Source: an uncultured bacterium
GTDB taxonomy: Bacteria; Patescibacteriota; Patescibacteriia; Patescibacteriales; UBA12465
DNA: 64,000 nucleotides
Assembly (NCBI GenBank): GCA_942492765.1
Contig: OW818634.1
Location: forward strand, 601,159 to 665,158
Reading direction: 5' to 3'
In this document: positions 1-64,000 of the stretch, in pieces
Numbering within the stretch: position 1 is the stretch's first letter
Layout of the letters: every line of letters begins with the position of its first letter
The notes under the pieces: generated by a model
Seen by the model: only the letters and a program-made list of their open reading frames with translations
Database searches by the model: none
What the model was told of the DNA's origin: nothing
Position numbers and translations under genes: made by a program

Positions 1-261
1 CTAGCCTTTGTCGTGCCGAATAAAATATTGTATAATGATTTAAGGACAGAGATGATTAGTTTTGATCCACTAATCCGCTCCGTCGAGCTGTTCGATGTCT
101 ATATCGGCAATAAGCTCGAGGGAGGCAAGAAGAGCTTAGCTTTTCATCTGACTTACCAATCTGAAGACCGGACTCTGACTGCCGGCGAAGTCGATAAGAT
201 CCAGGCCGACCTAGTCGCTCACTTGGCGCATAAATTCGAAGTCAGATTAAGAGATTTTTAA
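1..261 (+). CDS. pheT: Phenylalanine--tRNA ligase beta subunit, C-terminal fragment (CDS enters from upstream of window)
   Basis: Frame 1 is open from base 1. The tail LAFVVP...FDPLIRSVELFDVYIG..KKSLAFHLTYQSEDRTLT matches the conserved C-terminal FDX-ACB domain of PheT. Confidence 0.8.
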   Translation, partial: LAFVVPNKILYNDLRTEMISFDPLIRSVELFDVYIGNKLEGGKKSLAFHLTYQSEDRTLTAGEVDKIQADLVAHLAHKFEVRLRDF

Positions 262-281
262 ATCATTAAATAAAAAATAAT

Positions 282-575
282 ATGTTCTCTACTTCTAGTG
301 ACGTGTTAAATCTAGTCTTATCCGTCTGTCTCATCTCCTTAACTTTCTTCCTTTGCTGGGCGATTTATTACTTCATCGCTAGCGCTCAGAGGATATATAA
401 GCTGATCAAGAGAGTCGAGGTTGGCGTAGCTAAGGCCGAAGAAGTTATTGATATTGCTAAAGATAAATTAAAGAATAGCGCCACTTATTTTATGATCTTA
501 GGGGAAATGGCGAAACGCGCTATGGAATTCGTCCAAGAGAAGAGGGAGAAGAAGGCGGCAGGCAAGAAGAAATAA
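282..575 (+). CDS. Hypothetical small membrane protein (one N-terminal TM helix, K/E-rich tail)
   Basis: 97-aa ORF with a hydrophobic N-terminus, followed by a terminator hairpin. No family recognised. Confidence 0.5.
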   Translation: MFSTSSDVLNLVLSVCLISLTFFLCWAIYYFIASAQRIYKLIKRVEVGVAKAEEVIDIAKDKLKNSATYFMILGEMAKRAMEFVQEKREKKAAGKKK

Positions 576-608
576 GATAGCCGAAGAAGTTTATAACTTA
601 TTGTGAAT

Positions 609-636
609 AAAAAATAGCCCGACTGGGCTATTTTTT
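609..636. terminator. Bidirectional intrinsic terminator hairpin between the small ORF and topA
   Basis: aaaaatagccc-gact-gggctattttt: perfect stem flanked by an A-run and a T-run. Confidence 0.8.
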
Positions 637-662
637 GTATGTTGATGAGTTGGAATTATCGG

Positions 663-2888
663 TTATTTTTTGTAGCCGCAGCCGCGATTGCTGCATTTTA
701 TCTCTCCGTCCTTGTCAGTAACTAGGAGCGCTTCGCAGTCCGGGCACTTTTCGCCAGTCGGCTGGCCCCAATAGGCATTCTTGCATTTCGGATAATTGCT
801 GCAGGCATAGAAGGCGCCGCGCTTGCTGAATTTTTTAACAATCTTGCCATCGCCACAGACTGGGCAGGCGATTTCTTTCCCGTCACCCGGCTGGTCTATG
901 TTCTTGATGTTCTTGCATTTCGGATAGGCGGAACAAGCTAGGAAAGGACCATATTTCCCGACTCTGACTTTCATCGGCGAACCGCATTTGTCGCAGACTT
1001 CGCCAGCGTATTTTTTTTCTAGCTCTAAGGTCTTAGCATCAGGTTCTCTCTTTTCGCCGCCCTGCTCGCCAGACATTTTCTTGATGTTGCGGCAGTCCGG
1101 AAAAGCGCTGCAGGCCAAGAATTTGCCATAACGCCCGGTCTTGATGATCATAGGCGCTCCGCACTTATCGCAGACTTCAGTTGATTTTTCTTCAGGCATA
1201 ATATCGTTTTTATTTATTTCTGTATATTTTTTCTGCAGGTTATCATGAAAGTCATGATAGAAGTCGCCGATGACCGGCTGCCAGCCTTTCTTGCCGTCAG
1301 CGATCAGGTCTAAGTCGTTTTCCATGTCGGCGGTGAACTTATAGTCGACAATCTTCGGAAAATGATTCAAAAGCAGGTCGGTGACGACGAAGGCGATGCT
1401 GGTCGGCTTTAGTTTCTTGTTTTCGTCGCGCTCGACGTAATTGCGGACGATAATCGTGTTAATCGTCGGCGCATAAGTGGACGGACGGCCGATGCCGTGC
1501 TTTTCCAGTTCTTTGACCAGGCTGGCGTCCGAGAAGCGGGCCGGCGGGTTGGTAGAGTGCTGGTCAGTGCGTAGGTCGATTAGGATGACGGATTGTTTCT
1601 CCTCTAGGGATGGCAACTCCTGTTCTTTGGTCTTTTCTGGCCAGATTTTCAGATATCCCGGGAAAACCAGAGTTTGCCCATTGGCGCGGAAGATATATAT
1701 TTCCTTGTTGTCTAGTGCTTTGACGTCGATAGCTGTGGCGGCCATTTTAGCGGCTGTCATCTGGCTAGCGACAGCACGTTGCCAGATCAGGCGATATAAA
1801 CGCTCTTGATTCTTATCTAATTTAGCGGCCAGCATTTCCGGAGTATTGTGAGCTTCGGTCGGGCGGACGGCTTCGTGCGCCTCTTGCGCGCCCTTGCTCT
1901 TGTTCTTAAATTTCCTTCCGCCTTTGACGACGTAGTCAGCGCCGAGATTTTTCTTGATCCATTCCTCGGCATCGCCTAAGAATTTCGGAGACAAGTTAAG
2001 CGAATCGGTACGCATATAAGTAATATGCCCTTCTTCATATAATTTCTGAGCGACAGCCATAGTCTGCTTGGCGCTGAAGCCTAGATGGCGGTTAGCGGAT
2101 TGCTGTAAGGTTGAAGTCGTAAAAGGAGCGCCCGGGTTCTTGCTGACTTCCTTTTTCTCGATCTTTTCGATAGTATATTCGGCTTGATGCAGGATTTTTT
2201 TTAGTTCGTCCGCTTCTGATTTTTTAATCTTTAATTTGTCAAAAGTTTTATTTCTGATCTTATAGAGATCGGCAGTAAATTTGTCTTCTTTGGTGCCGCC
2301 GCTGAAATCAGCCGACAGGCTCCAATATTCTTCCGCGACGAAAGCTTGTATTTCTCTTTCCCTTTCGACTATCAGGCGGGTAGCGACGCTTTGAACGCGG
2401 CCGGCAGACAGGCCTTTGGCAACCTTCTTCCAGAGAAAAGGAGAAAGTTCATAGCCGACGAGGCGGTCAAGCACGCGGCGCGCTTGCTGCGCGTCGACCA
2501 TATTCAGATCGAGATGGCGCGGCTTCTCTAGGGCCTCTAAGATAGCAGTCTTGGTGATTTCGTGGAAAGCGATTCTTTTAGCTTTCTTCTCGTCTAAGCC
2601 CAAGGCTTGGATTAAGTGCCAGGAAATCGCCTCTCCTTCGCGGTCTTCGTCGGACGCGAGAATGACTTCTGTTGCCTTCTTCGCGGCAGTCTTTAGTCCG
2701 GTAACTATTTTTTTAGCCTTAGTCGGGATGATATATTTCGGGGTAAAGCCGTGTTCAATATCGACGCCCATTTCACTTTTCGGAAGATCGCGAATATGGC
2801 CGAATGAGGATTCGACCTGGTATTCTTTGCCTAAGAATTTGCTGATGGTTTTGGCTTTAGTTGGAGACTCGACGATTATTAAAGTCAT
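663..2888 (-). CDS. topA: DNA topoisomerase I
   Basis: TOPRIM N-terminus MTLIIVESPTKAKTI, active-site region ITYMRTDS, and four C-terminal CxxC..CxxC zinc ribbons. Confidence 0.95.
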   Translation of the reverse strand: MTLIIVESPTKAKTISKFLGKEYQVESSFGHIRDLPKSEMGVDIEHGFTPKYIIPTKAKKIVTGLKTAAKKATEVILASDEDREGEAISWHLIQALGLDEKKAKRIAFHEITKTAILEALEKPRHLDLNMVDAQQARRVLDRLVGYELSPFLWKKVAKGLSAGRVQSVATRLIVEREREIQAFVAEEYWSLSADFSGGTKEDKFTADLYKIRNKTFDKLKIKKSEADELKKILHQAEYTIEKIEKKEVSKNPGAPFTTSTLQQSANRHLGFSAKQTMAVAQKLYEEGHITYMRTDSLNLSPKFLGDAEEWIKKNLGADYVVKGGRKFKNKSKGAQEAHEAVRPTEAHNTPEMLAAKLDKNQERLYRLIWQRAVASQMTAAKMAATAIDVKALDNKEIYIFRANGQTLVFPGYLKIWPEKTKEQELPSLEEKQSVILIDLRTDQHSTNPPARFSDASLVKELEKHGIGRPSTYAPTINTIIVRNYVERDENKKLKPTSIAFVVTDLLLNHFPKIVDYKFTADMENDLDLIADGKKGWQPVIGDFYHDFHDNLQKKYTEINKNDIMPEEKSTEVCDKCGAPMIIKTGRYGKFLACSAFPDCRNIKKMSGEQGGEKREPDAKTLELEKKYAGEVCDKCGSPMKVRVGKYGPFLACSAYPKCKNIKNIDQPGDGKEIACPVCGDGKIVKKFSKRGAFYACSNYPKCKNAYWGQPTGEKCPDCEALLVTDKDGEIKCSNRGCGYKK

Positions 2889-2901
2889 AAAGCTAGGTAA
2901 T

Positions 2902-4083
2902 TTAATTTAAATCATAACCGGATTCGCTGTTTTTAGCAATCCCTCGGAGCTCTAATATACTCAGTGTACTATTTATGACCGAGGTGTCAAGTTTGGTTTT
3001 TCTGACGATTTCGTCGGCGCTAATTTTTTCCGCGCGCTCCGAAGCTTCTTTTAATAGCCTATAAACGCTGGCCTCAGCCTCGTTATTAAAGGAGAAAGAC
3101 GGCTGGCGGGTAGTGCGCTTTTTAGCCGTTTCGCTATTAGCGCTGGGATTATTATTAGAGTTTGTATCTAGCCCATAAACTTCTAATATGTCTTCGGGGC
3201 TGGTTATCGTTTTAGCGCCAAGCTTTATCAGCTTATTCGGCCCAGCAGAAAATTCAGAAAATATGTTTCCCGGGACAGCCAGCACCTCCCTATTCTCTTC
3301 TAAAGCATAGCTGGCCGTAATCAAGGCGCCGGATTTTTCTTTTGCCTCGATAACTAAAGTCGCCTGCGCTAAGCCGGCGATGATGCGATTGCGTTGCGGG
3401 AAGTTTTGTTTAAAAGGAGGAGTCCTAGGCGGAAATTCAGAAATTAAAGCGCCGCCGCTATCTATTATCTCCTGCGCGAGCCGGCGGTTGCTAGCGGGGT
3501 AAATACTTTTATAATCCAAGCCCGATCCTAAGACTGCCCAAGTTTTTCCTTTAAGCTCTAAGGCCTTTTGATGCGCTAGAGCATCTATTCCTAAAGCTAA
3601 GCCGCTGATGATATTTATTTTCAACTCAACAATCTCCGGCAATAGCGCGGCAATAGCTTTTTCTCCATAGGCGCTGAATTTTCGCGAACCGACAACGGCC
3701 AAATGATTATCTGTGTCACTATCCAGCCTTCCTTTATAATATAGGACTGGCGGCGGGGATGATATTTCTCTAAGTAGAGCGGGATAACCAGAGTCATTCC
3801 AGATAATGAAAGATATTTCCTCTTTTTCTAATTCAGCAATCATGTTTTTGATAGAAGCGGCTGGAGTTTTTCTCCAGATGACGAAATCTTTTACTAAAGA
3901 CGGCCTTAATCCGGCTCGTTCTAGCTCTACGGCATTCGCAAAAAAGGTTTGGCGCATGTTTGGAAAGAATTTTTCCAGCCTTTTTGTATTTACTGGGCCG
4001 ATTTTTTGGAAATGGTTGAGGGCAAGATAGTAATAGCGGTTTTCGTAATTCATATTTTGTTTAATTTTAGTTAAAATAATCAA
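2902..4083 (-). CDS. dprA: DNA processing/protecting protein DprA (Smf)
   Basis: DprA Rossmann core VVGSRKFSAYG...SGLALGIDALAHQ...GALISEFPP plus a C-terminal winged-helix-like tail. The true start may be the internal MNYENRYYY. Confidence 0.9.
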   Translation of the reverse strand: MIILTKIKQNMNYENRYYYLALNHFQKIGPVNTKRLEKFFPNMRQTFFANAVELERAGLRPSLVKDFVIWRKTPAASIKNMIAELEKEEISFIIWNDSGYPALLREISSPPPVLYYKGRLDSDTDNHLAVVGSRKFSAYGEKAIAALLPEIVELKINIISGLALGIDALAHQKALELKGKTWAVLGSGLDYKSIYPASNRRLAQEIIDSGGALISEFPPRTPPFKQNFPQRNRIIAGLAQATLVIEAKEKSGALITASYALEENREVLAVPGNIFSEFSAGPNKLIKLGAKTITSPEDILEVYGLDTNSNNNPSANSETAKKRTTRQPSFSFNNEAEASVYRLLKEASERAEKISADEIVRKTKLDTSVINSTLSILELRGIAKNSESGYDLN

Positions 4084-4168
4084 TTAGTCTTGACCAATAT
4101 CTAATTATATAGTAAATTTATCTGTTAATAATAACCGCTCTTTAAAACAACAAAAAACTATATAAATC

Positions 4169-4702
4169 ATGAAAGCAAAGCCTAAAGTTATCACCATAGT
4201 CCTTTTCGATGGCCAATCGTTTCCGATTGCAGCCTCCGACGGGAAAAAGATAATTTCCCTGGGAAAGAATATTATCTGGTTCTGTTCTGATTTTACAAGG
4301 TTCGGATTGGATAAGCCTAGTCAGTCAACGAAGAAGGTCGATGTCGTTATCCATGAGATGACGGCCGACGGCACTTTCCTAGAAGTTTTCTCTGGAATCA
4401 ACCCAGATTTGAGCAAGCTCGTCATGACGATGGCTAATATCCTTGATTTCTGTGAGCAGCATCCCAACAAGCTTCACCAAGATGGTTTCGGAACCTTTTT
4501 CTTAACGGAGAAGAAATTGAATATCTTTCAGAAGATATTTCGGCACCTTTTTAACAGGAAGCTGGAATATTTCGTAACTCGCGTGTACGTGCATTCTGTC
4601 GGCTTGTCCGTCTACGTGCATCGTCTTGAGTGCAGCTTCGTCTGGCTTGCCGAGTATCGTCATCGCGTGGTCTCTCTGCGATGTGCACCCTTGAAGGCTT
4701 AG
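4169..4702 (+). CDS. Hypothetical protein (ORFan by eye)
   Basis: 177-aa ORF followed by a strong terminator at 4796-4826. No motif recognised. Confidence 0.4.
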   Translation: MKAKPKVITIVLFDGQSFPIAASDGKKIISLGKNIIWFCSDFTRFGLDKPSQSTKKVDVVIHEMTADGTFLEVFSGINPDLSKLVMTMANILDFCEQHPNKLHQDGFGTFFLTEKKLNIFQKIFRHLFNRKLEYFVTRVYVHSVGLSVYVHRLECSFVWLAEYRHRVVSLRCAPLKA

Positions 4703-4795
4703 CTTTCTTGATATTGTCTCTTTGTCCCTTGGATTCTTTGAATTTAGTCTTAAACTAAACTCAATTGATTCCGAGGGATTTTTATTTTTATAAAT

Positions 4796-4826
4796 AAAAT
4801 CCCCCTAAATTTTTTAGGGGGATTTT
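4796..4826. terminator. Bidirectional intrinsic terminator (serves the 4169 ORF and pth)
   Basis: aaaatccccc-taaatttttta-gggggatttt. Confidence 0.8.
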
Positions 4827-4830
4827 ATGT

Positions 4831-5379
4831 TTATCTTATTTCTTTGATATTGATCTTGGCTGATAATTCTTTAAGCCTCTCTTTTTCTTCGCGGCTTAAA
4901 TTATCCAGGACGAATTTTTCGGGAGGAATATGGGTGCGCAGCAATTCATTCTTGATTCCTAGTCTGAGACGAGTGAACTTTTTAGTCTTGAGATGATCAA
5001 TGATCGATTGGACACCGCGATGGCCGGCGCTGCCGGAATCGGTAGCGACCTTATAAGTTCCGAAGTCTAGATCCAGCTCATCGTGGACAATAGTCAAAAC
5101 ATCGTTTAAGTCAGAATCTTTCTTGCCGATGAGACCGAAATTTTTAGGTAATAGTCCGTAGTAATCCATTATCTTCCTAACGCTGTTTCCGGATTCGTTC
5201 ATGAAAGTCAGTGGCTTTACGAAAAGACAGTCTCCGTCTTCATGGATAAGGGCGCTGAATTTCTTATTCTCCGACCATTTCACGTCGCCAAGCAGGCCGT
5301 CTAAGAAGAGCCAGCCGGCGTTATGGCGCGTGTTCTTATATTGTTCCCCAGGATTGCCTAGGCCGACAATGATTTTCAT
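4831..5379 (-). CDS. pth: Peptidyl-tRNA hydrolase
   Basis: MKIIVGLGNPG..Y..TRHNAGW N-terminus and overall Pth length. Confidence 0.95.
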   Translation of the reverse strand: MKIIVGLGNPGEQYKNTRHNAGWLFLDGLLGDVKWSENKKFSALIHEDGDCLFVKPLTFMNESGNSVRKIMDYYGLLPKNFGLIGKKDSDLNDVLTIVHDELDLDFGTYKVATDSGSAGHRGVQSIIDHLKTKKFTRLRLGIKNELLRTHIPPEKFVLDNLSREEKERLKELSAKINIKEIR

Positions 5380-5382
5380 AAG

Positions 5383-6822
5383 CTATTCTTTAGTAGAACC
5401 GATATCGTCAGACCAGTCTCCTTCCGGCCTGACATTATAAGTAGTATGCGATTTCTTGCTCTTGGTAACATGCAGGCTGATGGGCGTGCCAGTAAAGCCA
5501 TATCTTTCTCGCAGGCGGTTTTCCATGAAGCGGACGTAAGAGAAATGAAGATCATCGTCCGGGCCGATTCTGACGAGAAAATGCGGCGGATTATGATCTT
5601 GCTGGAAGAATTCATAGATGCGCGGAGATTTAGTTCCTTTCCCCTTAGCCGGCTTATGGATCTTAACGACCGACTTCATGAATTTATTGCATTGCGATTC
5701 GCTTAATTCCAATCTTCTCTGAGTAGACACAGTCACGACCAGGTCTAATATCTTATTGACCTTATCGCCGGTCTTAGCGGAAATGAATTGAATAGGCGCC
5801 CAGGTCGCGAAAGGAAACTTATCATAGATAATCTCTGTCCATTTCTTGGGATCATGCTCTTTGATTTTATCCCATTTATTGGCAATAAAGATTAGACTTT
5901 TCCCTCTGTCTTTTATCTCTTGGATAAGCTTGGCATCTTGATGTGTTATCGGTTCGCTGATATCCATGACTAATAGGGCGATATCGGCCCGGTCTAAAGA
6001 TCTTAGGGATTTTTGAACGCCGAGCTTTTCGAAGCCGATGGCATTGCGGCTATGACGGGCGACTCCGGCCGTATCGATCAGATTGATAGCCTGCCCTTTA
6101 TAGATTATCTTGGTGTCTTGAGGTTCGCGGGTAGTATGGGCGACAGGGCTGACGATAACTCGTTCGTAACCGAGAATAGCATTCAGTAGAGATGACTTGC
6201 CGACATTAGGCTTGCCGATGATGCAGGCGCTGATTTTTCCGGTGTCTTCTTCGACAGCCTTCTTATTTTTTCTCGGCTTGTCGATCTTGTCGACGATCAC
6301 GTCGAGGAGATCTCCAGTGCCTAAGCCGCTAGCCGCGGAAATTATATATGGCTCGCCGAGTCCGAGCTGATTGAATTGCGCTGCCTCGGAAGCGTTCTTG
6401 AAATTATCAATCTTATTGGCAACCACCAGCGTTTTCTGGCGATAGCTAGGATTTTTCTTTAATCCGGCCGCCAAGCTCTTGTCTTCCGGAAGCAATCCGA
6501 TCTTGGCGTCGACGACGAATAATATCAAGTCGGCCTGGTCAAGATAGTGGCGGGCCTGTCTTTGCGTCTGGCTGTCGATATCATTCTCTGATATCTTCTT
6601 AGCGCTCAAGGCGCGCGAATCGATTATGCCAGCGGTGTCGACAAGATCGAAAGCGCTCTTCGCCCATTCGACCGTGCCGAGATTGCTGTCTCGAGTCGTT
6701 CCAGCGATATCAGAAACCATCGCTTGTCTTTTTTCGACCAAGCAATTGAAAAGAGTAGATTTGCCGACATTAGTCCGGCCGCAGATGACGACGAGCGGCA
6801 GGACCTTCTTTGGTTTTTCCAT
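5383..6822 (-). CDS. der: Ribosome-associated GTPase Der/EngA
   Basis: Two tandem GTPase domains (GRTNVGKSTLFN and GKPNVGKSSLLN; DTAG twice; NKxD twice) plus a KH-like C-terminus. Confidence 0.95.
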   Translation of the reverse strand: MEKPKKVLPLVVICGRTNVGKSTLFNCLVEKRQAMVSDIAGTTRDSNLGTVEWAKSAFDLVDTAGIIDSRALSAKKISENDIDSQTQRQARHYLDQADLILFVVDAKIGLLPEDKSLAAGLKKNPSYRQKTLVVANKIDNFKNASEAAQFNQLGLGEPYIISAASGLGTGDLLDVIVDKIDKPRKNKKAVEEDTGKISACIIGKPNVGKSSLLNAILGYERVIVSPVAHTTREPQDTKIIYKGQAINLIDTAGVARHSRNAIGFEKLGVQKSLRSLDRADIALLVMDISEPITHQDAKLIQEIKDRGKSLIFIANKWDKIKEHDPKKWTEIIYDKFPFATWAPIQFISAKTGDKVNKILDLVVTVSTQRRLELSESQCNKFMKSVVKIHKPAKGKGTKSPRIYEFFQQDHNPPHFLVRIGPDDDLHFSYVRFMENRLRERYGFTGTPISLHVTKSKKSHTTYNVRPEGDWSDDIGSTKE

Positions 6823-6832
6823 ATAGTTCTTA

Positions 6833-8299
6833 TTATTCGGCTTTATTAGCGTCCGTTCCGATGATCAATAAGAAATCGGGAGTAGAAGTGGCGTTTTGAT
6901 ATTCGCCTGCCCACGCCGGGAAATCGAATGATTGGGCGGCGCCGGTCAAGCTTTTTAGGGCTTTCAATGATTTTTCTTTAACAGTGGTAGTAGCCAAGCT
7001 ATAAACGGTTGTCTTCGCGTAGTCTCTTTCCGGCGAATTCCCGGTTTTAGAAATGATAAATCCAGATTGTTCCAAGATTACAGAGGTCTTTCCGGCTAGG
7101 CCGCTGATCCAAGTTCCGTTTAAGACGACCACTTTAGCCGCATCGCTTATCTTGATTATTTCCTTAGTCGGGTCGGCGATAGATCCTCCGGTCGAGGAAG
7201 CGGCAAAGATATTCTTAACGGCATTTCTTACTTCTGAGAAATTTCCGGAGCGAGGGGTTAGGATATAGGCGCCGCCTTCTCCTAGGCCAGACACTAATAA
7301 TCCATCCGGAGCATCGCTTAAGACTTTATTGATTATCTTGGTGCGATCGACATCCTTGAACATTTCCCAGAGGCGCAATATTTCCCAGGCGTTAAGATTA
7401 GTAGAGACATCCTTACTAAATTCGTTGACTAGCTTGGTAATCATGACCGGGTTCAATAAAGTCTTACTGGAGAGAAGCTTGTCTTTTACCGCCTCAAGCA
7501 CTAATTGCTGGCGCTTGGCGCGGGAAAAATCTGAGCCTTCACCGCCGCCAGCATGGCGGCTGCGGGCATACTTTAGAGCTAAGGAGCCGTTCATAGTTTG
7601 CAGGCCTTTATCAATATGCAGGTGTTCGTAGCGGGAGTAATAATTAGGATTATCCTCTTGGCCGAGAATTGGGTAAGCGTAATCGTCGATCGTATTCTCT
7701 ACGTTGACTTGGATTCCGCCCAGTTCGTCTATTATATTGGAGAAGCCGCTGAAATCTACGCGGATATAATAATCAATTGGCGTCTGTAATAGTTCCGTAA
7801 AAGCTTTTATAGTCACTTCGCCGCCGCTGCCAGGATTATCCTTTTCTGCGTAAGCGTTGATACTGTTAACTTTTTGCCACCCACTGACCGGAGCGACTAG
7901 ATCGCGCGGGATAGAGACGAGCGCAACTTGCTTATCAGAAGGCTGGAGGCTAGCTAGCATGATCGTGTCTGTCAGGTAGGCGCCTTCGTGCCCTTCCCCG
8001 CCCATTCCTAAGAGCAAGATATTAACGCGATCCTCCCCCTCTCCTTTTAACATCTTATCAGAACTGGGCACTAGATGTTTTAACTTGCTTAAAAAGCCAG
8101 TTCCGGAAAACCAATCGGTTCCATTCTGGCTGGATATCAAAATTTTTCCGGAAAAGATCAATCCAACAGCGACAATCGCGATAATATAAGTTACTATCCG
8201 TTTTCTTCTCTTGCTCGGGATGATAATTTCTTCGGAGTCATCTGATAAGCGTCGGGCGCGCTTTTCCTCTTCTTCCATTTTTTGCTTGAAATCAATCAT
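6833..8299 (-). CDS. LytR-CpsA-Psr (LCP) family cell-envelope phosphotransferase with C-terminal LytR_C-like domain
   Basis: N-terminal TM, then the LCP core NILLLGMGG..GAYLTDTIMLASL..VSIPRD. The start codon lies 7 nt after the tRNA-Pro 3' end. Confidence 0.85.
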   Translation of the reverse strand: MIDFKQKMEEEEKRARRLSDDSEEIIIPSKRRKRIVTYIIAIVAVGLIFSGKILISSQNGTDWFSGTGFLSKLKHLVPSSDKMLKGEGEDRVNILLLGMGGEGHEGAYLTDTIMLASLQPSDKQVALVSIPRDLVAPVSGWQKVNSINAYAEKDNPGSGGEVTIKAFTELLQTPIDYYIRVDFSGFSNIIDELGGIQVNVENTIDDYAYPILGQEDNPNYYSRYEHLHIDKGLQTMNGSLALKYARSRHAGGGEGSDFSRAKRQQLVLEAVKDKLLSSKTLLNPVMITKLVNEFSKDVSTNLNAWEILRLWEMFKDVDRTKIINKVLSDAPDGLLVSGLGEGGAYILTPRSGNFSEVRNAVKNIFAASSTGGSIADPTKEIIKISDAAKVVVLNGTWISGLAGKTSVILEQSGFIISKTGNSPERDYAKTTVYSLATTTVKEKSLKALKSLTGAAQSFDFPAWAGEYQNATSTPDFLLIIGTDANKAE

Positions 8300-8306
8300 A
8301 AAATTG

Positions 8307-8377
8307 TCGGGCTGCCGGGAATTGAACCCGGATTACACGCACCCGAAGCGTGCGTAATACCGTTATACCACAGCCCG
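8307..8377 (-). tRNA. tRNA-Pro (anticodon CGG)
   Basis: Cloverleaf read by hand: acceptor CGGGCTG/CAGCCCG, anticodon stem CACGC/GCGTG, loop TTCGGGT, T-loop TTCAATT. No encoded CCA (trailer CAA). Confidence 0.9.
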
Positions 8378-8415
8378 TGATACTGTTAACTTTTATCCGA
8401 TCGGTTTCGGATTTG

Positions 8416-8488
8416 TGGACTTGAGGGGACTCGAACCCCTTACCTCTGCAATGCGAATGCAGCGCTCTACCAGATGAGCTACAAGCCC
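8416..8488 (-). tRNA. tRNA-Ala (anticodon CGC)
   Basis: Acceptor GGGCTTG/CAAGTCC with the G3:U70 Ala identity pair. Anticodon loop TTCGCAT. Trailer CAA. Confidence 0.9.
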
Positions 8489-8501
8489 GCGGTTTTCTAT
8501 G

Positions 8502-8572
8502 TCGGGCTGCCCGGAATCGGACCGGGGCTACATGCACCCCATGCACGCGTACTACCATTATACTACAGCCCG
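8502..8572 (-). tRNA. tRNA-Pro (anticodon GGG)
   Basis: Acceptor CGGGCTG/CAGCCCG, anticodon loop ATGGGGT, T-loop region GGTCCGATTCCGG. Trailer CAT. Confidence 0.85.
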
Positions 8573-8705
8573 GCCAACCAAAAAAAGGCTACGACCCTTT
8601 ATCTCATATTACCACAAAAAATTAATTTTTCAAGCCCGCATCTTCCTATATTATTTGCTAAAAAAAGCTAATTAAATTATACTTATTAATAGCAAAAATA
8701 ACCAT

Positions 8706-9716
8706 ATGTCAGCAAAAAAAACAACCGAATCAGCAAAAAAGATCATCTTTTCCGGCATCCAGCCTAGTGGCAATCTTAATATCGGTAATTATATCGGCGC
8801 TATCTCGCAATGGGTAGAAATGCAGAAAGATTATGAGTGTATCTTCTCTGTGGTCGATTATCACGCCATTACCGTTAAGCAGAACCCAGAAGCTTTGCGC
8901 CGTCGCATTATCGAAGTTACAAAGATCTATCTGGCCGCCGGCATTGACCCAGAAAGGTCAATTATCTTTCAGCAATCCGCTGTTCCGGCCCATACCGAAC
9001 TAGCCTGGATATTTAATTGTTATGGCGCTCGTATGGCCGATCTCAATAAGATGACGCAATTTAAGGATAAGGCTGGTCAGAATCAAGAATCAGTCAGCGC
9101 CGGTCTTTTTGATTATCCTGTTCTCATGGCCGCTGACATACTATTATATAATACTGATGTCGTCCCAGTCGGTGAAGATCAGAAACAGCACGTAGAACTG
9201 GCTCGCGATATTGCTCGTCGCTTTAATAATGAATTTGGTGCAGCCTTCAAAGTTCCTGTATCTATAGTACGCAAGGAAGGAGCCAGAATAATGTCTCTGC
9301 TTGATGCCTCTAAAAAGATGAGCAAAAGCGACGAGAATCAGAATAATTGCATCGCTTTACTGGATTCTCCTGAAGCTGCCAAGAAGAAGATCATGCGCGC
9401 CGTCACTGATTCCGGATCCGATATCGTCTATGACCCGGAAACTAAGCCGGCTATCGCAAACTTATTAACTATTTATGCACAGTTAGGCAATCGCGAGATT
9501 AAGAGGCTTGTTAAAGACAACGCTGGTCGAGGCTATGGTGATTTTAAAAAAGATTTAGCCGATGTCGTCGTTAAGTTCTTAGAAGATTTTCAAGCTAGAT
9601 ATAACAAGATATCTGATTCTGATGTCGCTAGAATATTAGAAGAGGGCCGCCAGAGGGCCGAAGCGATCGCTAGTAAAAAACTGGAAGAAGTTAGAAAGAT
9701 GATCGGCGTGAGATAA
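8706..9716 (+). CDS. trpS: Tryptophan--tRNA ligase
   Basis: Class I synthetase; GIQPSGNLNIGNYIGA (HIGH-equivalent) and KMSKS present. Length is typical of TrpRS. Confidence 0.95.
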   Translation: MSAKKTTESAKKIIFSGIQPSGNLNIGNYIGAISQWVEMQKDYECIFSVVDYHAITVKQNPEALRRRIIEVTKIYLAAGIDPERSIIFQQSAVPAHTELAWIFNCYGARMADLNKMTQFKDKAGQNQESVSAGLFDYPVLMAADILLYNTDVVPVGEDQKQHVELARDIARRFNNEFGAAFKVPVSIVRKEGARIMSLLDASKKMSKSDENQNNCIALLDSPEAAKKKIMRAVTDSGSDIVYDPETKPAIANLLTIYAQLGNREIKRLVKDNAGRGYGDFKKDLADVVVKFLEDFQARYNKISDSDVARILEEGRQRAEAIASKKLEEVRKMIGVR

Positions 9717-9743
9717 GATTTATATTATTGATAAAAATAAAGA

Positions 9744-9777
9744 AGAGCGGTTGTCTGATGACTTCCGCTCTTTTTTT
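9744..9777 (+). terminator. Intrinsic terminator after trpS
   Basis: agagcgg...ccgctct stem followed by a T7 run. Confidence 0.75.
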
Positions 9778-9787
9778 GTTACATTTT

Positions 9788-10102
9788 TTATTTTTTTTCT
9801 GACACCTCTCTCTTTTTGAATACTACGAAATATCCAAGTGTTCCACCGGAATAATCATCACTAGTCATAGAAACAAGTTCCAGATCTTGATTTTCCTTCA
9901 GAAAAAAAGAAAGAGTATTAGCGAATTCAGCCCGTGTGGAATTGAAATAGTAAACTCCGTTATTGTAGTTTATTATTTTTTTATTTGACTGTTCTGTCGT
10001 TGGGATGACATTCTCTTTTTCATATGCACTCTTGGTATTCGTGCATGATATAAAAGGTATGGTAGCAGAAACTAAAAATAAAAGAACAATTAATTTTTTC
10101 AT
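9788..10102 (-). CDS. Hypothetical lipoprotein
   Basis: Signal peptide with lipobox-like FISC. AT-rich 104-aa ORF with no recognised family. Confidence 0.5.
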   Translation of the reverse strand: MKKLIVLLFLVSATIPFISCTNTKSAYEKENVIPTTEQSNKKIINYNNGVYYFNSTRAEFANTLSFFLKENQDLELVSMTSDDYSGGTLGYFVVFKKREVSEKK

Positions 10103-10192
10103 GGCTAACTAATTTTTGGTTTACAATATTTTTGAAAAAATGTAATTCATAGTAATTTATCATAATATTTTAAAAATGTCAATAACATAACA

Positions 10193-10220
10193 AAAAAACT
10201 GCTAATATAAGCAGTTTTTT
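10193..10220. terminator. Hairpin terminator closing the 16S transcription unit (bidirectional form)
   Basis: aaaaaactgc-taatataa-gcagtttttt. Confidence 0.7.
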
Positions 10221-10245
10221 GTATAATCATGTTGAGATTTCGAGT

Positions 10246-10264
10246 CTAATTAGCATCAATTCAA
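10246..10264 (-). repeat. 3' strand of the pre-16S processing stem (pairs with 11908-11926)
   Basis: ctaattagcatcaattcaa is the exact reverse complement of ttgaattgatgctaattag at 11908-11926. The two copies bracket the 16S gene. Confidence 0.85.
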
Positions 10265-10350
10265 TTTGTCGCCTTGCGGCGACCACTCCGACATCATATC
10301 GGAGGCGACTAACTCTTCTTTCCACGTGGAAAAGAAGAATTGTTCTCCCT

Positions 10351-11836
<1,486 letters not shown>

Positions 11837-11907
11837 TGATTGACTCTAATTGAAAACTTGCGTTTTCGTATATGATTCCGTTTTAGAAACGGATAAAATT
11901 TTTTTTG

Positions 11908-11926
11908 TTGAATTGATGCTAATTAG
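11908..11926 (-). repeat. 5' strand of the pre-16S processing stem (pairs with 10246-10264)
   Basis: Perfect 19-nt complement to the 3' flank. This is the classic RNase III-type stem geometry around 16S. Confidence 0.85.
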
Positions 11927-11954
11927 CACCAAAATCTAAACCATCACCATGATT

Positions 11955-11995
11955 GTTTATTATACAGTTTTTAAGGTTCCGAAATAGACAGAAAA
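11955..11995 (-). promoter_or_regulatory. Candidate 16S promoter with extended -10 (TGTATAAT)
   Basis: The minus strand reads ..aaaactgTATAATaaac (plus 11959-11966 = attataca). The -35 is weak. A second TTGACA-N17-TAAAAT candidate lies further upstream, near 12052-12086 on the minus strand. Confidence 0.4.
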
Positions 11996-12184
11996 AAACA
12001 AAGATATAAAACATATCTTGTTTTTATTAAATATTCTGTTTTATTTTTAATAACCTTATTTTATACTAATTAAATATCGATGTCAAGCCCCGTGGTCTAT
12101 AACCCGTTTTTGTTTGACTTTTAGCGGATTTTGCGATATAAATATAGTATTAAATTTAGTTAAAAAGACGAATAAATAACACAC

Positions 12185-12739
12185 ATGCGTATTAAATTCC
12201 ATCGAGTTGAAAGAAAAGAGGTTCCGAGTTTTTCGGCTAATGCCCAGATTAAGGTGCCGGAAGTATTCGTGATTGATGAAAATAACGAAGCTTTGGGGAA
12301 AATGCCTACAGAAGAAGCTATCCAGAGGGCGCAGGAGGCCGGTTTTGACCTGGTAGAGGTTAATCCTAAGGCTAATCCCCCGGTAGTAAAGATCGTCAAT
12401 CTCGGTCAATTGAAATATGAACGGGAAAAGATGGCCCATAAGCAGAAAATGCAGCAAAAAAAGACAGAAACTAAGAATATTCGCCTATCTTTCAGGATTA
12501 GCGACCATGATTTAGATATGAGAGTCGCCCAGGCCGAAAAATTCCTGTCTAAGGATAATAAGCTTAAAGTCGAACTTATATTAAGAGGAAGAGAACGCCA
12601 ATACCCCCAGAAAGCCGCTGAAATAATTAGGGGGTTTGTTGCTAAGTTACAGGCAAAACCGGAACTTCCTGTGGAAATAGAACAACCCTTGACAAATCAG
12701 GGCGGAAGATTTACCATTATATTGATAAATAAAAAGTAA
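12185..12739 (+). CDS. infC: Translation initiation factor IF-3
   Basis: IKVPEVFVIDENNEALGKMPTEEAIQRAQEAGFDLVEV..PPVVKI and a C-domain KNIRLSFRISDHDLDMR. The exact start is uncertain; infC often uses atypical start codons. Confidence 0.9.
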   Translation: MRIKFHRVERKEVPSFSANAQIKVPEVFVIDENNEALGKMPTEEAIQRAQEAGFDLVEVNPKANPPVVKIVNLGQLKYEREKMAHKQKMQQKKTETKNIRLSFRISDHDLDMRVAQAEKFLSKDNKLKVELILRGRERQYPQKAAEIIRGFVAKLQAKPELPVEIEQPLTNQGGRFTIILINKK

Positions 12740-12785
12740 TAACCGTTAAATCAGGTATCTGCCTGTTTTTTTAATCTGGAAATAT

Positions 12786-12983
12786 ATGCCAAAAATCAAG
12801 ACCCACAAAGCGACTGTTAAACGCTTTAAGAGAACTGGAAAAGATAATCTGACTCAGCGCAAGCAGGGACAGGATCATTTTAACGCTCGTGAAACCGGAA
12901 ACACTACTCGCAGCAAGCGCAAAGACATCTCCGTCAATAGCTGCTTTGTAAAGACCGTTAAGACGTTAACCCCTTACAACTAG
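12786..12983 (+). CDS. rpmI: 50S ribosomal protein L35
   Basis: MPKIKTHKATVKRFKRTG; conserved infC-rpmI-rplT order. Confidence 0.95.
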   Translation: MPKIKTHKATVKRFKRTGKDNLTQRKQGQDHFNARETGNTTRSKRKDISVNSCFVKTVKTLTPYN

Positions 12984-13011
12984 ATCTTATTTATAATTTG
13001 TAATTGAACAT

Positions 13012-13359
13012 ATGCCTAGAGTAAAACGCGGAATGACCCATGTTAAGAAGAGACGCAAGCTGCATCAAGCAGTCAAAGGTTTCAAATGGGGACGCAAAAA
13101 TCTGATTAAAGTCGCTAAGACCGCTCTGACCAAAGCTGGCGCTCATGCTTATGTTGACCGCCGCAAGAAAAAGAGAGATATGCGCGGCTTATGGCAGATC
13201 AAGATCAACGCTTTCGTTCGTGAGCACGACCTTTCTTATTCTAGATTCATCGGCTTATTGAAAGAGAATAAGATTGAAGTCGATCGCAAGATATTAGCCG
13301 ACTTAGCAGTCAACAATAAGGAAGCCTTAGCGGCCTTGATCGCTAGAATAAAGAAATAA
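13012..13359 (+). CDS. rplT: 50S ribosomal protein L20
   Basis: MPRVKRG...HVKKRRK..KGF.G.R; operon context. Confidence 0.95.
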   Translation: MPRVKRGMTHVKKRRKLHQAVKGFKWGRKNLIKVAKTALTKAGAHAYVDRRKKKRDMRGLWQIKINAFVREHDLSYSRFIGLLKENKIEVDRKILADLAVNNKEALAALIARIKK

Positions 13360-13360
13360 T

Positions 13361-13576
13361 ATGATGTTCGGGATAAAAATAGCCCAAATCGTCGTCTCTA
13401 TATTACTGATGGTCGCCATCCTATTGCAGAATAGAGGCACTGGCCTAGGTGGAGTCTTCGGAGGTACTGGCGGAGTTTATATGACGAAAAGGGGCTTAGA
13501 GAAAAAACTTTTTATTGCGACTATAGTCTTAGCCGCTATCTTCATACTCTTATCATTAGGCGTCTTTATCTTATAG
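13361..13576 (+). CDS. secG: Preprotein translocase subunit SecG
   Basis: 71 aa with two TM helices and the LLQNRGTGLGGVFGG motif. Confidence 0.8.
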   Translation: MMFGIKIAQIVVSILLMVAILLQNRGTGLGGVFGGTGGVYMTKRGLEKKLFIATIVLAAIFILLSLGVFIL

Positions 13577-13589
13577 AAACATAAGATTT

Positions 13590-15368
13590 GTGGATTCATT
13601 CAAAAATAAAATCACATCGAACTTCCGGCGGGCAAGGGCGACCTGGTCTTTTTTTGGTTTTCTGAAAAAAAATCCGATTACCCAAGAAGAACTGGACAGG
13701 AAACTAGTCTATTCCCTGTCGCCACGCAAGATTCCGACTAGCGATCAGATAAAGCATATCAATAAATTCCTCAATCCGCGCGAATTCTTGATAGTGAAAA
13801 TCTGCGCTTTAGTCATATTAGCGAATGCGATTTATCTGGGCGTGTCCTTTATTAAGAAGCACCTGGCCTATCTGCCTGCCAGTGGCGGCGAATATGTCGA
13901 GGGAGTCGTCGGTTATCCGAAGGCGATCAATCCCCTATATGCTGTCAATCGCGATATCGATAGCGATCTAGCGCGCTTGATTTATTCAAGCTTGTTCAAA
14001 TATGATCAAGATGGAAATTTGAGCGCTGATCTGACTGAAACTGTCGCGGTCAGCGACGATGGCAAGGAATATACTATCAAGATAAAGAGCGGAGTTAAAT
14101 GGCATAATGGCGCTGACCTGACGAGCGACGATGTCCTCTTTACCTTCGGGCTTATCAAGGAGCCGGTCTATCGGTCTCCGCTTCGTCCCGCCTTGGCCAA
14201 TGTAAATGCCGAAAAGGTTGATGATCATACGATAAAATTTTCCTTGTCCGACGCTTATGCCCCTTTCAAGGAAATGTTGACTTTCGGGATCTTGCCGAAG
14301 AATCTTTGGGAAAGCATCAATCCGGATTCGGCCGCCTTGGCAGATTTGAATATGAAACCGGTCGGTTCTGGTCCGTACCAGTTTACATCTTTGATTAAGA
14401 ACAAGAATGGCGAACTGAAAGAATATCGCTTAACGGCTAATGAAGCTTATTATGGCCAGAAGCCATATGTAAAGGACATAACTTTTAAATTTTTTGTCGA
14501 TTATTCAGAAGCTATCAAAGCTCTTAATGATAATCAGGTGGCAGGTTTGAATTATGTTCCCTTTGCCGATCGCAAAGAATTACTAGCGCAGGATTCTCTA
14601 AATTTTCATGAATTGATCCAGCCCCAGATAGTGTCCTTATTTTTCAACCGTGATAAGAATAAGACTTTGTCCGACAAGGAGGTGCGCCAGGCGCTCGCCT
14701 TCGCACTGGATAAGAACGGTCTCATCAATGACGTTTTTGGCGGAGTATATAAGCGAGCAGACGGTCCGATCTTGTCAGGAAATTTCGCCTACAATGAAGC
14801 TATAACTAAATACAGTTATTCCCCGGAAGCGGCTGCAGCGACTCTCAAGAATAAGCCGTTGACTGCGGTCTTGACTGTCGTTGACTCCGGATTTAACGCT
14901 GTTGTCGCTGAAAAGATCAAAGCCTATTGGGAAAAGGCCGGAGTCAAGATTACGATCAGGGCGGTTTCCGGAGAGCAGGCGATTAATATCGTTAAAGAGC
15001 GCGATTTCGAGATTCTGCTGTATGGCCAATCTGTCGGCGGCGATCCTGATGTCTACGCTTTCTGGCACTCCAGCCAGATCGGAGCTAAGGGTTTGAATCT
15101 GGCCGCCTATAATAACGCGGAAGTTGACAGGCTGCTCGTAGAAGGCAGGATCATCACTGACGCTCAGGAGCGCATCAACAGATATAAGAAATTTCAAGAG
15201 ATCATAACTAATGACCTGCCGGTCATCTTCCTTTATTCCCCGACATATACTTATGTCCAGGAGCATCAGCTCAAGGGTTTTACCGGCACGGCTATCATCG
15301 AGCCAGCCGACCGCTTCAATGGCGTCAGCAGCTGGTATCTGAAAACTGACAAAAAGATAAATTGGTAA
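13590..15368 (+). CDS. ABC transporter substrate-binding protein, family 5 (peptide/nickel type), membrane-anchored
   Basis: GTG start and an N-terminal TM. SBP_bac_5-like core (YTIKIKSGVKWHNG..LTSDDV, GSGPYQF). No adjacent permease or ATPase genes. Confidence 0.75.
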   Translation: MDSFKNKITSNFRRARATWSFFGFLKKNPITQEELDRKLVYSLSPRKIPTSDQIKHINKFLNPREFLIVKICALVILANAIYLGVSFIKKHLAYLPASGGEYVEGVVGYPKAINPLYAVNRDIDSDLARLIYSSLFKYDQDGNLSADLTETVAVSDDGKEYTIKIKSGVKWHNGADLTSDDVLFTFGLIKEPVYRSPLRPALANVNAEKVDDHTIKFSLSDAYAPFKEMLTFGILPKNLWESINPDSAALADLNMKPVGSGPYQFTSLIKNKNGELKEYRLTANEAYYGQKPYVKDITFKFFVDYSEAIKALNDNQVAGLNYVPFADRKELLAQDSLNFHELIQPQIVSLFFNRDKNKTLSDKEVRQALAFALDKNGLINDVFGGVYKRADGPILSGNFAYNEAITKYSYSPEAAAATLKNKPLTAVLTVVDSGFNAVVAEKIKAYWEKAGVKITIRAVSGEQAINIVKERDFEILLYGQSVGGDPDVYAFWHSSQIGAKGLNLAAYNNAEVDRLLVEGRIITDAQERINRYKKFQEIITNDLPVIFLYSPTYTYVQEHQLKGFTGTAIIEPADRFNGVSSWYLKTDKKINW

Positions 15369-15434
15369 GCACTTCTTCGAGATAGCTTCCATCCTAGACT
15401 TATTAAGGGGCTTAGTTCCCCACCTCAATTAAAT

Positions 15435-17387
15435 ATGAATTTTAAAAAAACTTCGCCGGCAAATGATGCCGGCTCGTATGGCGTTCGCGCCAGATCAGGC
15501 CAAGCGCCAGCGCCCCGAGCCCCTTTTAAGGCTAGGCTAGCGGCTCAGCTGCCTCTGCATCGTCCGACTTTCTCGCCTTCTCAGCGGTCCGTTGCCCAAG
15601 CTCAGCCTAGAAATAATTTTCAAGCTCAGCCTAAGGCTAATATTTCCGCTCCAGCCAGGCCGTCTTTTACGCTTCGGCCTAAAGTGGCCGCCCCTATCCA
15701 AATCAGGACGGCGGGCAGCGAATCCAGCTTCAAGATTTATCCGCTCGGCGGTCAAGAAGAAGTCGGCCGTAATTGCACCGTTTTCGAATATGATAACGAT
15801 ATCATTATTCTCGATATGGGCTTGCAGTTCCCCGAGGAAGACATGCCGGGTATCGATTATATTATTCCTAATGTCTCCTGCTTGCAGGGGAAGGAGAAGA
15901 ATATTCGCGGCGTAATCTTCAGTCATGGCCATCTCGATCATATCGGCGCAGCCCCTATCCTTCTGGAGCAATTAGGTAATCCGCCTATCGTCGGCATGAA
16001 ATTGACGCTCGCTATGATTAAGCATCGTCAGGAAGATTATAAGCGCGGCACGACCAAGAATTTGAAGACGATCTTGATAAACTCTGTTAATCAGAAATTA
16101 TCTTTAGGAAAATTTCAGATCAGCTTCTTCCAGGTTGAACATTCGGTCATTGATGCCGTCGGCGTCATTATCAGCACTCCCCATGGCACGGTTATTCATC
16201 CTGGCGATTGGACTATGGAAAGCGATCCGATGGAAGGACCAGTCGTCGGTTATACGCACTTGGCGCAATTGCCGTCTCCGAGAATCTTGATGCTGGAAAG
16301 CCTTGGCGTTTCATACCCGGCCGAAAGAGTGCCGGTCAAAGTGACGCTCAATAATCTAGAGAAGCTCATCAACGAGGCGAAGGGGCGCGTTATTATCGGC
16401 ACCTTCTCTTCCCAGCTGGAACGCATCACGCAACTCTTGGCCTATGCCGAGAAGATAGGCAAGAAAGTCGCGCTCGATGGCTATAGCATGAAAATGAACG
16501 TGCGCATCTCGCAGGAACTCGGCTATATTCCGGCTCATAAGAATACTCTTATCCCAGTAGAAGATATCAGCAAGTATCCTGATAACAGGATCGTGGTTAT
16601 CTGTACGGGCGCCCAAGGAGAGTCAAATGCCGTCTTTTCCCGCATCGTGAACGGCAACCACCGTTATCTGTCCATTCAGAAATCAGATGTAGTAGTATTT
16701 TCTTCATCGGTAATTCCTGGAAACGAGCGGTCTGTCCAAAGAGTTAAGGATCAGGTATATCGCCTGAGCGATAATGTCATCCATAGCAGCATCATGGATA
16801 TCCATTCCGGCGGGCATGCTAATGCCGAAGATATTAAGAATATCTTGAAGCAGATCAGGCCAGATTATTTCCTTCCGGTTTACGCCAATCATTACATGTT
16901 GGTCGAAGCTAAGAAATTAGCTTTGCGCGAAGGTTTTCATGAAGACCAGATATCTGTTTTAGACAACGGCAGCGTTATCAAATTCCAAAGAGGGCGCAAG
17001 CCGCTTGTCCTTAAAGAAAAGATGAATACTGATTATGTCATGGTCGATGGTCTCGGCGTCGGCGACGTTTCTGAGATCGTTCTCCGCGACCGCCGCATGA
17101 TGGCTGATGATGGCATGATTGTCGTCATCGCGACTATCGACGCTAAGACCGGGGCGATTATCGGTAATCCCGACCTGATTTCTCGCGGCTTTGTCCATAT
17201 GAAGGAGAACCGTGACCTGATTGAGAAGACTAGGGCGAAAGTTAAGAAGATAGTCAAAGATAAGAACCCGATGACTGCGGCTGATGATGATTATATTAAG
17301 AATAAGATTAGGAACGAAATCGGCCAATTCTTATTTATTACCACCAAGCGCCGCCCCATGGTCCTGCCTGTGATCATCAAGGTTTAA
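15435..17387 (+). CDS. rnj: Ribonuclease J with an N-terminal P/A/Q/R-rich extension of about 100 aa
   Basis: Metallo-beta-lactamase/beta-CASP core: KIYPLGGQEEVGRNC, HGHLDHIG, and a GDW-type motif. The canonical N-terminus begins near residue 100. Confidence 0.9.
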   Translation: MNFKKTSPANDAGSYGVRARSGQAPAPRAPFKARLAAQLPLHRPTFSPSQRSVAQAQPRNNFQAQPKANISAPARPSFTLRPKVAAPIQIRTAGSESSFKIYPLGGQEEVGRNCTVFEYDNDIIILDMGLQFPEEDMPGIDYIIPNVSCLQGKEKNIRGVIFSHGHLDHIGAAPILLEQLGNPPIVGMKLTLAMIKHRQEDYKRGTTKNLKTILINSVNQKLSLGKFQISFFQVEHSVIDAVGVIISTPHGTVIHPGDWTMESDPMEGPVVGYTHLAQLPSPRILMLESLGVSYPAERVPVKVTLNNLEKLINEAKGRVIIGTFSSQLERITQLLAYAEKIGKKVALDGYSMKMNVRISQELGYIPAHKNTLIPVEDISKYPDNRIVVICTGAQGESNAVFSRIVNGNHRYLSIQKSDVVVFSSSVIPGNERSVQRVKDQVYRLSDNVIHSSIMDIHSGGHANAEDIKNILKQIRPDYFLPVYANHYMLVEAKKLALREGFHEDQISVLDNGSVIKFQRGRKPLVLKEKMNTDYVMVDGLGVGDVSEIVLRDRRMMADDGMIVVIATIDAKTGAIIGNPDLISRGFVHMKENRDLIEKTRAKVKKIVKDKNPMTAADDDYIKNKIRNEIGQFLFITTKRRPMVLPVIIKV

Positions 17388-17410
17388 TTATAATTAGCTA
17401 ATATTAAATA

Positions 17411-17441
17411 AAAAAGCCCAAGAATATACTTGGGCTTTTTT
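17411..17441 (+). terminator. Intrinsic terminator after rnj
   Basis: aaaaagcccaag-aatatac-ttgggcttttt. Confidence 0.85.
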
Positions 17442-17465
17442 GTGGTTAAAGTGTGGATAAAAGTA

Positions 17466-17494
17466 TTGACAGCGCCTTTGTTATATGATATAGT
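17466..17494 (+). promoter_or_regulatory. Near-consensus sigma70-type promoter (TTGACA-17 nt-TATAGT) driving the candidate small RNA
   Basis: -35 ttgaca at 17466-17471 and -10 tatagt at 17489-17494, with exactly 17 nt between them. Confidence 0.65.
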
Positions 17495-17499
17495 AATAA

Positions 17500-17650
17500 G
17501 TCGCTTAAAAAGACAATATTTAGAAAAGACCGCTTTAAACGGGTCAGGCACGACAAGCATGGGGATTTTCTTGTTAGGATTTTTCCGGCTTTACGCTCGA
17601 AAGTGCCTAAAAGAAATTTTCTTGCCTACCCGTTTAAGTCGGTCTTTTTT
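17500..17650 (+). ncRNA. Candidate structured small RNA of unknown class (about 150 nt)
   Basis: It has its own promoter. AAAAGACCGCUUUAAACGGGU pairs with ACCCGUUUAAGUCGGUCUUUU (19 of 21 bp) and encloses about 85 nt that contain AGGCAC/GUGCCU and other sub-helices. The element ends in a U-run. The overlapping 77-aa ORF has no RBS and a low-complexity composition. Confidence 0.5.
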
Positions 17651-17651
17651 A

Positions 17652-18389
17652 TTACTCGAATAACCGGTCCTTCCCTACTATTATATTGACTCGATCGCGC
17701 AAGATGCCGATCTCAGCTGGAGTACTTATCTCAACGGCGCTATCGACAATCAATTTTTCATCTGGATTGGAAATTTTGAAACTGGTGGCGTTAAGATAGG
17801 TCCGGTCCTTCTTCTTGGTATCGATGACTATGTCGAGCAAGCCGTCATGCGGGTTTGATCTGATGTCCTCATTTTTATCTTTTAAGAGATTGATTATCTT
17901 GATTTCTCCTTTCTCCATCGTCTCTATGGAGTAATCCCCTATCTCTATCGTCGTTCCCATGCTCTGGATAGAAGCTTCATTAAGGAAATAGTGGCTGCCG
18001 GCTAGGCCGAGGTCTATCTTTTCGACGCGCCGCGCTAATAGTATATTGCAAGCATCCTCAGGATTCTTAATGCCGAAAGATGTGGCGATGGTATTATCTT
18101 CGCCTATCGGGATTATTCCCAGGAGAGTTTTTTTCTGAAAATCTCCGTAGACATCGTCATCAATGATGGCTCCGATTATCCGATTGACCGTTTGGTTATT
18201 GCCGACGGCGACTATCGTTTTCGCGCCCATCCTGATTTCGTTTTGGATCGCTGCCTTGATATTCTTTATCCCTGCCAGCCTTAGTATCTTTCCGTTCAAA
18301 CCTAAATCAGTCAGCCGGATTTCCATCCGGTTGATTATCCTATTATATTTGCTTTTATTGAGATAATCGTCGTAAACGTAAACATGCAT
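17652..18389 (-). CDS. Diacylglycerol/lipid kinase catalytic-domain family protein (YegS-like, divergent)
   Basis: The N-terminal pattern resembles the DAGK_cat fold: an IVAVGNNQT segment where GGDGT normally sits, then IPIGEDN. Short (245 aa) and divergent. Confidence 0.4.
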   Translation of the reverse strand: MHVYVYDDYLNKSKYNRIINRMEIRLTDLGLNGKILRLAGIKNIKAAIQNEIRMGAKTIVAVGNNQTVNRIIGAIIDDDVYGDFQKKTLLGIIPIGEDNTIATSFGIKNPEDACNILLARRVEKIDLGLAGSHYFLNEASIQSMGTTIEIGDYSIETMEKGEIKIINLLKDKNEDIRSNPHDGLLDIVIDTKKKDRTYLNATSFKISNPDEKLIVDSAVEISTPAEIGILRDRVNIIVGKDRLFE

Positions 18390-18407
18390 AATGTTTTTCT
18401 TGCCGGG

Positions 18408-18815
18408 CTATTTCTCTGACGGGGTTTCTGCCTCTTCTTTGATCTTCTCGCTGCGCTTGTGTTCCTCGGATAACATTATCAGCTGTCCGTTTATTGACGC
18501 TCCTTTGTCTATGGAGATCTCTTCATATTGGATATCGCCGAAGATCTTGGCGGTTTCTCCGATAGAAAGATATCCCTTGGCCTTGATGTTGCCGCGGACT
18601 TCTCCGTTTATGACTGCTCCTTTAGACTCGATGCTGGCCACTACCTTAGCTTGATGCCCGATAAACACGTCTGAAGCAGTTTTCAAAGAGCCCTCTAGGG
18701 ATCCTTCGATAATGATATTTCCCTGCCCTTGGAAATTTCCTTTTACCTTGATAGATGCGCCGATGATAGTTTCGGCGTCTTTAAATTTTTCCGACTTATT
18801 GTCTTTGCTAAACAT
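18408..18815 (-). CDS. Bactofilin family cytoskeletal protein
   Basis: Repetitive beta-helix pattern IKVKGNFQGQGNIIIEGSLEGSL...VINGEVRGNIKAKGYLSIGETAKIFGDI, typical of DUF583/bactofilin. Confidence 0.8.
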   Translation of the reverse strand: MFSKDNKSEKFKDAETIIGASIKVKGNFQGQGNIIIEGSLEGSLKTASDVFIGHQAKVVASIESKGAVINGEVRGNIKAKGYLSIGETAKIFGDIQYEEISIDKGASINGQLIMLSEEHKRSEKIKEEAETPSEK

Positions 18816-18967
18816 ATTATTTATGTTAAGTAAAAAATAAATGTAATCCTATGCTTATTGTAATTTAATGCCCCCTCTTTGTCAAAGAAATTCTCTTTTT
18901 GTCAAAAAAGATATTCTTTTAATTGTAAAAACAAAATTATTGTTATAGAATAAAAACGTATTAATAA

Positions 18968-19039
18968 GTCCTTGTAGTTCAATGGATAGAACGAGAATCT
19001 CCTAAGTTCTAAATCCCGGTTCGACTCCGGGCGAGGACA
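18968..19039 (+). tRNA. tRNA-Arg (anticodon CCT)
   Basis: Acceptor GTCCTTG/CGAGGAC, anticodon stem AGAAT/GTTCT, loop CTCCTAA, T-loop TTCGACT. Trailer CAT. Confidence 0.9.
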
Positions 19040-19093
19040 CATTTTTTATTTAATGTTAGCTAAATAATTAATAAAATTAAGGTATTTTTCTTT

Positions 19094-19117
19094 AGAATGT
19101 TCCTTGAGGAACATTCT
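19094..19117. repeat. Perfect 24-nt palindrome agaatgttcc-ttga-ggaacattct (family copy 1)
   Basis: Read directly. With its flank (19088-19115) it is the 28-nt inverted repeat of 19955-19982. Confidence 0.95.
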
Positions 19118-19187
19118 ACCCTCCCCCGTTTCTTTAGAGTCCCTGTATAATAGATATTTGTAACTTAACAACTAAAACATAGAAGCC

Positions 19188-19784
19188 ATGGAAAACTTAG
19201 CATTGTTTGTATTGTTATTTGATCCAGAAGACTTTAAAAGTCTTTTGAGGAATTGCCACCCTGCTGATCTTTTAGACAATCCGCAGCGCTTCAAACTTAT
19301 TGTAGAAACAAGAAGAGGCGTTAGAAAAATTTATTTTCAAGATATCTATCGCATCTCAGAAGAGAGAGGCAAGGTGAGTGTCCACTATCGAATTAGAAAT
19401 AAGGATACCGGAAAAGCAAGTTATTATCAGATTAAGGATATCGATCAAGTTTTCTTGAAATTTTTTTTCTTACCATTCCTAGAACATGAGATTTTTTGCA
19501 AGAAAGTCGCTATGATTGTCGGAATAATTTGTCTAGGATTGAAAGATTCGGAAAATAGGCTAGGAAAAGCTTTCGAATCTTTTAAATATTTTGATAGTTT
19601 GAAGACCGAATGTGTAAAAAAACAGGATTTTGAGGAGGCCGTGAAATATAGAGAAAAATCGATCATTGCCGTTGACCCAATCAGGGAGTATATAAAAGAA
19701 AGGCTGGGGCATGGTTATGATGAGGTTATGGATTATGTTCTTAAAAATCATGGCGAGCTCATGAAAATATCAGAAGTAGCTTAG
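19188..19784 (+). CDS. Hypothetical protein (AT-rich ORFan bracketed by the palindrome family)
   Basis: 198 aa. The N-terminal half (KLIVETRRGVRKIYFQDIYRISEERGKVSVHY) faintly resembles a LytTR-type DNA-binding pattern. The C-terminal part has a UVR-like KKQDFEEAVKYREK. Both resemblances are weak. Confidence 0.45.
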   Translation: MENLALFVLLFDPEDFKSLLRNCHPADLLDNPQRFKLIVETRRGVRKIYFQDIYRISEERGKVSVHYRIRNKDTGKASYYQIKDIDQVFLKFFFLPFLEHEIFCKKVAMIVGIICLGLKDSENRLGKAFESFKYFDSLKTECVKKQDFEEAVKYREKSIIAVDPIREYIKERLGHGYDEVMDYVLKNHGELMKISEVA

Positions 19785-19800
19785 TTTGTAGTAAATTTAT

Positions 19801-19830
19801 AAAAGGCCTGGATTAATTCGGGCCTTTTTT
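19801..19830 (+). terminator. Intrinsic terminator after the ORFan
   Basis: aaaaggcc-tggattaattcg-ggcctttttt. Confidence 0.7.
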
Positions 19831-19924
19831 ATTAAATTGATTTTTTCCTCATATTTTACCTTCTTGACTTTTATTTATAATCTAGTATTATATAAATATT
19901 GCCCATTTTTTAATGTTTTTGGAT

Positions 19925-19946
19925 AATTGTTCCTTGAGGAACAATT
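19925..19946. repeat. Perfect 22-nt palindrome aattgttcc-ttga-ggaacaatt (family copy 2)
   Basis: Read directly. Confidence 0.95.
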
Positions 19947-19954
19947 TTAGGAAA

Positions 19955-19974
19955 AATGTTCCTCAAGGAACATT
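19955..19974. repeat. Perfect 20-nt palindrome aatgttcc-tcaa-ggaacatt (family copy 3)
   Basis: Read directly. 19955-19982 is the reverse complement of 19088-19115. Confidence 0.95.
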
Positions 19975-19992
19975 CTAAAGAATATTTAAAAT

Positions 19993-20012
19993 ATTGTTCC
20001 TTAAGGAACAAT
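19993..20012. repeat. Perfect 20-nt palindrome attgttcc-ttaa-ggaacaat (family copy 4)
   Basis: Read directly. It ends 6 nt before tRNA-Ala. Confidence 0.95.
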
Positions 20013-20018
20013 CAGAGA

Positions 20019-20092
20019 GGGCCATTAGCTCAGTTGGCTAGAGCGCTTCCATGGCATGGAAGAGGTCAAGGGTTCAAGTCCCTTATGGTCCA
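20019..20092 (+). tRNA. tRNA-Ala (anticodon GGC)
   Basis: Acceptor GGGCCAT/ATGGTCC with G3:U70, anticodon stem CTTCC/GGAAG, loop ATGGCAT. Trailer CAA. Confidence 0.9.
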
Positions 20093-20463
20093 CAATAAAG
20101 ATCTGTATTAACAGGTCTTTTTATTTTGCAAAATAATGGCAGCATAAGTAATTACCAGGATCCGTCGTCAGAAATAAGTCTAAAATTAAAATAAAAGTTT
20201 AAAAGTGCCTAATATAAAATTCAATAACAGGGAATAGGGATAAGTCTACATAAATCTAGACTTTTAGATATAATTTTGCTAATATTAAATAAATAATAAT
20301 ACATAAAAAATGTGTATAAGTTGTTGGAATCTTTATTTTTTGGCTAAAATTATTAATTTTATAGTAAATTTTTTTATCTTTTCTCTTGATTAATTCTTAT
20401 TTGCACAAAAACTATAAAAACCATATAATTAAGATATAATTTTTATTTTTATAGCCTAAATTT

Positions 20464-21402
20464 ATGTATGATTTGATTATTATTGGAGCTGGACCAGCTG
20501 GAATGACCGCTGGAATCTATGCGGCTCGCCGTGAAATGAAGACGCTTATTATCGGAGCCGAGGTCGGAGGACAGATGGTCTGGGCTAGCGAAATCGAAAA
20601 CTATCCAGGTTTTTCAAAAATTAGCAGTTTTGAGCTAATTGAGAACATGAGGCAACAGACTATCGGCTCTGGGGCAGAGATGAAAATAGATGAGGTGAAG
20701 AAGATCGAGCGCAAAGAGAACGGGAATTTCATAGTCTATACTGGACGTGAGTCTTTTGAGTCTCAGACCGTTCTGATTGCCATGGGCCTGTCTCCGCGGC
20801 GCTTGGCTGTTCCTGGAGAGATCGAGTTCAATGGCAAGGGCGTTTCTTACTGTGCCAATTGTGACGGGCCATTTTTCAAAAACAAGATCGTTACTGTTGT
20901 CGGAGGAGGGAACTCGGCTCTGGATGCCGCTGAAATCATGTCTAAGATAGCTTCGCAGGTTTATCTGATCCATCGCAGTGAAAGTTTTAAAGCTTTTGAG
21001 ACTTTGGTAGAGGAAGTGAATAGCCGCCAGAATATAAAGATATTATTGAATTCCGAGATAAAAGAAATATTCGGAGACGGGAAAGTAGAGAAGATAAAGG
21101 TGTCTAATGTTAAGGATAAAAAAGAAGAAGATATTAAGACTGATGGAGTATTTATTGAAGTCGGTCGTATCGCTAGCACTGATCTGGTATCTGAATTGGT
21201 TGAGCGCAACGAGAAGAATCAGATTATCGCTAACGAGAAGGGCGAAACCAAGACTCCTGGGCTATATGCTGCTGGTGATGTCACTAATTGCGAAACTAAA
21301 CAGATAACAGTAGCAATCGGGCAGGCCACTATTTCAACTCTTAATGCCTATCAATATTTGCAATTGAAAGGCAATTCTCATCTCGCGAAGAAAAATTATT
21401 AA
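20464..21402 (+). CDS. trxB: Thioredoxin-disulfide reductase
   Basis: FAD motif IIGAGPAGMTAG, redox-active CANC(DG), and NADPH motif VVGGGNSALD. Confidence 0.9.
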   Translation: MYDLIIIGAGPAGMTAGIYAARREMKTLIIGAEVGGQMVWASEIENYPGFSKISSFELIENMRQQTIGSGAEMKIDEVKKIERKENGNFIVYTGRESFESQTVLIAMGLSPRRLAVPGEIEFNGKGVSYCANCDGPFFKNKIVTVVGGGNSALDAAEIMSKIASQVYLIHRSESFKAFETLVEEVNSRQNIKILLNSEIKEIFGDGKVEKIKVSNVKDKKEEDIKTDGVFIEVGRIASTDLVSELVERNEKNQIIANEKGETKTPGLYAAGDVTNCETKQITVAIGQATISTLNAYQYLQLKGNSHLAKKNY

Positions 21403-21461
21403 TATTCTGCTATAATAAGAGGGAAATGTAGCCAGGGCCGGTATCTCGGACTTTTTGAAAT

Positions 21462-22733
21462 ATGCCAATGAAAAAAATAAATCTCGTGGCCGCGGATATG
21501 GGTTACGGCCATCAGCGCGCCGCCTATCCTCTCATGGACATGAGTGGCGGAGAAATCATCACTATTAATGATTATCCGGGAATCGCTGATTGGGAAAAGG
21601 ATTATTGGGTTAAGAGCTTACGTTCTTACGAAAAGGTTTCTCGCCTGAAGAAGATTCCTCTTTTAGGATACGCAGTTTTTGAAATCATGGATGCTTTTCA
21701 GAAAATACGCCCGCTTTATCCTTTCCGTGACTTGTCTCGACCGACTACGCAGCAAAGATATTTTTTCCGTTTCGTGAAGCGCGGCTTAGGCAAGAACTTG
21801 ATTGAAAGCCTTAATCGTGAAGCCCTGCCATATGTGACTACTTTTTTCGTAGCCGCTTATATTGCCGAATATCATGGTTATAAAGGTGATATTTATTGCA
21901 TAATCTGCGATACCGATGCTTCTCGCGCCTGGGCGCCCCTTACTCCGAAAGCGAGCCGGACTAAATTCTTAGTGCCGAGCGAAAAAGTTAGGGAAAGATT
22001 CCTGATGTACGGAGTCAAGCCGCAGAATATCATCGTTACCGGCTTCCCCTTGCCTAAAGAGAATATTGGCGCGGAAAAAGAGATATTGACCGACGACCTG
22101 GAGCGTCGCGTCGCCCTGCTTGATTCAGAAGGGATATATCGCGATCATTATAAGTCATTGCTGAAGAGCGTGGCTCCGGATTCCCTGAAAGACGAGAGTC
22201 ATCCGATCACTATAACCTTCGCGGTCGGCGGCGCCGGAGCTCAAAAAGAAGTCGGTGCCCTGATCATGAAAAAACTAGCCCTAGGGATACGTGAAGGAAA
22301 GATCGCTTTGAATATGGTGGCTGGAAACAGGCCGGAGGTGAAAGACTATTTCGAAGAAGCCGCTGCTATCAGCGGTTTGCGTATCGGGAAAGGATTAGAG
22401 ATAATTTTTGCACCCGATAAAATCGATTATTTCAAGAAATTCAACCGTTGCCTGCGTAACACTGATATACTCTGGACTAAGCCTTCTGAATTATCATTTT
22501 ATTGCGCTTTGGGATTACCGATAATAATATCGACTCCTGTCGGCAGCCAGGAAGACTGGAATCGCGAATGGCTGCTGTCGATGGGGGCGGGAATAGACAG
22601 TCTTGCCCCTGAGTATGTTGATGAATGGCTGCCTGATCTTCTGGCGTCCGGCCGGCTAGCGCGCGCTGCCGTCGACGGTTTCTTGAACGCGGAACAGATG
22701 GGCGCCTATAATATTGAAAGATTATTAAGCTAG
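21462..22733 (+). CDS. Putative GT-B fold glycosyltransferase (MGDG-synthase/MurG-like N-terminus)
   Basis: N-terminal ADMGYGHQRAAYPL resembles the G-x-G-H-x-x-A-A motif of the MGDG synthase/GT28 family. The rest was not recognisable by eye. Confidence 0.35.
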   Translation: MPMKKINLVAADMGYGHQRAAYPLMDMSGGEIITINDYPGIADWEKDYWVKSLRSYEKVSRLKKIPLLGYAVFEIMDAFQKIRPLYPFRDLSRPTTQQRYFFRFVKRGLGKNLIESLNREALPYVTTFFVAAYIAEYHGYKGDIYCIICDTDASRAWAPLTPKASRTKFLVPSEKVRERFLMYGVKPQNIIVTGFPLPKENIGAEKEILTDDLERRVALLDSEGIYRDHYKSLLKSVAPDSLKDESHPITITFAVGGAGAQKEVGALIMKKLALGIREGKIALNMVAGNRPEVKDYFEEAAAISGLRIGKGLEIIFAPDKIDYFKKFNRCLRNTDILWTKPSELSFYCALGLPIIISTPVGSQEDWNREWLLSMGAGIDSLAPEYVDEWLPDLLASGRLARAAVDGFLNAEQMGAYNIERLLS

Positions 22734-22749
22734 AAATAATATATATTCT

Positions 22750-23685
22750 ATGAATTGGATTGCGGCAGCCCTGTCCGCCTATCTATTGCTAGCGGTCGCC
22801 AACCTGTTCGATAAATTCTTAGTCGATAATGTCTTGAAGAACAGCAAGGCCTATGCCTTTTCTGCCTGCGTTCTCGGGGCAGTCATGTTCCTGGCTGCGC
22901 CTTGGTTCTTGTATTGGCCGGGCTGGCTTCTCTTTTTTTTCAATATCCTGAACGGCTTCATCTTCGCGGTCGCTTTATGGATGCTCTATGAAGCTTTGCG
23001 GCGCGGCGATGCGGCGCGCATCTTGGTTTTCATCGGCGGCGTTACGCCGATATTTTCCCTCTTGTTCTCGCTCCTATTCTTTAAGGAACATTTTTCTTTC
23101 AATCAATGGATCGGCATGCTCTTTATCATCATCGGAATCGTTATCATAATCTTTTTGCCGACAGCGCGCAGCTATCTTTCCAGAATATTTAAGAGATTAA
23201 ATATCATCCAAGATATCAAGTCTGGAGGAATAGGTATCGCTCTTATTTCCGCTCTGGCCTATTCGGTTTATTTCTTAAGCACGAAGCTCGCTTATGCTTA
23301 TCAGCCGTTTGCCAGCGCTTTTATCTGGACTCGTCTAGGCGCCGCCCTTTTCGTTCTATTATTCCTGATCAGGCGCTCTGATCGACAAGCGATCATGGCG
23401 CTATGGCGGAAATCAGGACCGAAGAAGAATAAATTTTTAGTCGTCTTTAATCAAACTTTGGGCGCGACCGGATTCATCTTGCAGAATTACGCGATTTATC
23501 TGGGATCAGTCGTGCTTGTTAATGCTTTACAGGGAGTACAGTATGCTTTCTTGCTGATTATCAGCACTATCTTAGCTTTGAGCGCTCCGCGCTTGTTGAA
23601 AGAAACTTTTTCTTGGAAGATATTCCTGCAGAAGATGGCGGCGGTAGTTTCCGTAGCCGTCGGGCTTTATTTCATAACTTTTTAA
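22750..23685 (+). CDS. EamA/DMT-superfamily membrane transporter
   Basis: About 10 TM segments in two similar halves; size typical of the family. Confidence 0.6.
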   Translation: MNWIAAALSAYLLLAVANLFDKFLVDNVLKNSKAYAFSACVLGAVMFLAAPWFLYWPGWLLFFFNILNGFIFAVALWMLYEALRRGDAARILVFIGGVTPIFSLLFSLLFFKEHFSFNQWIGMLFIIIGIVIIIFLPTARSYLSRIFKRLNIIQDIKSGGIGIALISALAYSVYFLSTKLAYAYQPFASAFIWTRLGAALFVLLFLIRRSDRQAIMALWRKSGPKKNKFLVVFNQTLGATGFILQNYAIYLGSVVLVNALQGVQYAFLLIISTILALSAPRLLKETFSWKIFLQKMAAVVSVAVGLYFITF

Positions 23686-23687
23686 GT

Positions 23688-24794
23688 ATGGCCGTCAAGA
23701 AACAAAAAATTAAAGCCGTCTCTGGTAAAGATAAGGCGGCTGCTACCAGGAATAGCAATCGCGCCTTCAAGGAGGCCTTTATCGATTGGTATCTTCGCCG
23801 TCGCAAGATCTGGCTGGCCAGCTTGGTTCTGGTAGCTGCTTTGGCCTTTTATTTTCTTAAGATCGCTGATTATTATCCGTCAAAGATAGACCTTAAGCAT
23901 CGTCCGGATTTTTTCGGCGTCACTTTCTCAACTAAATTCTGCGATGAGCTCGGGCTGGACTGGAAGGAAGCTTATGCCGCCACGCTTGATGAATTACAAG
24001 TTAAGTATATCCGGATTCCGGTTTATTGGGATGATATCGAAGCCGAAGAAGGCATCTTTGATTTTTCTAAGTACGACTATCTCTTGAATGAGGGCGCGCG
24101 GCACGGGACGAAATTTATCGTCAGCATCGGCCGCCGCGTTCCGCGCTGGCCGGAATGCCATAATCCCGACTGGATCAATCATCGCGATGACGTGGCCGTG
24201 CAAGTAGCCACTCTTAAGACGGTCAGGACTATTGTCGAAAGATACCGCTCTTATGATAGCGTTGAATTCTGGCAGGTAGAGAATGAACCATTCTTAGGCA
24301 CTTTTGGCGTTTGTCCGGAATTGGATCATAATTTCTTGCGACAGGAATTTGATTTGGTCAGGTCTCTAGATAGTCGCCAAATTATCATTACTGGATCGGG
24401 CGAATTAGGATCCTGGAAGGAGCAAGCCAAGATAGGCGACATTTTTGGCAGCACTTTGTATCGCATCGTTTATAATTCCTGGCTCGGCTTTATGAAATAT
24501 CCGTTCCCGACCTTCTATTATGATCTCAAGGCGAGATTAGCCGGACTTTCTCCAGAACGTCTGATGGTCTTGGAGCTGCAGGCTGAACCCTGGGTTCCTC
24601 ACGGCAAGATGATGTATCAGACCAAAGAGGAAATTAACGACACTATGAGCTTGGATCAATTTAAGGCTAATCTGCAATATGCGATCAATCTGAATTTCCG
24701 ACGCACCTATATCTGGGGCGTAGAATGGTGGTATTTTCAAAAAAAATACGGCAACCCGGAATATTGGCGGATTGCCGCAGGACTATTCAAATAA
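23688..24794 (+). CDS. Membrane-anchored clan GH-A (TIM-barrel) glycoside hydrolase, GH5/GH42-like
   Basis: The start was moved to the ATG at 23688, after the upstream stop. N-terminal TM; IRIPVYWDDIEAEEGIFDF and the acid/base motif WQVENEPF. Confidence 0.5.
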   Translation: MAVKKQKIKAVSGKDKAAATRNSNRAFKEAFIDWYLRRRKIWLASLVLVAALAFYFLKIADYYPSKIDLKHRPDFFGVTFSTKFCDELGLDWKEAYAATLDELQVKYIRIPVYWDDIEAEEGIFDFSKYDYLLNEGARHGTKFIVSIGRRVPRWPECHNPDWINHRDDVAVQVATLKTVRTIVERYRSYDSVEFWQVENEPFLGTFGVCPELDHNFLRQEFDLVRSLDSRQIIITGSGELGSWKEQAKIGDIFGSTLYRIVYNSWLGFMKYPFPTFYYDLKARLAGLSPERLMVLELQAEPWVPHGKMMYQTKEEINDTMSLDQFKANLQYAINLNFRRTYIWGVEWWYFQKKYGNPEYWRIAAGLFK

Positions 24795-24823
24795 GTGAGG
24801 CTCGTTCCTGTCTATTAGCGCTA

Positions 24824-25900
24824 TTAACCTTCCAGCATCTCAATAATCTTATCATCATTATTATCAACCCATTCCTTGAAGGCTCTGAGAGCCGAATCCG
24901 GATGGGTTTTTTCTTTGTCGACTAAGAGCGATAAATCGAAATTGTCGGCTGTCAGGGCGATGCCGGCGCGGCAGGCGTCATGAGCATTGCATTTCTGCTC
25001 AAAGTGATTCTTGGTTGGAATCATCAAGATATCTTTTTGCAGATAGGCAGCTTCGGCAATCGAATCAAACCCGGCCGTCGAGACATAGGCGCGGCAATTG
25101 ATCAGGCGGTCGATGAATTTTTCTCCGTGCAGATGATGAAAAGTAAGATTGTCGTTCATGATGGTCGTTTCCGATTCAGGCTTATTCCAGAAAGCCTCGA
25201 TTTTTATTTGAGGATTCTGGCCGTTCCAGGTGATTATTTCCTGGCTATAGCCGGCATTCAAGAGATAGACCAGGATGAAGTTGCCGCTTATCGGCGCTTG
25301 GCAGGTGAGGTTATGGCGGATGAGCGGCGGGCAGACGACCATGTTCATTTTCTTGAAATCAGCCTCTTCAGTAAAAGATAGGGCGACTCTTAATCCATGG
25401 CGCGGCGCTGTCAGCCGATTATATAATTTGAGGCCGAAACTGTCTCCGGTCCTTCCGCTGGGAAATATGAAAGAGGGATGTTCGGTAAAATATTGGTGGC
25501 TAATGCAGAAAAGCGGCCGCTTATCCCGGTAATAGCGGCAATAGATGCCAGCCAATGGTTCATAGAAATTTACTAGCACATCAGGGTTCTTTTCTCTTAT
25601 TATTTTTTTTATTCTTCTTATTGATTGGCGGTAATGGCGCAGCTGCCTAAGGGCGTTGATTATGCTAGCGCGCAGATTGATGCCTTGGTTCTGGCTATCG
25701 ACGATGAATCTCGGGCTAGATATCCTGATAAGCTTATCCTTAAATTGTTCTTCAAAAAAAGCCGGCAGCCCGTAATCGGGATCCGGTCCGGCAATCACTG
25801 CCAATATCTCATGGCCCCTTTCCTCTAGCTTAGCCTTGAGGGTCAATGCCTGGGTAAGGTGGCCGCGCCCTTCGCCTTGGACGAAGAATAAATAAGTCAT
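24824..25900 (-). CDS. GT-B fold glycosyltransferase (MJ1255/TIGR00661-like)
   Basis: N-terminus MTYLFFVQGEGRGHLTQAL is characteristic of the family. The ATG lies 2 nt after the CCA end of tRNA-Gly. Confidence 0.5.
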   Translation of the reverse strand: MTYLFFVQGEGRGHLTQALTLKAKLEERGHEILAVIAGPDPDYGLPAFFEEQFKDKLIRISSPRFIVDSQNQGINLRASIINALRQLRHYRQSIRRIKKIIREKNPDVLVNFYEPLAGIYCRYYRDKRPLFCISHQYFTEHPSFIFPSGRTGDSFGLKLYNRLTAPRHGLRVALSFTEEADFKKMNMVVCPPLIRHNLTCQAPISGNFILVYLLNAGYSQEIITWNGQNPQIKIEAFWNKPESETTIMNDNLTFHHLHGEKFIDRLINCRAYVSTAGFDSIAEAAYLQKDILMIPTKNHFEQKCNAHDACRAGIALTADNFDLSLLVDKEKTHPDSALRAFKEWVDNNDDKIIEMLEG

Positions 25901-25902
25901 AT

Positions 25903-25977
25903 TGGAGCGGGTAAGGGGAATCGAACCCCTCTCATAAGGTTGGAAACCTTAGGTAATAACCACTATACGATACCCGC
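25903..25977 (-). tRNA. tRNA-Gly (anticodon TCC), CCA encoded
   Basis: Acceptor GCGGGTA/TACCCGC, anticodon stem TAAGG/CCTTA, loop TTTCCAA, T-loop TTCGATT, 3' TCCA. Confidence 0.9.
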
Positions 25978-26030
25978 CTGCTAGAATATCTTATAAAAAA
26001 AACCGGCCAAAGTCAATCCGGCCAGATTTT

Positions 26031-27212
26031 CTATTTAGTATCCTTAAGAGACAAGGAAAAACCTAGGCCGGAGAGCATGATTATGGCCATAACCAAGAAA
26101 AGATAATTAAGGGGCCAAAACATTAGGACCAGGATAGAAATGGCCGGACCGACAATATAAGCTAAGGGGGCGGTAATCCGGAACATGTTTATATATGAGA
26201 TATCTTTAGCCCCGACCGTCTTGAAGAAATAGGTTTCTCTCATCGCCTCTACTAAGGCGGCGCCGATGCGCGACAAGAAAAGCACCATCATCCAGATCCA
26301 AAAGCTCGGGACGCTGATATAATAGAAAAGAAAGAGAGAGATAGCTAGGATTATGAAGCCTGCAGATAATATTTCTTTTTCGCCGATATATCTATCGGCG
26401 ATTATCCCGGCCGGTATCTCGAAGATTATGAAGGGGATAAGCATGACCGAAAATATCGGTCCGAGCATTTCCCAGCCCATATTTAGGTTTTGGAAAAGAT
26501 AGATGGGCAGGTAGATGACGGCAGTGCTATAGAAGAGCTGGAGCAAGAAAGCGACGAAGAATATGCCGCGCATGTTTTTATTGCCCCAGATATTTTTGCA
26601 AGATCTTATGATTCCATCTTCTTGGTATTTGATGTTATCTTTGAGATTCTTAGCTTGATATAAGAAGATCAGAAATAAGGGTGCGACTAAAAGGCCGGCG
26701 ATAAGAAAGGATAAGGCGTATTCGCCTTTGCCGATAAGGAATGTCGTCATGATCGGAGACAATATCCAGCCAATATTGATAAAGGTGAAATAAATGGTCC
26801 GCGTCTTGCCGGTGGAGGCATCGGAAGAGAAGCTCTCGACAAGCACGTCCATGTTTATCCAGATGAGGTTAGAGGTGATAGAGAAGAGGACAATGGAAAT
26901 GAAGGCTGACAGAGCGTTCGTCGACAGAGTCATCCCGAATAGGGAGCTGGCGTAAATTATCAGGACGACTTTAGTCAGGAAGTAATTAGACAGCCTCTTG
27001 ATATACTTAGGGAACACCAAGATAGCGGCGGCCGTCATTAGGTTGGCGACCATCATGAAGACACTGATAGCATTGAGAGAGATAAATTGCCTTAGGAAAT
27101 TCGATTGGATATAGGTCGGTAAAGCGGTTGATATGGCCAAGAGCAGCCCTAGGAAATAGAGGATCAGCAGGCGCTGACGGTTCTTTTTAGAATTTTTTTT
27201 GGGGGCGGGCAT
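26031..27212 (-). CDS. MFS transporter
   Basis: 393 aa with about 12 TM helices in two six-helix halves. Overlaps the lgt 3' end by 26 nt. Confidence 0.6.
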   Translation of the reverse strand: MPAPKKNSKKNRQRLLILYFLGLLLAISTALPTYIQSNFLRQFISLNAISVFMMVANLMTAAAILVFPKYIKRLSNYFLTKVVLIIYASSLFGMTLSTNALSAFISIVLFSITSNLIWINMDVLVESFSSDASTGKTRTIYFTFINIGWILSPIMTTFLIGKGEYALSFLIAGLLVAPLFLIFLYQAKNLKDNIKYQEDGIIRSCKNIWGNKNMRGIFFVAFLLQLFYSTAVIYLPIYLFQNLNMGWEMLGPIFSVMLIPFIIFEIPAGIIADRYIGEKEILSAGFIILAISLFLFYYISVPSFWIWMMVLFLSRIGAALVEAMRETYFFKTVGAKDISYINMFRITAPLAYIVGPAISILVLMFWPLNYLFLVMAIIMLSGLGFSLSLKDTK

Positions 27213-28008
27213 AAGAAAAAGATATTAACGAGATGGCGCCAGCGATAATGACTAGGCTCATAATTTGAGGCCAGCGCATCCCTAAGAAATAAGGAGTTTT
27301 GTCTATCTTGATGAACTCAAGTGAGAATCTCAATACAGAATATAGTATCATATAAAGCCCGAGCGACCAAGCGTAGAACGAGTTAGATAGGCTCTTGCGC
27401 CTAATCGTTCGCTGATTAAGACAGAAGAGGAATATGAATATAGCTAGACAACCCAAGCTCTCGTAGAGAAAAGTCGGGTGGAAATAACTATCCGCGGCGT
27501 AAGCAGCCGGACGATTCAGGACGTCTATCGGGATGCCCCAGGGCCGATTTGTCGGCAGGCCGAATAATTCTTGGTTGAAATAATTTCCCCAGCGGCCGAT
27601 AGCTTGTCCGAGAGCTAGTCCGGGGACTAAGAGGGCTGATAATTTAAGCCAGCCTATCTTGTGTCGGCGTGAGAATATCCAAATTATGACTATCCCGGCG
27701 ATGATAGCCCCGTGTATAGCTAGGCCGCCGCGCCAGACAGCCAAGATCTGCCCAGGGTGCGCTATATAATAAGGAAGCTCTAGCAAGACATCATACAGAC
27801 GGGCGCCGACCAGTCCTCCGAGAATGAGCCAGAATGAAAGGTCGAAGACAATATCGCGGGAGATTCCATAACGCTCGGCCAGATAGAAAGAGATGGCTAG
27901 CGCCGCTATCATTCCGGTTACCAGAAAAAGACCATACCAATGGAGAGAGATGGGTCCGGCGCTGAATATTACGGCTGCAGGCTGGAAAGAATGGAGAAAG
28001 TTAATCAT
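27187..28008 (-). CDS. lgt: Prolipoprotein diacylglyceryl transferase
   Basis: HWYGLF, GGLVGARLY, and the signature GRWGNYFNQELFG. Confidence 0.9.
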   Translation of the reverse strand: MINFLHSFQPAAVIFSAGPISLHWYGLFLVTGMIAALAISFYLAERYGISRDIVFDLSFWLILGGLVGARLYDVLLELPYYIAHPGQILAVWRGGLAIHGAIIAGIVIIWIFSRRHKIGWLKLSALLVPGLALGQAIGRWGNYFNQELFGLPTNRPWGIPIDVLNRPAAYAADSYFHPTFLYESLGCLAIFIFLFCLNQRTIRRKSLSNSFYAWSLGLYMILYSVLRFSLEFIKIDKTPYFLGMRWPQIMSLVIIAGAISLISFSYARPQKKF

Positions 28009-28086
28009 GATTAGATTTTAGCAATTTTAGCCCGCGCTCGCAACTCGGCTGGAGTACAAAAAAACAGGCTTGAGCCTGTTTATTCA

Positions 28087-28171
28087 TGGTGCGGACGGAG
28101 GGACTCGAACCCTCAAGAGTTGCCTCGCTAGCTCCTAAGGCTAGTGCGTCTACCAATTTCGCCACGTCCGC
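28087..28171 (-). tRNA. tRNA-Leu (anticodon TAG), long variable arm, CCA encoded
   Basis: GCGGACG..GGTAGACGC; anticodon stem CTAGC/GCTAG; loop CTTAGGA; 3' CGTCCGCACCA. Confidence 0.9.
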
Positions 28172-28263
28172 GGTATTTCCAATTATTTTCATATTAAATG
28201 ATTATTCTTATAAAGTAAAGTTTGTGTTATAATGGAGATATAAAATAAAATTAAGCTATCAAT

Positions 28264-30675
28264 ATGCTAAAAAATAAATTCGTTCATTTTTTCAAAGAGT
28301 TGACCATCAAAGATGTGCCAATAGTCGGCGGTAAGAATGCCTCGCTCGGCGAGATGTATGGCCATCTGACCAAGAAAGGGGTTAAGATTCCCAACGGCTT
28401 CGCGACGACCGCGTCTGCTTATCATTATTTTTTGGATTCGACTGGATTGAAAGATAAGATAAAAATGATCCTGAAGGGGCTGGACACTAAGAATGTCAAA
28501 GACTTAATGAAACGCGGCGAAGCTATCAGAAAGCTGGTCATCGCTACGGAAATGCCAAAAGATTTTAGAGAAGCGATTCTTAAGGCCTACCGAGAATTAT
28601 CTGCTAGTTATAAGTCTAAGAATATCCATGTCGCCGTCCGTTCTAGCGCGACTGCCGAAGATTTGCCTGATGCTTCTTTCGCCGGCCAGCAAGAAACTTA
28701 TTTGAATGTTTCTGGAGAAAAAGACTTGCTCTTGGCAGTCAGAAAATGCATTGCCTCATTATTCACTAATCGCGCTATCTCCTACCGAGTCGATAAGAAA
28801 TTTGATCACTTCTCAATCGGCTTGTCTGTCGGAATCCAGAAGATGGTCCGCTCTGATCTCGGCTCTTCTGGCGTCATGTTCACTATCGACACTGAATCAG
28901 GCTTTAAGAATGCGGTGCTTATCAATTCTATCTTCGGATTGGGGGAGAATATTGTCCAGGGTCACGTTACTCCTGATGAATTCTATGTCTTCAAGCCGAC
29001 AGGCGCGATAATTTCTAAGAATTTATCCAAGAAGAACATCAAGATGATTTATGACTTGAAGGGCAAGAATCCGGTCAAGAATGTCGCTATCCCGGCAGCT
29101 GACCAGATCAAGCCATCTTTAACGGATAAGCAGGTCATGCAGCTAGCCAAATGGGGCATGTTGATCGAGGAACACTATAAGCGTCCGATGGATATTGAGT
29201 TTGCGGTTGATGGTCAGACCGGCGATACTTATATAACGCAAGCGAGACCAGAGACAGTTCAGAGCCTGAAACCCGTCAATATCATAGAAAATTATAAATT
29301 ATCCAAGAAGGGCAAAGTGATAGTTTCCGGGCAGAGCGTCGGCAGCAAGATCGGCGCCGGCACTGTCAATCGGATGATGGATGTCGCTAATATCAATAAA
29401 TTCAAGCCGGGGCAGGTCTTGGTCACCGATATGACTGATCCTGATTGGGAGCCGATCATGAAGATCGCCTCCGCTATCGTGACCGATAAGGGCGGCCGCA
29501 CTTGCCATGCCGCTATTGTTTCCCGAGAGCTCGGCATTCCTTGCGTCGTCGGCACCGGAAATGGTTCCGTCAGGATTAAAAGCGGCCAGGCCGTGACAGT
29601 AGATTGTTCAGCTGGCGAAGCCGGGTTCGTTTACGAGGGCAAGTTGCCGTTTAAGGTGAATACCACTGACGTCAAGAACATGAAGCGTCCAAAAACTAAG
29701 ATCATGATGAATGTCGGCGAGCCGGACATGGCCTTTGTCAATTCTTTTATCCCTAATGACGGCGTCGGTCTAGCGCGCTTGGAGTTCATCATCAATAATT
29801 ATATCAAGATTCACCCGCTAGCTCTTATCGGCTATAAATCTTTGAAAGACCAGAAACTTAAGAAAAAGATAGATGAACTGACTGTCGGTTATAGCGACAA
29901 GGCGCAATATTTTGTCGATCGCCTGGCTCAAGGCGTAGCGACTATCTGCGCGGCGTATTATCCGAAAGATGTGATTGTTCGTTTGAGCGACTTTAAGACC
30001 AATGAATATGCTAACCTTATCGGCGGAACCGCCTATGAGCCGGTAGAATCCAACCCAATGATCGGCTATCGCGGCGCTAATCGTTATTATTCTCCGCAAT
30101 TCTTGCCAGCCTTCAGATTAGAATGCCGAGCTATAAAAAAAGTTAGAGATGAATTGGGTCTGAAGAACCTGAAAGTGATGGTGCCTTTCTGTCGGACGAT
30201 TGAAGAGGGCAAGCGCGTTCAAGAAATCATGGCAGAAAATGGCTTGCGTCGCGGCCAGAACGGCTTAGAGATATATGTCATGGCGGAAATACCGGCGAAT
30301 ATTATCCTGGCGGACAAGTTCTGCCATATCTTCGATGGCTTCTCTATCGGATCTAATGATCTCACTCAGCTAACCCTGGGAATCGATCGTGATTCCGGCG
30401 GAAGCCTGAACGTCGCTGGAGTTTCTAATGAAAAGAATGAAGCCGTTAAGATATTAATCCGCCAGCTCATCAAGACGGCCAAGAAGTATCGCCGCAAGGT
30501 TGGCATCTGCGGCCAGGGTCCGAGCGATTTCCCGGATTTTGCTGAATTCTTAGTAGAAGAGGGGATAGACAGCATCTCCCTGAATCCGGACACGGTCATT
30601 TCCACGACTTTGGCGATAACGAAACGCGAGAAGGAAATCCGCCGCAGCCGAGGATTCTTGAGCTTATTTTTCTAG
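28264..30675 (+). CDS. ppsA: Phosphoenolpyruvate synthase (pyruvate, water dikinase)
   Basis: N-terminal ATP-grasp domain, phosphohistidine loop GGRTCHAAIVSRELGIPCVVG, and a C-terminal PEP-utilizer TIM barrel (GFSIGSNDLTQL). Confidence 0.95.
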   Translation: MLKNKFVHFFKELTIKDVPIVGGKNASLGEMYGHLTKKGVKIPNGFATTASAYHYFLDSTGLKDKIKMILKGLDTKNVKDLMKRGEAIRKLVIATEMPKDFREAILKAYRELSASYKSKNIHVAVRSSATAEDLPDASFAGQQETYLNVSGEKDLLLAVRKCIASLFTNRAISYRVDKKFDHFSIGLSVGIQKMVRSDLGSSGVMFTIDTESGFKNAVLINSIFGLGENIVQGHVTPDEFYVFKPTGAIISKNLSKKNIKMIYDLKGKNPVKNVAIPAADQIKPSLTDKQVMQLAKWGMLIEEHYKRPMDIEFAVDGQTGDTYITQARPETVQSLKPVNIIENYKLSKKGKVIVSGQSVGSKIGAGTVNRMMDVANINKFKPGQVLVTDMTDPDWEPIMKIASAIVTDKGGRTCHAAIVSRELGIPCVVGTGNGSVRIKSGQAVTVDCSAGEAGFVYEGKLPFKVNTTDVKNMKRPKTKIMMNVGEPDMAFVNSFIPNDGVGLARLEFIINNYIKIHPLALIGYKSLKDQKLKKKIDELTVGYSDKAQYFVDRLAQGVATICAAYYPKDVIVRLSDFKTNEYANLIGGTAYEPVESNPMIGYRGANRYYSPQFLPAFRLECRAIKKVRDELGLKNLKVMVPFCRTIEEGKRVQEIMAENGLRRGQNGLEIYVMAEIPANIILADKFCHIFDGFSIGSNDLTQLTLGIDRDSGGSLNVAGVSNEKNEAVKILIRQLIKTAKKYRRKVGICGQGPSDFPDFAEFLVEEGIDSISLNPDTVISTTLAITKREKEIRRSRGFLSLFF

Positions 30676-30709
30676 ATAGCTGTTTGGATATCAGATAAGC
30701 CAGATAAAT

Positions 30710-30740
30710 AAAAAACGCTCCGGTTGCCCGGGGCGTTTTT
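30710..30740. terminator. Intrinsic terminator after ppsA (also faces the minus-strand 3D-domain gene)
   Basis: aaaaacgctccgg-ttgc-ccggggcgttttt. Confidence 0.8.
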
Positions 30741-30757
30741 ATATGTGAATTTGAAAA

Positions 30758-31372
30758 TTATTCGACTAATTCGACGACCTGAATCTTGGCGACTTTGACT
30801 CCGAAATGGACAGCGTCAGTTCTTTCAGCCATCCAGACGTCGACACGGTTAGGGTGTTTCTTATTCATGCGATCGCGGACGACGAAGACCCTGTCTCCAA
30901 AGAGTTCCGGGATCTTGACCTTAGTACCGAACTTTAAGAAATTAGCGGCGATAGTATCCTCTGCTCCGCTTTCGCAGACGTTATAGCCATTAGCGGTAAT
31001 GCAAGGAGAGTCATCAGTCTGCCCCGCTTCAGAGTTATAGGCTGTAATAGTATGGGTGCTAGTCCTGATAACCTTGAATTCTGAGGAGGAGGCGACACTC
31101 TCGATGACCGGCAGGGTAGCCTTAAGAATGGCTGGAGTCGTCAGTTTAGCGGCCTCTTCACCCATCCTAGCCTCTTTAACCAAGGAATCATTGGTAATAA
31201 TGATGTCAGAGTCATTGGTTTGAGCATTAGCCTTGCTAACAGCCTCATCAGCGAGCGCCGGAGCGAAGAATAAAGCGAATTGAAATATACAAGCGATGAT
31301 TACAAGCAGAACAATGTTCTGCTTTCTACTCAGAGGGACGATTTCTTCACCTAATTTTTGTAGTATTTTCAT
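30758..31372 (-). CDS. 3D-domain (MltA/YocH-like) putative cell-wall-active protein, membrane anchored
   Basis: The C-terminus ITAYNSEAGQTDDSPCITANG...GTKVKIPELFGDRVFVVRDRMN...VDVWM matches the 3D domain pattern with conserved Asp residues. Confidence 0.7.
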   Translation of the reverse strand: MKILQKLGEEIVPLSRKQNIVLLVIIACIFQFALFFAPALADEAVSKANAQTNDSDIIITNDSLVKEARMGEEAAKLTTPAILKATLPVIESVASSSEFKVIRTSTHTITAYNSEAGQTDDSPCITANGYNVCESGAEDTIAANFLKFGTKVKIPELFGDRVFVVRDRMNKKHPNRVDVWMAERTDAVHFGVKVAKIQVVELVE

Positions 31373-31501
31373 ATTTGTTTAATGTTAGCCAATTAAAAAA
31401 TCCCGACTATATCATATGAAAGATATTAAAGCAGGGATTTTCTTGACCAATTACTTTAGCACGGGTAGATAAAAAAGTCAAGACTTGGCTGTGGATAAGA
31501 C

Positions 31502-31530
31502 TTGACGTATTTTATTAATTATGCTATTAT
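31502..31530 (+). promoter_or_regulatory. Candidate promoter TTGACG-17 nt-TATTAT for the 31620 gene
   Basis: -35 at 31502-31507 and -10 at 31525-31530. Confidence 0.5.
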
Positions 31531-31619
31531 ATAGGGATAGTTAATTAAGCAGGACTATCGCCAATAGAGCAGTAATTGCTCTTTAAAAACTGAATATAAA
31601 CCAAAACATAATAGAAACC

Positions 31620-32312
31620 ATGAGAAAGTTAGTAGCAATAACCGTTATCGTGCTAATAAGCATGATGGTTGTAGAAAAATCTTTTTGCCAATCGCAGATT
31701 TACTCCGGCGATAAGAGCTTAAGAGAAAATAGAAGAACTATCCGCCTAATACATGGGCAAGTCTCCAAGTATCAAGAGAATATCAGTCTGATTGTTGAAA
31801 AAAAAGCTGGACATCTAAATAAAGAAGATAGCTTACTAATAGTAAATTATCGTCAAAAGATAGATATTCTGGAGACTAGTTTGAATAACCTTATTGTCAG
31901 CACTTCGGGCAAAGACACTAAAGAAATCATGAACCTAGAAAGCAAAGATCCTAGGAAATCCGCAGAAGCTTATCTGTTAGTTAAGTATGCCGATAACATT
32001 AAAAGTTCTTATGGAGATTCTTCCGAATTAGCCACGGAATCCATGGGCGACAAGTTAAAAGGAATTGTTGTTAATAATTGGTGCAATGAAGTTACCGTCA
32101 AAGTCACTGGTCCGGCCAATTTTTATAGGGAATTCAATTTGAAACCCAACGGCAAGAGCCCAGTATTCGTCCTACCATTTATAGGTGAGTATACTACCGT
32201 ATTCATCTATGGAAACGAAACTAGAATCGTCACTAAGAAAGTGGGACCGAACATAATTTATTATGACGGTGCGGCTGCCTATGATTATAAGGCAACTTTA
32301 CTCAGGAATTAA
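31620..32312 (+). CDS. Hypothetical secreted protein
   Basis: N-terminal signal/TM segment. No recognised family. Confidence 0.5.
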   Translation: MRKLVAITVIVLISMMVVEKSFCQSQIYSGDKSLRENRRTIRLIHGQVSKYQENISLIVEKKAGHLNKEDSLLIVNYRQKIDILETSLNNLIVSTSGKDTKEIMNLESKDPRKSAEAYLLVKYADNIKSSYGDSSELATESMGDKLKGIVVNNWCNEVTVKVTGPANFYREFNLKPNGKSPVFVLPFIGEYTTVFIYGNETRIVTKKVGPNIIYYDGAAAYDYKATLLRN

Positions 32313-32327
32313 GACAAGCAAAAAAAC

Positions 32328-32361
32328 AAAAGAGTGTTAACAATCGTTGACACTCTTTTTT
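32328..32361. terminator. Bidirectional terminator between the 31620 gene and the end of the pilin-like array
   Basis: aaagagtgttaac-aatc-gttgacactcttttt. Confidence 0.8.
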
Positions 32362-32376
32362 CTTGTTTATAGAAGT

Positions 32377-32790
32377 TTAGACAGCTGGCGGCATACTTCC
32401 TCCACCGCTGAAAGGCAGCCATCTGAAGATGAAATAGGTAATTGAGTAGGCTGCTAGCACAATGACTAGGCCGATAATTGCCGTCTTGATTGACCCCTGG
32501 GCTTTCTTGACTGCTTCTTCATTGCCACCTGACGTCATCCAGCGGAATCCGCCTATTATCGTCAGGATTAAGAAGATTATTCCTAAGAAACCGAGAACGA
32601 TTCTGATGATTTTGGATATTAAGACTCCGATATCAACTTGTCCGAAATTAGCTTGTTGGGCGGTAATAGCAGTGATACTGTCTAGACTGCCTTCGCCGGT
32701 GGCATTAGTTATGAGCTGGGCGGAAGCAACTTTGAGGAATAAAAGAGGTGCGATTATCAGGACTAGCGAGGTGATGATTATTTTTTTCAT
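32377..32790 (-). CDS. TrbC/VirB2-like (T4SS-pilin-like) small membrane protein, array member 6 of 6
   Basis: Start set at MKKIIITS (ATG 32790, 2 nt after the upstream stop). Signal peptide ..VASA, variable region, TM1, loop GGFRWMTSGGNEEAVKKAQ, TM2 IIGLVIVLAAYSI. Confidence 0.75.
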   Translation of the reverse strand: MKKIIITSLVLIIAPLLFLKVASAQLITNATGEGSLDSITAITAQQANFGQVDIGVLISKIIRIVLGFLGIIFLILTIIGGFRWMTSGGNEEAVKKAQGSIKTAIIGLVIVLAAYSITYFIFRWLPFSGGGSMPPAV

Positions 32791-32792
32791 AT

Positions 32793-33215
32793 TTAGTTGC
32801 CTAATAATATAAATCTTTGGAAGATGAAGCCCCAAAGGCTATAAGCGGAAATAGCGACAATCAGGCCGATGATAGCTTGTTTGATAGTGCTCTTGGCTTT
32901 CTTGATATCTTCTTCGTTGCCGTTAGCTGTCATCCATCTATAGCCCGCGATGATGATCAGGATCAAGAAGGTTATGCCTAGGAATCCGACGAAAGCGCCG
33001 ATAACCGTGCCGATTATCTTCGGAGTCGAGGCGATGCTAGCATCGGTCTGATAGCCGCCTTCTCCCGCCACGGTCGTAAGCCTATCCATTAGTTTAGATG
33101 GTCCGGCTGGCGGCGGAGGAGGAGTAGAGTCGTCTTGAGCCAGGGCTAAGCCAGGCAGGATAGCAAAGAGACCCAGGGCCAGGAAGTAAATGATTGATTT
33201 GATTTCTTTTTTCAT
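32793..33215 (-). CDS. TrbC/VirB2-like small membrane protein, array member 5
   Basis: Signal peptide ..LALA, PPPPPP-containing variable region, loop AGYRWMTANGNEEDIKKAK, TM2 IIGLIVAISAYSL. Confidence 0.75.
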   Translation of the reverse strand: MKKEIKSIIYFLALGLFAILPGLALAQDDSTPPPPPAGPSKLMDRLTTVAGEGGYQTDASIASTPKIIGTVIGAFVGFLGITFLILIIIAGYRWMTANGNEEDIKKAKSTIKQAIIGLIVAISAYSLWGFIFQRFILLGN

Positions 33216-33224
33216 ATCGCTTGG

Positions 33225-33617
33225 TTATTTCGTTATGAGAGTTCTTGTTAATAGAGTGCTGAATCCAGAGCTCAAAGCGTAAGCCATTAGGATTAGGACT
33301 AATCCGATCATCAGGTTTCTGATGGTTGTCTTAGCTTTTTTGACTTTTTCTTCGTTTCCGGCGGCTTGCATCCAGTCGCTGCCGGCCAAGAAAGTCAAAA
33401 CTATGAAGATAGTCCCTATGAATGAGAGGATTATGCGGATGATAGTGCTTATCCGATTTTCTAAAGTAGTCTCGGTGTCATATTCAGTTGCCGCTGCCGT
33501 AGCCTTGATGTTGTTGGCGTATTCTTGCTGCTTATCAGAATTCAACAGGGCAGCCTGGACTGGGAAAGCCGATAAGATGAGAAATGAAAATAGGAAGATT
33601 ATTCCGGCCTTTTTCAT
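33225..33617 (-). CDS. TrbC/VirB2-like small membrane protein, array member 4
   Basis: Signal peptide ..PVQA, loop AGSDWMQAAGNEEKVKKAK, TM2 MIGLVLILMAYAL. Confidence 0.75.
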   Translation of the reverse strand: MKKAGIIFLFSFLILSAFPVQAALLNSDKQQEYANNIKATAAATEYDTETTLENRISTIIRIILSFIGTIFIVLTFLAGSDWMQAAGNEEKVKKAKTTIRNLMIGLVLILMAYALSSGFSTLLTRTLITK

Positions 33618-33620
33618 AAA

Positions 33621-34037
33621 TTATTGCCAAAAATAATTGATTAAGAAATAGCTCAAGGCATAGGCCGAAAGAGTGATCACTAGCCCGACGATGGCGCTCA
33701 TGATCAAGCCTTCAGCTTTCTTGACCTTTTCCTCGTTGCCGCGCGCCGTCATCCAGGTAAAGCCTCCATAGATGACTAATCCGAAGAAAAGTATGCCGAT
33801 GAAGCTCAGTAGGGTATAGATGACGCGGCTGATTACGCCTTCTAGAGTAGTCGCGCTCGTTCCCGTATCATAGCCAGCGACATTGGCGGCCGCTCCTAGG
33901 CCGCTCTGTTCCTTGAAATTATAAGTTCCTCCGATTCTGTCAGTCGTAGTCGCTGCCGACGCTGGCAATAGGAAGCATAAAGATAAGCAGATAGTCAGCG
34001 AAGCTAAAATCAGTTTTTTAGAAATAAGCTTTTTCAT
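33621..34037 (-). CDS. TrbC/VirB2-like small membrane protein, array member 3
   Basis: Signal peptide ..PASA, T/G/S-rich variable region, loop GGFTWMTARGNEEKVKKAE, TM2 IVGLVITLSAYAL. Its start overlaps the upstream stop (TAATG). Confidence 0.75.
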   Translation of the reverse strand: MKKLISKKLILASLTICLSLCFLLPASAATTTDRIGGTYNFKEQSGLGAAANVAGYDTGTSATTLEGVISRVIYTLLSFIGILFFGLVIYGGFTWMTARGNEEKVKKAEGLIMSAIVGLVITLSAYALSYFLINYFWQ

Positions 34038-34432
34038 TATTGTAGAAGGTTGTTTCCTAAGAAAGCGGTCAAGGCATAGGCGGAAAAGACCACGATAATG
34101 CCGATAATAGCATTTATCAAGAGGCTTTTCGCTTTAGATATCTGTTGTTCGTTGCCGCTAGCGGTCATCCAAAGGATGCCGGCGTATATCATGAGGATGA
34201 AGAAAAGGACGCCGACGAAAGAAAGGGCAATACTGATGATCTGACCTACTCGGGTCGTCAAGAAATTATCGTCAGGCGTAGCTACCTGAGGCACAAAAGC
34301 AGTGACTTTTCCGGCTGTTTCGTTGAGGCCAGTCAGGGGATTGTCGATTACTTCTTCCGCTAGCGCTTGATTCAGGGAAAAGGAAAAGGAAATGAAGGCT
34401 AAAACAAAGATAAGAAAGATTTTTTTTATCAT
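34037..34432 (-). CDS. TrbC/VirB2-like small membrane protein, array member 2
   Basis: Signal peptide ..NQALA, loop AGILWMTASGNEQQISKAK, TM2 IIGIIVVFSAYAL. Confidence 0.75.
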   Translation of the reverse strand: MIKKIFLIFVLAFISFSFSLNQALAEEVIDNPLTGLNETAGKVTAFVPQVATPDDNFLTTRVGQIISIALSFVGVLFFILMIYAGILWMTASGNEQQISKAKSLLINAIIGIIVVFSAYALTAFLGNNLLQ

Positions 34433-34524
34433 AAAGAGGCTAATTATTCACTGTTCTGGACCGAAAAAACTTTTCCGATCCAAGACAGTGACCCCCATCC
34501 TAAGATGAGAATCACTTATTTTAA

Positions 34525-34905
34525 CTAGTTGACGGCATTCATGAGAGAGTTGATGATGAAAGTAGCGATTGCCCATGATGATAAGATGATCACCAAGCCG
34601 ATAACGCCAGCCCCTAACAACTTCTTAGCTTCACCGGTCTTCTCTTCGTTGCCTCCGGCGGTCATCCACTTGAAGCCTCCTAATAAGACGATGCCGACAG
34701 CGATTACGCCCAAGAAGCCTAGAGCCATATTGATAATACGGCCGATGACAGTTCTCGGATCGGTGCTGGACAAAGAATTGTTCAGTCCGTTGCTAACTGC
34801 GTTCAGTCCTGGGTCGAACTGGGCATGAGCCGTCAAGGCAAAAGCCGGGACGACTAAGAATGCTAAGATAGCCAAGGAGATTAAATGTTTAGAAATATTT
34901 TTCAT
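34525..34905 (-). CDS. TrbC/VirB2-like small membrane protein, array member 1 (likely the major subunit)
   Basis: Signal peptide ..LTAHA, loop GGFKWMTAGGNEEKTGEAKK, TM2 VIGLVIILSSWAI. It is the only member with a strong SD (AAAGGTGGTGAATTT-ATG). A 92-nt spacer holding a hairpin separates it from the next gene. Confidence 0.75.
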   Translation of the reverse strand: MKNISKHLISLAILAFLVVPAFALTAHAQFDPGLNAVSNGLNNSLSSTDPRTVIGRIINMALGFLGVIAVGIVLLGGFKWMTAGGNEEKTGEAKKLLGAGVIGLVIILSSWAIATFIINSLMNAVN

Positions 34906-35037
34906 AAATTCACCACCTTTCTAGTTTTTTGATAATTTTTAATTTTACATCTTTAATTTTAGCATATTACCTAGAACAAGACAAATAAATCCGCACATGG
35001 TAAAATAGGAGAGGATTAGCTTATTTTAGCCTATTTT

Positions 35038-36651
35038 ATGAAAAAAATATCGGAAAAAAATCATTTTTCTTTGATTTTGTGGGCTTTTTTCTATTTTTTT
35101 ATATTCACTCTGCTTCTAAGGGGGTCTTTCGGATATTTGGATCCGGATTTAGGCTGGCATTTAAAAGTTGGAGAGGAGATTTCCAGAACCTGGTCGGTTC
35201 CCGAAGTTAATCATTATAATTATACTTTCACGGGCAGATGGGTCGATCACGAATGGCTGAGTAATTTAGCTTCCTATGAGATTTTTAGTCACCAAGGCTA
35301 TATCGCGCTATCCGTCTTGTTTGCGCTCCTTATCGTCAGCGTCCTGATTATGCTTAATGTTTGGGTGCGGCGCGCCTATCCGGCAACATCGCCCTTCTTC
35401 ATCATTATCTTCCAACTTTTCGGAGTCGTCGCTTCTTCGCCGCACTTCGGAGTAAGGATGCAGGAGAGCGGATTATTATTTTTAACGCTTATCTTGATGA
35501 TAATTTATCATTATAATAAGCATAAGGACTGGAAATGGCTCTTGGCGCTCATTCCGATCATGTATCTTTGGGCCTGTCTGCACGGCAGCTTCCTGATCGG
35601 TTTCGCCGTATTCTTCGCTTGGATAGGCATTAAGATCGCGGAAAAGCTCATAAGCCGCTATTGGAGCAAGGATTGGCTGGATTTTTCTAGCTCTTTGAAA
35701 TGGCGCGAGATCGCTGCTTTTTCTAGTGCCGCCCTCTTATCTTTTGCTGTAACCCTGCTTACTCCTTATGGACTGAAGCTTTATTCCTTCTTAAATGGTT
35801 ATAAGGATAATTTTTACGTTTCGCATATCCAGGAATGGCGGTCGCAATTCATTTACCCGTTCCAGTATCAGCAGCTATTATATTTAGCCTTGGTCTTATT
35901 GGCTATTATCTTTTACGTATACTATAGCCGAGGCCATAAGCGTTTTTGGCGGCTTGATCTCTGGACTTTATTTCTTTTTGTTTTCTTCGTCTTCTTGAGC
36001 TTCAAGTCGCATCGTCATTTCCCTCTGATGTTCGTAGGGACTTTCGTCCCTTTGACGGGGATTTTCAGCGCGCTATTTCGGACGGATGATAAAGAAAAAG
36101 CTCCGGAATCGCCCTGGGCCCTGAAAGATTGGTTGAAATGGTATCTGCTCTTATGCTTATTCTTATCATCGCTCCTGCAATTAGTCTCGACTAATTTCAC
36201 TGCCAACCCCTTCTCATCTTTCCGTCGCGATTACCCGGTCGGGGCGGTCGAATATTTGCAAGCTCATCCGCAGTATGATGAGATGCGCCTATTCAATGAT
36301 TATGGCTGGGGCGGCCATTTGATCTGGAGTCTGCCGGAACGCCGCCTGTTCATTGATGGGCGCTTGCCCCAAGTCGAATATCAAGGCCAGACATTCTTGG
36401 AGGAATATTTTGATTTTTTTAAAAAAGACGCCGTCTGTTCCAAAAAGCTGGCAGATTATGAAATCGGCTTAGTGCTTATGCCGCTCCAGGACAAAGAAAT
36501 AAGAGCAAAGAGATGGGAACAGATATTTTTCGGTCTCGGTGGCGAAAATCTAGCTGGCCATAATTATCTGCGTGATTATCTGGTAAATTCTCGCGACTGG
36601 CAGCCAGCTTATTATGACGGGACGGCTATAATTTATAAGAAGATAAAATGA
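35038..36651 (+). CDS. Large polytopic membrane protein, possible GT-C-type glycosyltransferase
   Basis: 537 aa, 10 or more TM helices, an acidic first external loop (YLDPDLGWHLKVGE), and a soluble C-terminal domain. It is translationally adjacent to a GT2 gene. Function is inferred from architecture only. Confidence 0.3.
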   Translation: MKKISEKNHFSLILWAFFYFFIFTLLLRGSFGYLDPDLGWHLKVGEEISRTWSVPEVNHYNYTFTGRWVDHEWLSNLASYEIFSHQGYIALSVLFALLIVSVLIMLNVWVRRAYPATSPFFIIIFQLFGVVASSPHFGVRMQESGLLFLTLILMIIYHYNKHKDWKWLLALIPIMYLWACLHGSFLIGFAVFFAWIGIKIAEKLISRYWSKDWLDFSSSLKWREIAAFSSAALLSFAVTLLTPYGLKLYSFLNGYKDNFYVSHIQEWRSQFIYPFQYQQLLYLALVLLAIIFYVYYSRGHKRFWRLDLWTLFLFVFFVFLSFKSHRHFPLMFVGTFVPLTGIFSALFRTDDKEKAPESPWALKDWLKWYLLLCLFLSSLLQLVSTNFTANPFSSFRRDYPVGAVEYLQAHPQYDEMRLFNDYGWGGHLIWSLPERRLFIDGRLPQVEYQGQTFLEEYFDFFKKDAVCSKKLADYEIGLVLMPLQDKEIRAKRWEQIFFGLGGENLAGHNYLRDYLVNSRDWQPAYYDGTAIIYKKIK

Positions 36652-36652
36652 T

Positions 36653-37417
36653 ATGTTAGTTGATTTCTGTCTGCCGACAAAGAATGAGGCGCTTATCTTG
36701 GAGAATATCTTAGCTCAGCTGATCTCCTATTGTGATCGATCGGATTTTGATTTTTCTTGGAGGATCGTCGTGATCATTAACGGCTCTAACGATTCTTCGG
36801 CCGATATAGCTCAGGAATTCAAACAACGCTTTCCGGACAAGGTCGATTTCATCGAAGTGGCCGAACCTGGCCGCGGCCGCGCCTTGAAAAGATATTGGTC
36901 ATCTAGTTCGGCTGATATCTTCAGCTACATGGATTGTGATCTAGCAGTTTCTCTGGATAATCTTATTGATCTGATTAAGCCCTTAGCAAATAATGAGGCT
37001 GATTTAGCTATCGGTTCGCGGCTGTCCGCCGGAGCAGCTATTAAGCGCTCTCTTTTCAGAGAGATCGTCTCCCAGTCATATAATTTGTTATCCCGCCTCA
37101 TGTTGGGCCATAAGCTGGCCGATCTGCAATGCGGCTTTAAGGCAGTGCGCCGCGAAACCTTCTTGGCGCTTAAGCCTTATCTGGCTGATGATTATTGGTT
37201 CTTTGATACTGAATTAGCTATTTTAGCCATGCGTTCCGGGTTTCGATTAAGAGAAGTGCCGGTAGACTGGCAAGAGAATCGTTATCAGCGCCGGCCGAGC
37301 ACAGTCAAGGTCTTCAGCGACAGCCTGACTTTCATGAAGAACTTGGCAGCTTTCAGGCGCAGACTGAGAAAGATAGGGGCTGAGGCTGCCGGCGGATATC
37401 AAAAGACGTCTTTATAG
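36653..37417 (+). CDS. GT2 glycosyltransferase, polyprenol-phosphate sugar synthase-like (DPM1/ArnC-like)
   Basis: FCLPTKNEA...VVIINGSNDSS...MDCDLA (DxD) and the conserved QCGFK. Starts 1 nt after the upstream stop. Confidence 0.75.
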   Translation: MLVDFCLPTKNEALILENILAQLISYCDRSDFDFSWRIVVIINGSNDSSADIAQEFKQRFPDKVDFIEVAEPGRGRALKRYWSSSSADIFSYMDCDLAVSLDNLIDLIKPLANNEADLAIGSRLSAGAAIKRSLFREIVSQSYNLLSRLMLGHKLADLQCGFKAVRRETFLALKPYLADDYWFFDTELAILAMRSGFRLREVPVDWQENRYQRRPSTVKVFSDSLTFMKNLAAFRRRLRKIGAEAAGGYQKTSL

Positions 37418-37773
37418 TGCCTGAGACTGGCCAAGCCGGTAGCGCTATCTAGGATAATTACAATCAAATCTAGACGGGTCAGATCCAAGTCATGTCCGTT
37501 CTTAAAGCAGTACTCCATCATGGCTCGTTTTAGGTTTTTCGTCTGTCTGGAGGCTAGGGGCGTCTCGTCAACATCATTTACATTCTTAGTGCGCGTCTTG
37601 ATTTCCAAGAATATCAAATACTCTTCTTTTTTAGCGATGATGTCTATCTCTAGGCGTCGCCAGCGATAATTAGCGACGATTATCTCGTAGCCCGATCCTT
37701 CTAGATATTTCTTAGCGATCGTTTCTCCGCGGTCGCCTAGCAGCCTAGTCTTTACCATAACTTTATTAAACAA
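37399..37773 (-). CDS. yraN: YraN family (UPF0102) endonuclease-like protein
   Basis: GDRGETIAKKYLEGSGYEIIVANYRWRRLEIDIIAKK...FLEIKTR. Confidence 0.85.
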   Translation of the reverse strand: MFNKVMVKTRLLGDRGETIAKKYLEGSGYEIIVANYRWRRLEIDIIAKKEEYLIFLEIKTRTKNVNDVDETPLASRQTKNLKRAMMEYCFKNGHDLDLTRLDLIVIILDSATGLASLRHYKDVF

Positions 37774-37800
37774 ATAACCCCTTGGGTAGAGGGGTTATTT
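37772..37800 (-). terminator. Hairpin after the 37833 membrane-protein gene
   Basis: aaataacccc-ttgggtaga-ggggttattt. Confidence 0.6.
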
Positions 37801-37832
37801 TGTTGATTGTTTACAAGATTATAGGTGAGGAA

Positions 37833-38219
37833 TTATTTAGGGATATATTTTTTCAGATTCTCTTCCTGCTCTCTTTCTCTTTTCTTCTGCGGGATAGCTT
37901 TTAGGCTGATGAACACCGGGATTATCCAGGCAATCATAGCCAATGCCCAAAGGCCGAGCCAGAAGCGAGCTGAGAAGAAAGGCACGGTCTCGTAATTGAA
38001 GAATAAGAGCAGGAGGCCGATAATGGCATTAGCGAGACAGAAGGCATAAAGGCGCTTAAAGAAGCCGCGGTATATGCCGCTCCGGCTCTTAATAATGGCG
38101 ATCAAAAGGGCTGCCGCCGCCAGGATAATTATCAGAGCGACGAACGATTTTTGCGCTAACGGCATGAAGGCTTCCGGTCTAAGGTTGAACCAATAATCTA
38201 GGGTTAATAGGTTTTTCAT
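37833..38219 (-). CDS. Hypothetical membrane protein (about 4 TM)
   Basis: Hydrophobic 128-aa ORF with a K/E-rich tail. Confidence 0.5.
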   Translation of the reverse strand: MKNLLTLDYWFNLRPEAFMPLAQKSFVALIIILAAAALLIAIIKSRSGIYRGFFKRLYAFCLANAIIGLLLLFFNYETVPFFSARFWLGLWALAMIAWIIPVFISLKAIPQKKREREQEENLKKYIPK

Positions 38220-38221
38220 AT

Positions 38222-38773
38222 TTATAATTTAATTAAGACTAATCCGTAATGATAGGGTCCGGCTTCGAATTCTTCCGCTATGTCCAGGCCGATCTTCGGT
38301 ATGGCTGATTTCAAAGATTCGAGCTTGACCCGTTTTTCTGGCGCCGGTCCTAAGGGCAGATCCATATTCTTCCATTCGATGACTAGCAGTTTCCCGCCCC
38401 TCTTGAGCAGGCGTATCGATTCGCGCAATATCTCGATCTTCTTTTCGGACTGATGCAGGACATTTATCAGCAGGGCGCTGTCTAGGCTGCTGGTCTCAAT
38501 GTTAGCGGCCTTAAATACTTCCAAGTTGCTCCAGATCGGTATCACCTGAGGCATATTGTTCTTTTTTGCTTCCTTGCCTATCTCTTCCAGAGTAGATTTT
38601 AGGATGTCGACGGCATAAACCTTGCCCTGGCGCCCGACTAAACGGGCTAAGGGGAAGACGAAGAAGCCGAAATTGCCACAGCCTAATTCTGCCACCTGTT
38701 GTTTCTCGTCTATGCCTATTTTACTCAAAATGCTGTTGATGTCAAATAGAGCGCTTTTTCTTATTTCTGGCAT
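38222..38773 (-). CDS. Class I SAM-dependent methyltransferase
   Basis: Motif I VAELGCGNFGF, then an acidic loop VYAVDI. Confidence 0.7.
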   Translation of the reverse strand: MPEIRKSALFDINSILSKIGIDEKQQVAELGCGNFGFFVFPLARLVGRQGKVYAVDILKSTLEEIGKEAKKNNMPQVIPIWSNLEVFKAANIETSSLDSALLINVLHQSEKKIEILRESIRLLKRGGKLLVIEWKNMDLPLGPAPEKRVKLESLKSAIPKIGLDIAEEFEAGPYHYGLVLIKL

Positions 38774-38787
38774 ATATCTTTTTTTAT

Positions 38788-39447
38788 TTATTCTACTAGT
38801 ATTTGTCTGGTTATCGAACGTTCGCGACTGTATTTTTTCTTGGCGCTGACAGTAATGCTATTCATGCCCTTCTTCAGATTTATTGTCTGGGAAAAAATTC
38901 CTTTATCATTATTTAAGACGATTTCGCCATTGATGCGCACTTCTGCTTCCGGCTCTGTCTGTCCGCTGACGGTCAAGGCGCTGGCGCTGGTCAGGATATT
39001 TTTGTCTGGCTGCGTAATCTGAAGATCAGGAGCCGTAACTATATTCTTGAAATAGAAGATCAGATAGAGGAAGCAGATCAAGATAGCTCCGGAGACCATG
39101 ATGTTCTTGATTATCTTGGGCCAAACCAGGAGCTTATGGCTCTTCAGGACTTTTTGCGAGAAGGGATTGCTATTTTCTTCTCCGAAAATCTTTTCATCGA
39201 GATCCTTGAATAATTCTTTCGGCTTCAACCCCAGGAAAGCGGAATATTCTCTGAGGAAATTTTTGCCGTACAGCCCGGCTGGCAGCTTATCAAAGCGCTC
39301 GTCTTCCATGGCCATCAGGTATTCGGCGCGAATCTTAAGCTTCTTAGCGATCGGCTCGATATTTAAATCGAGAGCGCGCCTCGCTCGCCGGAGCCTTTCT
39401 CCGACTGTGTCTTCGAGAGCTAATTTCTTAGGAGTGAAAGCAGGCAT
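38788..39447 (-). CDS. RodZ-like helix-turn-helix membrane protein
   Basis: N-terminal HTH GERLRRARRALDLNIEPIAKKLKIRAEYLMAMEDERFDKLP, a single TM, and an extracytoplasmic beta-rich C-terminus. Confidence 0.65.
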   Translation of the reverse strand: MPAFTPKKLALEDTVGERLRRARRALDLNIEPIAKKLKIRAEYLMAMEDERFDKLPAGLYGKNFLREYSAFLGLKPKELFKDLDEKIFGEENSNPFSQKVLKSHKLLVWPKIIKNIMVSGAILICFLYLIFYFKNIVTAPDLQITQPDKNILTSASALTVSGQTEPEAEVRINGEIVLNNDKGIFSQTINLKKGMNSITVSAKKKYSRERSITRQILVE

Positions 39448-39457
39448 CGGCTTGTGA

Positions 39458-39871
39458 TTACTGCGCTTTCGGAACAGCTATTTGGCCGTTCCAATCCAGA
39501 CCCATCGATCCCATGACGAATTGGATTATTAGATAGCTGGCAAAGACGATGACGAGACCGATGACCGCGGCGACGATTATCTTCTTGGCTTGGGATATCT
39601 TTTCGCTGCCGCCGCCGGAAATCAAGAAGAGGACGCCGCCGTAGATGAACATGACGAGCGAGAGAGATCCAACCATCCCCAATATCCATTTAGAGACGTT
39701 GATAGCCAGCACGATGAAGTCATTAATCTCGTAATTGCCGCAATAAGTCGCATCGCCGGCAGAGCAAGCCTCGCCGCTAGCTGGCGGCACTAAGCCCTGC
39801 CCGTAAGCCAGCGAGACATTGAAGACGAATAAGCTCAAGAAGATCGCGGCGATGATATTTTTTTTAAGCAT
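39458..39871 (-). CDS. Divergent TrbC/VirB2-like small membrane protein (seventh family member, outside the array)
   Basis: Same signal peptide-variable-TM-loop-TM plan. The loop reads GGVLFLISGGGSEKISQAKK and TM2 reads VIGLVIVFASYLI. The variable region carries Cys residues (GEACSAGDATYCG). Confidence 0.6.
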   Translation of the reverse strand: MLKKNIIAAIFLSLFVFNVSLAYGQGLVPPASGEACSAGDATYCGNYEINDFIVLAINVSKWILGMVGSLSLVMFIYGGVLFLISGGGSEKISQAKKIIVAAVIGLVIVFASYLIIQFVMGSMGLDWNGQIAVPKAQ

Positions 39872-39894
39872 AAGAATTCTTTATTAGAGGATTG

Positions 39895-41271
39895 TTAATT
39901 GATGGTCTGTTGGATCTTGGAGACGGCGTTATTGATCACGTCTTGTATCCTTTCGCCAGTGTTGTTTACGACCGTATCTATCATCTCCTTAAAAGCATCC
40001 TCGGCCGCCAGCGCATTTTTGCCCTTATACCAGCTCTTAGCTGTCAAAACTTGATCAGCGAAGACGCCGATTTCATCGCTTGTTCTCTGTGAGGCGACTA
40101 AAGAGCGCAAAGCTGTCGGCTTTTTGGTTTTTTCCAGATAGCTCTTAGCCTGCTCTTCTTTAGTTATAAATTGGATGAAGTCCCAGGCTTCGTTCTGGTG
40201 CGCGCTTTTCTTGGACACGACCTCTACCCAGTAATTAGCAAAATTGACATTGGTCGGGGGATTGCCTTCGATCTGAGGCAGCTTGGCAACGGAGAAATTA
40301 AGCTTCGGGGCCTGAGTCTTGATGGTCGGCAAGTCGAAGGAGTAGCCGAAATAGATGGCTAATTTCCCGCTGGTAAACATTTCTAAAGAGTTGGGCAGCG
40401 CGCCGTTCCAGGCGTATGACTCTTTGCCGGAATTAGAAAAGTCTGTGTAGAAACGGAGAGCCTCTAGTCCAGGATTGTATCCTGTATCTTTCGAGGCGGG
40501 CGGGACTAAATTGAATAAGACCTGATTGCCATCCATCATGACGGCGCCGTTCTGCATCATGAGCACAGAGAGAATATCACTGAAACGGTTGATGTTCGAA
40601 GATCCGCCTAGGGCGACGCCGGACTGGATCAGCTCTTTTTTAGCGTCCTGCTTGGTCAGCTTCTTGATATCCTGTAAAAATTCCTTGTTCCAGTATTGCG
40701 GAGCTTGGCTGATGCCGGCATTATTGAAGAGGTCCTTATTATAGAACATCGCGAGAGTGTCGACGGATAATGGCAAGCCATAGACCTGCCCATTATCGGA
40801 GATGACGTCGTAGCCGACAGCGTCTACGAATCTGTCCTTGATGTCTTTTAAGGTCGGGCTGTTAGTCGTGCGCAGTTCAATCGTGGTTTCTTTCTTGATG
40901 GTTCCTGAAACTACCGAGTAGGGCATAGTGATCGTCGCCGGCATAGGAGCTATCTTGGATTCGTATTCTTTTATCCAAGTATTGTGGACAGAGAAGATAT
41001 CCGGGCCGCGATCTTCGGCTAAAGCATTGAGGAGCGCTTTTTCGTATTCTTCATAACGCAGTTTCCGGTACTCGATAGTGATATGAGGATGAAGCGCCCT
41101 ATATTTCGTAATTATTTCCGAGAAGGCATCGCTGTCATCGAAGACGCGCCAATAGGTCAGAGTGATCGGCGTCATCGCCGCCTGAGTCTTAGCGTCTGGA
41201 GTCTTGCAGCCGAAGCCGGAACCCAAGATGAAGATAGCTAGCAGGGAAAGAATCGTTAATTTTTTGAACAT
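39895..41271 (-). CDS. ABC transporter substrate-binding lipoprotein, family 1 (sugar type)
   Basis: Lipobox GSGFGC. SBP_bac_1-like layout. No adjacent permeases. Confidence 0.6.
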   Translation of the reverse strand: MFKKLTILSLLAIFILGSGFGCKTPDAKTQAAMTPITLTYWRVFDDSDAFSEIITKYRALHPHITIEYRKLRYEEYEKALLNALAEDRGPDIFSVHNTWIKEYESKIAPMPATITMPYSVVSGTIKKETTIELRTTNSPTLKDIKDRFVDAVGYDVISDNGQVYGLPLSVDTLAMFYNKDLFNNAGISQAPQYWNKEFLQDIKKLTKQDAKKELIQSGVALGGSSNINRFSDILSVLMMQNGAVMMDGNQVLFNLVPPASKDTGYNPGLEALRFYTDFSNSGKESYAWNGALPNSLEMFTSGKLAIYFGYSFDLPTIKTQAPKLNFSVAKLPQIEGNPPTNVNFANYWVEVVSKKSAHQNEAWDFIQFITKEEQAKSYLEKTKKPTALRSLVASQRTSDEIGVFADQVLTAKSWYKGKNALAAEDAFKEMIDTVVNNTGERIQDVINNAVSKIQQTIN

Positions 41272-41339
41272 ATGAATAATTTTATTTTGCTGGTTATATT
41301 ATAGCAAAAGATAGGCATATATTCCAATCAGAGAAGGGG

Positions 41340-42848
41340 TTAATCCGGGCTTGGCCGATACTGTAAAGCTTCGGCGATATGCTCTGGCCAGATATTTTCT
41401 TTTCCATCTAAATCGGCGATGGTGCGAGCCACTTTTATGAGCTTGAAATAAGAGCGGGCGGATAGCTTCATTTTATCGCTCGCAGCATTAAGCAAGGTCT
41501 CGCTAGCCTTATCCAGGGGGCAGAAATTCTTGACGAGCGGACCGGGAATCTCGGCGTTAGTCATGATTATTCGGCCTTTAAAGCGTCGCGCCTGTATTTT
41601 TCTAGCAATTTCTACTTTTCTCTTAATATCAATAGAATGTTCGGGGTTTTCAGTGTTGATTTTTTGCCAATCAATCCTGTCTACCGTGATGTGGAGGTCG
41701 ATGCGGTCTAGTATTGGTCCCGATAGGCGTCTCTTATAAGCGACGATCTGTGATTCCGGGCAATGGCAAGCTTTCTCTTTAGACCCGCGGTAGCCGCAAG
41801 GGCACGGATTCATGGCGGCTAGAAGAGTGAAGCGAGCTGGGAATCTTAAGCGCTTAGCTGCTCGGTCTATGTTAATGACGCCTTCTTCTAGGGGCTGGCG
41901 TAAGCTTTCTAGCGCTGAGCGTGAGAATTCTGGAAACTCATCGAGGAATAAGACGCCGCGGTGAGCTAATGATATTTCGCCTGGGCGGGGGTAAGCGCCG
42001 CCACCGACCAAGGAATGGACCGAAGCACTATGGTGCGGCGAACGGAAAGGGCGACAGCTGATGATGGCCGTTTCCTTTAATTCTCCGGCGGCGCTGTATA
42101 TCTTAGTTATTTCAAGTTCTTCCGAGAAATCGAGGTCTGGCAAGATGCTAGGCATGACGCTGGCAAGCATTGTCTTTCCTGATCCGGGCGGTCCGCAAAA
42201 TAGGAGATTGTGCCCGCCGGCGGCCGCTATCTCTAGCGCGCGCTTGGCCTTTTCTTGTCCCTTGATATCGCCGATATCAAAATAATGATTTTTCCGGGGC
42301 TGCCTAGCTGATGATAGACTGAACGCGGGAATTAGAGATGACCCTTGGAGGTAGCCGATCATCTGGGGCAGGCTTAAGATCGGAATGATGATCAGCCCTT
42401 TGATGAGGCTAGCCTCAGCGGCGTTAGCTTGCGGCACGAATAGTTTTGATAATCCCGCCTGTCTGGCGGCCATCGCTATCGAAAGGACCCCGTTTAGCGG
42501 GCGTACCTCGCCGCTTAGCGATAATTCGCCGACCATCAGGGATTTTGAGCAGTCAACAGTAAATTTATTATTGATAGCCAGAATGCTGATAGCTATCGGC
42601 AGGTCGTAGATAGGGCCGCGTTTCTTCAGATCAGCCGGAGCAAGATTAACAGTTATTTTGCGGCGGGGGAAAGGCAGGCCGCAATTGCGCAAGGCGCTCC
42701 TAACTCGTTCTTTCGATTCGGAAACAGCCGTATCAGGCAGACCGACGATAGTTATCGATCCAAAATCACCGCCGCCGGAATCAGCCTCGACCGCGATTAT
42801 TTTAGCATCGAGACCGTCTAAGGCCGCTGACCAGATTTTTGTGGGCAT
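41340..42848 (-). CDS. comM: YifB/ComM family Mg-chelatase-like AAA+ ATPase
   Basis: Start set at MPTKIWSAALDGLDAKIIAVEAD (ATG 42848). Walker A GPPGSGKTM, then the LFLDEFPEF and MNPCPCG motifs. Confidence 0.9.
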   Translation of the reverse strand: MPTKIWSAALDGLDAKIIAVEADSGGGDFGSITIVGLPDTAVSESKERVRSALRNCGLPFPRRKITVNLAPADLKKRGPIYDLPIAISILAINNKFTVDCSKSLMVGELSLSGEVRPLNGVLSIAMAARQAGLSKLFVPQANAAEASLIKGLIIIPILSLPQMIGYLQGSSLIPAFSLSSARQPRKNHYFDIGDIKGQEKAKRALEIAAAGGHNLLFCGPPGSGKTMLASVMPSILPDLDFSEELEITKIYSAAGELKETAIISCRPFRSPHHSASVHSLVGGGAYPRPGEISLAHRGVLFLDEFPEFSRSALESLRQPLEEGVINIDRAAKRLRFPARFTLLAAMNPCPCGYRGSKEKACHCPESQIVAYKRRLSGPILDRIDLHITVDRIDWQKINTENPEHSIDIKRKVEIARKIQARRFKGRIIMTNAEIPGPLVKNFCPLDKASETLLNAASDKMKLSARSYFKLIKVARTIADLDGKENIWPEHIAEALQYRPSPD

Positions 42849-42949
42849 ATTTTTATATTTAGCTCCTAATCGAACGAAAAAGACCATCCTATCAGGATGG
42901 TCTTATCTTAAAATATGACAGCTTAAGGGAAATTAAATTTTTTATAATC

Positions 42950-45900
42950 TTAACGTCCGGCTAAGTTGATCTCGTCCAGCTTGACGCTCAGCAGCTTGCT
43001 GACTCCGTCAGCCTCCATAGTCACTCCGTAGAGGATGCTCGCTTTGCGCATGCAGGCGCGGTTATGAGTGATAACAATGAATTGCGTCTTGTTAGACAGA
43101 TCATCAAGGATACTAGCCAGGCGTTCGGAATTAGCCTCATCAAGAGCAGCATCGACTTCATCGAGCACGACGAAAGGCGACGGATTGGCGCTGATGATGG
43201 CGCAGATGAGAGCGATAGCGGTCAGGGCTCGTTCGCCGCCAGAAAGCATTGTGACCGTCTGGATCTTCTTGCCCGGAGGCGTCGCCTGGACTTCGATGCC
43301 AGCAAGCCCGACAGCGTTATGTTTCTTGAGGAATTTTATTTTTTTCAGCTTCTCGTCGGTTTGGTTCTTGATTTCAACCTCCGCCGGAGTCAGTCCGCTT
43401 ATTTCTGGTTTGACGGCCGGACTATTCTTAGCTTCCTCCTTTTCAACATCTTCCGTCATAACTTTGGATATCTTAGCGTTGCCGCCGTTGAAAAGGATCT
43501 TAAAATATTCATTGAATTTCTCGGAGATGACTTTAAACTCAGCATCGAAGCGGTCCTTGATATTCACGTCTAGTTCGTAGATTATCTCCTCCAGGGATTT
43601 GATAGCATTATCGAGGTCGTCGACTTGGCCACTCAAGAAATCATAGCGCTCCTTGGTCTCTTGATATTCCTTTTCCGCTTCCGGGTCGATACCCCCGATT
43701 TGTTCTAATTGGCTCTTGTTATTCGTTAATCTTTTCTGCAAGAGATTGATGTCAATCGCCTTTTCGCTTTCGCGGTAATCCTTGATCTCAGAAATGTTCA
43801 ATTCCTCGCCCCTGATATTAGCTTCTAAATCTTCTAGTCTCGTCTCTTGCCGTGTCGCCTCTATCTTGAGGCCATTAAGCTGATCGGAAATCTCGTTAAC
43901 CTCCGCTTGGAGGGACTGGATATTTTTTTGGCATTCGAACATCTGCGATTTTTCCTTGTCCTTTTCGCGGTTGAGCTCTTCGAGCTTATCTTCTATTTCT
44001 CTTATTTCAGAATTCAGGCCGGTAAGTTTCTCGTTTATCTCCTTCTTTTCTATCTCGATGCCGCTAGCGTCGAATTTGACTTGGCTCTTGGCAATCTTGA
44101 TCTTGATATCTTCAATCTCCTTTTCGCTTTGAGTCTTCTTGGCGCGCAGCAGACGCAAGCGCTCGTCAATGGCTGAAGCTTTGAGGCGATAGTCCTGGAT
44201 TTTTGATAAGGCCGCCTGCTTCTTTTCGTCCAGTTCGCCTAAACGGTCATTCTTGGATAATTCAGCTGCCTCTTTTTCTAGGACCGATATCTTTTTATAT
44301 ATTTCTGATTTTTCGCCTTCGATTTTGGAGGCATCGAACTTTATCTGAGCCTTATCGAGCTTGGCCCTGATATCGGTAACTTCTCGGTTCGTTTGTCTCT
44401 CCTTGTCTTCTAGGAGGCGCAGGCGTTCGGTGACTGACGATAGCCGCAACCTCTCCTCGTTCAAGCGATTATTAGCTTCTTGGCGCTCTTCTGTCAGAGA
44501 GATGATCTCCGTCTGGATATCTTTTATTCTTTGGACATCATCTCCGCCGCCGCCGGAAATAAGCGCCTGGATTTTGTTCTTGAATTCAGCCTTGGCCGAG
44601 GCGATCATCTTCTTTATCTTCTCCAGATCGCTTTCATGGCCGATCGTATCTAGCTCTTTCAGGAATTCGTCGATGACGCGGCTGATCTCTTCATTCTGAT
44701 TGCCGGCCGCACTTGCTTTTTTCAGCTCCTTATTGATAGCTTCTATCTCGGTATTCAGATGGCCCAGCTTCTCCTGGATCGCACTCAGTTTATTTTCTAA
44801 GTTTATTTTTTCTGTCTGATTATTCTCTGCGCGGAGACGACCGATCTCTTCAACGAGCGATTCCAAGTCTTTGACCAGTTCCTCGTTCTTATTATTCAGC
44901 CAGGAGACGTCGAATTGTCCTTGGATTTCCAGGTTAGCTTCCAAGACAGCCTCCAGTTTAGATATTTGTCGCAGATATTGGTCCTTCTCTGTATTCAGTT
45001 GGCTGATTTTTATCCTTAGGCCGTTAGCTTTTTCTATCTCTTGGTTGATAAAGCGCAATTCATCGTTAAGGGCCGTCTCTTCTTTGGAAGAATTATTTTT
45101 TTCGTTGGCGCTGATTTCAGAGTTTATGTTTTCCAGTTCGGCGCTTAGCTCTCCCTGCTTATTATTGAGCCAAGAGATATCAAATTGTCCCTGCGATTCT
45201 AATTGCACCTCTAATTCAGCTTGTAACTTGGCTAGCTGTTTCAGGTATTGATTTTTTCTAGCTTCCAGGTCTCTCAGGCGCGGAGTCAACTCATTTATCT
45301 CTCGGAAATTATCGGTGTTTCTGATTTTATTCAGCTCCTCATTGAGCTTGTCTAACTTTTTTTCGCGCTCCAGCTTCAGCCTCTCGCTTTCCAGGAAGCG
45401 GGCATTGAAAGAATCTAATTTTTTATTGATATCTTGCCAGAGATAGCCATAATAATTCAATTGGTCGCCCTTAAGCTCCGATTCTATTTCACCGCGGCGC
45501 TTCAGTTTCTCTACTTGGCGGGTTAGGCTCTTAAGGCGCGGCCTGATTTCGGAAAGCAGCATGTCGACTTGTTGAAGATTCTCATAGCTGTTTTCTAGCT
45601 TATTAAGGGCTGAGTCGCGCTTAATCTGAAATTGCTTGACGCCAGTCGCCTCGTCGAAAAAATCTTTTCTGTCCGCGGCCGAAGAGCTCAAGAAATTCTC
45701 GACCATGCCCTGGCCGATGACGCTATAAGTCTTCTGTCCGAAATTAGCTTTAGCTAAGAGCATCTGGATATCGGCTAGCCGGACGCGATTATTATTCAAG
45801 AGATATTCGCTTTCGCCGCTGCGGTAAAGGCGGCGAGTGATGATGATTTCGCCGCAACTGGCGATCAGCTGGTCAAGATCGCTTTCTTTTTCGATCGTTT

Positions 45901-46213
45901 CTGGAATCTCCGCTTTATTCTTCAGAGCCTCGGCGTTATTCAGATATAAAGACACCTCGGCTAAGCTGAGCTGGCTCTTCTGATCGGAACCGGAAAAGAT
46001 GATGTCTTCGCTTTTTTTGCCGCGCAAAGTCTTGAGACTCTGTTCGCCTAAAGCCCAGCGGACAGCGTCAGCGACGTTAGATTTTCCGGATCCGTTCGGT
46101 CCGACGATAGCCGTCAAGCCTCTTTTTTGCTCATTGATCAATCCGGAGAAGATAAGCTTATTCTTATGGGCGAAGGATTTGAAACCCTGAACTTCCAGTT
46201 TTTCTAGATACAT
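42950..46213 (-). CDS. smc: SMC-type chromosome condensation ATPase lacking a recognisable hinge domain
   Basis: N-terminal head FKSF..IVGPNGSGKSNVADAVRWALGEQSLKTLRG. C-terminal head LSGGERALTAIAL..VLDEVDAALD. The middle is continuous coiled-coil with only ISGGGGDD at residues about 552-559 of 1087. Confidence 0.85.
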   Translation of the reverse strand: MYLEKLEVQGFKSFAHKNKLIFSGLINEQKRGLTAIVGPNGSGKSNVADAVRWALGEQSLKTLRGKKSEDIIFSGSDQKSQLSLAEVSLYLNNAEALKNKAEIPETIEKESDLDQLIASCGEIIITRRLYRSGESEYLLNNNRVRLADIQMLLAKANFGQKTYSVIGQGMVENFLSSSAADRKDFFDEATGVKQFQIKRDSALNKLENSYENLQQVDMLLSEIRPRLKSLTRQVEKLKRRGEIESELKGDQLNYYGYLWQDINKKLDSFNARFLESERLKLEREKKLDKLNEELNKIRNTDNFREINELTPRLRDLEARKNQYLKQLAKLQAELEVQLESQGQFDISWLNNKQGELSAELENINSEISANEKNNSSKEETALNDELRFINQEIEKANGLRIKISQLNTEKDQYLRQISKLEAVLEANLEIQGQFDVSWLNNKNEELVKDLESLVEEIGRLRAENNQTEKINLENKLSAIQEKLGHLNTEIEAINKELKKASAAGNQNEEISRVIDEFLKELDTIGHESDLEKIKKMIASAKAEFKNKIQALISGGGGDDVQRIKDIQTEIISLTEERQEANNRLNEERLRLSSVTERLRLLEDKERQTNREVTDIRAKLDKAQIKFDASKIEGEKSEIYKKISVLEKEAAELSKNDRLGELDEKKQAALSKIQDYRLKASAIDERLRLLRAKKTQSEKEIEDIKIKIAKSQVKFDASGIEIEKKEINEKLTGLNSEIREIEDKLEELNREKDKEKSQMFECQKNIQSLQAEVNEISDQLNGLKIEATRQETRLEDLEANIRGEELNISEIKDYRESEKAIDINLLQKRLTNNKSQLEQIGGIDPEAEKEYQETKERYDFLSGQVDDLDNAIKSLEEIIYELDVNIKDRFDAEFKVISEKFNEYFKILFNGGNAKISKVMTEDVEKEEAKNSPAVKPEISGLTPAEVEIKNQTDEKLKKIKFLKKHNAVGLAGIEVQATPPGKKIQTVTMLSGGERALTAIALICAIISANPSPFVVLDEVDAALDEANSERLASILDDLSNKTQFIVITHNRACMRKASILYGVTMEADGVSKLLSVKLDEINLAGR

Positions 46214-46283
46214 TTGTTTTCTTGGATTATTTTTGTATACTATATATCATAGACAATATTAACGAAAAAGTAAAAAAATCATT

Positions 46284-46853
46284 ATGATCATCTCTTTGAG
46301 CGGAGCCCCGGGTTCAGGCAAGAGTACAGTCGCGCAGATGCTAGCTGAGAAATTGGGCTGGCCACGCTATTATATAGGTCGTATTTGGAGGGAAATGGCT
46401 AGTAAACATGGAGTGGATGTGAAGGAGTATAGTAAATTAAATGAAAGCAGTCCTGATAAAGATAGAGAAGTTGATGAATACCAGAGAGAATTGGGCAAAA
46501 AAGAGGATAATTTTGTTATTGAAGGTCGGACATCATGGTATTTTATTCCCCATTCTTTTAAGATTTACCTGTATGTCGAGCTGGAGGAGGGGGCGAAGCG
46601 TATTTTTGGCAGTTTACAGAAGAAAAATGCTAGGAATGAGGGAGAAAATTTGGCTACATGGCAAGATGTTTTGGCTAGTAATAAAGAAAGAATGACTAGT
46701 GATAACGGACGCTACTTGAAGTATTATGGTATTGATGTGAATGACAAAAATAACTTTGATTTCTATCTAAACACGACCAATTTGACGCCGGCCGAGGTTT
46801 TTTCTCTAGTTTTCAAAGAGGTCCAAAAAAGGCTTGACAATAAGAAAAATTAA
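46284..46853 (+). CDS. cmk: Cytidylate kinase, type 2 (archaeal-like short form)
   Basis: MIISLSGAPGSGKSTVAQMLAEKLG P-loop; length and layout fit short (d)CMP kinases. Confidence 0.65.
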   Translation: MIISLSGAPGSGKSTVAQMLAEKLGWPRYYIGRIWREMASKHGVDVKEYSKLNESSPDKDREVDEYQRELGKKEDNFVIEGRTSWYFIPHSFKIYLYVELEEGAKRIFGSLQKKNARNEGENLATWQDVLASNKERMTSDNGRYLKYYGIDVNDKNNFDFYLNTTNLTPAEVFSLVFKEVQKRLDNKKN

Positions 46854-46938
46854 TTATAATATTAGACAAGATTTGCCTTATTAATAAGCATTCACAAAAC
46901 GAGATCTAATCAATCTCGTTTATATAATTATCAACAAT

Positions 46939-47265
46939 ATGGTTGAGACTAAATTAGAACTCAAACCCGGGATGACCGTCAGAGTTCATCAGAAGATCAA
47001 AGAATTGAATTCCAAGGGAGAGGAAAAAGAGAGAATTCAGTATTTCGAGGGCATGATTATCGCTCGCAAGCACAATAAGGAGGCTGGGGCGACTATCACC
47101 GTTAGAAAAATGTCCGAGGGTATCGGCGTGGAGAAGATCTTTCCGTTGAATCTGCCGACTATCACCAAGATCGAAATCAAGAAAGAAGCCGCTGTTAAGC
47201 GCGCTAAGCTTTATTATTTGCGTGATGGCTATAAGAAAAAATTAAAAGAGAAGGTCGTTAAATAA
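46939..47265 (+). CDS. rplS: 50S ribosomal protein L19
   Basis: [13 protein letters not shown]....[13 protein letters not shown]...ATITVRK...GVEKIFPL..P. Confidence 0.95.
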
Positions 47266-47283
47266 TTAACGGCTTTTTCCGTC

Positions 47284-47370
47284 GGGCGAATGGTGAAATT
47301 GGTATACACGCAAGCTTGAGGTGCTTGTGGCCGCAAGGCTGTGGAGGTTCAAGTCCTCTTTCGCCCACCA
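47284..47370 (+). tRNA. tRNA-Leu (anticodon GAG), long variable arm, CCA encoded
   Basis: Acceptor GGGCGAA/TTCGCCC, anticodon stem CAAGC/GCTTG, loop TTGAGGT, 3' ACCA. Confidence 0.9.
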
Positions 47371-47402
47371 GACGCTTTAATATCTGGCGCTAGGCGCCAA
47401 AA

Positions 47403-47476
47403 GGGCGCATAGCTCAGCTGGTTAGAGCACTTCGTTTACACCGAAGGGGTCCAGGGTTCGAATCCTTGTGCGCCCA
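47403..47476 (+). tRNA. tRNA-Val (anticodon TAC)
   Basis: Acceptor GGGCGCA/TGCGCCC, anticodon stem CTTCG/CGAAG, loop TTTACAC, T-loop TTCGAAT. Trailer CAA. Confidence 0.9.
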
Positions 47477-47478
47477 CA

Positions 47479-47518
47479 AAATTAAAATAACGACCCGAAG
47501 AGGTCGTTATTTTAATTT
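47479..47518 (+). terminator. 17-bp perfect hairpin after tRNA-Val
   Basis: aaattaaaataacgacc-cgaaga-ggtcgttattttaattt. Confidence 0.75.
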
Positions 47519-47532
47519 CTGGAGGTACGACA

Positions 47533-47581
47533 GAAGATTCGAAGTTTATACCCCGGAGGGGCAAATCCTTGTGCGCCCACA
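47533..47581 (+). pseudogene. Decayed duplicate of the 3' part of tRNA-Val (anticodon arm to acceptor end)
   Basis: aatccttgtgcgcccaca (47564-47581) is identical to 47461-47478. Upstream, ttcgaagtttataccccggagggg resembles ttcgtttacaccgaagggg of the intact gene. The T-arm 5' half is missing. Confidence 0.6.
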
Positions 47582-47733
47582 TAGGCATTAAACAGGCAAA
47601 ACGTCTGTTTTTTTTGTTAGCCTCGCTATTATTGACAGAAACAAGATTTAATAGTATAATATCATTAGCCTATATTAGTTAAAAATAGGTTAAAGGTACT
47701 TTAATAAGTAAACAACTAAAACCAATATAAATC

Positions 47734-48759
47734 GTGAAAACAAACCGTAAACCTGACGGCTTGAGAACCCATCGGGTTTTCGCCATCGCTATGATTTTTG
47801 TGACTGCCATCTCTCTCTTCTCTTGCTCCAAATGCGATGATGAAGAAGATATTGCCCTGAAGCCAGCCATTGTCATAAAACCAGCTGAAAGGGTAGGCAT
47901 TGATTCGGCCACGCTAGTGGCCAAGCTAGTACCATACGAGAAGGGGACAACCGTCTCGTTTGAGTACAGAATCGCTGCTTCCTGGAACTGGCAAGTTATT
48001 CCTTTGCCCCTAGATTATACTGGCCAGGATTCTATTGCAGTCACGCTCAAGCTCATCGGCCTGACAGCTAATACTAAGTATAGCTTCCGAGCCAAGGCCT
48101 CAAACGCCGGCGGCGACGTCACTACCGCCGAATCAGCCTTCGAGACCTATGCCGTCTCTGACTATGATGGTAATCTATACCACACAGTTACTATCGGTAC
48201 CCAGACCTGGCTCCGAGAAAACCTGAGAGCCACTCATTATGCTAATGGGGAGGACATTCCTAATATCACTAACCCAGAGGCTTGGGGTCAATTAACTACC
48301 GGCGCTTATTGTTGGTATGATAATGATCCTAAAAACGGGAAGGTCTATGGCGCGCTCTACAATTGGTATGTCGGCGCTAACAATGACAAAGTCTTGATTG
48401 ACGGCTGGCATGTGCCGACGGTTTATCAGTTTGCCGATTTGAGAAGATTCCTGGGAGAATATTATTATGCTGGGCCAGCCCTAATGGAGGCGGGAACAAC
48501 CCACTGGGTTGCTCCGGACAGACCAGGAACAAATAGTTCAGGGTTTACGGCCTTACCCAATGGCATTTTTGGTCATGATCCAGTAACCTTCAAGTTCGTT
48601 TTTATGAATTTAAGAGAAGATGCCGTTCTTTGGACCGCCACTGAAGCGACCCCGCTCGACGCTCACCTGATGGATATTGACCATCGTAATTGCTGGATGG
48701 TCCTGGAAGCATATTATCCAAAAAGCCTCGGATGTGGGCTTCGTTTATTAAAGAATTAG
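47734..48759 (+). CDS. FISH-domain (Fibrobacter succinogenes major paralogous domain) lipoprotein with N-terminal Fn3-like domain
   Basis: Lipobox LFSC. YDGNLYHTVTIGTQTWLRENLRATHYANG...YGALYNWY...GWHVPT...GFTALPNG is the TIGR02145-type pattern. GTG start. Confidence 0.75.
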   Translation: MKTNRKPDGLRTHRVFAIAMIFVTAISLFSCSKCDDEEDIALKPAIVIKPAERVGIDSATLVAKLVPYEKGTTVSFEYRIAASWNWQVIPLPLDYTGQDSIAVTLKLIGLTANTKYSFRAKASNAGGDVTTAESAFETYAVSDYDGNLYHTVTIGTQTWLRENLRATHYANGEDIPNITNPEAWGQLTTGAYCWYDNDPKNGKVYGALYNWYVGANNDKVLIDGWHVPTVYQFADLRRFLGEYYYAGPALMEAGTTHWVAPDRPGTNSSGFTALPNGIFGHDPVTFKFVFMNLREDAVLWTATEATPLDAHLMDIDHRNCWMVLEAYYPKSLGCGLRLLKN

Positions 48760-48875
48760 TTAAATTCCGTGATTTTAAAGGGTACTTAAAATAAGTATCC
48801 TTTTTTTTGAAAATACCTAATATTGTCTATTAAGATGAAAAATGGTATTATTTAATTAGAGTTAATTTTACAAAT

Positions 48876-49556
48876 ATGCCAAAATTTAATCTCTTAAAAA
48901 GTATGAAATCATTCGTATCGCGTTTTAAATTTATCAGTCTAGCCATCTTAGCGGTTTTAATCCTTATTCCAATTGTAGTAGTTGCCGTTAATGAACCACA
49001 GACTGGGTACAAAGTTCTTCAAAATGCATTAAGTGTACCTGTCTTTTTCATGGATAACGTCTCGACCGTGCATGCGACCGGAGTCTGTATCAATAACGTC
49101 ACTGGCGATAGCCGGACGGATTCTTCTCATATAGTTGGCATCGATTATTTCGTTCCGACTAAGACCGCAACCGAATTCGCCAGTTTTTCCGCTTTTAGAA
49201 ATACTTCCCATCTTATCCCGGTAAGCTGTATCGGCGACTTGGTTTGTACCGGCCCAGGCGAGACTTGCCTTAATGCTCCTGGAGATTGCGGCGCGTGTGC
49301 TCCGGCAGGTCCTTGCGACTATGACGAGATCTGTGATCAAGATGAGGGGCAGGATTGTCAAGATTGTGATGCCTATTGCGATAATGACTGTAGCTGTGAA
49401 GAACATGATTCTTACATCCCGGAGTGTGCTGACTGCTATCCTTATATCAATTGCGGCGTCCCTCAAGAGCCTGATTGCTGGTGTGGCGATGGATACTGCG
49501 ATACTCGGTGCGAAGACTACGGCTCTTGCGCCGTGGATTGCCCCTTCGGCACCTAA
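48876..49556 (+). CDS. Secreted/anchored protein with an extremely Cys- and Asp-rich C-terminal domain
   Basis: N-terminal TM. The last ~110 aa carry about 26 Cys among D/E/G/P (CTGPGETCLNAPGDCGACAPAGPCDYDEICDQDEGQDCQDCDAYCDNDCSCEE...). No family recognised. Confidence 0.55.
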   Translation: MPKFNLLKSMKSFVSRFKFISLAILAVLILIPIVVVAVNEPQTGYKVLQNALSVPVFFMDNVSTVHATGVCINNVTGDSRTDSSHIVGIDYFVPTKTATEFASFSAFRNTSHLIPVSCIGDLVCTGPGETCLNAPGDCGACAPAGPCDYDEICDQDEGQDCQDCDAYCDNDCSCEEHDSYIPECADCYPYINCGVPQEPDCWCGDGYCDTRCEDYGSCAVDCPFGT

Positions 49557-49590
49557 TTAGATAGAGGTTTAAAAATTAATCATTTAAAAT

Positions 49591-50019
49591 ATGAACAAGA
49601 AATATCTTAAACTCTCTATCCAGATAATATTCATCCTGCTCGTTTTAGCTCTAGCGCTCTACTTAATAAATCAAAAGATGGGTAATCGGTTATTCAAGTT
49701 CGGAACGGATGATGGCATTAAGGCCACTAGCACCGTGAAGGATCTTATGACTGAAGACGAAAAATTTTCTCTCGGCCTCTATCATCTTGGTATTTTCGAG
49801 GTGCTTTCCCGGAATGAGCTAGGGCGACCGACCGCATTCAAACTTATCGGAGTAGACGAGCCGCAAGCTATTGGAATCGATCTGATGAGCGATGCAGAGA
49901 AGGCCAAGAAGCGGATAGCCGCCAGCACCTATGTCCAAGTTCTAAAGAGAGATAGCAGCGGCCGGATATTGGAATATAGAATAATGAAAGATGCGAATGA
50001 TATTATGGAAAAATACTAA
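49591..50019 (+). CDS. Hypothetical membrane-anchored protein, paralog A of 51994-52425
   Basis: N-terminal TM. Shares MT.E/DEK..LGL...V.SR...G...A.K..G......L..M.DA.K..R.A.ST.VQ.L..DS.G.I......K...DI...Y with paralog B. Confidence 0.6.
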   Translation: MNKKYLKLSIQIIFILLVLALALYLINQKMGNRLFKFGTDDGIKATSTVKDLMTEDEKFSLGLYHLGIFEVLSRNELGRPTAFKLIGVDEPQAIGIDLMSDAEKAKKRIAASTYVQVLKRDSSGRILEYRIMKDANDIMEKY

Positions 50020-50037
50020 GCATAAAATAGATTAATT

Positions 50038-50068
50038 AAAAAAACCTCTTTGTGAAAAGAGGTTTTTT
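50038..50068. terminator. Bidirectional terminator between paralog A and the CarS-like gene
   Basis: aaaaaacctctt-tgtgaa-aagaggtttttt. Confidence 0.8.
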
Positions 50069-50086
50069 GATAGGTGGAAGACTGGG

Positions 50087-50590
50087 TTAGTAAGGATGCT
50101 CACGCAGGCCGAGCTTGAAGGCGATCAGGCAGGCAAGCGGATGGAGGATGTATGTCAGCAGGATGGCTAAGACGGCGAAAAGCAGATCAATATAATGCAG
50201 CGAGACGAAAATGACCCCCAGCAAGAGCATATAGTCTCCATGATCTATGATGGGCAGGAACTCTCCGCTTTTCATATGTAACCGTCTCTTGACGAAGCTT
50301 CCTAGCGCGTTCCCGGCGTAGACTATCACGGGGATACTAGCCCAGATTATCTCTCCCGCGGCTGAATAGACAGACAAACTTATCGCCAGCGAGAACGCCA
50401 GCCCGATGATATTCACCGAATCTCCTATTAGGCGCTCTCCTCGGAAGTTTAATCCGAAATCTAGAGGATAGTTAAGGTATTTGAATTCGGGCACGTATTT
50501 CTTGACCACGTATAAAAGATTTAGAGAGATATTAGCACTCCAAGCAATAAAGAAATACGCGAAGAAATTAGTAGGTGTCAGCGTTACCAT
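50087..50590 (-). CDS. CDP-archaeol synthase (CarS/DUF46)-like integral membrane protein, divergent
   Basis: 167 aa with about 5 TM. PLDFGLNFRGERLIGDS resembles the CarS P-x-D-x-G...LGDGKT block. GNALGSFVKRRLHMKSGEFLPIIDHGDY resembles GD..GSFIKRR....G...P..DQ.D. The K-T-W-R block and the first D are not conserved. Confidence 0.45.
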   Translation of the reverse strand: MVTLTPTNFFAYFFIAWSANISLNLLYVVKKYVPEFKYLNYPLDFGLNFRGERLIGDSVNIIGLAFSLAISLSVYSAAGEIIWASIPVIVYAGNALGSFVKRRLHMKSGEFLPIIDHGDYMLLLGVIFVSLHYIDLLFAVLAILLTYILHPLACLIAFKLGLREHPY

Positions 50591-51893
50591 AAAGTATGGG
50601 GTTTACTAGCAAGTAATCAGCGATATTGTTCTTACGAAGCTCTCCATTTATGATCGTTAATGTTTCTAATAAGCAAGGATTAAGGAGAACTCTGAGATCG
50701 GTTTGCCATCTAGTCCCGTCTCCAGACGAAGCTCCATTCAGTATTTTAACGTCTTCCGTGTTCGCAAAGGCACTCTTGGTAAGAGGGGTCGGCGTTATCA
50801 GAGTGATTGATAATCTGGGGCGAGGCCTGCCCTTGAAACAATTTATACCGTCTGCGGCTAGCGGCAGATAATTTACGTTCTTGCGGAGACGCCTGGATAA
50901 TTGTCCAATGGATTGAGCTCTTTCCGTTTCTATGATTTTTACCTTTTCTTTGTTCTCATCATAGAAATAAGCCTGGCTTCCTGCCGGCAAGATGATTGAA
51001 GAATAAGAGCGGATATCTCGATCGCCGACGCCGAAGGCCCACCAGCCAATCATGAAAAACGAGAAGAGTAAAAGCAATATCCATGATCTTATTTTTTTCT
51101 CGCTGCCATAGAGGACCAGGGTGTAGAGGAGTATCAGGGCGGCGGGGGCGGCGATAGTTCCGTGGCCGCCATAGCTGAAGAAGTTTATCGCTAAGAAGAT
51201 AGCGCTTATTATCGGGCCGATAATATAATAATATCTGGTTAGCGGCCATTTCCTTTCCTTAAGGATAAAGATGGCGATGAAAATCAGGCCGATGATAAAG
51301 CCGCGATTGAAGATGCCTCCATCTAGAGCGGTCTTGATCAAGGAAAATGAGATTAAGGCATAGCCCAAGATTAAGAAAGACTTCTGTCTGACGTTCTTTC
51401 CTCGGTCATCTAGTAATTTCTTAAAGGAGGTGGCGAAATACAGAATCGCCTGCAATATCAGAGCGATCAGGAGAATAGACCCCAATAGAAATAGCCAGCT
51501 CGGGACTATACCAAGATAGGCGCCGCCGGCATCTGTCGCCTGAAATTTGGTTTTACCTAAATAAGAAGCGACTTGGGCTATCGTTGCCTTAGCGATATGG
51601 GTGTGTTGGAGCGATGAACAGGAAATTTCTCCGTTATGGCCGGTGACGAAGAAAGTCGCCAGTGGCAACTTATTAGAAAGCGCATGGAAGACATGCAGCC
51701 CTAATCCGTAGAGATACATGGCAAGCAGGCTGAGGCCGAACCATCTCCAGCGGAAAGTCCTAAGGGAGTATTTTTTGAGATCAAGGTAGATAGCGCCTAA
51801 AAACAAAAGATATAAGATGAAGAGGATAGTCTTTATCTCGCTGCGGCCGCCGGCGAAGATGTTCACAAATGAGTGGAGTATATCGAATATCAT
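50568..51893 (-). CDS. Hypothetical polytopic membrane protein with a soluble C-terminal domain
   Basis: 441 aa. Overlaps the CarS-like gene start by 23 nt, suggesting an operon. No family recognised. Confidence 0.5.
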   Translation of the reverse strand: MIFDILHSFVNIFAGGRSEIKTILFILYLLFLGAIYLDLKKYSLRTFRWRWFGLSLLAMYLYGLGLHVFHALSNKLPLATFFVTGHNGEISCSSLQHTHIAKATIAQVASYLGKTKFQATDAGGAYLGIVPSWLFLLGSILLIALILQAILYFATSFKKLLDDRGKNVRQKSFLILGYALISFSLIKTALDGGIFNRGFIIGLIFIAIFILKERKWPLTRYYYIIGPIISAIFLAINFFSYGGHGTIAAPAALILLYTLVLYGSEKKIRSWILLLLFSFFMIGWWAFGVGDRDIRSYSSIILPAGSQAYFYDENKEKVKIIETERAQSIGQLSRRLRKNVNYLPLAADGINCFKGRPRPRLSITLITPTPLTKSAFANTEDVKILNGASSGDGTRWQTDLRVLLNPCLLETLTIINGELRKNNIADYLLVNPILYGNADTY

Positions 51894-51993
51894 AGCTTAT
51901 CATAATATTACCATATAGCCTGCCATTTACAAAAAATGACATTGTCAGTTCAGTTATTTGATGGTATAATTTCTATATAATCAATTTAAAAAT

Positions 51994-52425
51994 ATGGACA
52001 AAAGAATAATTAAGATCTTAATCATCCTGTTTTTGTCCCTGATTCTCGCGGTTTTAGCTTTCTACTCCTGGCAGTATTTTCAAGCCCGGAAGAACCAGGC
52101 TGCCGGTAACGCCGCGCCAGCGCTTTCTAATGCTAGCACTTCGGACGAGATGATGACGGCCGAAGAAAAGAAGGCCTTGGGGTTAAATGCTAGGAACGGC
52201 TTCACGGTCGTTTCTAGAGATAAGGACGGCAAGGTGACCGCGTATAAGAGCACTGGCACGATTGAGGCACAGCCTTTGAATTTAGAGTGGATGACCGACG
52301 CCGATAAGATTTGGAGGCGCATGGCGACTAGCACGAGAGTGCAGATTCTTGAGAAAGATAGTACCGGGAGCATAACGGCCTTTAAGATAATCAAGAGTGA
52401 TGCCGATATCGTGAAGACTTATTAG
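51994..52425 (+). CDS. Hypothetical membrane-anchored protein, paralog B of 49591-50019
   Basis: Same length and architecture as paralog A. I estimate one-third or more identical positions over the C-terminal 95 aa by eye. Confidence 0.6.
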   Translation: MDKRIIKILIILFLSLILAVLAFYSWQYFQARKNQAAGNAAPALSNASTSDEMMTAEEKKALGLNARNGFTVVSRDKDGKVTAYKSTGTIEAQPLNLEWMTDADKIWRRMATSTRVQILEKDSTGSITAFKIIKSDADIVKTY

Positions 52426-52455
52426 ACAATAAATGACTACCTAGACATAGAAATA

Positions 52456-52485
52456 AAAAAGGACTTGTTAATCAAGTCCTTTTTG
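52456..52485. terminator. Bidirectional terminator after paralog B / after the dksA-lspA operon
   Basis: aaaaaggacttg-ttaat-caagtccttttt. Confidence 0.8.
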
Positions 52486-52495
52486 ATGTTGGTTT

Positions 52496-52705
52496 TTACA
52501 TTATCTTCATGACCAAGAAGAACGAACCGTCACGATTAATTTCGAGTTCTCGAAATTTTAGTTCCATGACATTTTCTGTCTGTTGCGGTTTTTCCAAGGT
52601 AATATAATTGTCTTGGAAAGGCCGATCCAGGCTCATCTGCGCCCCTTCCGCCAACTTCTCCGCGGCGGTTTTTAAAGACTTTTTGAATGTTTTAGAAATT
52701 TTCAT
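52496..52705 (-). CDS. Hypothetical small protein
   Basis: 69-aa ORF, 8 nt downstream of the kinase-like gene and followed by a terminator. Confidence 0.4.
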   Translation of the reverse strand: MKISKTFKKSLKTAAEKLAEGAQMSLDRPFQDNYITLEKPQQTENVMELKFRELEINRDGSFFLVMKIM

Positions 52706-52712
52706 GGCTATA

Positions 52713-53423
52713 TTATTGTTTATTTCTAATTATCTCAAAAATTTTATTTTTTATTTCTTTCAAGTTAATTTCGTCTGGTTTATATATCATAGTGCTGCCA
52801 TCCGGAAGTTCTTCGTGGTAGGGATCTTCATCAATTAGGAATGATTCGTAGGCATCTCCAAAGTCGATTATTATCGGCTCTCCGGACTCATCAATAAAGA
52901 TATTGCCTTCATGTAAGTCGCGATGAAATATTTTTGCCTTATTAAGTTTTGTGATAATATCTTCTAATTTTGAGAAATAATTATTCCAGTCAAAGCCTTT
53001 TGGCAGCTTATCAAAAGATTTATTTTTAATTATATCCTCAATGGTCATTCCCTTAATTCTTTCTTGAAAAAGAAAGCCGTATCTAGATTCTTGTTTGGAG
53101 AACATCGGCTGGGGAACTATTTTTTTCGGCAGGCCGAAAGAATCGAGAAATTCGGCGTCGGAAAGCTTATCTAAGAATTCTATTTCTTCGTTTACTTTAT
53201 TTTTTAAGAAGACGTTATTTTTTTTAGTTTTTAGACTGTCGACGGCTTTGAGGCAGATAGAGTTTTTTTCTTCCATTATCTTAACTTCGGCGGTCTTGCC
53301 GCTTCCGATATTTTGGCATTTTTTTTCTATATCAGATAAAGTGGCCTCAATGATCTTATTGAAGACATCTGTGTGCCTCTCGAAGCCGACTTCAGTTGTG
53401 GTCATTTTTTCTTTAAATAACAT
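52713..53423 (-). CDS. Small protein-kinase-like fold protein (RIO/Kdo/APH-like)
   Basis: Catalytic-loop-like HRDLHEGNIFID followed by IIDFGDA (DFG-like). Upstream GSGKTAEVK is P-loop/Lys-like. Markedly AT-rich. Confidence 0.55.
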   Translation of the reverse strand: MLFKEKMTTTEVGFERHTDVFNKIIEATLSDIEKKCQNIGSGKTAEVKIMEEKNSICLKAVDSLKTKKNNVFLKNKVNEEIEFLDKLSDAEFLDSFGLPKKIVPQPMFSKQESRYGFLFQERIKGMTIEDIIKNKSFDKLPKGFDWNNYFSKLEDIITKLNKAKIFHRDLHEGNIFIDESGEPIIIDFGDAYESFLIDEDPYHEELPDGSTMIYKPDEINLKEIKNKIFEIIRNKQ

Positions 53424-53923
53424 GCAATTATAGATAAGGTTCCCGCGCTTATCATTATATCGGCTAGGTTAAAGACTGTAAAATACTTAAGCTCTAGATA
53501 GTCGATGACATGGCCGTAAAGCAGCCTATCTTGTATATTACTTATAGCACCAAATAATATAATTGTCAATAGAATAATTGTGTTTTTACGTTCAGATCGG
53601 CTTAAATTATGATTTTTTTTGTTTAATATTAAATAAAAAATATAATAAATCAAACCAAGTATTATTAAAATTATTGTAATATTAAGTAAAATACCGCTAA
53701 AAGGCAGGGAAAAGGCAATATAGGGGTTAGGGGTGAAGCGGAAGACAAGCCAATCGCTCATAAGCTTGAAATAAGCCTCAGGTACGAGCCTCTGAGCGAA
53801 TATTTTCAGATACCGGTCGGCCATAAAAAATATAGCTATACCAAAGGCAATAGCTATATTTTGGAGTTTTATTTTTGAAATAAGCTTATTCATTTTCTTG
53901 GAGCTCGGTCTTGCAGTTAACAC
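53402..53923 (-). CDS. lspA: Lipoprotein signal peptidase (signal peptidase II)
   Basis: NPYIAFSLPF, GAISNIQDRLLYGHVIDYL, FNLADIMISAG. The start is probably the internal MNKLISK. Confidence 0.8.
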   Translation of the reverse strand: MLTARPSSKKMNKLISKIKLQNIAIAFGIAIFFMADRYLKIFAQRLVPEAYFKLMSDWLVFRFTPNPYIAFSLPFSGILLNITIILIILGLIYYIFYLILNKKNHNLSRSERKNTIILLTIILFGAISNIQDRLLYGHVIDYLELKYFTVFNLADIMISAGTLSIIACYLKKK

Positions 53924-54293
53924 AAGAATTAGCTGTCGGTCGAGCTAAGAGGCGCTTAGGCGCAATCGGGTTACCGCAGTATTTGCAGGTGCCATAAGTG
54001 CCATCCTTGATGCGTCCCAGAGTCTTATCAATATCTTCCAGGCTCTTTTCTAGAACCTTTTCAGTCATGATATCAGTGGAATAATCAGTGATTTCTTGGG
54101 CATTCTCATCTGGCTTATCCCCGTATTCCGGGAATTTAGCGCTCAAATCGTCAGCTTCATGAGAATCTTCACGAGATAGGCCGCTCAGGTCGTCCATGAT
54201 CTGCTTCTTTTTAGCTAAGAGCTGAGTTTCTATCTCTTTGATTGTCTTAGCGTCTAGTTCTTTGTCCATATTAGTATAAATTAAAAAAGCCAT
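53886..54293 (-). CDS. DksA/TraR family C4 zinc-finger protein
   Basis: Coiled-coil N-terminus and CKYCGNPIAPKRLLARPTANSCVNC. Confidence 0.8.
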   Translation of the reverse strand: MAFLIYTNMDKELDAKTIKEIETQLLAKKKQIMDDLSGLSREDSHEADDLSAKFPEYGDKPDENAQEITDYSTDIMTEKVLEKSLEDIDKTLGRIKDGTYGTCKYCGNPIAPKRLLARPTANSCVNCKTELQENE

Positions 54294-54380
54294 CTAATAG
54301 CCATTTTTACTGATTTAATTATAGCGAATATTACTATTTATGGCAAGGTTTTTTAAGGTTTTAGCGGGTTAGCTAGGGTT

Positions 54381-54409
54381 TTGACAAGATGAAATCTTTT
54401 TGCTATGAT
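54381..54409 (+). promoter_or_regulatory. Candidate promoter TTGACA-17 nt-TATGAT for tRNA-Asp
   Basis: -35 at 54381-54386 and -10 at 54404-54409. Confidence 0.55.
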
Positions 54410-54450
54410 TTTCCTGTGGCTGAATGAAAATGGCCATTTTTTAAGACCTT

Positions 54451-54524
54451 GGAGTGGTAGCTCAGTTGGTTAGAGCGTCTGCCTGTCACGCAGAAGGTCG
54501 CGGGTTCGAGCCCCGTCCATTCCG
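54451..54524 (+). tRNA. tRNA-Asp (anticodon GTC)
   Basis: Acceptor GGAGTGG/CCATTCC, anticodon stem TCTGC/GCAGA, loop CTGTCAC. Trailer CTA. Confidence 0.9.
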
Positions 54525-54530
54525 CTAATA

Positions 54531-54563
54531 AAATAAACCTGCCCTGCGGCAGGTTTATTTTTT
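54531..54563. terminator. Bidirectional terminator between the convergent tRNA-Asp and tRNA-Arg genes
   Basis: aaataaacctgcc-ctgc-ggcaggtttattt. Confidence 0.8.
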
Positions 54564-54568
54564 GTTTG

Positions 54569-54640
54569 TGCCCCCAGGGGGAATCGAACCCTCATCTTGA
54601 GCTCCGGAAGCTCACGTTCTATCCGTTGAACTATAGAGGC
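54569..54640 (-). tRNA. tRNA-Arg (anticodon CCG)
   Basis: Acceptor GCCTCTA/TGGGGGC (two G:U pairs), anticodon stem TGAGC/GCTCA, loop TTCCGGA, T-loop TTCGATT. One A:C mismatch in the T-stem. Trailer CAA. Confidence 0.75.
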
Positions 54641-54743
54641 GCATATATATGACTGTCTTGATTATTGAACAAACGACCGATAAAATCAAGCGCCAATAAA
54701 AAACCCCCTGATATTTTCAGAGGGTTGTTCTTTTTAAGATTGT

Positions 54744-56171
54744 CTATGGGATAGAGCGGTCGCCGATATAATTATGCGGCGTGATAGCTTTCAATTCTTC
54801 CACTACTTTCGGTCTCAGGTTGAACTGGACTGCTGCTTGGTCGATAAAGCTAAGGAGATCTTCTCTGGTGACAGTCAGATTCTTAGTCGCCGCAGCCATA
54901 AGCTCGTAAGCTTCTTCGATGCCTTCTCTCTTTAGAATGATCTGATAGGCTTCGCCAATCACTTCCCAGTGGCTGTCGAGCTCTTCGTAAATTCTTTGAT
55001 GATTCAAGGATAATCTCTTTATGCCGGCCATCAAGGCCTTGATAGCTATCAGGTTCGCTCCGAAAGCTGTGCCGAAATATCTGATGACGGTCGAATCGGA
55101 CAAGTCTCGCTGGAAGCGAGAGATTGGCAGCTTGTCGGCGAAATGCGTGAATAAGGCATTGGCAACGCCGAGATTGCCTTCCGCATTTTCGAAATTGATC
55201 GGATTGATCTTATGCGGCATGGTTGAAGACCCGACTTCTCCGGCAACTTTTTCTTGAACGAAATCGCCGCGGGAAATATATCCCCACATGTCTTTAGCAA
55301 AATCTATCAGGCCGGTGTTGATTTCTTTCAATCGATTGAACAGCTTGGCGTAAGTGTCGTGCGGTTCGATCTGGTCGGTAATACCGTTATAGACGAATTC
55401 TACGTGGCCAGTCGTGTTCAGATTGAATCCTTCAATAAACAGCTTCGAGAAGCTCTGCCAATTTGTCTTGGGATAAGCGACGTTAAGAGCGTTATGTCCT
55501 CCGGTCGCTCCGCCCCATTTTATCAGCAGCTTGAAATCCTCTATATCTTTGAGATTCTTTCTTAAGCGTTCGGCGAAGACCAACATTTCCCATTCTAAGG
55601 TCGTCGGCGAGGCCGGCTGACCGTGAGTCAGAGCCAATAAAGGTACGTTGTGCCCCTTCACCGCAAAAGAAAACGTCTGCGTATGCAGTTTTTGGAAATT
55701 GTCATATAACAGATCAACGCCATCGCGCAAGCCGAATCCGAAAGCCAGGTTGTTGACGTCTTCCGATGTCAGTCCTAAATGCACGAATCTCTTGAGATCT
55801 TCGACAGAAGTGTGCATCAATTTTTTCTTGATGAAGTATTCGACTGCTTTGACGTCATGATTGGTCGTGCTTTCCAATTCCTTTATTTCCAAGTAGCTGT
55901 CATAAGAGAAGCCGATGTAAATGTCTCGCAAGAACATCTTGTCATGTGTAGTTAACTCCCTTATGATGATTTCTTGAGGATTAAGTTGGTAATTAGTAAT
56001 TTCATCCAAAGCGATCAGCCATTCTATTTCCGCCGTGACGCGATAACGCATCAAGGCGAATTCGCTGAATATGTCCGACAATTCTTTTGTCTTTCCGTAG
56101 TAGCGTCCGTCGATAGGAGAGATGGCCCTGCCTGGGCTTAAAGGGAATTCTTGCTTGTTCTGTTTTTCCAT
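54744..56171 (-). CDS. purB: Adenylosuccinate lyase
   Basis: AISPIDGRY N-terminus and fumarate-lyase signature GSSTMPHKINP. Confidence 0.9.
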   Translation of the reverse strand: MEKQNKQEFPLSPGRAISPIDGRYYGKTKELSDIFSEFALMRYRVTAEIEWLIALDEITNYQLNPQEIIIRELTTHDKMFLRDIYIGFSYDSYLEIKELESTTNHDVKAVEYFIKKKLMHTSVEDLKRFVHLGLTSEDVNNLAFGFGLRDGVDLLYDNFQKLHTQTFSFAVKGHNVPLLALTHGQPASPTTLEWEMLVFAERLRKNLKDIEDFKLLIKWGGATGGHNALNVAYPKTNWQSFSKLFIEGFNLNTTGHVEFVYNGITDQIEPHDTYAKLFNRLKEINTGLIDFAKDMWGYISRGDFVQEKVAGEVGSSTMPHKINPINFENAEGNLGVANALFTHFADKLPISRFQRDLSDSTVIRYFGTAFGANLIAIKALMAGIKRLSLNHQRIYEELDSHWEVIGEAYQIILKREGIEEAYELMAAATKNLTVTREDLLSFIDQAAVQFNLRPKVVEELKAITPHNYIGDRSIP

Positions 56172-56260
56172 TTTTCTATAGTATTAAGTTATTAAAGTTC
56201 AAAAATTATCTAGGAAACTTATCATTAAAAGGCTGATAAGTCAAGACTCCCGAAAAACAA

Positions 56261-56286
56261 AAAAGACAGGCGCGGGCCTGTCTTTT
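56261..56286 (-). terminator. Intrinsic terminator after gpmI
   Basis: aaaagacaggc-gcgg-gcctgtctttt. Confidence 0.75.
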
Positions 56287-56300
56287 GTCTATATATTTGC

Positions 56301-57815
56301 TTAGAAAATCGCTGATCCCTCCATCTCTTTCGGTTTCTTGATGCCCATTATCTTCAAGACCGTCGGCGCAATATCCTGCAAGCCGATATTCTTCTTGACC
56401 CTTATCTTTCTAAGACTCTCGTCGCTTGAGACTACCATTAGCGGGACGGGGTTGATGGTGTGGCTAGTGGCGAATTTAGGCGTCTTATCTTCAGCATTGC
56501 CGTGATCGGCAAATATCAAGCTGGTATAGCCGTTAGCTAATCCGGCGTTCACTATTTCTCCAGTGGCCTTATCGACAGCTTCTAAGCCCTTAATGATGGC
56601 CGAGGCCTTGCCAGTATGTCCGACCATGTCGCCATTGACTAGGTTAATTACTGCGAAGTCGTATTTTTTCTTTTTCAACTCTGTGACCAAGCGCTTGGCG
56701 ATAGCTGGCGCGCTCATTTCCGGCTTAAGGTCATAAGTCGCGACGTGCGGTGATCTTATCAATATCCGATTCTCCCCCGAATATGGAGTTTCTTTCTGCC
56801 CATTGAAGAAGAAGGTTACATGGGCATATTTCTCGGTTTCGCTGATGCGCAGTTGCCTGTATTTATGATCAGATATGACTTCGCCGAGCAGATGTTTCAG
56901 GGCTATGTCGGGAAAAGCGGCCGGCGCCTTCATCGGTCGATAATATTCAGTCATGGCGACGAATTTTACTGGAATCAATTGGCGTTTGAAACCGATAAAT
57001 TTATCTTCAATGATAGCTTGTGTCAATTGTCTCGGCCGGTCAGTTCGGAAATTGAAAAAGATGACGCCGTCATTTTTTTGGAATCCTTCATATCCGCAGT
57101 CATGTCCCGGTTTTATGAATTCATCCCCGACTCCTTGGCTATGAGATTGCTTTATATAAGAAGAGGCAGACGAGAAAGCTTCTCCCTGGCCGAGAGCGAT
57201 GCAATCATAGGCTAGTTTAGTGCGATTCCAGCGCTTGTCGCGATCCATGGCATAATAACGGCCGCTGACAGTAGCGATTTTGCCAAAGCCGACCAATTTT
57301 AATTTTTTCTCTAAAGCTTTGAGATGTTTCAGGCTCTCGGTTATCGGCGCGTCCCGGCCATCGGTGATGACGTGGATAAGGACATTATTGAATTTTTTTT
57401 TCGAGCACAAATCAAGGAGGGCGAAAAGATGATTAATGTGGCTATGGACGCCTTGATTTTGGAGCAAGCCGATGAGGTGAAGGGAAGTGTTCTTCTTTTT
57501 GCAGCTGTCGATGACGTCCAAGAATGCCGTATTCTTGAAGAATTTTCCAGTAGCGATTGCGGCATCGATGCGCATCATAGTCTGAAAGATGATGCGGCCG
57601 CTGCCGATAGTGATATGGCCCACTTCGGAGTTTCCTTGATAGCCGGCCGGAAGGCCGACGGCTGGACCGCTGCATTGTAATAAGCCGTGCGGATAATTCT
57701 GCCAATAGTAATCATTATTCTTGACGTCGGCCTGAGCGATAGCGTTCTTATTCTTATCAGCTCGATAGCCCCAGCCGTCGCGGATTATCAAGATGACAGG
57801 ATTCTTAGTTTTCAT
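56301..57815 (-). CDS. gpmI: 2,3-bisphosphoglycerate-independent phosphoglycerate mutase
   Basis: ILIIRDGWG, NSEVGHITIGSGR, GDMVGHTG, ADHGNAE. Confidence 0.9.
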   Translation of the reverse strand: MKTKNPVILIIRDGWGYRADKNKNAIAQADVKNNDYYWQNYPHGLLQCSGPAVGLPAGYQGNSEVGHITIGSGRIIFQTMMRIDAAIATGKFFKNTAFLDVIDSCKKKNTSLHLIGLLQNQGVHSHINHLFALLDLCSKKKFNNVLIHVITDGRDAPITESLKHLKALEKKLKLVGFGKIATVSGRYYAMDRDKRWNRTKLAYDCIALGQGEAFSSASSYIKQSHSQGVGDEFIKPGHDCGYEGFQKNDGVIFFNFRTDRPRQLTQAIIEDKFIGFKRQLIPVKFVAMTEYYRPMKAPAAFPDIALKHLLGEVISDHKYRQLRISETEKYAHVTFFFNGQKETPYSGENRILIRSPHVATYDLKPEMSAPAIAKRLVTELKKKKYDFAVINLVNGDMVGHTGKASAIIKGLEAVDKATGEIVNAGLANGYTSLIFADHGNAEDKTPKFATSHTINPVPLMVVSSDESLRKIRVKKNIGLQDIAPTVLKIMGIKKPKEMEGSAIF

Positions 57816-57819
57816 ATTT

Positions 57820-58800
57820 TTATCTTTCGAATTTTAAATGATATTCTTTGGGTGCGGATTCGCGCTCGACCGTCTCTTTCCACTCCGGGTCTAGGTCCGA
57901 GACTCTCTTGATTTCTCCCTCGTGCCGGCAGAGCGGATCCACTATCCTTGATTTGCAGAAGACGACAGCGTCATAGTCATCGGGATCATCCTTGAATCCG
58001 ATTTCACGGTTCATTCGTTCGAATAATGATTTTAATTCAGAGTCCGCTCGCAGATATGGCGCTATCTTCTTCAATATTTCGTCATCAGTGGTGTATAGGT
58101 CATCCTTGGCAATATACTCCTTCGCTAGAGCCATGTTCAGATAATCTCCGGTCGTCCTGTTATTAGCGGCCGCTAGGATATTGGCGTAATAATCCTTATT
58201 CAGGCGTAGAAATAGATCGGCGTATGCTTTAGCGCTGGCCAGATTTTTGAAGATCCAGCGCCCATTTTCGACCGTCAAATTATCAAGAAAATATTTTGCA
58301 TCCCCTATCTCTTTGAATATCACCGCGTCCCTGATCGAATAATCTATCCGATCGGCGCAGAGATCCGGCAATCTGGTTTCTTTGAGCGGAAAGTTCTTGT
58401 CATCAAGGATGAAATCAAGGTCGATATTATATTTTTTAAGGATTTTAGGGATTTCTGATGTTCTGATGAAACTATCGAAGATGCTATCTTGGTGATTCTG
58501 CTCTTTCTCTGACCCAAGCTCTTCCACGTAATCGATCGCATGAGAGAAGGCAGCGTGAGAGGCGTCATGAATCAGTCCGGCAATCTGTTCTTCCAGGGAA
58601 GCTTGATTATTTCTGAGCAGGAGACAGACGCCAACCGAGTGGCTGAATCGGGAATGATCGTGGCCGGAAAAGATATCGTAATAGCCAGCCTGGTTTATCT
58701 TTTTCAGTCTTTGGATGGTCGGACAGGCGATCAGCTCCAGTATAACTGGTTCATCTATCTCAATATTGCCGTATAGCCTGTCTTGGTAAAGCATAATCAA
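57820..58800 (-). CDS. HD-domain phosphohydrolase
   Basis: HSRFSHSVGV and GLIHDASHAAFSH (H..HD..D pattern). The likely true start is the ATG two codons in. Confidence 0.7.
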   Translation of the reverse strand: MIMLYQDRLYGNIEIDEPVILELIACPTIQRLKKINQAGYYDIFSGHDHSRFSHSVGVCLLLRNNQASLEEQIAGLIHDASHAAFSHAIDYVEELGSEKEQNHQDSIFDSFIRTSEIPKILKKYNIDLDFILDDKNFPLKETRLPDLCADRIDYSIRDAVIFKEIGDAKYFLDNLTVENGRWIFKNLASAKAYADLFLRLNKDYYANILAAANNRTTGDYLNMALAKEYIAKDDLYTTDDEILKKIAPYLRADSELKSLFERMNREIGFKDDPDDYDAVVFCKSRIVDPLCRHEGEIKRVSDLDPEWKETVERESAPKEYHLKFER

Positions 58801-58821
58801 TTATTCAGTCTTCCGATCTTG

Positions 58822-58909
58822 CGGAGACGAGAGGATTCGAACCCCTGATACCCTTTCGGGTATACCGCATTTCGAGTGCGGCGCATTCAACCAGCTCTGC
58901 CACGTCTCC
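58822..58909 (-). tRNA. tRNA-Ser (anticodon CGA), long variable arm
   Basis: Acceptor GGAGACG/CGTCTCC, anticodon stem CCGCA/TGCGG, loop CTCGAAA, variable hairpin GTATACCCGAAAGGGTATC. Trailer CAA. Confidence 0.9.
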
Positions 58910-58922
58910 TTTTAGATGCTGA

Positions 58923-59237
58923 TTATCTCATCAGCATCATGGTCAATAATACCAGAATCAATAATACGAATAAGCTTAGGCCGGTATAGACCAGGAGCTT
59001 TACGCCTTCTTTTTTCTGACCGTCCAGATATAGCATGATCGGTCGGCCCAAGACTAGTCCGCTAGTCACTAAGGCGGAGAGGACGAATAACAGCAGGACG
59101 GCGACGGGCGTGACGGCGGTATCTTTTTCTCCGAAGATCTTCGAGCCGTGATTCATTATCAGCGACACTAGAAAGACATAGACGCCGACGCCTAAGGAAT
59201 TAAGGATCGCCAGCATTATCAATTTTGAATTTTTCAT
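58923..59237 (-). CDS. Hypothetical membrane protein (3 TM)
   Basis: Hydrophobic 104-aa ORF. Confidence 0.45.
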   Translation of the reverse strand: MKNSKLIMLAILNSLGVGVYVFLVSLIMNHGSKIFGEKDTAVTPVAVLLLFVLSALVTSGLVLGRPIMLYLDGQKKEGVKLLVYTGLSLFVLLILVLLTMMLMR

Positions 59238-59261
59238 ATTATTTTTTATATTAATTTTTTT

Positions 59262-60014
59262 TTACTCTCTTTTTATTGGGCGGCGTTTCGGTTTTTCGTC
59301 TTTCTCGGTTAAGCGCTTCAATTTTTCAACCTCTTCCTTGCTGAGGTAGGCCCAAGTCCCTTCTTTCAGTATCCCTATGCCTAAGCCGGCTAGGCCGATT
59401 CTCTGGAGATCAATGACTTTAAGGCCGATCCAATCGAACATGCGCCTGATCTGGCGCTTCTTTCCTTCCGTTAAGGTTATTATAAAAACCCGATCTTGTA
59501 AATATTTGACGCTCTTGATTCTGGCGGTGCCGTCGCCCTCGCCGATGTCGATGCCTTTCATGAGCTTGTTCATTACCGCTTGCGGGCTCTTAACTTCCTC
59601 GCGGACTTTGACCTCATACATCTTCTCGTGCTGGAAGCGGGGATGGGCTAAGCGCTGGGCTAGATCACCGTCGTTAGTCAATAAGACTAAGCCGTGGCTG
59701 TCTTTGTCTAGGCGTCCGACTGCAAACAGGCGCTCAGGAATATCGATCAGATCGAAGATGTTCTTTTCGCTCTTGAAACTCTTATTAGTGCAGGTATAGT
59801 CCAGTGGCTTATTGAGTTTGATATAGATTTTCTTTTCCGGGCCGGGCAGGCTTTTCCCCTTGATAGTGATATTGTCTTTTTCCGGGTCAGCTTGGTCGCC
59901 GATAGTCGCCATTTCGCCATTAACGCGGACGAAGCCGGCGCGTATCAGCTCGTCAGCTTTGCGCCGGGAACAATATCCGCTCGTGGCGATCGCTTTTTGC
60001 AGGATCATTTTCAT
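59262..60014 (-). CDS. RsuA/RluB-family pseudouridine synthase
   Basis: S4 domain N-terminus, catalytic GRLDKDSHGLVLLTNDG, and EGKKRQIRRM. Confidence 0.9.
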   Translation of the reverse strand: MKMILQKAIATSGYCSRRKADELIRAGFVRVNGEMATIGDQADPEKDNITIKGKSLPGPEKKIYIKLNKPLDYTCTNKSFKSEKNIFDLIDIPERLFAVGRLDKDSHGLVLLTNDGDLAQRLAHPRFQHEKMYEVKVREEVKSPQAVMNKLMKGIDIGEGDGTARIKSVKYLQDRVFIITLTEGKKRQIRRMFDWIGLKVIDLQRIGLAGLGIGILKEGTWAYLSKEEVEKLKRLTEKDEKPKRRPIKRE

Positions 60015-60015
60015 A

Positions 60016-61413
60016 TTATTTTTTGTTCGTTCGATGAATTAGGTTTAGGGCCGCGCCCAAGGCGAGCATTACCCAGAACATGGCTGCTAGGTCATTCTTG
60101 AAATAGGGGACATCTACCGATCCGTGGATGATAATAGCGATCATGGCCGCGAATAATCCGAGAGCGATATATTTATCCGTATCTTGGTCGCGCTTCAATC
60201 TCAGACCTAAGTTTAAAGAGATGAAGAGATATTTTCCTATTATCCAACTGAAGAGCAGGGCTCCTGCTAGACCCAGTTCGCTCCAGAAATTCAGAAAGAT
60301 ATTATGGGGATAGAGATAAATTTCCGTCGGCTGCCAATATTTAGCGCGCATCTCGGCGCTAGAGCGCAACTGAGCGTCAAAGTTCGGCAGATTATCGCTA
60401 TTATAGAAAATGCCTTCTTGATGATATGGCTTGATGGCTGCCTGGTAACCGCTTAATCCGGTGCCGCTAATGAGGCGGGAATCACCCAGCATCTTTAGGG
60501 TTTCTTTCCATTGCTGCTTGCGGATGTTGCCGGACAAATCGCTTAGAGTCGCTTTCTCAATAATCAGGTTTCGCGCCGGAGCATAAGCATAAGCGCCGAT
60601 GCCGATAAGCAGAGTCAATCCGAGGACGGCTATCCGAGATTTTTGGCTGGCGAATAACCCGAAGACGAAGAACCCGGCTGCCAGCCCGACCAAGGCCCCT
60701 TCTGATTTAGCGAAATAGATCGCTAAGATAGAAGTAGCGATAGTGATAGTCAAGAATATTTTTTTTGGCCGGTCGTGAAACAATATCCCGTCCTGCCAAT
60801 CTAGAGAAGCTAGCCAGCCGCTCAAGATCAGGATCGGTGGAGCGAGATATAGGCCGACGGCATTAGGATAACCAAAGAAAGAGACGACGCGGCGAGTGGC
60901 GGCGTCTGCCCAGAAAGGATTAGCAATGAATGATCCAGTAATCTGTTGAAAAATCGCGAAGAAGGAAACAACAGCGGCCGAGATCGCGAAAGCGCCCAGT
61001 ATCTTCAGCCAGTCCTTCCTTTCCTTGAAGACATTGAACAATAAGATGAAAAGCAGCGCCGGCTCGAAGAAATAAGCTTTCCAGATTCCTAAAGCGCTAG
61101 CGCTCCAGCCAGCCGTTCCGACGGCGTAAAGGGAAATGAGCAACAACAAAATTATCTCTATTGAGTAGGGATAATTCATCCGAGCGCCTTTATCTCTCAT
61201 GAGCTTTTTGAATCCGGGGATGAAGAACTTGAAGAACCAAGCGCCAAAAGCGATGAGGATCATCGTTTCGAGGAAAGTCAAAGGCAGTCCGAAGAGGCTG
61301 AAGCGGATAAGATAGGTCGGCAGGGCGGCAATAATAACCAAAACTGCCCAGTCCAGCCGGGTTAGAGCTAGTCCTAGGAACACGATCGCGGCAATGATGA
61401 TCATTAAGTTCAT
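60016..61413 (-). CDS. O-antigen ligase/Wzy_C-domain family membrane protein
   Basis: 465 aa, polytopic, with the characteristic ..YPHNIFLNFWSELGLAGALLF.. block after a large external loop. Confidence 0.65.
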   Translation of the reverse strand: MNLMIIIAAIVFLGLALTRLDWAVLVIIAALPTYLIRFSLFGLPLTFLETMILIAFGAWFFKFFIPGFKKLMRDKGARMNYPYSIEIILLLLISLYAVGTAGWSASALGIWKAYFFEPALLFILLFNVFKERKDWLKILGAFAISAAVVSFFAIFQQITGSFIANPFWADAATRRVVSFFGYPNAVGLYLAPPILILSGWLASLDWQDGILFHDRPKKIFLTITIATSILAIYFAKSEGALVGLAAGFFVFGLFASQKSRIAVLGLTLLIGIGAYAYAPARNLIIEKATLSDLSGNIRKQQWKETLKMLGDSRLISGTGLSGYQAAIKPYHQEGIFYNSDNLPNFDAQLRSSAEMRAKYWQPTEIYLYPHNIFLNFWSELGLAGALLFSWIIGKYLFISLNLGLRLKRDQDTDKYIALGLFAAMIAIIIHGSVDVPYFKNDLAAMFWVMLALGAALNLIHRTNKK

Positions 61414-61464
61414 ATACGGTCATTATATCATCAGGAGCTCAAACAAACAAAAGCTGCCTGACTA

Positions 61465-61495
61465 AAAAACCGCTCCCGTTCGGGAGCAGTTTTTA
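61465..61495 (-). terminator. Intrinsic terminator after efp
   Basis: aaaaaccgctccc-gttc-gggagcagttttt. Confidence 0.75.
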
Positions 61496-61502
61496 GGTAT
61501 TA

Positions 61503-62063
61503 TTAATTGGCTCTTTCAACGTATTCTCCGGTATCAGTATTGATACGGATCATGTCGCCTTCATCGATGAACATCGGGACGTTGATCTTGGCGCCAGTCT
61601 CTATTTCCACCTGTTTATTGACGTTGCCGGCGGAATTGCCTTTTACTCCCGGAGGAGCGCTGACGACTTTGAAATCCATCTTGATAGGCAGGCTGATAGA
61701 AACCGGGCGGCTCTCGAAGTATAAGACATCGACATCGACGCCGTCTTTCAAGAATTGCGCCGGCTCGCCGATCTCTTCTAAGGGCAGATTGAATTGCTCA
61801 AAACTGACGTTATCCATGAAATAAGCTTCATCCTTATCCTTATACATGAAATTAGCTTTCTTGGTCTCGGTTTCCGCTTCCTCAGCTTTTTCTGCTCCCT
61901 GATAAGTCCTCTCGAGGATATTGCCGTTGATGAGATTGCGGCATTTTATCTTCAAGACCGCGCCGCCGCGACCCATCTTATGGTGATCGGTCTTAATGAT
62001 GATGAACGGCTCGCTGTTGACTTTAATGACCTTCCCGGTCTTGATTTCGTTAAAATTCAACAT
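61503..62063 (-). CDS. efp: Elongation factor P
   Basis: FNEIKTGKVIKVNSEPFIIIKTDHHKMGRGGAVLKIKCRNL; three-domain length. Confidence 0.95.
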   Translation of the reverse strand: MLNFNEIKTGKVIKVNSEPFIIIKTDHHKMGRGGAVLKIKCRNLINGNILERTYQGAEKAEEAETETKKANFMYKDKDEAYFMDNVSFEQFNLPLEEIGEPAQFLKDGVDVDVLYFESRPVSISLPIKMDFKVVSAPPGVKGNSAGNVNKQVEIETGAKINVPMFIDEGDMIRINTDTGEYVERAN

Positions 62064-62080
62064 AAGTTTTAGAAGCTAGA

Positions 62081-62293
62081 TTATTTATGAGTCGCGGACA
62101 AGAGCGCCATGACGCGGGAACGCTTGACGGCTTCGGATAATTTCCTCTGATGCCAAGCGCAGACGCCGGTGCGGGCGCCCGGAAGTATTTTCATATAGAA
62201 GTTGACGAAGCGGCGCAAAGTGCGGGTATCCTTATAGTCGACTTCAAGGTTGTTGACGCAGAAATAGCATTCTTTGATTTTTTTGTTAGTCAT
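62081..62293 (-). CDS. rpsR: 30S ribosomal protein S18
   Basis: CYFC....VDYKD...LRRF......ILP.R.TG.CA.HQR.L..A.KR.R. Confidence 0.95.
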   Translation of the reverse strand: MTNKKIKECYFCVNNLEVDYKDTRTLRRFVNFYMKILPGARTGVCAWHQRKLSEAVKRSRVMALLSATHK

Positions 62294-62309
62294 AATTTTA
62301 TTATTTTAT

Positions 62310-62762
62310 TTAGAAGGGGATATTCTCGACGCGGATCTCCTCGTCGTCCATCGGTTCTTCCGGAATCTCGATCACCGGTTCGCTGGCGTTATTGCTGGCT
62401 CTCGGAGCGCTGAAATTTCCCTCAGCCGATCCGCCTTTGGCATCCAGCATGATCATATTCTCGGCGACAATCTCCGTGCGGTAGCGCTTGACGCCGTCCT
62501 GTCCGGTCCAATCAGTCGTCTGCAGTCTGCCTTCGATATAGACTTTAGAGCCCTTATGGAGATATTTGGAACAGATTTCCGCGAGTTTACGCCAGGCGAT
62601 GATATTATGGAACTCGGTCTTCTTCTGCTGCTGGCCGCTCTGATCAGTCCAGACTAAATTAGTCGCGACTGAAAACGAAGCGACGCTTTGGCCGGAAGGA
62701 GTATTTCTTAATTCCGGGTCACGGGTCAGATTCCCGATAATCATGGCTTTGTTTAAGTTCAT
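62310..62762 (-). CDS. ssb: Single-stranded DNA-binding protein
   Basis: MNLNKAMIIGNLTRDPELR OB-fold N-terminus and acidic tail DDEEIRVENIPF. Confidence 0.95.
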   Translation of the reverse strand: MNLNKAMIIGNLTRDPELRNTPSGQSVASFSVATNLVWTDQSGQQQKKTEFHNIIAWRKLAEICSKYLHKGSKVYIEGRLQTTDWTGQDGVKRYRTEIVAENMIMLDAKGGSAEGNFSAPRASNNASEPVIEIPEEPMDDEEIRVENIPF

Positions 62763-62797
62763 ATTTTTGGACTAGTCCTCGAGCGAGGACTAAATTA

Positions 62798-63319
62798 TTA
62801 AATTAAATCCTTGGCATTCAAGATGCCCTCTAATTTTTCGTCCAAATCTTTCAGCTCCGCCCTCTTATCACCCTTATCGCTGGCCTTGGAAGCGGCTGGA
62901 GACGGGGACGCGGTTTTCATTTTTTCTTCCTGCTTCTTGCTGTCAGCGGCCTTCTTAGAATCGATCTTCGCGCGGATCTTAGCTTCCTTAGCGAGCGCTT
63001 CGGCAGATTTCGCCTTCTTGACGACGATCTGATGGCGCAAGACATCGGCGGATAAGCGGAGAGCGGTATCGATCTTAGCCAGATTTTTCCCTTCTAGATC
63101 AAATTCAAACAAGCTGTAATACCCGAAGGCATTATGTTTAATCTCGTAAGCCAGGCGCTTCTTGCCCCAGTACTCGCGTAAAGTGACATTGCCGCCGTTG
63201 TCGGCGATGATCTTCTCGACGCTAGCGCTGACGGTCTTAGCTTCATCGTCCGTGAATCTGTTCGGGAGAATGAAGAGCACCTCGTAGTGGGTTGCCCCAG
63301 TTGTTTTGGTTTTTGACAT
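62798..63319 (-). CDS. rpsF: 30S ribosomal protein S6 with a long K/A/E-rich C-terminal extension
   Basis: Start set at MSKTKTTGATHYEVLFILP (ATG 63319). S6 core YEVLFIL...GG.V......WGKRRLAYEI; rpsF-ssb-rpsR order. Confidence 0.9.
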   Translation of the reverse strand: MSKTKTTGATHYEVLFILPNRFTDDEAKTVSASVEKIIADNGGNVTLREYWGKKRLAYEIKHNAFGYYSLFEFDLEGKNLAKIDTALRLSADVLRHQIVVKKAKSAEALAKEAKIRAKIDSKKAADSKKQEEKMKTASPSPAASKASDKGDKRAELKDLDEKLEGILNAKDLI

Positions 63320-63605
63320 AGTTATTATAGTCTTAGGCTCTTGAAAATTATTTAAAGTTTTTCTAAATAATCTTTTCAAACCCGTTATTAAATAAAATCC
63401 CAAGTATTCTTGATAACTTGGGTTAAGAAGAATACCTTTAATTCCGTCTATTATTAGCGGAATTATCTCGGCACTCAGGCCGGGATATGGGAAAGATATT
63501 AGTAAATATTAACTTGATGGCTTTAATTTATCATAAAGCCGCTAAAATTACAAGAGCGGGCAAGAGCGGCTATACTTATTCTTAAAACTATTATATTGTT
63601 ATATT

Positions 63606-64000
63606 ATGAAATATTTCTTCGTTCTCGGAACTAATTCCGCTCTGTCGGCTGCCGAACTGGCGGCCGTGATAGACTTTAGCGAGCCGCGCCTTCTGGCAGC
63701 GGATTTTTTAGTCGTTGATTCGCCGCGGGAGATAAATGCTGAGAATCTGATTAGGCGCTTGGGAGGGACTATCAAGATCGGTCGAATCGAAGCGGAAATA
63801 AAATCCGGGGATGATAAGAATCTGGAAGCGCAGCTAAGAAAGATGGCACTGGCGCGCCGCCAGTCCGGAAACGGCAGTAAATTCAATTTCGGTTTCTCTG
63901 ATTACGGGAAGAGAGCGTTTAATAAGAAAGACCTGGGTTTGAAATTGAAAAAATATTTTAGCGAAGAGAATATCAGTTCGCGTTTTGTCATCAGCCGGGA
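63606..64000 (+). CDS. Hypothetical protein, N-terminal fragment running off the window (possibly the N-terminal domain of an RNA methyltransferase)
   Basis: Open frame from ATG 63606 to the window end. MKYFFVLGTNSALSAAELAAV resembles the N-termini of TRM11/THUMP-like methylases; the resemblance is weak. The antisense 63599-63886 ORF is rejected. Confidence 0.45.
   Translation, partial: MKYFFVLGTNSALSAAELAAVIDFSEPRLLAADFLVVDSPREINAENLIRRLGGTIKIGRIEAEIKSGDDKNLEAQLRKMALARRQSGNGSKFNFGFSDYGKRAFNKKDLGLKLKKYFSEENISSRFVISR

Follow-up and report, generated by a model that had tools for sequence, protein, structure and literature searches.

The locus raises the question of what lies between the end of rnj and the end of the convergent gene downstream of it. 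We addressed it in a window, i.e., the whole stretch of DNA that was analysed, of 64,000 nucleotides, from an uncultured member of the Patescibacteria (CPR). A sequence-only reading had proposed a stand-alone promoter-to-terminator unit encoding a structured RNA of about 150 nt, and the promoter, the fold and the covariation now support that proposal. The unit on the + strand is a real, independent RNA gene, with promoter and terminator signals, and it is kept independently of its neighbours. Its transcription, RNA ends, abundance and stability are predicted from sequence. The interpretation that we prefer, and to which we give a somewhat better than even chance, is that positions 17466-17651 form an RNA gene of about 150 nt whose product acts in trans as a stable ribonucleoprotein (RNP), through a conserved bulge and a G.U-rich helix.

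The Gene and Its Transcription Signals

The RNA gene lies downstream of rnj (15435-17387), which ends with an intrinsic terminator of its own, as had been noticed before. This terminator (17410-17441, + strand), made of a 13-bp G+C-containing stem followed by a T-run, is only context here, and it is the boundary that separates the RNA gene from the rnj transcript. It is followed by the near-consensus promoter that the sequence-only reading had described. This promoter is of the sigma-70 type and occupies positions 17466-17494 of the + strand, with a -35 box TTGACA (17466-17471), a 17-nt spacer, a TG extended -10 (17486-17487) and a -10 box TATAGT (17489-17494), and it matches the consensus at 11 of 12 positions. 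Such a strong constitutive promoter would start the transcript at about G17500, the putative start given by the distance from the -10 box, and the first part transcribed would be a short variable leader (17500-17523, + strand). Among the relatives described below, the GT at the predicted +1 is kept; the leader varies in both length and sequence, and in most of them it is a small 5'-terminal hairpin.

At the other end, a U-run UUUUUU followed by A (17645-17651, + strand; U-run proper 17645-17650) is the presumed intrinsic termination site. It lies partly within the closing helix P1 and, as stated earlier, abuts the stop codon (17652-17654) of the convergent ORF, which encodes a DAGK_cat protein of 245 aa. 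The U-run 3' of P1 is kept in all rnj-linked relatives, and P1 together with the U-run would end the transcript and leave both RNA ends clamped in the P1 helix. A second, conventional terminator is found shortly downstream of the element in several relatives. For a terminator, a P1 helix that encloses an insert of about 85 nt is an unusual form.

A Long Irregular Rod

The minimum free energy (MFE) structure of the + strand is one long rod of -59.5 kcal/mol (z = -8.0 versus dinucleotide shuffles); the - strand folds at -49.2 kcal/mol (z = -5.0 versus the same kind of shuffles). The long irregular hairpin spans positions 17524-17648, with irregularities every 5-10 bp. Its arms, AAAAGACCGCTTTAAACGGGT (17524-17544) and 17628-17648, are complementary save for 2 mismatches, which bears out the 21-position helix with 19 Watson-Crick pairs counted earlier. 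No such pair of arms arose in 100 shuffles, and no third copy of the arm sequence exists within the 64 kb window. The arms form P1 (5' strand 17524-17544, + strand), which is composed of P1a (17524-17532 with 17640-17648) and P1b (17534-17543 with 17629-17638). At the top of P1, U17544 is paired to A17628 and C17545 is bulged. This helix carries compensatory changes both in the close relatives (GC to AU, CG to UA) and family-wide.

The next helix, P2, pairs AGGCA (17546-17550, + strand) with UGCCU (17623-17627), in agreement with the earlier proposal. The competing helix AGGCAC/GUGCCU that had been suggested beside it can form in the window copy but is not conserved, and covariation backs one pairing only. 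Indeed, a G-to-A change in AGGCA of one relative (L003) is compensated at the 3' UGCCU site only, and the GUGCC of the window is GUCCC, AUGCC or CUACC in other members. Among the 72 non-redundant family members that we aligned, the three outer pairs of P2 vary (AU/GC; GC/CG/UG; GC/UA/GU/CG/AU), and the inner pairs C17549-G17624 (C-G) and A17550-U17623 (A-U) are invariant (72/72).

P2 is followed by a bulge of 10 nt, CGACAAGCAU (17551-17560, + strand), with only 0-1 nt on the opposite strand, and then by P3, in which GGGGA (17561-17565, + strand) pairs with UUUCU (17618-17622) as G.U, G-C, G.U, G.U and A-U. The changes in P3 are mostly one-sided and mostly pairing-preserving, with G.U becoming A-U in 12/72 and 28/72 members; its last pair is AU or GC across members, with no pairing in 8 cells. 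Conservation extends to the wobble pairs, which are not replaced by G-C.

The 5' strands of P4 and P5 (17567-17578, + strand) covary with their partners: P4 pairs 17567-17572 with 17611-17616 and P5 pairs 17574-17578 with 17606-17610, G17573 being bulged. In these two helices UA is changed to CG in 8/18 close relatives, one relative (L008) has both CG to UA and UA to GC, and the distant members retain the pairing with a different sequence. The apical hairpin (17581-17603, + strand) joins UUUUCCGGC (17581-17589) to GCUCGAAAG (17595-17603) with one C.C mismatch and a UUUAC loop. It is helix 4 of the family alignment, where it is 91.5% paired, and in most distant members it is capped by a UNCG-type tetraloop. 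Its 3' strand GCUCGAA is conserved in sequence, a conservation to be read with the caveat that the pattern used on the metagenomes demanded GCTCGAA. The 3' strands of P5, P4, P3, P2 and P1 make up positions 17604-17648 (+ strand), which read UG, then CCUAA, AAGAAA, U, UUUCU, UGCCU, A, CCCGUUUAA, G and CGGUCUUUU.

Conservation Next to rnj

The unit of promoter and RNA is also present 3' of rnj in 18 related Patescibacteria genomes, which were located via the RNase J protein and not via the RNA. Both promoter hexamers are kept in 19/19 rnj-linked loci, with a variable spacer. The sequence-only reading had named conservation relative to the flanks as a check: the mean identity is 93% for the RNA core, against 75% for rnj, 67% for dagk and about 70% for the spacer and leader. 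The interior of the RNA is better conserved than its stem, the bulge CGACAAGCAU is identical in 18/18 of these relatives, and 8 compensatory pairs are found among them. When covariance models R1 and R2 were applied to the surroundings of rnj in 62 CPR genomes that are less closely related (L019-L080), no copy emerged, so that the linkage to rnj is confined to one clade. A GACAAGC...GCTCGAAA match in one of these genomes (L041) is a chance one, located in a coding region.

A Wider Family and Its Covariation

Beyond this clade, a pattern scan of metagenomes yielded more than 100 further copies in other gene contexts. The pattern demanded CACGACAAGCATNGG and GCTCGAA, so that variants there would escape it and the invariance of the metagenome members at those positions is partly imposed. 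Eight false positives of the pattern, all of them G+C-rich coding contigs (L082, L091, L098, L112, L131, L145, L166, L194), were dropped. The only match in a viral collection was a false positive within a gene, and a phage origin was discarded. So far, the family is distributed among Patescibacteria and CPR-like metagenome contigs. Most of the distant members inspected are preceded by a promoter of the TTGACA/TGnTAnnnT type. The flanking genes vary by lineage (rnj/dagk; clpP/vanW-hsp20; nfo-yfcE/lgt), and across lineages a convergent gene usually follows downstream. Each contig has one locus, and synteny holds for the copies in other contigs. The neighbouring genes give no hint of a partner: none is common to all lineages, and none co-occurs with the RNA across them. 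The variety of the flanking genes and the usually convergent downstream gene suggest a stand-alone RNA that would act in trans.

In some lineages, the predicted transcript reaches about 430 nt and consists of two rods joined by a covarying helix. The second rods were detected by the covariance model, and the bulge CGACAAGCAU is identical in them. The linker GUCACCUUCC of these two-rod RNAs is conserved and resembles the anti-Shine-Dalgarno end of 16S rRNA. Another likeness, of GAGAAAAUU within the two-rod linker to RNase P CR-I, was considered and dropped as short.

The 72 non-redundant members share one common fold, with two closing helices, the bulge CGACAAGCAU, the G.U-rich helix, variable helices that covary and, at the tip, a small capped hairpin. 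In an unfitted MAFFT alignment of these members, 76.6% of the cells are paired versus 66.1% in shuffles (0/500 reach the observed value), and the covariation score is 0.316 versus 0.180. In the model-fitted alignment, which is biased towards the modelled structure, the paired fraction is 88.9% versus 68.1%, with 54-57% in slid controls, and compensatory double changes occur at 38/47 pairs. For paired cells, double-change cells and covariation score alike, the observed values were reached by 0/500 shuffles. The covariation check that had been called for comes out in favour of the fold: the compensatory changes go beyond the controls, and the RNA is structured, not merely conserved. As for the strand, the family covariance model gives the window 136.6 bits on the + strand and 25.2 on the - strand, and the G.U pairs of P3 are possible on the + strand only.

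These data bear on the null of the sequence-only reading, in which the element is no more than a long terminator for both directions, or an insulator, between two convergent genes. P1 and U-rich tracts on both strands, placed precisely where the rnj and dagk ends meet, are what it would predict, and the - strand folds well too (z = -5). Like a Rho-independent terminator, P1 with its U-run probably ends its own transcript, and perhaps the convergent one. However, rnj has its own terminator upstream, and the "loop" of the supposed terminator is a conserved, structured insert of about 85 nt with its own consensus promoter, which is kept before the element in every lineage. Moreover, conservation is higher in the interior than in the stem and the flanking genes, the covariance-model scores are strongly strand-asymmetric, and the element recurs in unrelated gene contexts and as a two-rod RNA of about 430 nt. 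We hold this reading to be very improbable.

A small-protein gene, or a mobile inverted-repeat element (MITE), can practically be set aside. The window copy does contain a 34-codon frame (ATG...TAA) whose start is the AUG of the bulge, but among the relatives this frame ranges from 4 to >65 codons, its start is AUA in 12/72, indels break it even in close relatives, and it has no ribosome-binding site. Likewise, the ends of the element form a 21-nt inverted repeat as those of a MITE would, but it is single-copy in 64 kb, with one locus per contig that is always syntenic.

Comparison with Known RNA Classes

The Rfam comparison proposed with the sequence-only reading (6S, SRP and others) was run, and it left the element unmatched. 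With Rfam 15, no match to the element was obtained in the whole window at the gathering score or at the locus (17380-17700) at E<=10, and the element was equally unmatched in 13 distant loci and, at E<=5, in one two-rod relative. The matches seen at the locus are only terminator look-alikes (MicC, Thr_leader and others), and they fall on the rnj terminator. A full-text literature search that included the motif string found no paper describing the RNA family. The family is absent from Rfam 15 and previously undescribed in the literature searched, in line with the "new family" option of the earlier reading.

Is it nevertheless a divergent version of a known housekeeping RNA, namely SRP RNA (4.5S), RNase P RNA or tmRNA? 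Small SRP RNA (4.5S, RF00169) is, like the new RNA, rod-shaped and about 100-150 nt long, with a conserved asymmetric loop, which in SRP RNA is the Ffh binding site. The GGUCAGG ... AAGCA of the window copy recalls GGUCAGGUCCGGAAGGAAGCAGCC, the motif of SRP helix 8 in 4.5S RNA. The sequence-only reading had noted the GGUCAGG resemblance and decided against SRP RNA, and its decision stands: SRP models (RF00169, RF01854) give no match at the locus even at E<=10. The resemblance itself is lineage-specific, since relatives carry GCGCUCA, CUGCAGG or GCGUCCA there, with GCUC, GUCC or CAUC in place of CAGG. Furthermore, the tip features of helix 8 are absent: no hairpin, GNRA-capped or other, separates CAGG from AGCA, the rod ends in a variable or UNCG loop, the opposite strand has no loop to make the symmetric CAGG/AGCA loop, and the conserved site is mid-rod, not at a GNRA-capped tip.

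RNase P RNA and tmRNA had been dismissed for size, and rightly so. They are expected at 300 nt or more, and the RNA, at 135-150 nt, is far too small; the two-rod relatives are about 430 nt, and the universal P4 and tRNA-like/T-arm motifs are absent from both the one-rod and the two-rod forms. Their covariance models give no match at E<=10 (locus) or E<=5 (two-rod relative), and ARAGORN finds no tmRNA. The divergence of CPR RNase P RNAs speaks for a missed housekeeping RNA, but these divergent RNAs are still detected by RF00010 at lowered thresholds (PMC8172020), which speaks against it. A known housekeeping RNA in divergent form is hardly credible here. Likenesses to the U6/group II AGC triad, to GACUAAGCAUG of tmRNA and to the S15 G.U/G-C motif were considered and dropped as short.

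The comparison with 6S RNA (ssrS, RF00013) is closer. As a compact 6S-like RNA, the new RNA would use its rod to imitate open promoter DNA, with the bulge and the weak P3/P4 as the "bubble", so that RNA polymerase holoenzyme would be sequestered and the bulge perhaps copied into a product RNA, e.g., AUGCUUGUCGUG. Both RNAs are stand-alone, have no adjoining associated protein gene and form a long irregular hairpin with closing and terminal stems, here with irregularities each 5-10 bp; 6S RNA is strongly expressed, as the strong promoter would predict for the window RNA. In 6S RNA the template side is the 5' strand, and the conserved unpaired stretch of the new RNA is on that strand too. P3 and P4 contain almost only G.U and A-U pairs, with the wobbles kept and not turned into G-C, and the helices of about 24 bp and about 23 bp that flank the bulge may be compatible with mimicry of downstream and upstream DNA. 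However, 6S models (RF00013, RF01685 / 6S-Flavo) give no match at the gathering score, at E<=10 at the locus or at E<=5 on the two-rod relative. The 10-nt bulge is one-sided, with 0-1 unpaired nt opposite, as compared with the large two-sided bubble of 6S RNA. P3 and P4 are true helices (pairing-preserving changes in P3, compensatory ones in P4), so the helix adjoining the bulge is kept paired, and the rod, of about 135 nt, is below the typical 6S length. 6S RNA is conserved in structure rather than in sequence, whereas the core of the new family keeps a 12-nt stretch invariant across deep divergence. Finally, some transcripts have two rods, for which we know of no 6S precedent. The "6S-like" label of the earlier reading fits poorly with these observations, and we regard it as unlikely. 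As a 6S analogue, the RNA would reveal the extent to which the 6S design can shrink; otherwise, it would stand for a new class of RNP or functional RNA, in organisms beyond present genetic study.

The family can also be set beside orphan RNAs such as raiA, OLE and the ROOL/GOLLD type. They have in common covariation, highly conserved loop nucleotides, no obvious cis target and a presumed RNP or complex-folded nature, with a function unknown at discovery. The new family has no sequence or model similarity to them (Rfam 15), is much simpler (a single rod without branches, or two rods and a helix) and is found so far in Patescibacteria-like genomes.

The Bulge as Candidate Functional Site

The bulge CGACAAGCAU is probably the functional site of the RNA. 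It is wholly unpaired in 67/72 individual MFE folds, and the 12-mer CACGACAAGCAU is identical in the relatives found through RNase J and in the second rods found by the model, the surrounding helices having completely diverged. In the mechanism that we favour, the RNA would be stable and abundant and would act in trans as a ribonucleoprotein. A conserved protein, the likely partner of the RNA, would recognise a site made up of the bulge, its two fixed closing pairs (C-G and A-U) and the G.U/G-C helix. The remaining rod would be a scaffold, free to drift in sequence as long as the pairing holds, and the two-rod forms of about 430 nt would present two recognition sites. Base pairing as a seed, ligand binding in a pocket and catalysis would be equally compatible with a conserved single-stranded bulge.

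As a seed, it would make the RNA a base-pairing riboregulator of a very conserved RNA sequence, for which mRNA start regions (AUGCUUGUCG) or the 5' strand of 16S rRNA helix 34 can be proposed. The bulge is the sole universally conserved single-stranded stretch and its 10 nt are usual for a seed. A duplex of ACGACAA + CAUG with UGCAUGGUUGUCGU in the 16S rRNA encoded by the window is feasible (7 + 4 bp, -16 to -20 kcal/mol), and the two-rod linker is itself anti-Shine-Dalgarno-like. But the match to 16S rRNA does not stand out from shuffled motifs (16-26% of them reach it), and nothing was found in 23S and 5S rRNA. The window shows no excess of sites with complementarity to the bulge (7, a count that includes the gene itself, versus 4.0 +/- 2.1 expected). 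The geometry is also poor for a 10-bp duplex, since the bulge sits between two coaxial helices, and the adjoining helix nucleotides are fixed too, a constraint that a seed does not need. We regard a riboregulator as quite doubtful.

We see a slim chance for a ligand-sensing or catalytic RNA, in which the bulge and the G.U-lined helix would be a pocket or an active site and tandem rods would give cooperativity, like tandem riboswitch aptamers. The extreme conservation is limited to the internal loop and its flanking pairs, with helices that covary freely elsewhere, which is the usual signature of aptamers and ribozymes, and a tandem two-domain version does exist. On the other hand, an expression platform is lacking: the helix that closes the rod is itself the terminator, and in this genome, as in most lineages, the next gene downstream is convergent. 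No riboswitch or self-cleaving ribozyme family of Rfam 15 matches, and the gene neighbourhoods suggest no metabolite.

A further reading, which we put forward tentatively, as possible but improbable, is that the family may be the RNA subunit of an RNP, or a self-acting RNA, without counterpart among the known bacterial RNPs; it would be one more "housekeeping" RNA, peculiar to the ultra-small CPR. The CGACAAGCAU bulge and the G.U helix would then constitute the centre of activity or recognition, of which the two-rod forms have two copies. The CPR/Patescibacteria are a large share of bacterial diversity, with tiny genomes and little spare non-coding DNA. In such genomes, a strongly promoted RNA gene with a core conserved beyond the essential genes next to it is very likely important. 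The literature searched described no lineage-wide structured RNAs for the CPR beyond rRNA, tRNA, RNase P, tmRNA and SRP, and the covariance model would fill a gap in the "hypothetical intergenic" annotation of thousands of metagenome-assembled genomes. The family also offers a testable candidate, with a defined fold, an unchanging 12-nt motif to mutate and natural one-rod and two-rod versions. In the two-rod versions, the anti-Shine-Dalgarno-like linker could link the RNA to ribosome biogenesis or translation control.

A non-coding RNA gene between rnj and dagk

Reading 17200-17900 together with the ORF list and Pfam, we find rnj (15435-17387, + strand), encoding an RNase J with beta-CASP and C-terminal domains, its terminator (17410-17441), and a promoter that matches the consensus at 11 of 12 positions (TTGACA 17466-17471, 17 nt spacer, TG 17486-17487, TATAGT 17489-17494). 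A long hairpin separates this promoter from a U-run (U17645-U17650), which adjoins a convergent ORF of the DAGK_cat family, dagk (17652-18389, - strand, stop codon 17652-17654); a bactofilin gene comes next. The sequence-only reading, which proposed a stand-alone structured RNA here, had described this promoter, the paired arms, the hairpin and the U-run abutting a convergent stop, and all of them are found at the locus. Its two 21-nt arms are indeed complementary with two mismatches; they have no other occurrence in the 64 kb, and such a pair was seen in 0/100 shuffles. The + strand of 17500-17655 folds as a single rod (-59.5 kcal/mol, z = -8.0), and the - strand gives -49.2 kcal/mol (z = -5.0). 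The family covariance model scores the window copy at 136.6 bits on the + strand versus 25.2 bits on the - strand, and it finds no second copy in the window.

Conservation downstream of rnj

The relatives whose RNase J is 71-91% identical to that of the window are MAGs close to 'Candidatus Falkowbacteria' (Patescibacteria/CPR), like the window organism. Of 80 rnj loci that we fetched, 18 (L001-L018) have the element immediately after rnj (nhmmer E = 1e-24 to 1e-42), one copy being interrupted by a contig end. Since it was the protein that led to these loci, they sample the RNA without bias. Their alignment keeps the TG and the two promoter hexamers, and the promoter spacer and the 5' leader differ in sequence and length. 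The RNA core shows 91% column-wise identity, and CGACAAGCAU with its surroundings is invariant in all copies. Mean identity to the window is 93% for this core, 75% for the last 600 nt of rnj, 67% for the last 600 nt of dagk and about 70% for spacer and leader. This pattern is the one expected of an RNA gene, and it reverses the situation that had been named as speaking against the proposal, an unconserved element between conserved flanks (67-75% here).

Fold of the rod

With RNAalifold, the 18 rnj-linked sequences give an unbranched rod. P1a (17524-17532 with 17640-17648) and P1b (17534-17543 with 17629-17638) are followed by a bulged C and by P2 (AGGCA 17546-17550 with UGCCU 17623-17627). Then comes a 10-nt bulge (17551-17560) facing an empty opposite strand, and beyond it P3 (GGGGA with UUUCU, that is G.U, G-C, G.U, G.U, A-U) and P4 (UUUCUU with AAGAAA). 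A bulged G separates P4 from P5 (UUAGG with CCUAA), and the rod is completed by a 2x2 internal loop and an apical hairpin with GCUCGAA as its 3' strand. Compensatory changes are present at 8 pairs already at this short evolutionary distance. The competing AGGCAC/GUGCCU pairing suggested earlier finds no support: L003 has a G to A change in AGGCA, and the 3' UGCCU is the only site with the matching C to U change.

The wider family in metagenomes

We scanned metagenome contigs with the pattern CACGACAAGCATNGG, a gap of 20-50 nt and GCTCGAA, which matched at least 120 loci. Eight of the loci listed are false positives in G+C-rich coding DNA, and the remaining ones form three groups. The first is of the window type, with the gene order solute-binding protein, rnj, RNA, convergent dagk and bactofilin. 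The second consists of single rods with other P1 and P2 helices (e.g., GCGCUCA/UGAGCGC), typically with clpP on their 5' side and, in convergent orientation on the other, a vanW-family gene and hsp20. In the third, two homologous rods share a single promoter and a single terminator in a predicted transcript of about 430 nt, encoded 3' of nfo and of a gene for a YfcE-like phosphoesterase. Most inspected members have a TTGACA-17-TGnTAnnnT promoter 55-95 nt 5' of the motif, and their predicted transcript start is GU(C/U). Several contigs, at 0.47-0.98 Mb, match whole CPR genomes in size.

The two-rod form occurs at L107, L118, L124, L137, L138, L151 (5790-6240, for example), L154, L157, L162, L167, L169, L175, L185, L186, L190 and L197. 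Rod A reads ...CUGCAGGCACGACAAGCAUAGGAA... and rod B ...CUAGGCACGACAAGCAUGGGAA..., and a further helix encloses rod B together with a conserved linker (UUGUCACCUUCCAUU...UUUGAGAAAAUU). This enclosing helix covaries (CUGCGGACC/GGUCCGCAG, CUGUAGGUC/GACCUACAG, CUGUAGAUCC/GGAUCUACAG, CUGCAAACCGG/CCGGUUUGCAG).

Several other observations concern these loci. One part of the linker, GUCACCUUCC, is similar to the 16S rRNA end that carries the anti-Shine-Dalgarno sequence. In L175 (4227-5448), which belongs to a distant two-rod lineage, genes homologous to those for bactofilin and the DAGK-like protein of the window (35-39% identity) follow the RNA at about 1.5 kb, on its strand; this arrangement is a remnant of synteny common to very divergent lineages. 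A 23S rRNA gene adjoining another family member (L097:5016-8504) measures 3489 nt versus about 2925 nt for the model and therefore carries insertions, which are known in CPR rRNA genes. Finally, L109 has, besides an intact RNA gene (L109:4039-4180), a degraded and incomplete second copy 1.27 kb away (L109:2766-2907, - strand), which retains CACGACAAGCATGGGGATTTTCTTG; since its apical hairpin and 3' strands are lost, it is probably a pseudogene born of duplication.

Covariation across the family

Covariation was assessed on 72 mutually related sequences of less than 90% pairwise identity. In the plain MAFFT alignment (A3), 76.6% of cells hold standard pairs versus 66.1% in column shuffles (0/500 reach the observed value), the covariation score is 0.316 versus 0.180, and double changes affect 386 cells (shuffles 194). 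With the partner slid by one column, 56-65% of cells are paired. Neither the number of pairs with double changes (37/48; shuffles 34.5, with 53/500 reaching the observed value) nor the +1 slide (score 0.337) sets the proposed structure apart in A3, since P1 of distant members is wrongly aligned by MAFFT. The alignment A4, fitted with a covariance model itself built from A3 and thus biased towards the modelled structure, gives 88.9% versus 68.1% standard pairs, a score of 0.556 versus 0.197, double changes at 38/47 pairs and in 649 cells (shuffles 216), and 54-57% pairing after sliding. In individual MFE folds, the 10-nt bulge is wholly unpaired in 67/72 and the helix order is the same, though P1, P4 and P5 share no common sequence between groups. 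We consider the structure secure since A3 (paired cells and double-change cells), A4 and the single-sequence folds agree; covariation in relatives, which had been proposed as a check, supports the fold both in the 18 sequences and in the 72.

Identity of the RNA

Rfam 15 holds no match to the element at gathering score over the whole window, on 13 distant loci, or at E<=5 on one two-rod RNA, and at E<=10 the locus returns terminator look-alikes only. Our literature search found no description of this RNA. These results agree with the new-family option of the sequence-only reading. Its other option, a compact 6S-like RNA, appears rather unlikely: the rod shape, the position of the bulge on the 5' strand and the weakness of P3 and P4 would suit such a role, but the bulge is one-sided, changes in P3 and P4 preserve pairing, a covariance-model match is missing and two-rod forms exist.

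Other identities were rejected. The window's clade shares GGUCAGG...AAGCA with SRP RNA, a likeness limited to that clade, and the GNRA-capped hairpin and symmetric loop are absent, so that SRP RNA was rightly dismissed earlier. RNase P RNA and tmRNA, judged too large at the outset, are ruled out by their sizes and motifs and by ARAGORN; RNase P RNAs of CPR, although divergent, are still picked up by RF00010 when its thresholds are lowered (PMC8172020). As for a small-protein gene, the frame from the internal AUG varies from 4 to more than 65 codons, and this AUG is AUA in 12/72 sequences. A repeat element is ruled out, and so is a phage-borne element, the one hit in a viral collection being a false positive inside a gene. 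A riboswitch is rejected because most copies face a convergent gene downstream and the putative terminator is formed by the outermost helix. The null that had been set against the RNA, a long bidirectional terminator, is contradicted by the conserved promoter, an interior more conserved than the stem, strand-asymmetric scores and unrelated genomic contexts.

The locus is almost certainly a genuine gene, and the RNA family that it represents is new. It is conserved, with strong promoter signals, a terminator-like end, a covariation-supported rod and a sequence-invariant asymmetric bulge. In general kind, the family is one of rod-shaped, stand-alone bacterial small RNAs, set apart by a conserved core of its own and by an unusual duplicated version. 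To our knowledge, the non-coding RNAs of the CPR are almost unexplored, and this family is a well-founded discovery in a major bacterial radiation.

The invariant core and its possible role

The C-G and A-U pairs closing P2 are fixed in 72/72 sequences, the G-C of P3 is kept in 69/72, and the P3 G.U pairs remain G.U or turn A-U, rarely G-C. Throughout the collected set the bulge is fixed, as are the innermost three pairs in the apical hairpin. Invariance at the 12-mer with GG and at GCTCGAA is partly imposed, because the metagenome pattern demanded them, but the 18 rnj-linked copies and the rod A copies support it independently. Rod A copies, found by covariance model with no pattern match required, retain CACGACAAGCAU exactly and loosen GCUCGAA to GCUUGGA, GCUCGGA or ACUGGAA.

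The conserved features are an invariant unpaired stretch, fixed closing pairs, wobble pairs and, at a distance of about two helical turns, another conserved strand; the scaffold helices covary freely. From this pattern, we tentatively favor a site where one particular macromolecule is recognized, in the simplest case a platform for binding a protein. Base pairing of the bulge with another RNA is quite improbable: its motif is complementary to the 5' strand of 16S helix 34, but 16-26% of shuffled motifs do as well, complementary sites in the window are not enriched, and with 5S and 23S rRNA the motif does no better than shuffled ones. A ligand-binding or catalytic role seems more improbable still. 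If the RNA is a protein-binding platform, two-rod RNAs would present two of them. The RNA would be abundant and stable, since the 5' hairpin and P1 clamp both ends, and would act in trans, since no neighbor gene is common to all lineages.

Other features of the window

A perfect 16-nt palindrome, TGTTCCTYRAGGAACA, occurs four times (19098-19113, 19928-19943, 19957-19972, 19995-20010), with 6 matches at up to 2 mismatches versus 0.1 expected. The copies are found on either side of two tRNA genes and an ORF of 198 aa (19188-19784) that has a UvrB/C motif, and look like putative operator sites of a regulator. The 16S rRNA gene (10353-11834, - strand) is solitary, with no 23S or 5S gene within the 64 kb window, and a 34-nt inverted repeat (10231-10264 / 11908-11941) flanking it is probably a processing stem; in CPR, rRNA genes are reportedly often unlinked (PMC8172020). 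At 32468-33808, a 127-nt unit in three direct copies (62-100% identity, spacings 395 and 819 nt) may represent repeated domains within a gene. Finally, the motif TTAGCTAATATTAAAT has 11 sites in the window at up to 3 mismatches versus 1.7 expected (17394-17409, directly after the rnj stop codon, 19048-19063, 20275-20290 and 8 weaker ones). It may act as a terminator rich in A+T or as some other intergenic signal, and similar GCTAAAATTAGC hairpins with a T-run lie upstream of two-rod RNA promoters in other contigs.

Follow-up and report, generated by a model that had tools for sequence, protein, structure and literature searches.

A putative cluster of variant parS-type sites upstream of tRNA-Ala(GGC) in a Patescibacterial genome

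The four palindromes located between tRNA-Arg(CCT) and tRNA-Ala(GGC) in the 64-kb window (the whole stretch of DNA analysed here, part of an 895,742-bp genome) are probably a cluster of variant parS-type sites for a ParB protein, a reading to which we assign, from sequence comparison, a probability of about 0.7. The sites conform to TGTTCC-T(C/T)(A/G)A-GGAACA, compared to TGTT(C/T)C-ACGT-G(A/G)AACA for parS. The grounds for this reading are the identity of the arms, the association of the motif with parB elsewhere, its co-variation with a ParB residue, its proximity to the origin in relatives, and its independence from the ORF that it flanks. It should be noted that this would be a sequence variant of parS, and not a canonical parS. 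Patescibacteria are uncultured and ultra-small, and their cell biology is almost unknown; if true, this would be, judging from the literature searched, the first centromere assignment for the group, and the sites would provide a simple marker of the origin-proximal region in Patescibacterial genomes.

Sequence of the palindromes and their likeness to parS

Re-reading of the sequence bore out the palindromes that a first-pass annotation had placed at 19094-19117, 19925-19946, 19955-19974 and 19993-20012 with a common half-site, and confirmed both tRNA genes between which the segment lies (Table 1), as well as its AT-richness (GC 0.30-0.35 here, versus 0.43-0.50 in the flanks). The four had been called perfect, which is true of copy 4 with its TTAA centre; copies 1-3 instead have perfect arms of 8-11 nt around a non-self-complementary centre, TTGA or TCAA. 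The inverted repeat formed by copies 1 and 3 is real, and with 33 nt (94%, 19088-19120 versus 19950-19982) it is slightly longer than the 28 nt claimed. That the window holds no other copy stands for exact copies: four exact TGTTCC-N4-GGAACA sites are present, versus 0.02 expected from shuffles, and no further site with one mismatch or fewer was found in the 64 kb. It does not stand for degenerate ones, of which five, with two to three mismatches, occur elsewhere in the window, versus about 0.9 expected matches of any quality.

Table 1. Features of the palindrome locus and its surroundings (window coordinates).
Feature	Position	Strand	Basis or remark
Bactofilin gene	18408..18815	-	Pfam Bactofilin 1.2e-24
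tRNA-Arg(CCT)	18968..19040	+	ARAGORN, Rfam
Second conserved motif TTTAATGTTAGCTAAAT	19049..19065	+	Inverted partner 20273-20289
parS-like site, copy 1	19098..19113	.	TGTTCCTTGAGGAACA; extended arms 19093-19118
198-aa lineage-specific protein	19188..19784	+	Five-stranded beta domain, helical region with UVR-type motif
Terminator-like hairpin AAAGGCC...GGCCTTT and T-run after the ORF	19802..19831	+	Conserved in relatives
Sigma-70-type promoter TTGACT-16-TATTAT for tRNA-Ala	19864..19891	+	Invariant block in relatives
parS-like site, copy 2	19928..19943	.	TGTTCCTTGAGGAACA
parS-like site, copy 3	19957..19972	.	TGTTCCTCAAGGAACA
parS-like site, copy 4	19995..20010	.	TGTTCCTTAAGGAACA; 8 nt upstream of tRNA-Ala
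tRNA-Ala(GGC)	20019..20093	+	ARAGORN, Rfam; followed by terminator-like hairpin 20097-20120
SMC gene, context	42950..46213	-	Pfam SMC_N 6.5e-45

For P. aeruginosa, P. putida and M. xanthus, parS has been published as TGTTCCACGTGGAACA (PMC4368675 Table 1, PMC7022226 Table 1). The window motif is identical to TGTTCCACGTGGAACA in its outer arms of 6+6 nucleotides, with the centre changed from ACGT to TYRA, and a TCGA-centred form of the site that is also present in relatives matches it at 14 of 16 positions. All four window sites have the arms TGTT(C/T)C ... G(A/G)AACA that are characteristic of parS; an CGAGGAAC arm is found in parS7-9 of P. aeruginosa, to which ParB binds in vitro (PMC4368675). 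The central CACGTG core of the canonical TGTTNCACGTGAAACA is absent, the centres being TTGA, TCAA and TTAA, and we therefore file the sites as variants rather than as canonical parS. Nor does the canonical pattern find a match in the window when up to three mismatches are allowed. This central core has been reported to be important for ParB binding in Pseudomonas (PMC4368675), and its non-conservation counts against the parS reading.

Intrinsic terminators, that is, GC-rich hairpins followed by a U-tract whose sequence is not conserved between genera, were rejected as a description of the palindromes. Copy 4 alone passed a loose terminator scan, and did so on the minus strand, no consistent T-run was found 3' of the sites in the window or in the spacers of relatives, and the identical 16-mer recurs across phyla. 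In the literature, the exact 16-mers were encountered in shRNA loop constructs only.

Association with parB and co-variation with residue 201

In a scan of species-representative genomes for 8-kb blocks with the exact motif, a full-length ParB (ParB_N, HTH_ParB, ParB_C) was found in 13 of the 120 motif-containing blocks listed, and these blocks come from Bacillota, Sulfobacillus and Planctomycetota. The motif is located within the 3' end of parB, or at most ~16 nt from its stop codon, in 9 of these 13 listed blocks, none with a canonical parS. The exact window motif is found at the parB 3' end in other phyla in the same way as canonical parS is found beside parB in L268 and L269, two controls whose ParBs carry Gly at position 201.

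Residue 201 of ParB faces position 6 of the half-site, and Gly201 has been called absolutely conserved among the extant orthologues (PMC7383237). This position is an A in parS, a C in NBS and a T in the variant, which thus alters exactly the base faced by residue 201. All 13 ParBs from the motif blocks listed have Ala at the equivalent of C. crescentus Gly201. Gly, on the other hand, is found in four reference ParBs and in 111 of the 119 ParBs among the best matches of an independent profile search; the other eight are closely related to the queries. The association between Ala201 and the variant site reaches a Fisher p of ~5e-18. parS and ParB are among the most conserved protein-DNA pairs in bacteria, and Ala at 201 in every visible partner offers a natural experiment on specificity drift in an essential system.

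A similar change is known from the ParB paralogue Noc and its binding site NBS (TATTTCCCGGGAAATA), a ParB-family pair whose specificity was altered through position 6 and residue 201 (PMC7383237), the same ones as in the variant. In NBS, however, position 1 differs as well, with a G-to-A change that is read by Q173, and the four specificity residues of Noc are Q-K-K-R, whereas the variant-adjacent ParBs keep R173 and have Ala instead of Arg at 201. Moreover, Noc occurs in Firmicutes only and does not serve as a centromere protein in segregation.

A ParB partner for the window sites was searched for in several ways. Neither parB nor parA was found in the window or in the Patescibacterial loci compared, which counts against the parS reading, tblastn with 14 ParB queries gave no match in the CPR sequence compared, and the best 120 matches of the ParB profile search were all Bacillota-type, with no Patescibacterial ParB among them. 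A literature search on ParB or parS in Patescibacteria returned nothing.

Palindromes and the 198-aa ORF in relatives

The first-pass annotation had described the palindromes as bracketing the ORF. In relatives the two vary independently, which is the outcome that it had itself named as a refutation. At least 11 syntenic genomes keep the sites in the same tRNA spacer with the ORF absent, and ORF-less spacers carry an equivalent promoter, TTGACA-17-TATAAT. Conversely, three distant homologues of the ORF in the same syntenic position (L144, L146 and L147) have no site upstream of the ORF and two to four before tRNA-Ala. Copy 1 is found only in the subclade of the window, where it is also present in L001, L005 and L006. 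Because the sites are kept without the ORF, and the upstream copy is missing in its distant homologues, the palindromes belong to the upstream region of tRNA-Ala.

The ORF itself was confirmed, together with a terminator-like hairpin after it. A resemblance of its product to LytTR was not recovered, with no Pfam LytTR at E up to 1 and no LytTR structure among the 50 best Foldseek matches in the PDB; a significant fold match for its AF2 model (pLDDT 82) is likewise absent among these 50. Its beta domain is weakly similar to the small DNA-binding barrels Sso7d/Sac7d (Foldseek, E >0.03, not significant), Pfam returned a sub-threshold UVR motif only, and searches with PHROG and PADLOC assigned no family. 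No Y1_Tnp or other transposase or recombinase signature was found with Pfam, PHROG or PADLOC.

Could the palindromes then be operators of this very protein, serving autoregulation and control of tRNA-Ala? One copy lies ~75 nt upstream of the ORF start in the window subclade, and the barrel-like domain would suit such a role. Set against this are the ORF-less genomes that keep the sites, the three homologues that do without an upstream site, and the lack of a match to any DNA-binding family or LytTR, so that we consider this reading very improbable and, judging from the comparative data, already contradicted. What fits is the broader notion that some dimeric DNA-binding protein, most likely ParB and not the ORFan, binds to the sites as an array.

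The same comparison bears on another reading, in which a small mobile cassette was inserted at a tRNA and the palindromes form its terminal inverted repeats, or else are REP elements that have an associated transposase. The long inverted repeat does flank the ORF in the window, and the segment is AT-rich and adjoins tRNA genes. However, this repeat of 28-33 nt is specific to the window genome, with L001 and L005 sharing only the core palindrome, and what should be empty sites still carry the palindromes. Furthermore, the ORF is syntenic and vertically inherited over a range of TrxB identities from >90% to 80%: homologues of 23-36% identity occupy the same slot in genomes where TrxB is still 80% identical, and such divergence within one syntenic slot points to old vertical inheritance. 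Since a transposase or recombinase signature is also missing, and the motif occurs elsewhere as scattered single matches in viral contigs, a cassette is scarcely credible and, on the genomes compared, already contradicted. More specific candidates were rejected too: a REP with RAYT or an IS200/IS605-type element for want of a HUH/Y1 transposase match and of any additional exact copy within the 64 kb, and a MITE or IS-like cassette because the repeats do not come and go with the cargo. A phage or defence origin was dismissed given the scattered viral matches and the absence of a PHROG or PADLOC family for the ORF. An invertible segment was rejected as well, as the ~1.07-kb contigs that hold only the ORF end inside the two tRNA genes and not at the repeats; ends within conserved tRNAs fit breaks of the assembly graph there.

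The ORF is therefore a lineage-specific, vertically inherited insertion, later than and unrelated to the palindromes. It would have been inserted between tRNA-Arg and the tRNA-Ala promoter in one subclade, after which a duplication would have placed an inverted copy of one site and its flank on the upstream side of the ORF, producing what looks like bracketing. For annotation, this is a caution that palindromes around an ORFan near tRNAs need not indicate a mobile element or an operator.

The tRNA-Ala leader, the origin and a possible role in segregation

In three Patescibacterial relatives the sites are located 3-5 kb from dnaA/dnaN. The gene order in L037 is dnaN, dnaA, rpmH, rnpA, yidC, followed by DAGK, bactofilin, tRNA-Arg, site and tRNA-Ala, which places the site ~3.2 kb from dnaA; in L133, dnaN is ~5 kb from the site, and L252 holds dnaA, dnaN and yidC in the same locus. 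The window contains no dnaA, dnaN or GC-skew switch, so that proximity to the origin is shown only in relatives. A replication origin or terminus at the locus itself was rejected, as a local sign change in GC skew vanishes at 2-kb resolution across the window. A second line of evidence comes from 120 metagenome loci that were picked by their tRNA-Ala sequence alone. Seven of these carry multiple canonical parS at ~0.1-2 kb from the same tRNA cluster, in variable positions, and syntenic close relatives of these loci carry the variant instead.

Within the clade, the last site is found 6-13 nt from the 5' end of tRNA-Ala in 14 of 18 loci, while the sequence in between varies. This distance speaks for a rival explanation, in which the palindromes work mainly at the RNA level. 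Folded into hairpins, both within the tRNA-Ala(GGC) precursor's 5' leader and in the transcript of the tRNA-Arg/ORF spacer, they would affect processing by RNase P, guard against a 5' exonuclease or cause pausing, the likeness to parS being incidental in this clade. In agreement with this, the sites upstream of tRNA-Ala are all downstream of the conserved promoter, and three tRNA-proximal degenerate copies keep their pairing (TGTTCT..AGAACA twice, a U-G wobble once); a parS role calls for neither the fixed distance nor these paired arms, which weighs against it. Folding energies of the hairpins are -8 to -14 kcal/mol, but any palindrome folds in silico, and folding of the leader is therefore not evidence. 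Against hairpins, the stems keep one invariant sequence across the clade instead of showing co-variation (TGTTCC/GGAACA arms in 38 of its 46 sites), and other degenerate copies break the pairing with C-A mismatches (L037, L147). The motif is also present outside of leaders, which favours the parS reading as well: L091 has it inside a coding gene, L037 downstream of tRNA-Ala, and L076 in an array that packs ~10 copies into 450 bp. Neither the parB-adjacent copies in unrelated phyla, with their co-varying DNA-reading residue, nor the canonical parS of other lineages, whose position around the same tRNA cluster varies, would be expected from hairpins. We thus regard this explanation as unlikely, although hairpins in the pre-tRNA may be a secondary role of the palindromes.

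The location between the promoter and the transcribed genes would equally suit operators of another dimeric factor, for example a DeoR/GlpR-like or CRP/FNR-like one, repressing tRNA-Ala and also, within the subclade of the window, the ORF. A -10-like TAGAAT directly adjoins copy 1, a GATAAT adjoins copy 2, and the half-site of the E. coli GlpR operator, ATGTTCG, is similar to the arm of the sites. On the other hand, none of the loci has a candidate regulator gene linked to the sites, and most sites follow the -10 by 30-100 nt and are nearer to the tRNA than to the promoter. Such a factor, which would leave the adjacency to parB, the co-variation with Ala-201, the proximity to the origin and the canonical parS at the tRNA cluster unexplained, is distinctly improbable.

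Returning to variant parS sites, the resemblance to the P. aeruginosa, P. putida and M. xanthus parS extends from the 16-bp inverted repeat with the same arms to the clustering of copies and their origin-proximal position in relatives. The differences are the centre, T(C/T)(A/G)A versus ACGT, with T instead of A at position 6 (numbering of Jalal et al.), the Ala for Gly201 in the partner ParB where one is visible, and a spacing of 29-38 bp inside a tRNA leader. Plasmid centromeres offer another comparison: in sopC of the F plasmid, the unit that is repeated in tandem contains a short inverted repeat, and close tandem palindromes are also seen here, with three in 83 bp in the window and the array of L076. 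Unlike such arrays, the window is chromosomal with housekeeping neighbours, its motif belongs to the chromosomal parS family, and its repeat unit is not fixed. In M. xanthus, a bactofilin/PadC scaffold positions ParB-parS (PMC5703909). A bactofilin gene directly adjoins the tRNA-Arg/palindrome locus in all syntenic relatives, but this is gene adjacency alone, no PadC or ParA being seen here, and the link is speculative.

How would the putative parS cluster function? Dimers of the predicted ParB, with Ala at the Gly201 equivalent, would nucleate on the four sites in double-stranded DNA, close as a CTP-dependent clamp, spread over the neighbourhood and load SMC, thereby contributing to segregation of the origin region. 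The sites, which follow the tRNA-Ala promoter, would occupy an old parS neighbourhood by the tRNA-Arg(CCT)/tRNA-Ala(GGC) cluster. More tentatively, and less likely than not, the sites and the Ala-201 ParBs could together represent a third natural specificity state of ParB/Noc, in which a T at position 6 is read by Ala201, beside A/Gly for parS and C/Arg for NBS. The sites would then form the centromere of this Patescibacteria clade. Their placement within the tRNA-Ala 5' leader, at a set distance from the start of the tRNA, could link the loading of ParB to a gene under strong transcription, with the fast-evolving UVR-motif ORF and bactofilin as possible accessory partition parts.

The window also encodes an SMC gene (Table 1). 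SMC is the complex loaded by ParB-parS in other bacteria, and the presence of this gene was counted for the parS reading.

Palindromes resembling parS between two tRNA genes

The four palindromes that the first-pass annotation placed around an ORF between tRNA-Arg(CCT) and tRNA-Ala(GGC) were reproduced at their coordinates (see table), and exact copies of TGTTCC-N4-GGAACA compare with 0.02 expected in the 64-kb window from sequence shuffles. They had been described as perfect; all four sites exist, but only the TTAA-centred copy is fully so. The inverted repeat of copies 1 and 3 with their flanks is real and spans 33 nt, the segment is indeed AT-rich, and no further copy with at most one mismatch occurs in the 64 kb. 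Five degenerate copies with two or three mismatches, mostly with one arm intact, compare with about 0.9 matches of any quality expected and could represent half-sites of the type listed for P. aeruginosa ParB.

Positions of features in the window and in comparison loci
Feature	Locus	Position	Strand	Remark
Copy 1	window	19098-19113		exact, upstream of ORF
Copy 2	window	19928-19943		exact, downstream of ORF
Copy 3	window	19957-19972		exact, downstream of ORF
Copy 4	window	19995-20010		exact, downstream of ORF
Degenerate copies	window	15826, 18460, 23075, 29159, 43320
tRNA-Arg(CCT)	window	18968-19040		borders palindrome segment
tRNA-Ala(GGC)	window	20019-20093		other border
ORF, 198 aa	window	19188-19784		own terminator-like hairpin
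Promoter TTGACT-16-TATTAT	window	19864-19891		conserved, upstream of tRNA-Ala-proximal sites
Bactofilin gene	window	18408-18815	-
16S rRNA gene	window	10353-11834	-	isolated
Second motif	window	19049-19065	+	just 3' of tRNA-Arg
Second motif	window	20273-20289	-	inverted partner, upstream of trxB
Second motif	window	17392-17408	-
Second motif	window	31378-31394	+
parS-like array	L076	4030-4480		chromosomal
tRNA-Arg to tRNA-Ala spacer	L167	about 1006 to about 581	-
GC-rich insert/tRNA-like fragment	L044	5657-5736
GC-rich insert/tRNA-like fragment	L029	5330-5490, 5650-5930
GC-rich insert/tRNA-like fragment	L252	10831-10967
GC-rich insert/tRNA-like fragment	L144	5952-6160
GC-rich insert/tRNA-like fragment	L173

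With a probability of about 0.7, we read the palindromes as clustered parS sites of variant sequence, serving a chromosomal ParB. Compared to published parS, the outer arms are canonical and the centre alone differs, ACGT being replaced by T(C/T)(A/G)A. P. aeruginosa, P. putida and M. xanthus share the parS TGTTCCACGTGGAACA; in P. aeruginosa, ParB also binds parS7-9, which carry the arm CGAGGAAC (PMC4368675, PMC7022226). Elements of the parS kind are familiar; what appears to be new, judged by the literature searched, is the centre variant, its pairing with an Ala-201 ParB and its placement in Patescibacteria, a phylum for which no work on ParB or parS turned up.

A chromosomal array in one comparison locus (L076), flanked by a tRNA-Thr gene on one side and a sugar-transferase/LeuRS gene pair on the other, repeats a parS-like palindrome, TGTT[CT]C-TCGA/TCAA-G[AG]AACA, about ten times in tandem with a spacing of about 29-37 bp, and resembles plasmid-type centromere arrays. 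It includes TGTTTC-TCGA-GAAACA, two bases off the textbook parS TGTTTCACGTGAAACA.

ParB proteins beside the variant site in other phyla

Species-representative genomes were scanned for the motif in 8-kb blocks. Among the 120 blocks listed, 13 encode a full-length ParB (L032, L039, L042, L064, L069, L077, L093, L106, L111, L122, L125, L138 and L143, from Bacillota MAGs, Sulfobacillus, one Clostridia MAG and one Planctomycetota MAG), where a rough estimate gives less than one for 120 random blocks of this size; ParA (14), RsmG (4), DnaA (3) and MnmG (2) are also found. The motif lies at most about 16 nt from the parB stop codon, or within the 3' end of parB, in nine of the 13, and none carries canonical parS.

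Half-site positions 1 and 6 distinguish the ParB site from that of the paralogue Noc (NBS), and the specificity residues are R173, T179, A184 and G201 in C. crescentus numbering, with Gly201 described as absolutely conserved among ParB orthologues (Jalal et al., PMC7383237). At half-site position 6, the window motif carries a T, as opposed to A in parS and C in NBS. The four residues were located by alignment to PDB 6t1f, a mapping validated by the paralogue encoded in L106, which shows the Noc signature Q-K-H-R. The 201-equivalent is Gly in ParB of C. crescentus, B. subtilis, T. thermophilus and M. xanthus, and Ala (xAHxK) in every one of the 13 ParBs beside the variant site. An independent ParB profile search returned Gly in 111 of its best 120 matches and Ala in only eight, these being the closest relatives of the query sequences (Fisher p ~5e-18 for the association of Ala-201 with the variant site). 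Canonical parS flanks both Gly-type ParBs that were checked. That site and residue vary together in both directions argues strongly that the variant 16-mer is a ParB site in those lineages, and suggests that an Ala-201 ParB with its variant site may constitute an unreported, third specificity state of the ParB/Noc family.

The tRNA neighbourhood and the 198-aa ORF in Patescibacteria

In a Falkowbacteria locus (L037), the classic origin neighbourhood of dnaN, dnaA, rpmH, rnpA, yidD and yidC is directly followed by DAGK, bactofilin, tRNA-Arg, palindrome and tRNA-Ala, which places the site about 3.2 kb from dnaA. In L133 dnaN is about 5 kb away, and in L252 dnaA, dnaN and yidC share the locus with TGTTCT-ACGT-AGAACA between tRNA-Arg and tRNA-Ala. 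The 64-kb window has an SMC gene, with neither dnaA nor dnaN and no skew switch; parB and parA were found neither there nor in the Patescibacterial loci examined. Most of an unbiased sample of 120 metagenome loci, selected by the tRNA-Ala(GGC) anticodon-arm sequence alone, belong to unrelated lineages and have no such site. In close relatives with conserved synteny the variant is present (L226, L251 and L263; with one mismatch in L174), and seven low-GC loci (L162, L183, L190, L195, L202, L205 and L224) contain 15 canonical parS at variable positions some 0.1-2 kb from the tRNA-Arg(CCT)/tRNA-Ala(GGC)/tRNA-Val cluster. The surroundings of this cluster are thus a recurrent parS location, at which the window clade would hold the centre-variant form. 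The variant cluster would then occupy an old parS neighbourhood beside tRNA-Ala, into which the lineage-specific 198-aa gene would have been inserted later.

The distribution of that gene bears on two proposals of the first-pass annotation, that the palindromes are operators for the ORFan or the ends of a mobile cassette. At least 14 Patescibacterial motif blocks came out of the genome scan, and in ten of the 14 listed the palindrome sits in an ORF-less spacer, either a short tRNA-Arg(CCT)-tRNA-Ala(GGC) spacer or, in L029 and L078, one between tRNA-Ala(GGC) and tRNA-Ala(CGC). In the close relatives L001, L005 and L006 a single palindrome precedes the ORF and two or three precede tRNA-Ala, and the distant ORF-bearing L144, L146 and L147 have none upstream and three, four and two, respectively, directly before tRNA-Ala. 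Neighbour-protein identities rank these genomes cleanly: TrxB identity to the window is 68-72% for ORF-less loci, 80-82% for the ORF-bearing L144 and L147, and at least 90% in the window subclade (L001, L005), which has both the ORF and the extra upstream palindrome. Given this order, the palindromes upstream of tRNA-Ala predate the ORF. The ORF was gained once, has been passed on vertically and has evolved fast, and copy 1 arose later by inverted duplication within the window subclade. As ORF-less relatives keep the sites and three distant ORFs lack an upstream one, and as 'empty' spacers retain palindromes and the gene is syntenic and vertically inherited, the independence of the two elements removes both proposals.

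The ORF is tied to the palindromes by position alone. Its family is tiny: three members share 71-75% identity with it, and an exhaustive profile search added seven at 23-36%; the sole named homologue is from a 'Patescibacteria group bacterium'. Every member with readable context occupies the same slot (bactofilin, tRNA-Arg, ORF, tRNA-Ala, TrxB). Pfam returned only a UVR (UvrB/UvrC) motif, just under threshold in five of 11 members, which is the best-conserved stretch (K-I-x-x-V-K-x-Q-D-F-E-x-A-A-x-Y-R-D-K-E). A confident AlphaFold model from 11 sequences (pLDDT 82, pTM 0.73) predicts five beta strands that form a domain at residues 36-85, with long helices after it. Foldseek found no significant match in the PDB, the beta domain being weakly and non-significantly similar to Sso7d/Sac7d-type barrels; the LytTR resemblance once suggested found no counterpart among the 50 PDB matches listed, and comparison to phage and defence families gave no match.

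Position in the tRNA-Ala leader and neighbouring features

A conserved promoter (TTGACA-17-TATAAT in relatives) precedes all the sites near tRNA-Ala. In 14 of 18 loci (the window and 17 related), the last of these sites lies 6-13 nt from the tRNA-Ala 5' end, the gap varying in sequence despite its steady length. A centromere role alone does not account for this fixed distance, and so the hairpins in the leader may have an RNA-level side function; in three deviant tRNA-proximal copies the arms are still complementary. An RNA-only role, however, fits poorly with a stem whose sequence is invariant and without co-variation, with C-A mismatches in other degenerate copies, and with the cross-phylum ParB evidence, which points in the opposite direction. 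The motif is not confined to tRNA leaders: L091 has it within a coding gene, L037 downstream of tRNA-Ala, and L076 in its array.

Other syntenic spacers differ in content. Those of L194 and L249 hold an ORF for a predicted membrane protein of about 50 aa and lack both the palindromes and the 198-aa ORF. The spacer of a distant lineage (L167) has three copies of another palindrome, AGTCCAGA-N4-TCTGGACT, and the DnaA-box-like sequences TTATCAACA and TGTGGATGA; a parS-like motif is absent from it. GC-rich insertions and tRNA-like fragments interrupt the otherwise AT-rich spacers of five loci (see table), and in L144 the tRNA-Ala 3' end is repeated after the insert, which could represent an integration scar or an interrupted tRNA.

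In all syntenic loci the bactofilin gene directly adjoins the tRNA-Arg/palindrome locus. In M. xanthus, bactofilins and PadC position ParB-parS complexes (PMC5703909); the likeness here is one of gene adjacency alone. The window, a chromosomal segment of a Patescibacterium (CPR), has 12 tRNA genes, a bacterial 16S rRNA gene and, by Rfam, neither 23S nor 5S rRNA in 64 kb, so that the rRNA genes are apparently unlinked. A second motif, TTTAAT(G/A)TTAGC(T/A)AAAT, gives seven matches with at most three mismatches against 1.8 expected; the best four lie between called genes, and it is kept at equivalent places in relatives.

Follow-up and report, generated by a model that had tools for sequence, protein, structure and literature searches.

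The hinge is treated as a defining domain of SMC proteins and regarded as their constitutive dimerization interface; it has also been suggested to bind DNA or to act as a DNA gate. RecN dimerizes through its coiled-coil tips. Together with Rad50/SbcC, MukB/MksB/JetC, and the Archaea-specific SMC-related proteins (ASRPs), RecN resembles the protein described here in carrying ABC-type heads on an antiparallel coiled coil whose end lacks an SMC hinge. That an SMC can do without the hinge fold itself has been proven experimentally with Smc(Zh), a functional form of B. subtilis Smc in which the zinc hook of Pyrococcus Rad50 takes the place of the hinge (Buermann et al. 2017, PMC5344682); a non-hinge dimerizer is thus a proven possibility. 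SMC arm lengths fall into modes of 163, 238, and 341 aa, with a functional period of 91 aa (PMC5344682). Ocean metagenomes have yielded a “hinge-less” cluster of environmental SMC homologs that have SMC-type heads on a coiled coil but neither hinge nor CxxC hook; the authors argue that it belongs inside SMC and not Rad50/SbcC, and place it in or close to the marine Actinobacteria (Sussfeld et al. 2025, PMC12153180). Our literature search turned up no relevant account of SMC proteins lacking a hinge in CPR, Patescibacteria, or Parcubacteria.

The window, that is, the whole 64-kb stretch of Patescibacteria DNA analyzed here, contains an smc-like gene with an uninterrupted 3264-nt frame encoding 1087 aa plus a stop codon. 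The gene and its head features are the following.

42950..46213, minus strand: complete smc-like ORF (ORF listing; TIGR02168 SMC_prok_B, 600.5 bits; Pfam SMC_N, 6.5e-45)
45644..46213, minus strand: N-terminal head half, residues 1-190 (motif positions; alignment with the 5xg3 Smc head, E 3e-95)
46076-46102, minus strand: Walker A GPNGSGKSN, residues 38-46 (motif position)
42950..43498, minus strand: C-terminal head half, residues 906-1087 (motif positions; PDB alignment)
43307-43465, minus strand: family-conserved insertion of ~45-50 aa in the C-terminal head half relative to B. subtilis Smc, residues 917-969 (PDB alignment, conservation)
43232-43246, minus strand: signature LSGGE, residues 990-994 (motif position)
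43139-43168, minus strand: Walker B VLDEVDAALD, residues 1016-1025 (motif position)

A previous sequence-only reading of this DNA had listed SMC head motifs, and mapping on the ORF finds every one where it was placed, including FKSF (residues 11-14) and RWALGEQS (residues 52-59) in the N-terminal half. The Pfam SMC_N match spans residues 2-1072, and the TIGR02168 score of the whole protein exceeds the equivalog cutoff of 567.35 bits, the match being split in two, with the hinge portion of the profile left out. Judged by sequence, the protein is an SMC proper and probably a genuine SMC ortholog. With bacterial Smc of the B. subtilis type (Smc-ScpAB), it shares the canonical head motifs and the close head similarity to 5xg3, a long antiparallel arm of the canonical length class, and a housekeeping context; it differs in having a ~50-aa helical tip instead of a globular hinge, and insertions in both head halves, the C-terminal one listed above and one of ~25 aa at about residues 94-118. 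The heads were modeled poorly in the full-length AF2 run (pLDDT < 50), and the C-terminal insertion likewise has low pLDDT there. The suggested Rad50-like affinity finds no support: against the same protein, Rad50 models reach at most 46 bits (cutoffs 700-1087), RecN TIGR00634 reaches 26.3 bits (cutoff 407.85), and ASRP NF045487 reaches 86.6 bits (cutoff 300). A Rad50-type zinc hook is rejected, since CxxC is absent from the central 30% of all 343 sequences of our family set; in the 1087-aa protein, Cys is found only at positions 120, 761, 1004, and 1054. Among the families reported for the genes of the window, there is no nuclease of the Mre11/SbcD type.

The sequence-only reading had also found no recognizable hinge between the heads and had proposed a search with the SMC_hinge profile. 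That profile (PF06470) gives no match even at E<=10, either with the whole protein or with its central 162 aa alone, nor does Pfam report a MukB-type hinge in the 1087-aa protein. An HMM built from the hinges of the closest hinged relatives also has no match in the protein, while (run with --max) it matches 9 of the 343 family sequences, all of them 995-1035 aa long. A PDB sequence search with the protein returned no hinge entry among its matches, and AF2 models, both full-length and fragment, have no beta strands at the center. The idea that the tip is a degenerate hinge remnant was rejected by profile–profile comparison, in which residues 498-562 and 470-600 gave an hhalign probability of 0.1-0.2% against the nearest-hinge alignment. 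The nearest hinged relatives are short-arm Patescibacteria SMCs (e.g. P0145, P0173, P0355, and P0386; 38-45% identity), some of them labeled Ca. Falkowbacteria, whose arms belong to the 238-aa mode; they still have a hinge, matched by PF06470 at about residues 415-550 (E 1e-24 to 1e-31), whereas at that place the 1087-aa protein has an arm repeat (N2, below), a tip, and a second arm repeat (C1).

The tip comprises the following features.

44543..44704, minus strand: tip module at the hinge position, residues 504-557 (AF2 fragment model; conserved hydrophobic positions; homologous helix-loop-helix in ~895-aa relatives)
44627-44638, minus strand: turn at which the chain reverses, residues 526-529 (AF2 models)
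44543-44554, minus strand: GGGG, residues 554-557 (motif position)
44537-44560, minus strand: ISGGGGDD, residues 552-559 (motif position)

The module runs from a loop (504-505) through a helix (506-525), the turn, and a second helix (530-552) to a Gly-rich loop (553-557). Its AF2 fragment model has a pLDDT of 87.3 and a pTM of 0.70, dipping only at the two flanking loops, which in the AF2 models face each other as a paired joint (about 503-505 and 553-557). Hydrophobic residues are invariant or nearly so at F517, L521, A540, F544, and I548, and the hydrophobic stripe is wider on the tip helices than in the adjoining arm (0.35 versus 0.22-0.28), a modest excess. We deduced a folded-back four-helix geometry indirectly, from the Foldseek rmsd values of the AF2 model: 3i9y, a stacked four-helix-bundle domain, is the sole structure on which it superposes with low rmsd (4.8 Å over 181 columns), whereas plain hairpins superpose at 16-22 Å. 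As modeled, the tip region is probably a four-helix cap. The earlier picture was of arms folding back on a minimal Gly4 turn at the exact middle of the protein, the only interruption of its center. ISGGGGDD does lie where that picture put it, but its supposed role as the turn falls away: the chain reverses at 526-529, within the conserved helix-loop-helix, and the Gly4 run belongs to one of the two facing loops. The run is near the center only, the protein midpoint being residue 544, and it is not the sole interruption, with further breaks at 503-505, at 526-529, and at ~10 places along the arms. Nor is it a conserved feature, as it is replaced in relatives (SGGHGDD, TGENDEK, ADENADK, NSDNRDK, and others).

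The arms consist of two strands, each with an internal repeat.

44705..45643, minus strand: N-terminal arm strand, residues 191-503 (AF2 secondary structure, pLDDT 70-89; heptad analysis)
45023..45280, minus strand: N-arm repeat N1, residues 312-397, with motif QGQFDISWLNNK at 341-352 (Smith-Waterman; alignment with hinged P0145 and P0173)
44732..45010, minus strand: N-arm repeat N2, residues 402-494, with motif QGQFDVSWLNNK at 431-442 (Smith-Waterman; alignment with hinged relatives)
43499..44542, minus strand: C-terminal arm strand, residues 558-905 (AF2 secondary structure)
44219..44485, minus strand: C-arm repeat C1, residues 577-665, with motif KFDASKIEGEK at 625-635 (Smith-Waterman)
43961..44221, minus strand: C-arm repeat C2, residues 665-751, with motif KFDASGIEIEK at 713-723 (Smith-Waterman)

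Heptad periodicity, analyzed on an alignment of 83 sequences, and the AF2 helices together describe a long intramolecular antiparallel coiled-coil arm. Helix breaks in the N-terminal strand (299-301, 341-343, 372-374, 431-433, and 464-466) are mirrored in the AF2 model by those in the C-terminal strand (622-628, 655-657, 709-716, and 803-806), and the register sum stays constant at about 1055-1058. By Smith-Waterman comparison with shuffles, N1 and N2 align at 46% identity (score 187, z 22) and C1 and C2 at 45% (score 183, z 20), the repeats being of 90 and 88 aa. The N1 motif is ancestral, occurring also in the hinged relatives (as KIGKQNLSWLEDKK), while N2 is an extra arm segment missing from these and from the ~895-aa relatives. 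N1 is predicted to pair with C2, and N2 with C1; retention of the motif only in N1 and C2 of three members (L048, L052, and L058) is consistent with the former pairing. A recent tandem duplication was rejected, as there is no DNA-level repeat at ~265-270-nt spacing; the arm duplication is old and can be seen solely in the protein. The repeat signal is missing in the ~20 most divergent long-arm members. Half-distances between the head motifs fall into three sharp classes of 172, 238, and 325 aa with none between, and the hinged relatives measure 234 aa. The three classes match the published SMC arm-length modes, and the ~90-aa duplication in each arm strand is one published functional period.

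The reading that we favor, and consider moderately probable, is that of an orthologous, condensin-type SMC ATPase that has lost its hinge, the place of which is taken by a small all-helical tip with putative dimerization through the cap. In the model, the hairpin 506-525/530-552 would be folded back at the double joint against the ends of the arm, giving an up-down four-helix cap. Two protomers may then associate through the cap, side by side or by hairpin swap across the flexible loops, and also along their arms. The product would be a rod-shaped homodimer functioning as Smc-ScpAB does: ATP would drive the engagement of the heads, and DNA would be entrapped or extruded into loops, but without hinge-mediated DNA contacts. 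As to ancestry, the close hinged relatives are short-armed, of the 238-aa mode, and the ~885-aa hingeless proteins would be the same form minus the hinge; in the lineage of the 1087-aa protein, each arm strand would have gained ~90 aa by the old duplication, equal to one coiled-coil superhelical period, so that the arm reaches the canonical ~340-aa mode. Dimerization by means other than a hinge, though putative, is a reasonable proposal, for which RecN may offer the closest mechanistic analogy. Smc(Zh) likewise combines SMC heads and arms with a non-hinge distal end and retains arm-length periodicity, but it is artificial and dimerizes through Zn-CxxC, whereas the 1087-aa protein is natural and has no CxxC, its cap dimerization being putative.

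Unlikely, yet the best placed of the alternatives, is a tip that serves as a structural cap only and does not dimerize. Protomers would then meet only at their ATP-engaged heads, with a kleisin or a tip-binding partner perhaps bridging them, to form a head-dimer clamp with two free arms and no closed SMC ring or rod, comparable to a Rad50 without its hook or to an ABC-type ATPase. Such an arrangement fits the joint lack of Zn hook and hinge, the smallness of the tip (~50 aa), and the modest hydrophobic excess of its helices, and the cap dimer interface of the favored reading is one that we only infer. Free arms would, however, hardly explain why arm length is as sharply quantized as in hinged SMCs, a constraint that reflects the geometry between the heads and the distal dimerization end (PMC5344682), or why a matched ~90-aa duplication on each strand restored a canonical mode. 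The ~50-aa tip helix-loop-helix is moreover conserved between the hingeless classes of about 885-895 and ~1087 aa, which argues for more than a passive turn.

We consider it improbable that the protein is instead a diverged SMC-like repair or defense protein, with a separate canonical condensin encoded elsewhere. NCBI names most members of the family merely “AAA family ATPase”, and there are partial PADLOC matches to mad3 (the best, at 189 bits, head only) and LmuB (85 bits). Kleisin partners were also not found nearby: Pfam search of the concatenated ORF translations gave no ScpA or ScpB in the 64-kb window at E<=1e-5, there was none in the flanks of the relatives examined (including the P0137 and P0355 neighborhoods), and phmmer found none in ~1.06 Mb of related loci, a weak search with B. 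subtilis ScpA and ScpB as queries. Against this, the SMC equivalog is matched above its cutoff, at 600 bits, as compared to at most 189 bits for defense models on the head only; defense SMC-like families (MukB/MksB/JetC of Wadjet, with JetC at 36 bits over a partial stretch, and LmuB of Lamassu) were rejected, their PADLOC matches being partial and at head level. The closest relatives outside the hingeless group are the hinged SMCs described above, and hinged and hingeless forms are interleaved in the head tree, which orthologous replacement fits better than an old paralog. The neighborhood is one of housekeeping genes (comM-like, cmk-like, and rplS), conserved in 50-70 of the 80 loci, and neither a nuclease nor a defense partner gene adjoins the smc-like gene.

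From GTDB species genomes, we found 131 relatives and kept 80, among them a closed chromosome. None of the 120 best homologs has a hinge, and, in the comparison with related genomes that the sequence-only reading had called for, the hingeless architecture proved common to >100 homologs across 80+ Patescibacteria species genomes, at a conserved housekeeping locus. Wider searches revealed an extensive radiation of short SMCs, in which hingeless classes of about 750, 885, and 1087 aa are interleaved with hinged relatives (~1020 aa, range 995-1059 aa). That a hinge-coding segment was lost from this single contig by assembly error, frameshift, or pseudogene deletion can be dismissed, given the intact 3264-nt frame, the identical architecture and length in >100 independent assemblies at 44-93% identity, and a conserved and confidently folded protein center, and it was already refuted by the homolog surveys and the family hinge HMM. 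On sequence grounds, the absence of the hinge is real and clade-wide.

More tentatively than for the single protein, we suggest that hinge-less SMC condensins may form an extensive natural radiation within the Patescibacteria, in which the hinge was lost, possibly several times, a four-helix cap would provide a new dimerization mode, and the arms obey a ~90-aa rule (~172, 238, and 325 aa per strand), re-extended in one lineage by exactly one period per strand. Compared by architectural description only, the Actinobacteria-linked oceanic cluster and this Patescibacteria family probably represent independent losses. A large bacterial clade appears to dispense with the hinge in what would be its only recognizable SMC ortholog while keeping heads and quantized arms, and offers a natural test of which SMC functions need the hinge and why arm length is periodic. 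If the suggestion is true, SMC function in vivo would not require the hinge fold throughout a major group of bacteria, and the experiments in which hinges were swapped and arms resized would have their natural counterparts in these proteins. Being compact (750-1090 aa), the proteins also lend themselves to structural studies of SMC heads and arms. With most members annotated only as “AAA family ATPase”, genome-content surveys could wrongly score CPR lineages as lacking SMC.

The window encodes an SMC homologue with SMC-type heads, long antiparallel arms whose discontinuities mirror each other, a conserved helical tip where a hinge would normally lie, and conservation of the kind expected for an orthologue. 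A preceding sequence-only reading had described canonical heads with no recognisable hinge between them, and all of the head motifs that it quoted are in place in the 1087-aa ORF.

42950-46213, reverse strand: smc-like ORF, single and uninterrupted, 1087 aa
Head motifs in the protein: FKSF, residues 11-14; Walker A, 38-46; RWALGEQS, 52-59; LSGGE, 990-994; Walker B, 1016-1025
44537-44560, reverse strand: central ISGGGGDD, residues 552-559
~45860-45934, reverse strand: insertion of ~25 aa relative to B. subtilis Smc, N-terminal head half (residues ~94-118), family-conserved, low pLDDT
43307-43465, reverse strand: insertion of ~45-50 aa relative to B. subtilis Smc, C-terminal head half (residues 917-969), family-conserved, low pLDDT, reading ...GLTPAE.EIK..DEKLKKIKFLKKHNAVGLAGIE

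Pfam places SMC_N across residues 2-1072 (6.5e-45), and the SMC equivalog model TIGR02168 (NCBIfam) scores 600.5 bits against a cutoff of 567.35, matching in two stretches of which the listed one aligns residues 2-522 with profile positions 1-511. A PDB sequence search with the protein retrieved Smc head structures (5xg3 at 3e-95) and none of the solved hinge structures. The Rad50, RecN and ASRP models score far under their own cutoffs and CxxC is absent, so that the Rad50-like resemblance suggested earlier gives way to an SMC proper. PF06470 (SMC_hinge) was not found by Pfam at E<=10, whether the whole protein or its central 162 residues alone were searched, and no separate hinge-encoding ORF occurs within the 64-kb window. 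Precomputed annotation likewise lacks PF06470 in all 120 of the best homologues (58-93% identity, 940-1118 aa, many independent assemblies). Loss of the hinge in this contig only, through misassembly or frameshift, is ruled out by the uninterrupted ORF and by the same hingeless type in independent assemblies of relatives.

The center had been read as arms folding back on a minimal Gly4 turn at the exact middle of the protein. The Gly4 run lies at residues 554-557, the midpoint being 544, and varies within the family, where SGGHGDD, TGENDEK, ADENADK, NSDNRDK or FSSGDNY occupy this position. What is conserved is a ~50-aa segment with invariant or near-invariant hydrophobic residues (I510, F517, L518, L521, L530, A540, F544, and I548). 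AlphaFold2 monomer runs on the full-length protein (mean pLDDT 69; arms 70-89, heads poorly modelled) and on the 201-residue fragment 440-640 (pLDDT 87.3, pTM 0.70) share helices 467-503, 506-525, 530-552 and 558-639, with no beta structure in the center and with confidence there dropping only at loops 504-505 and 553-557. The lack of a hinge agrees with the earlier reading, and the Gly4 turn is replaced by a conserved helical hairpin. Helix breaks in the N-strand (~504, 432, 342) are mirrored in the C-strand (~554.5, 625, 712.5) at a nearly constant register sum of ~1055-1058, which puts the topological chain reversal at loop 526-529 and not at the Gly4 loop. The Gly4 loop lies opposite loop 504-505 on the other side of the arm, the pair forming a joint beneath the terminal helical hairpin.

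Each arm strand contains an internal repeat, in the N-strand between residues 312-397 (N1) and 402-494 (N2; 46% identity, z ~22, period ~90 aa) and in the C-strand between 577-665 (C1) and 665-751 (C2; 45% identity, z ~20, period ~88 aa). The nucleotide sequence shows no such repeat, so the duplication is old. The outer N-strand copy carries an ancestral motif, QGQFDISWLNNK, to which KIGKQNLSWLEDKK corresponds in hinged relatives. N2, the tip and C1 align where hinged relatives carry the hinge, and ~895-aa hingeless relatives have a homologous helix-loop-helix tip and lack the extra repeat. Of 70 long-arm members, ~50 show the repeat strongly, and it is absent from the ~20 most divergent, whose arm length is the same; this may reflect divergence, concerted evolution or separate events. 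Among divergent long-arm relatives, three loci (L048, L052, and L058) retain the arm motifs only in the outer pair N1 and C2, and loci L059-L076 retain the motif only in the inner N2 copy, a pattern that fits pairing of N1 with C2 and of N2 with C1. The spacing of conserved motifs at the head boundaries was measured in 302 family members, a sample biased to relatives of two seed proteins, and gives hingeless half-distances in three sharp classes of 172, 238, and 325 aa with none between; hinged relatives have 234 aa after subtraction of the hinge. Natural prokaryotic Smc arms have length modes of 163, 238, 341, 423, and 515 aa, and resizing of the B. subtilis Smc arm revealed that function recurs every 91 aa, close to one superhelical turn (Buermann et al. 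2017, PMC5344682). The duplication thus corresponds to one functional period per strand and takes an arm of the 238 mode up to the canonical ~340-aa mode.

Exhaustive HMMER searching across 1.84 billion cluster representatives gave 29,213 matches at E<=0.001. Among the best 150 of these (38-65% identity) the full-length proteins measure ~750, ~885, or ~1000-1090 aa, and none has the canonical ~1180 aa. In Pfam scans it is exactly the 995-1035-aa class, which has short arms, that shows an SMC_hinge of normal type, lying near residues 415-550 (E from 1e-24 to 1e-31). A family hinge HMM, built from eight hinged relatives and run without filters on 343 sequences, matched nine (the eight builders and one more of 1029 aa), its best E among the ~750, ~885, and ~1087-aa classes being 0.28. 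The ~745-aa hingeless class is also from Patescibacteria (Parcubacteria group, Ca. Uhrbacteria), and the label Ca. Falkowbacteria is carried by two hinged proteins (1031 and 1059 aa). In a neighbor-joining tree built from the head domains with B. subtilis Smc as root and computed without support values, hinged forms are scattered over four or more positions between hingeless ones, and the long hingeless proteins, the window protein with them, make up one nested clade. We offer repeated hinge loss as a hypothesis, not a result, because the tree carries no support values. One SMC relative (P0268, 1425 aa) is ~500 aa longer than the rest, with the query match starting at its residue 601; a match to Intein_splicing (8.7e-26) and LAGLIDADG_3 in one member of its 55-protein set suggests an intein in the N-terminal head.

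Scanning a single genome for each GTDB species brought up 131 relatives, and we kept 80 loci (44-93% identity, genes of ~3.2 kb) from Falkowbacteria and other Patescibacteria MAGs, including the closed 977-kb chromosome CP066698.1. Upstream of smc in window coordinates lie UPF0102, methyltransferase, HTH_25, pilin, solute-binding protein and ComM-like ATPase genes, and on its downstream side in the same coordinates lie cmk-like and rplS genes; between 50 and 70 of the 80 loci share these neighbours, which marks a conserved housekeeping locus in DNA of typical CPR housekeeping type.

32377-34905, reverse strand: tandem array of six small T4SS_pilin (PF18895) paralogues, upstream of smc in window coordinates
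39458-39871, reverse strand: seventh T4SS_pilin (PF18895) copy, ~4.5 kb beyond the array, kept in 70 of 80 related loci
41340-42887, reverse strand: ComM/YifB-like Mg-chelatase-family ATPase, directly downstream of smc
47734-52425: six-gene block immediately downstream of rplS and a pair of tRNA genes, present in 1 of 80 related loci

In a distant relative a similar ComM/YifB-like gene (L081, 21535-22688) is ~9 kb away from the smc gene, which encodes a hingeless ~895-aa protein, and the two genes may share a loose conserved linkage. The six-gene block, with a Fib_succ_major-domain lipoprotein-like gene, a Cys/Asp-rich secreted protein, a large membrane protein and two paralogous small proteins, is by its rarity a variable island beside the conserved locus.

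We infer that the window protein would act as the cell's condensin-type SMC, pairing into homodimers by way of its helical cap and its arms, because the arm-length rule, which reflects geometry between the heads and a distal dimerization end (PMC5344682), continues to hold, the different length classes share a conserved tip, and the hinge can be replaced experimentally by the Rad50 zinc hook (Buermann et al. 2017, PMC5344682). The main rival, still plausible, makes the tip a passive cap, with protomers meeting only at the heads or through a kleisin. The model scores, the lack of CxxC and the housekeeping locus make a paralogue acting in defence or repair unlikely. ScpA and ScpB were not found within the 64-kb window or in the flanks of relatives.

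The general phenomenon is already on record, in a cluster of ocean-metagenome SMCs described as ‘hinge-less’ (2025, PMC12153180). We found no description of hinge-less SMCs of CPR, Patescibacteria or Parcubacteria in the full-text literature, and the Patescibacteria clade, its helical cap, the way it interleaves with hinged relatives and its quantised, duplicated arms seem not to have been described before; these proteins should be of considerable interest to SMC specialists.

The window also contains RNA genes.

10353-11834, reverse strand: complete 16S rRNA gene (1447 bits, model positions 1-1533), alone between protein-coding genes
8306-8572, reverse strand: tRNA cluster Pro-CGG, Ala-CGC, Pro-GGG

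With no 23S or 5S rRNA within the 64 kb, the rRNA operon is unlinked. An 88-aa ORF at 8292-8558 that overlaps the three tRNA genes is almost certainly spurious.
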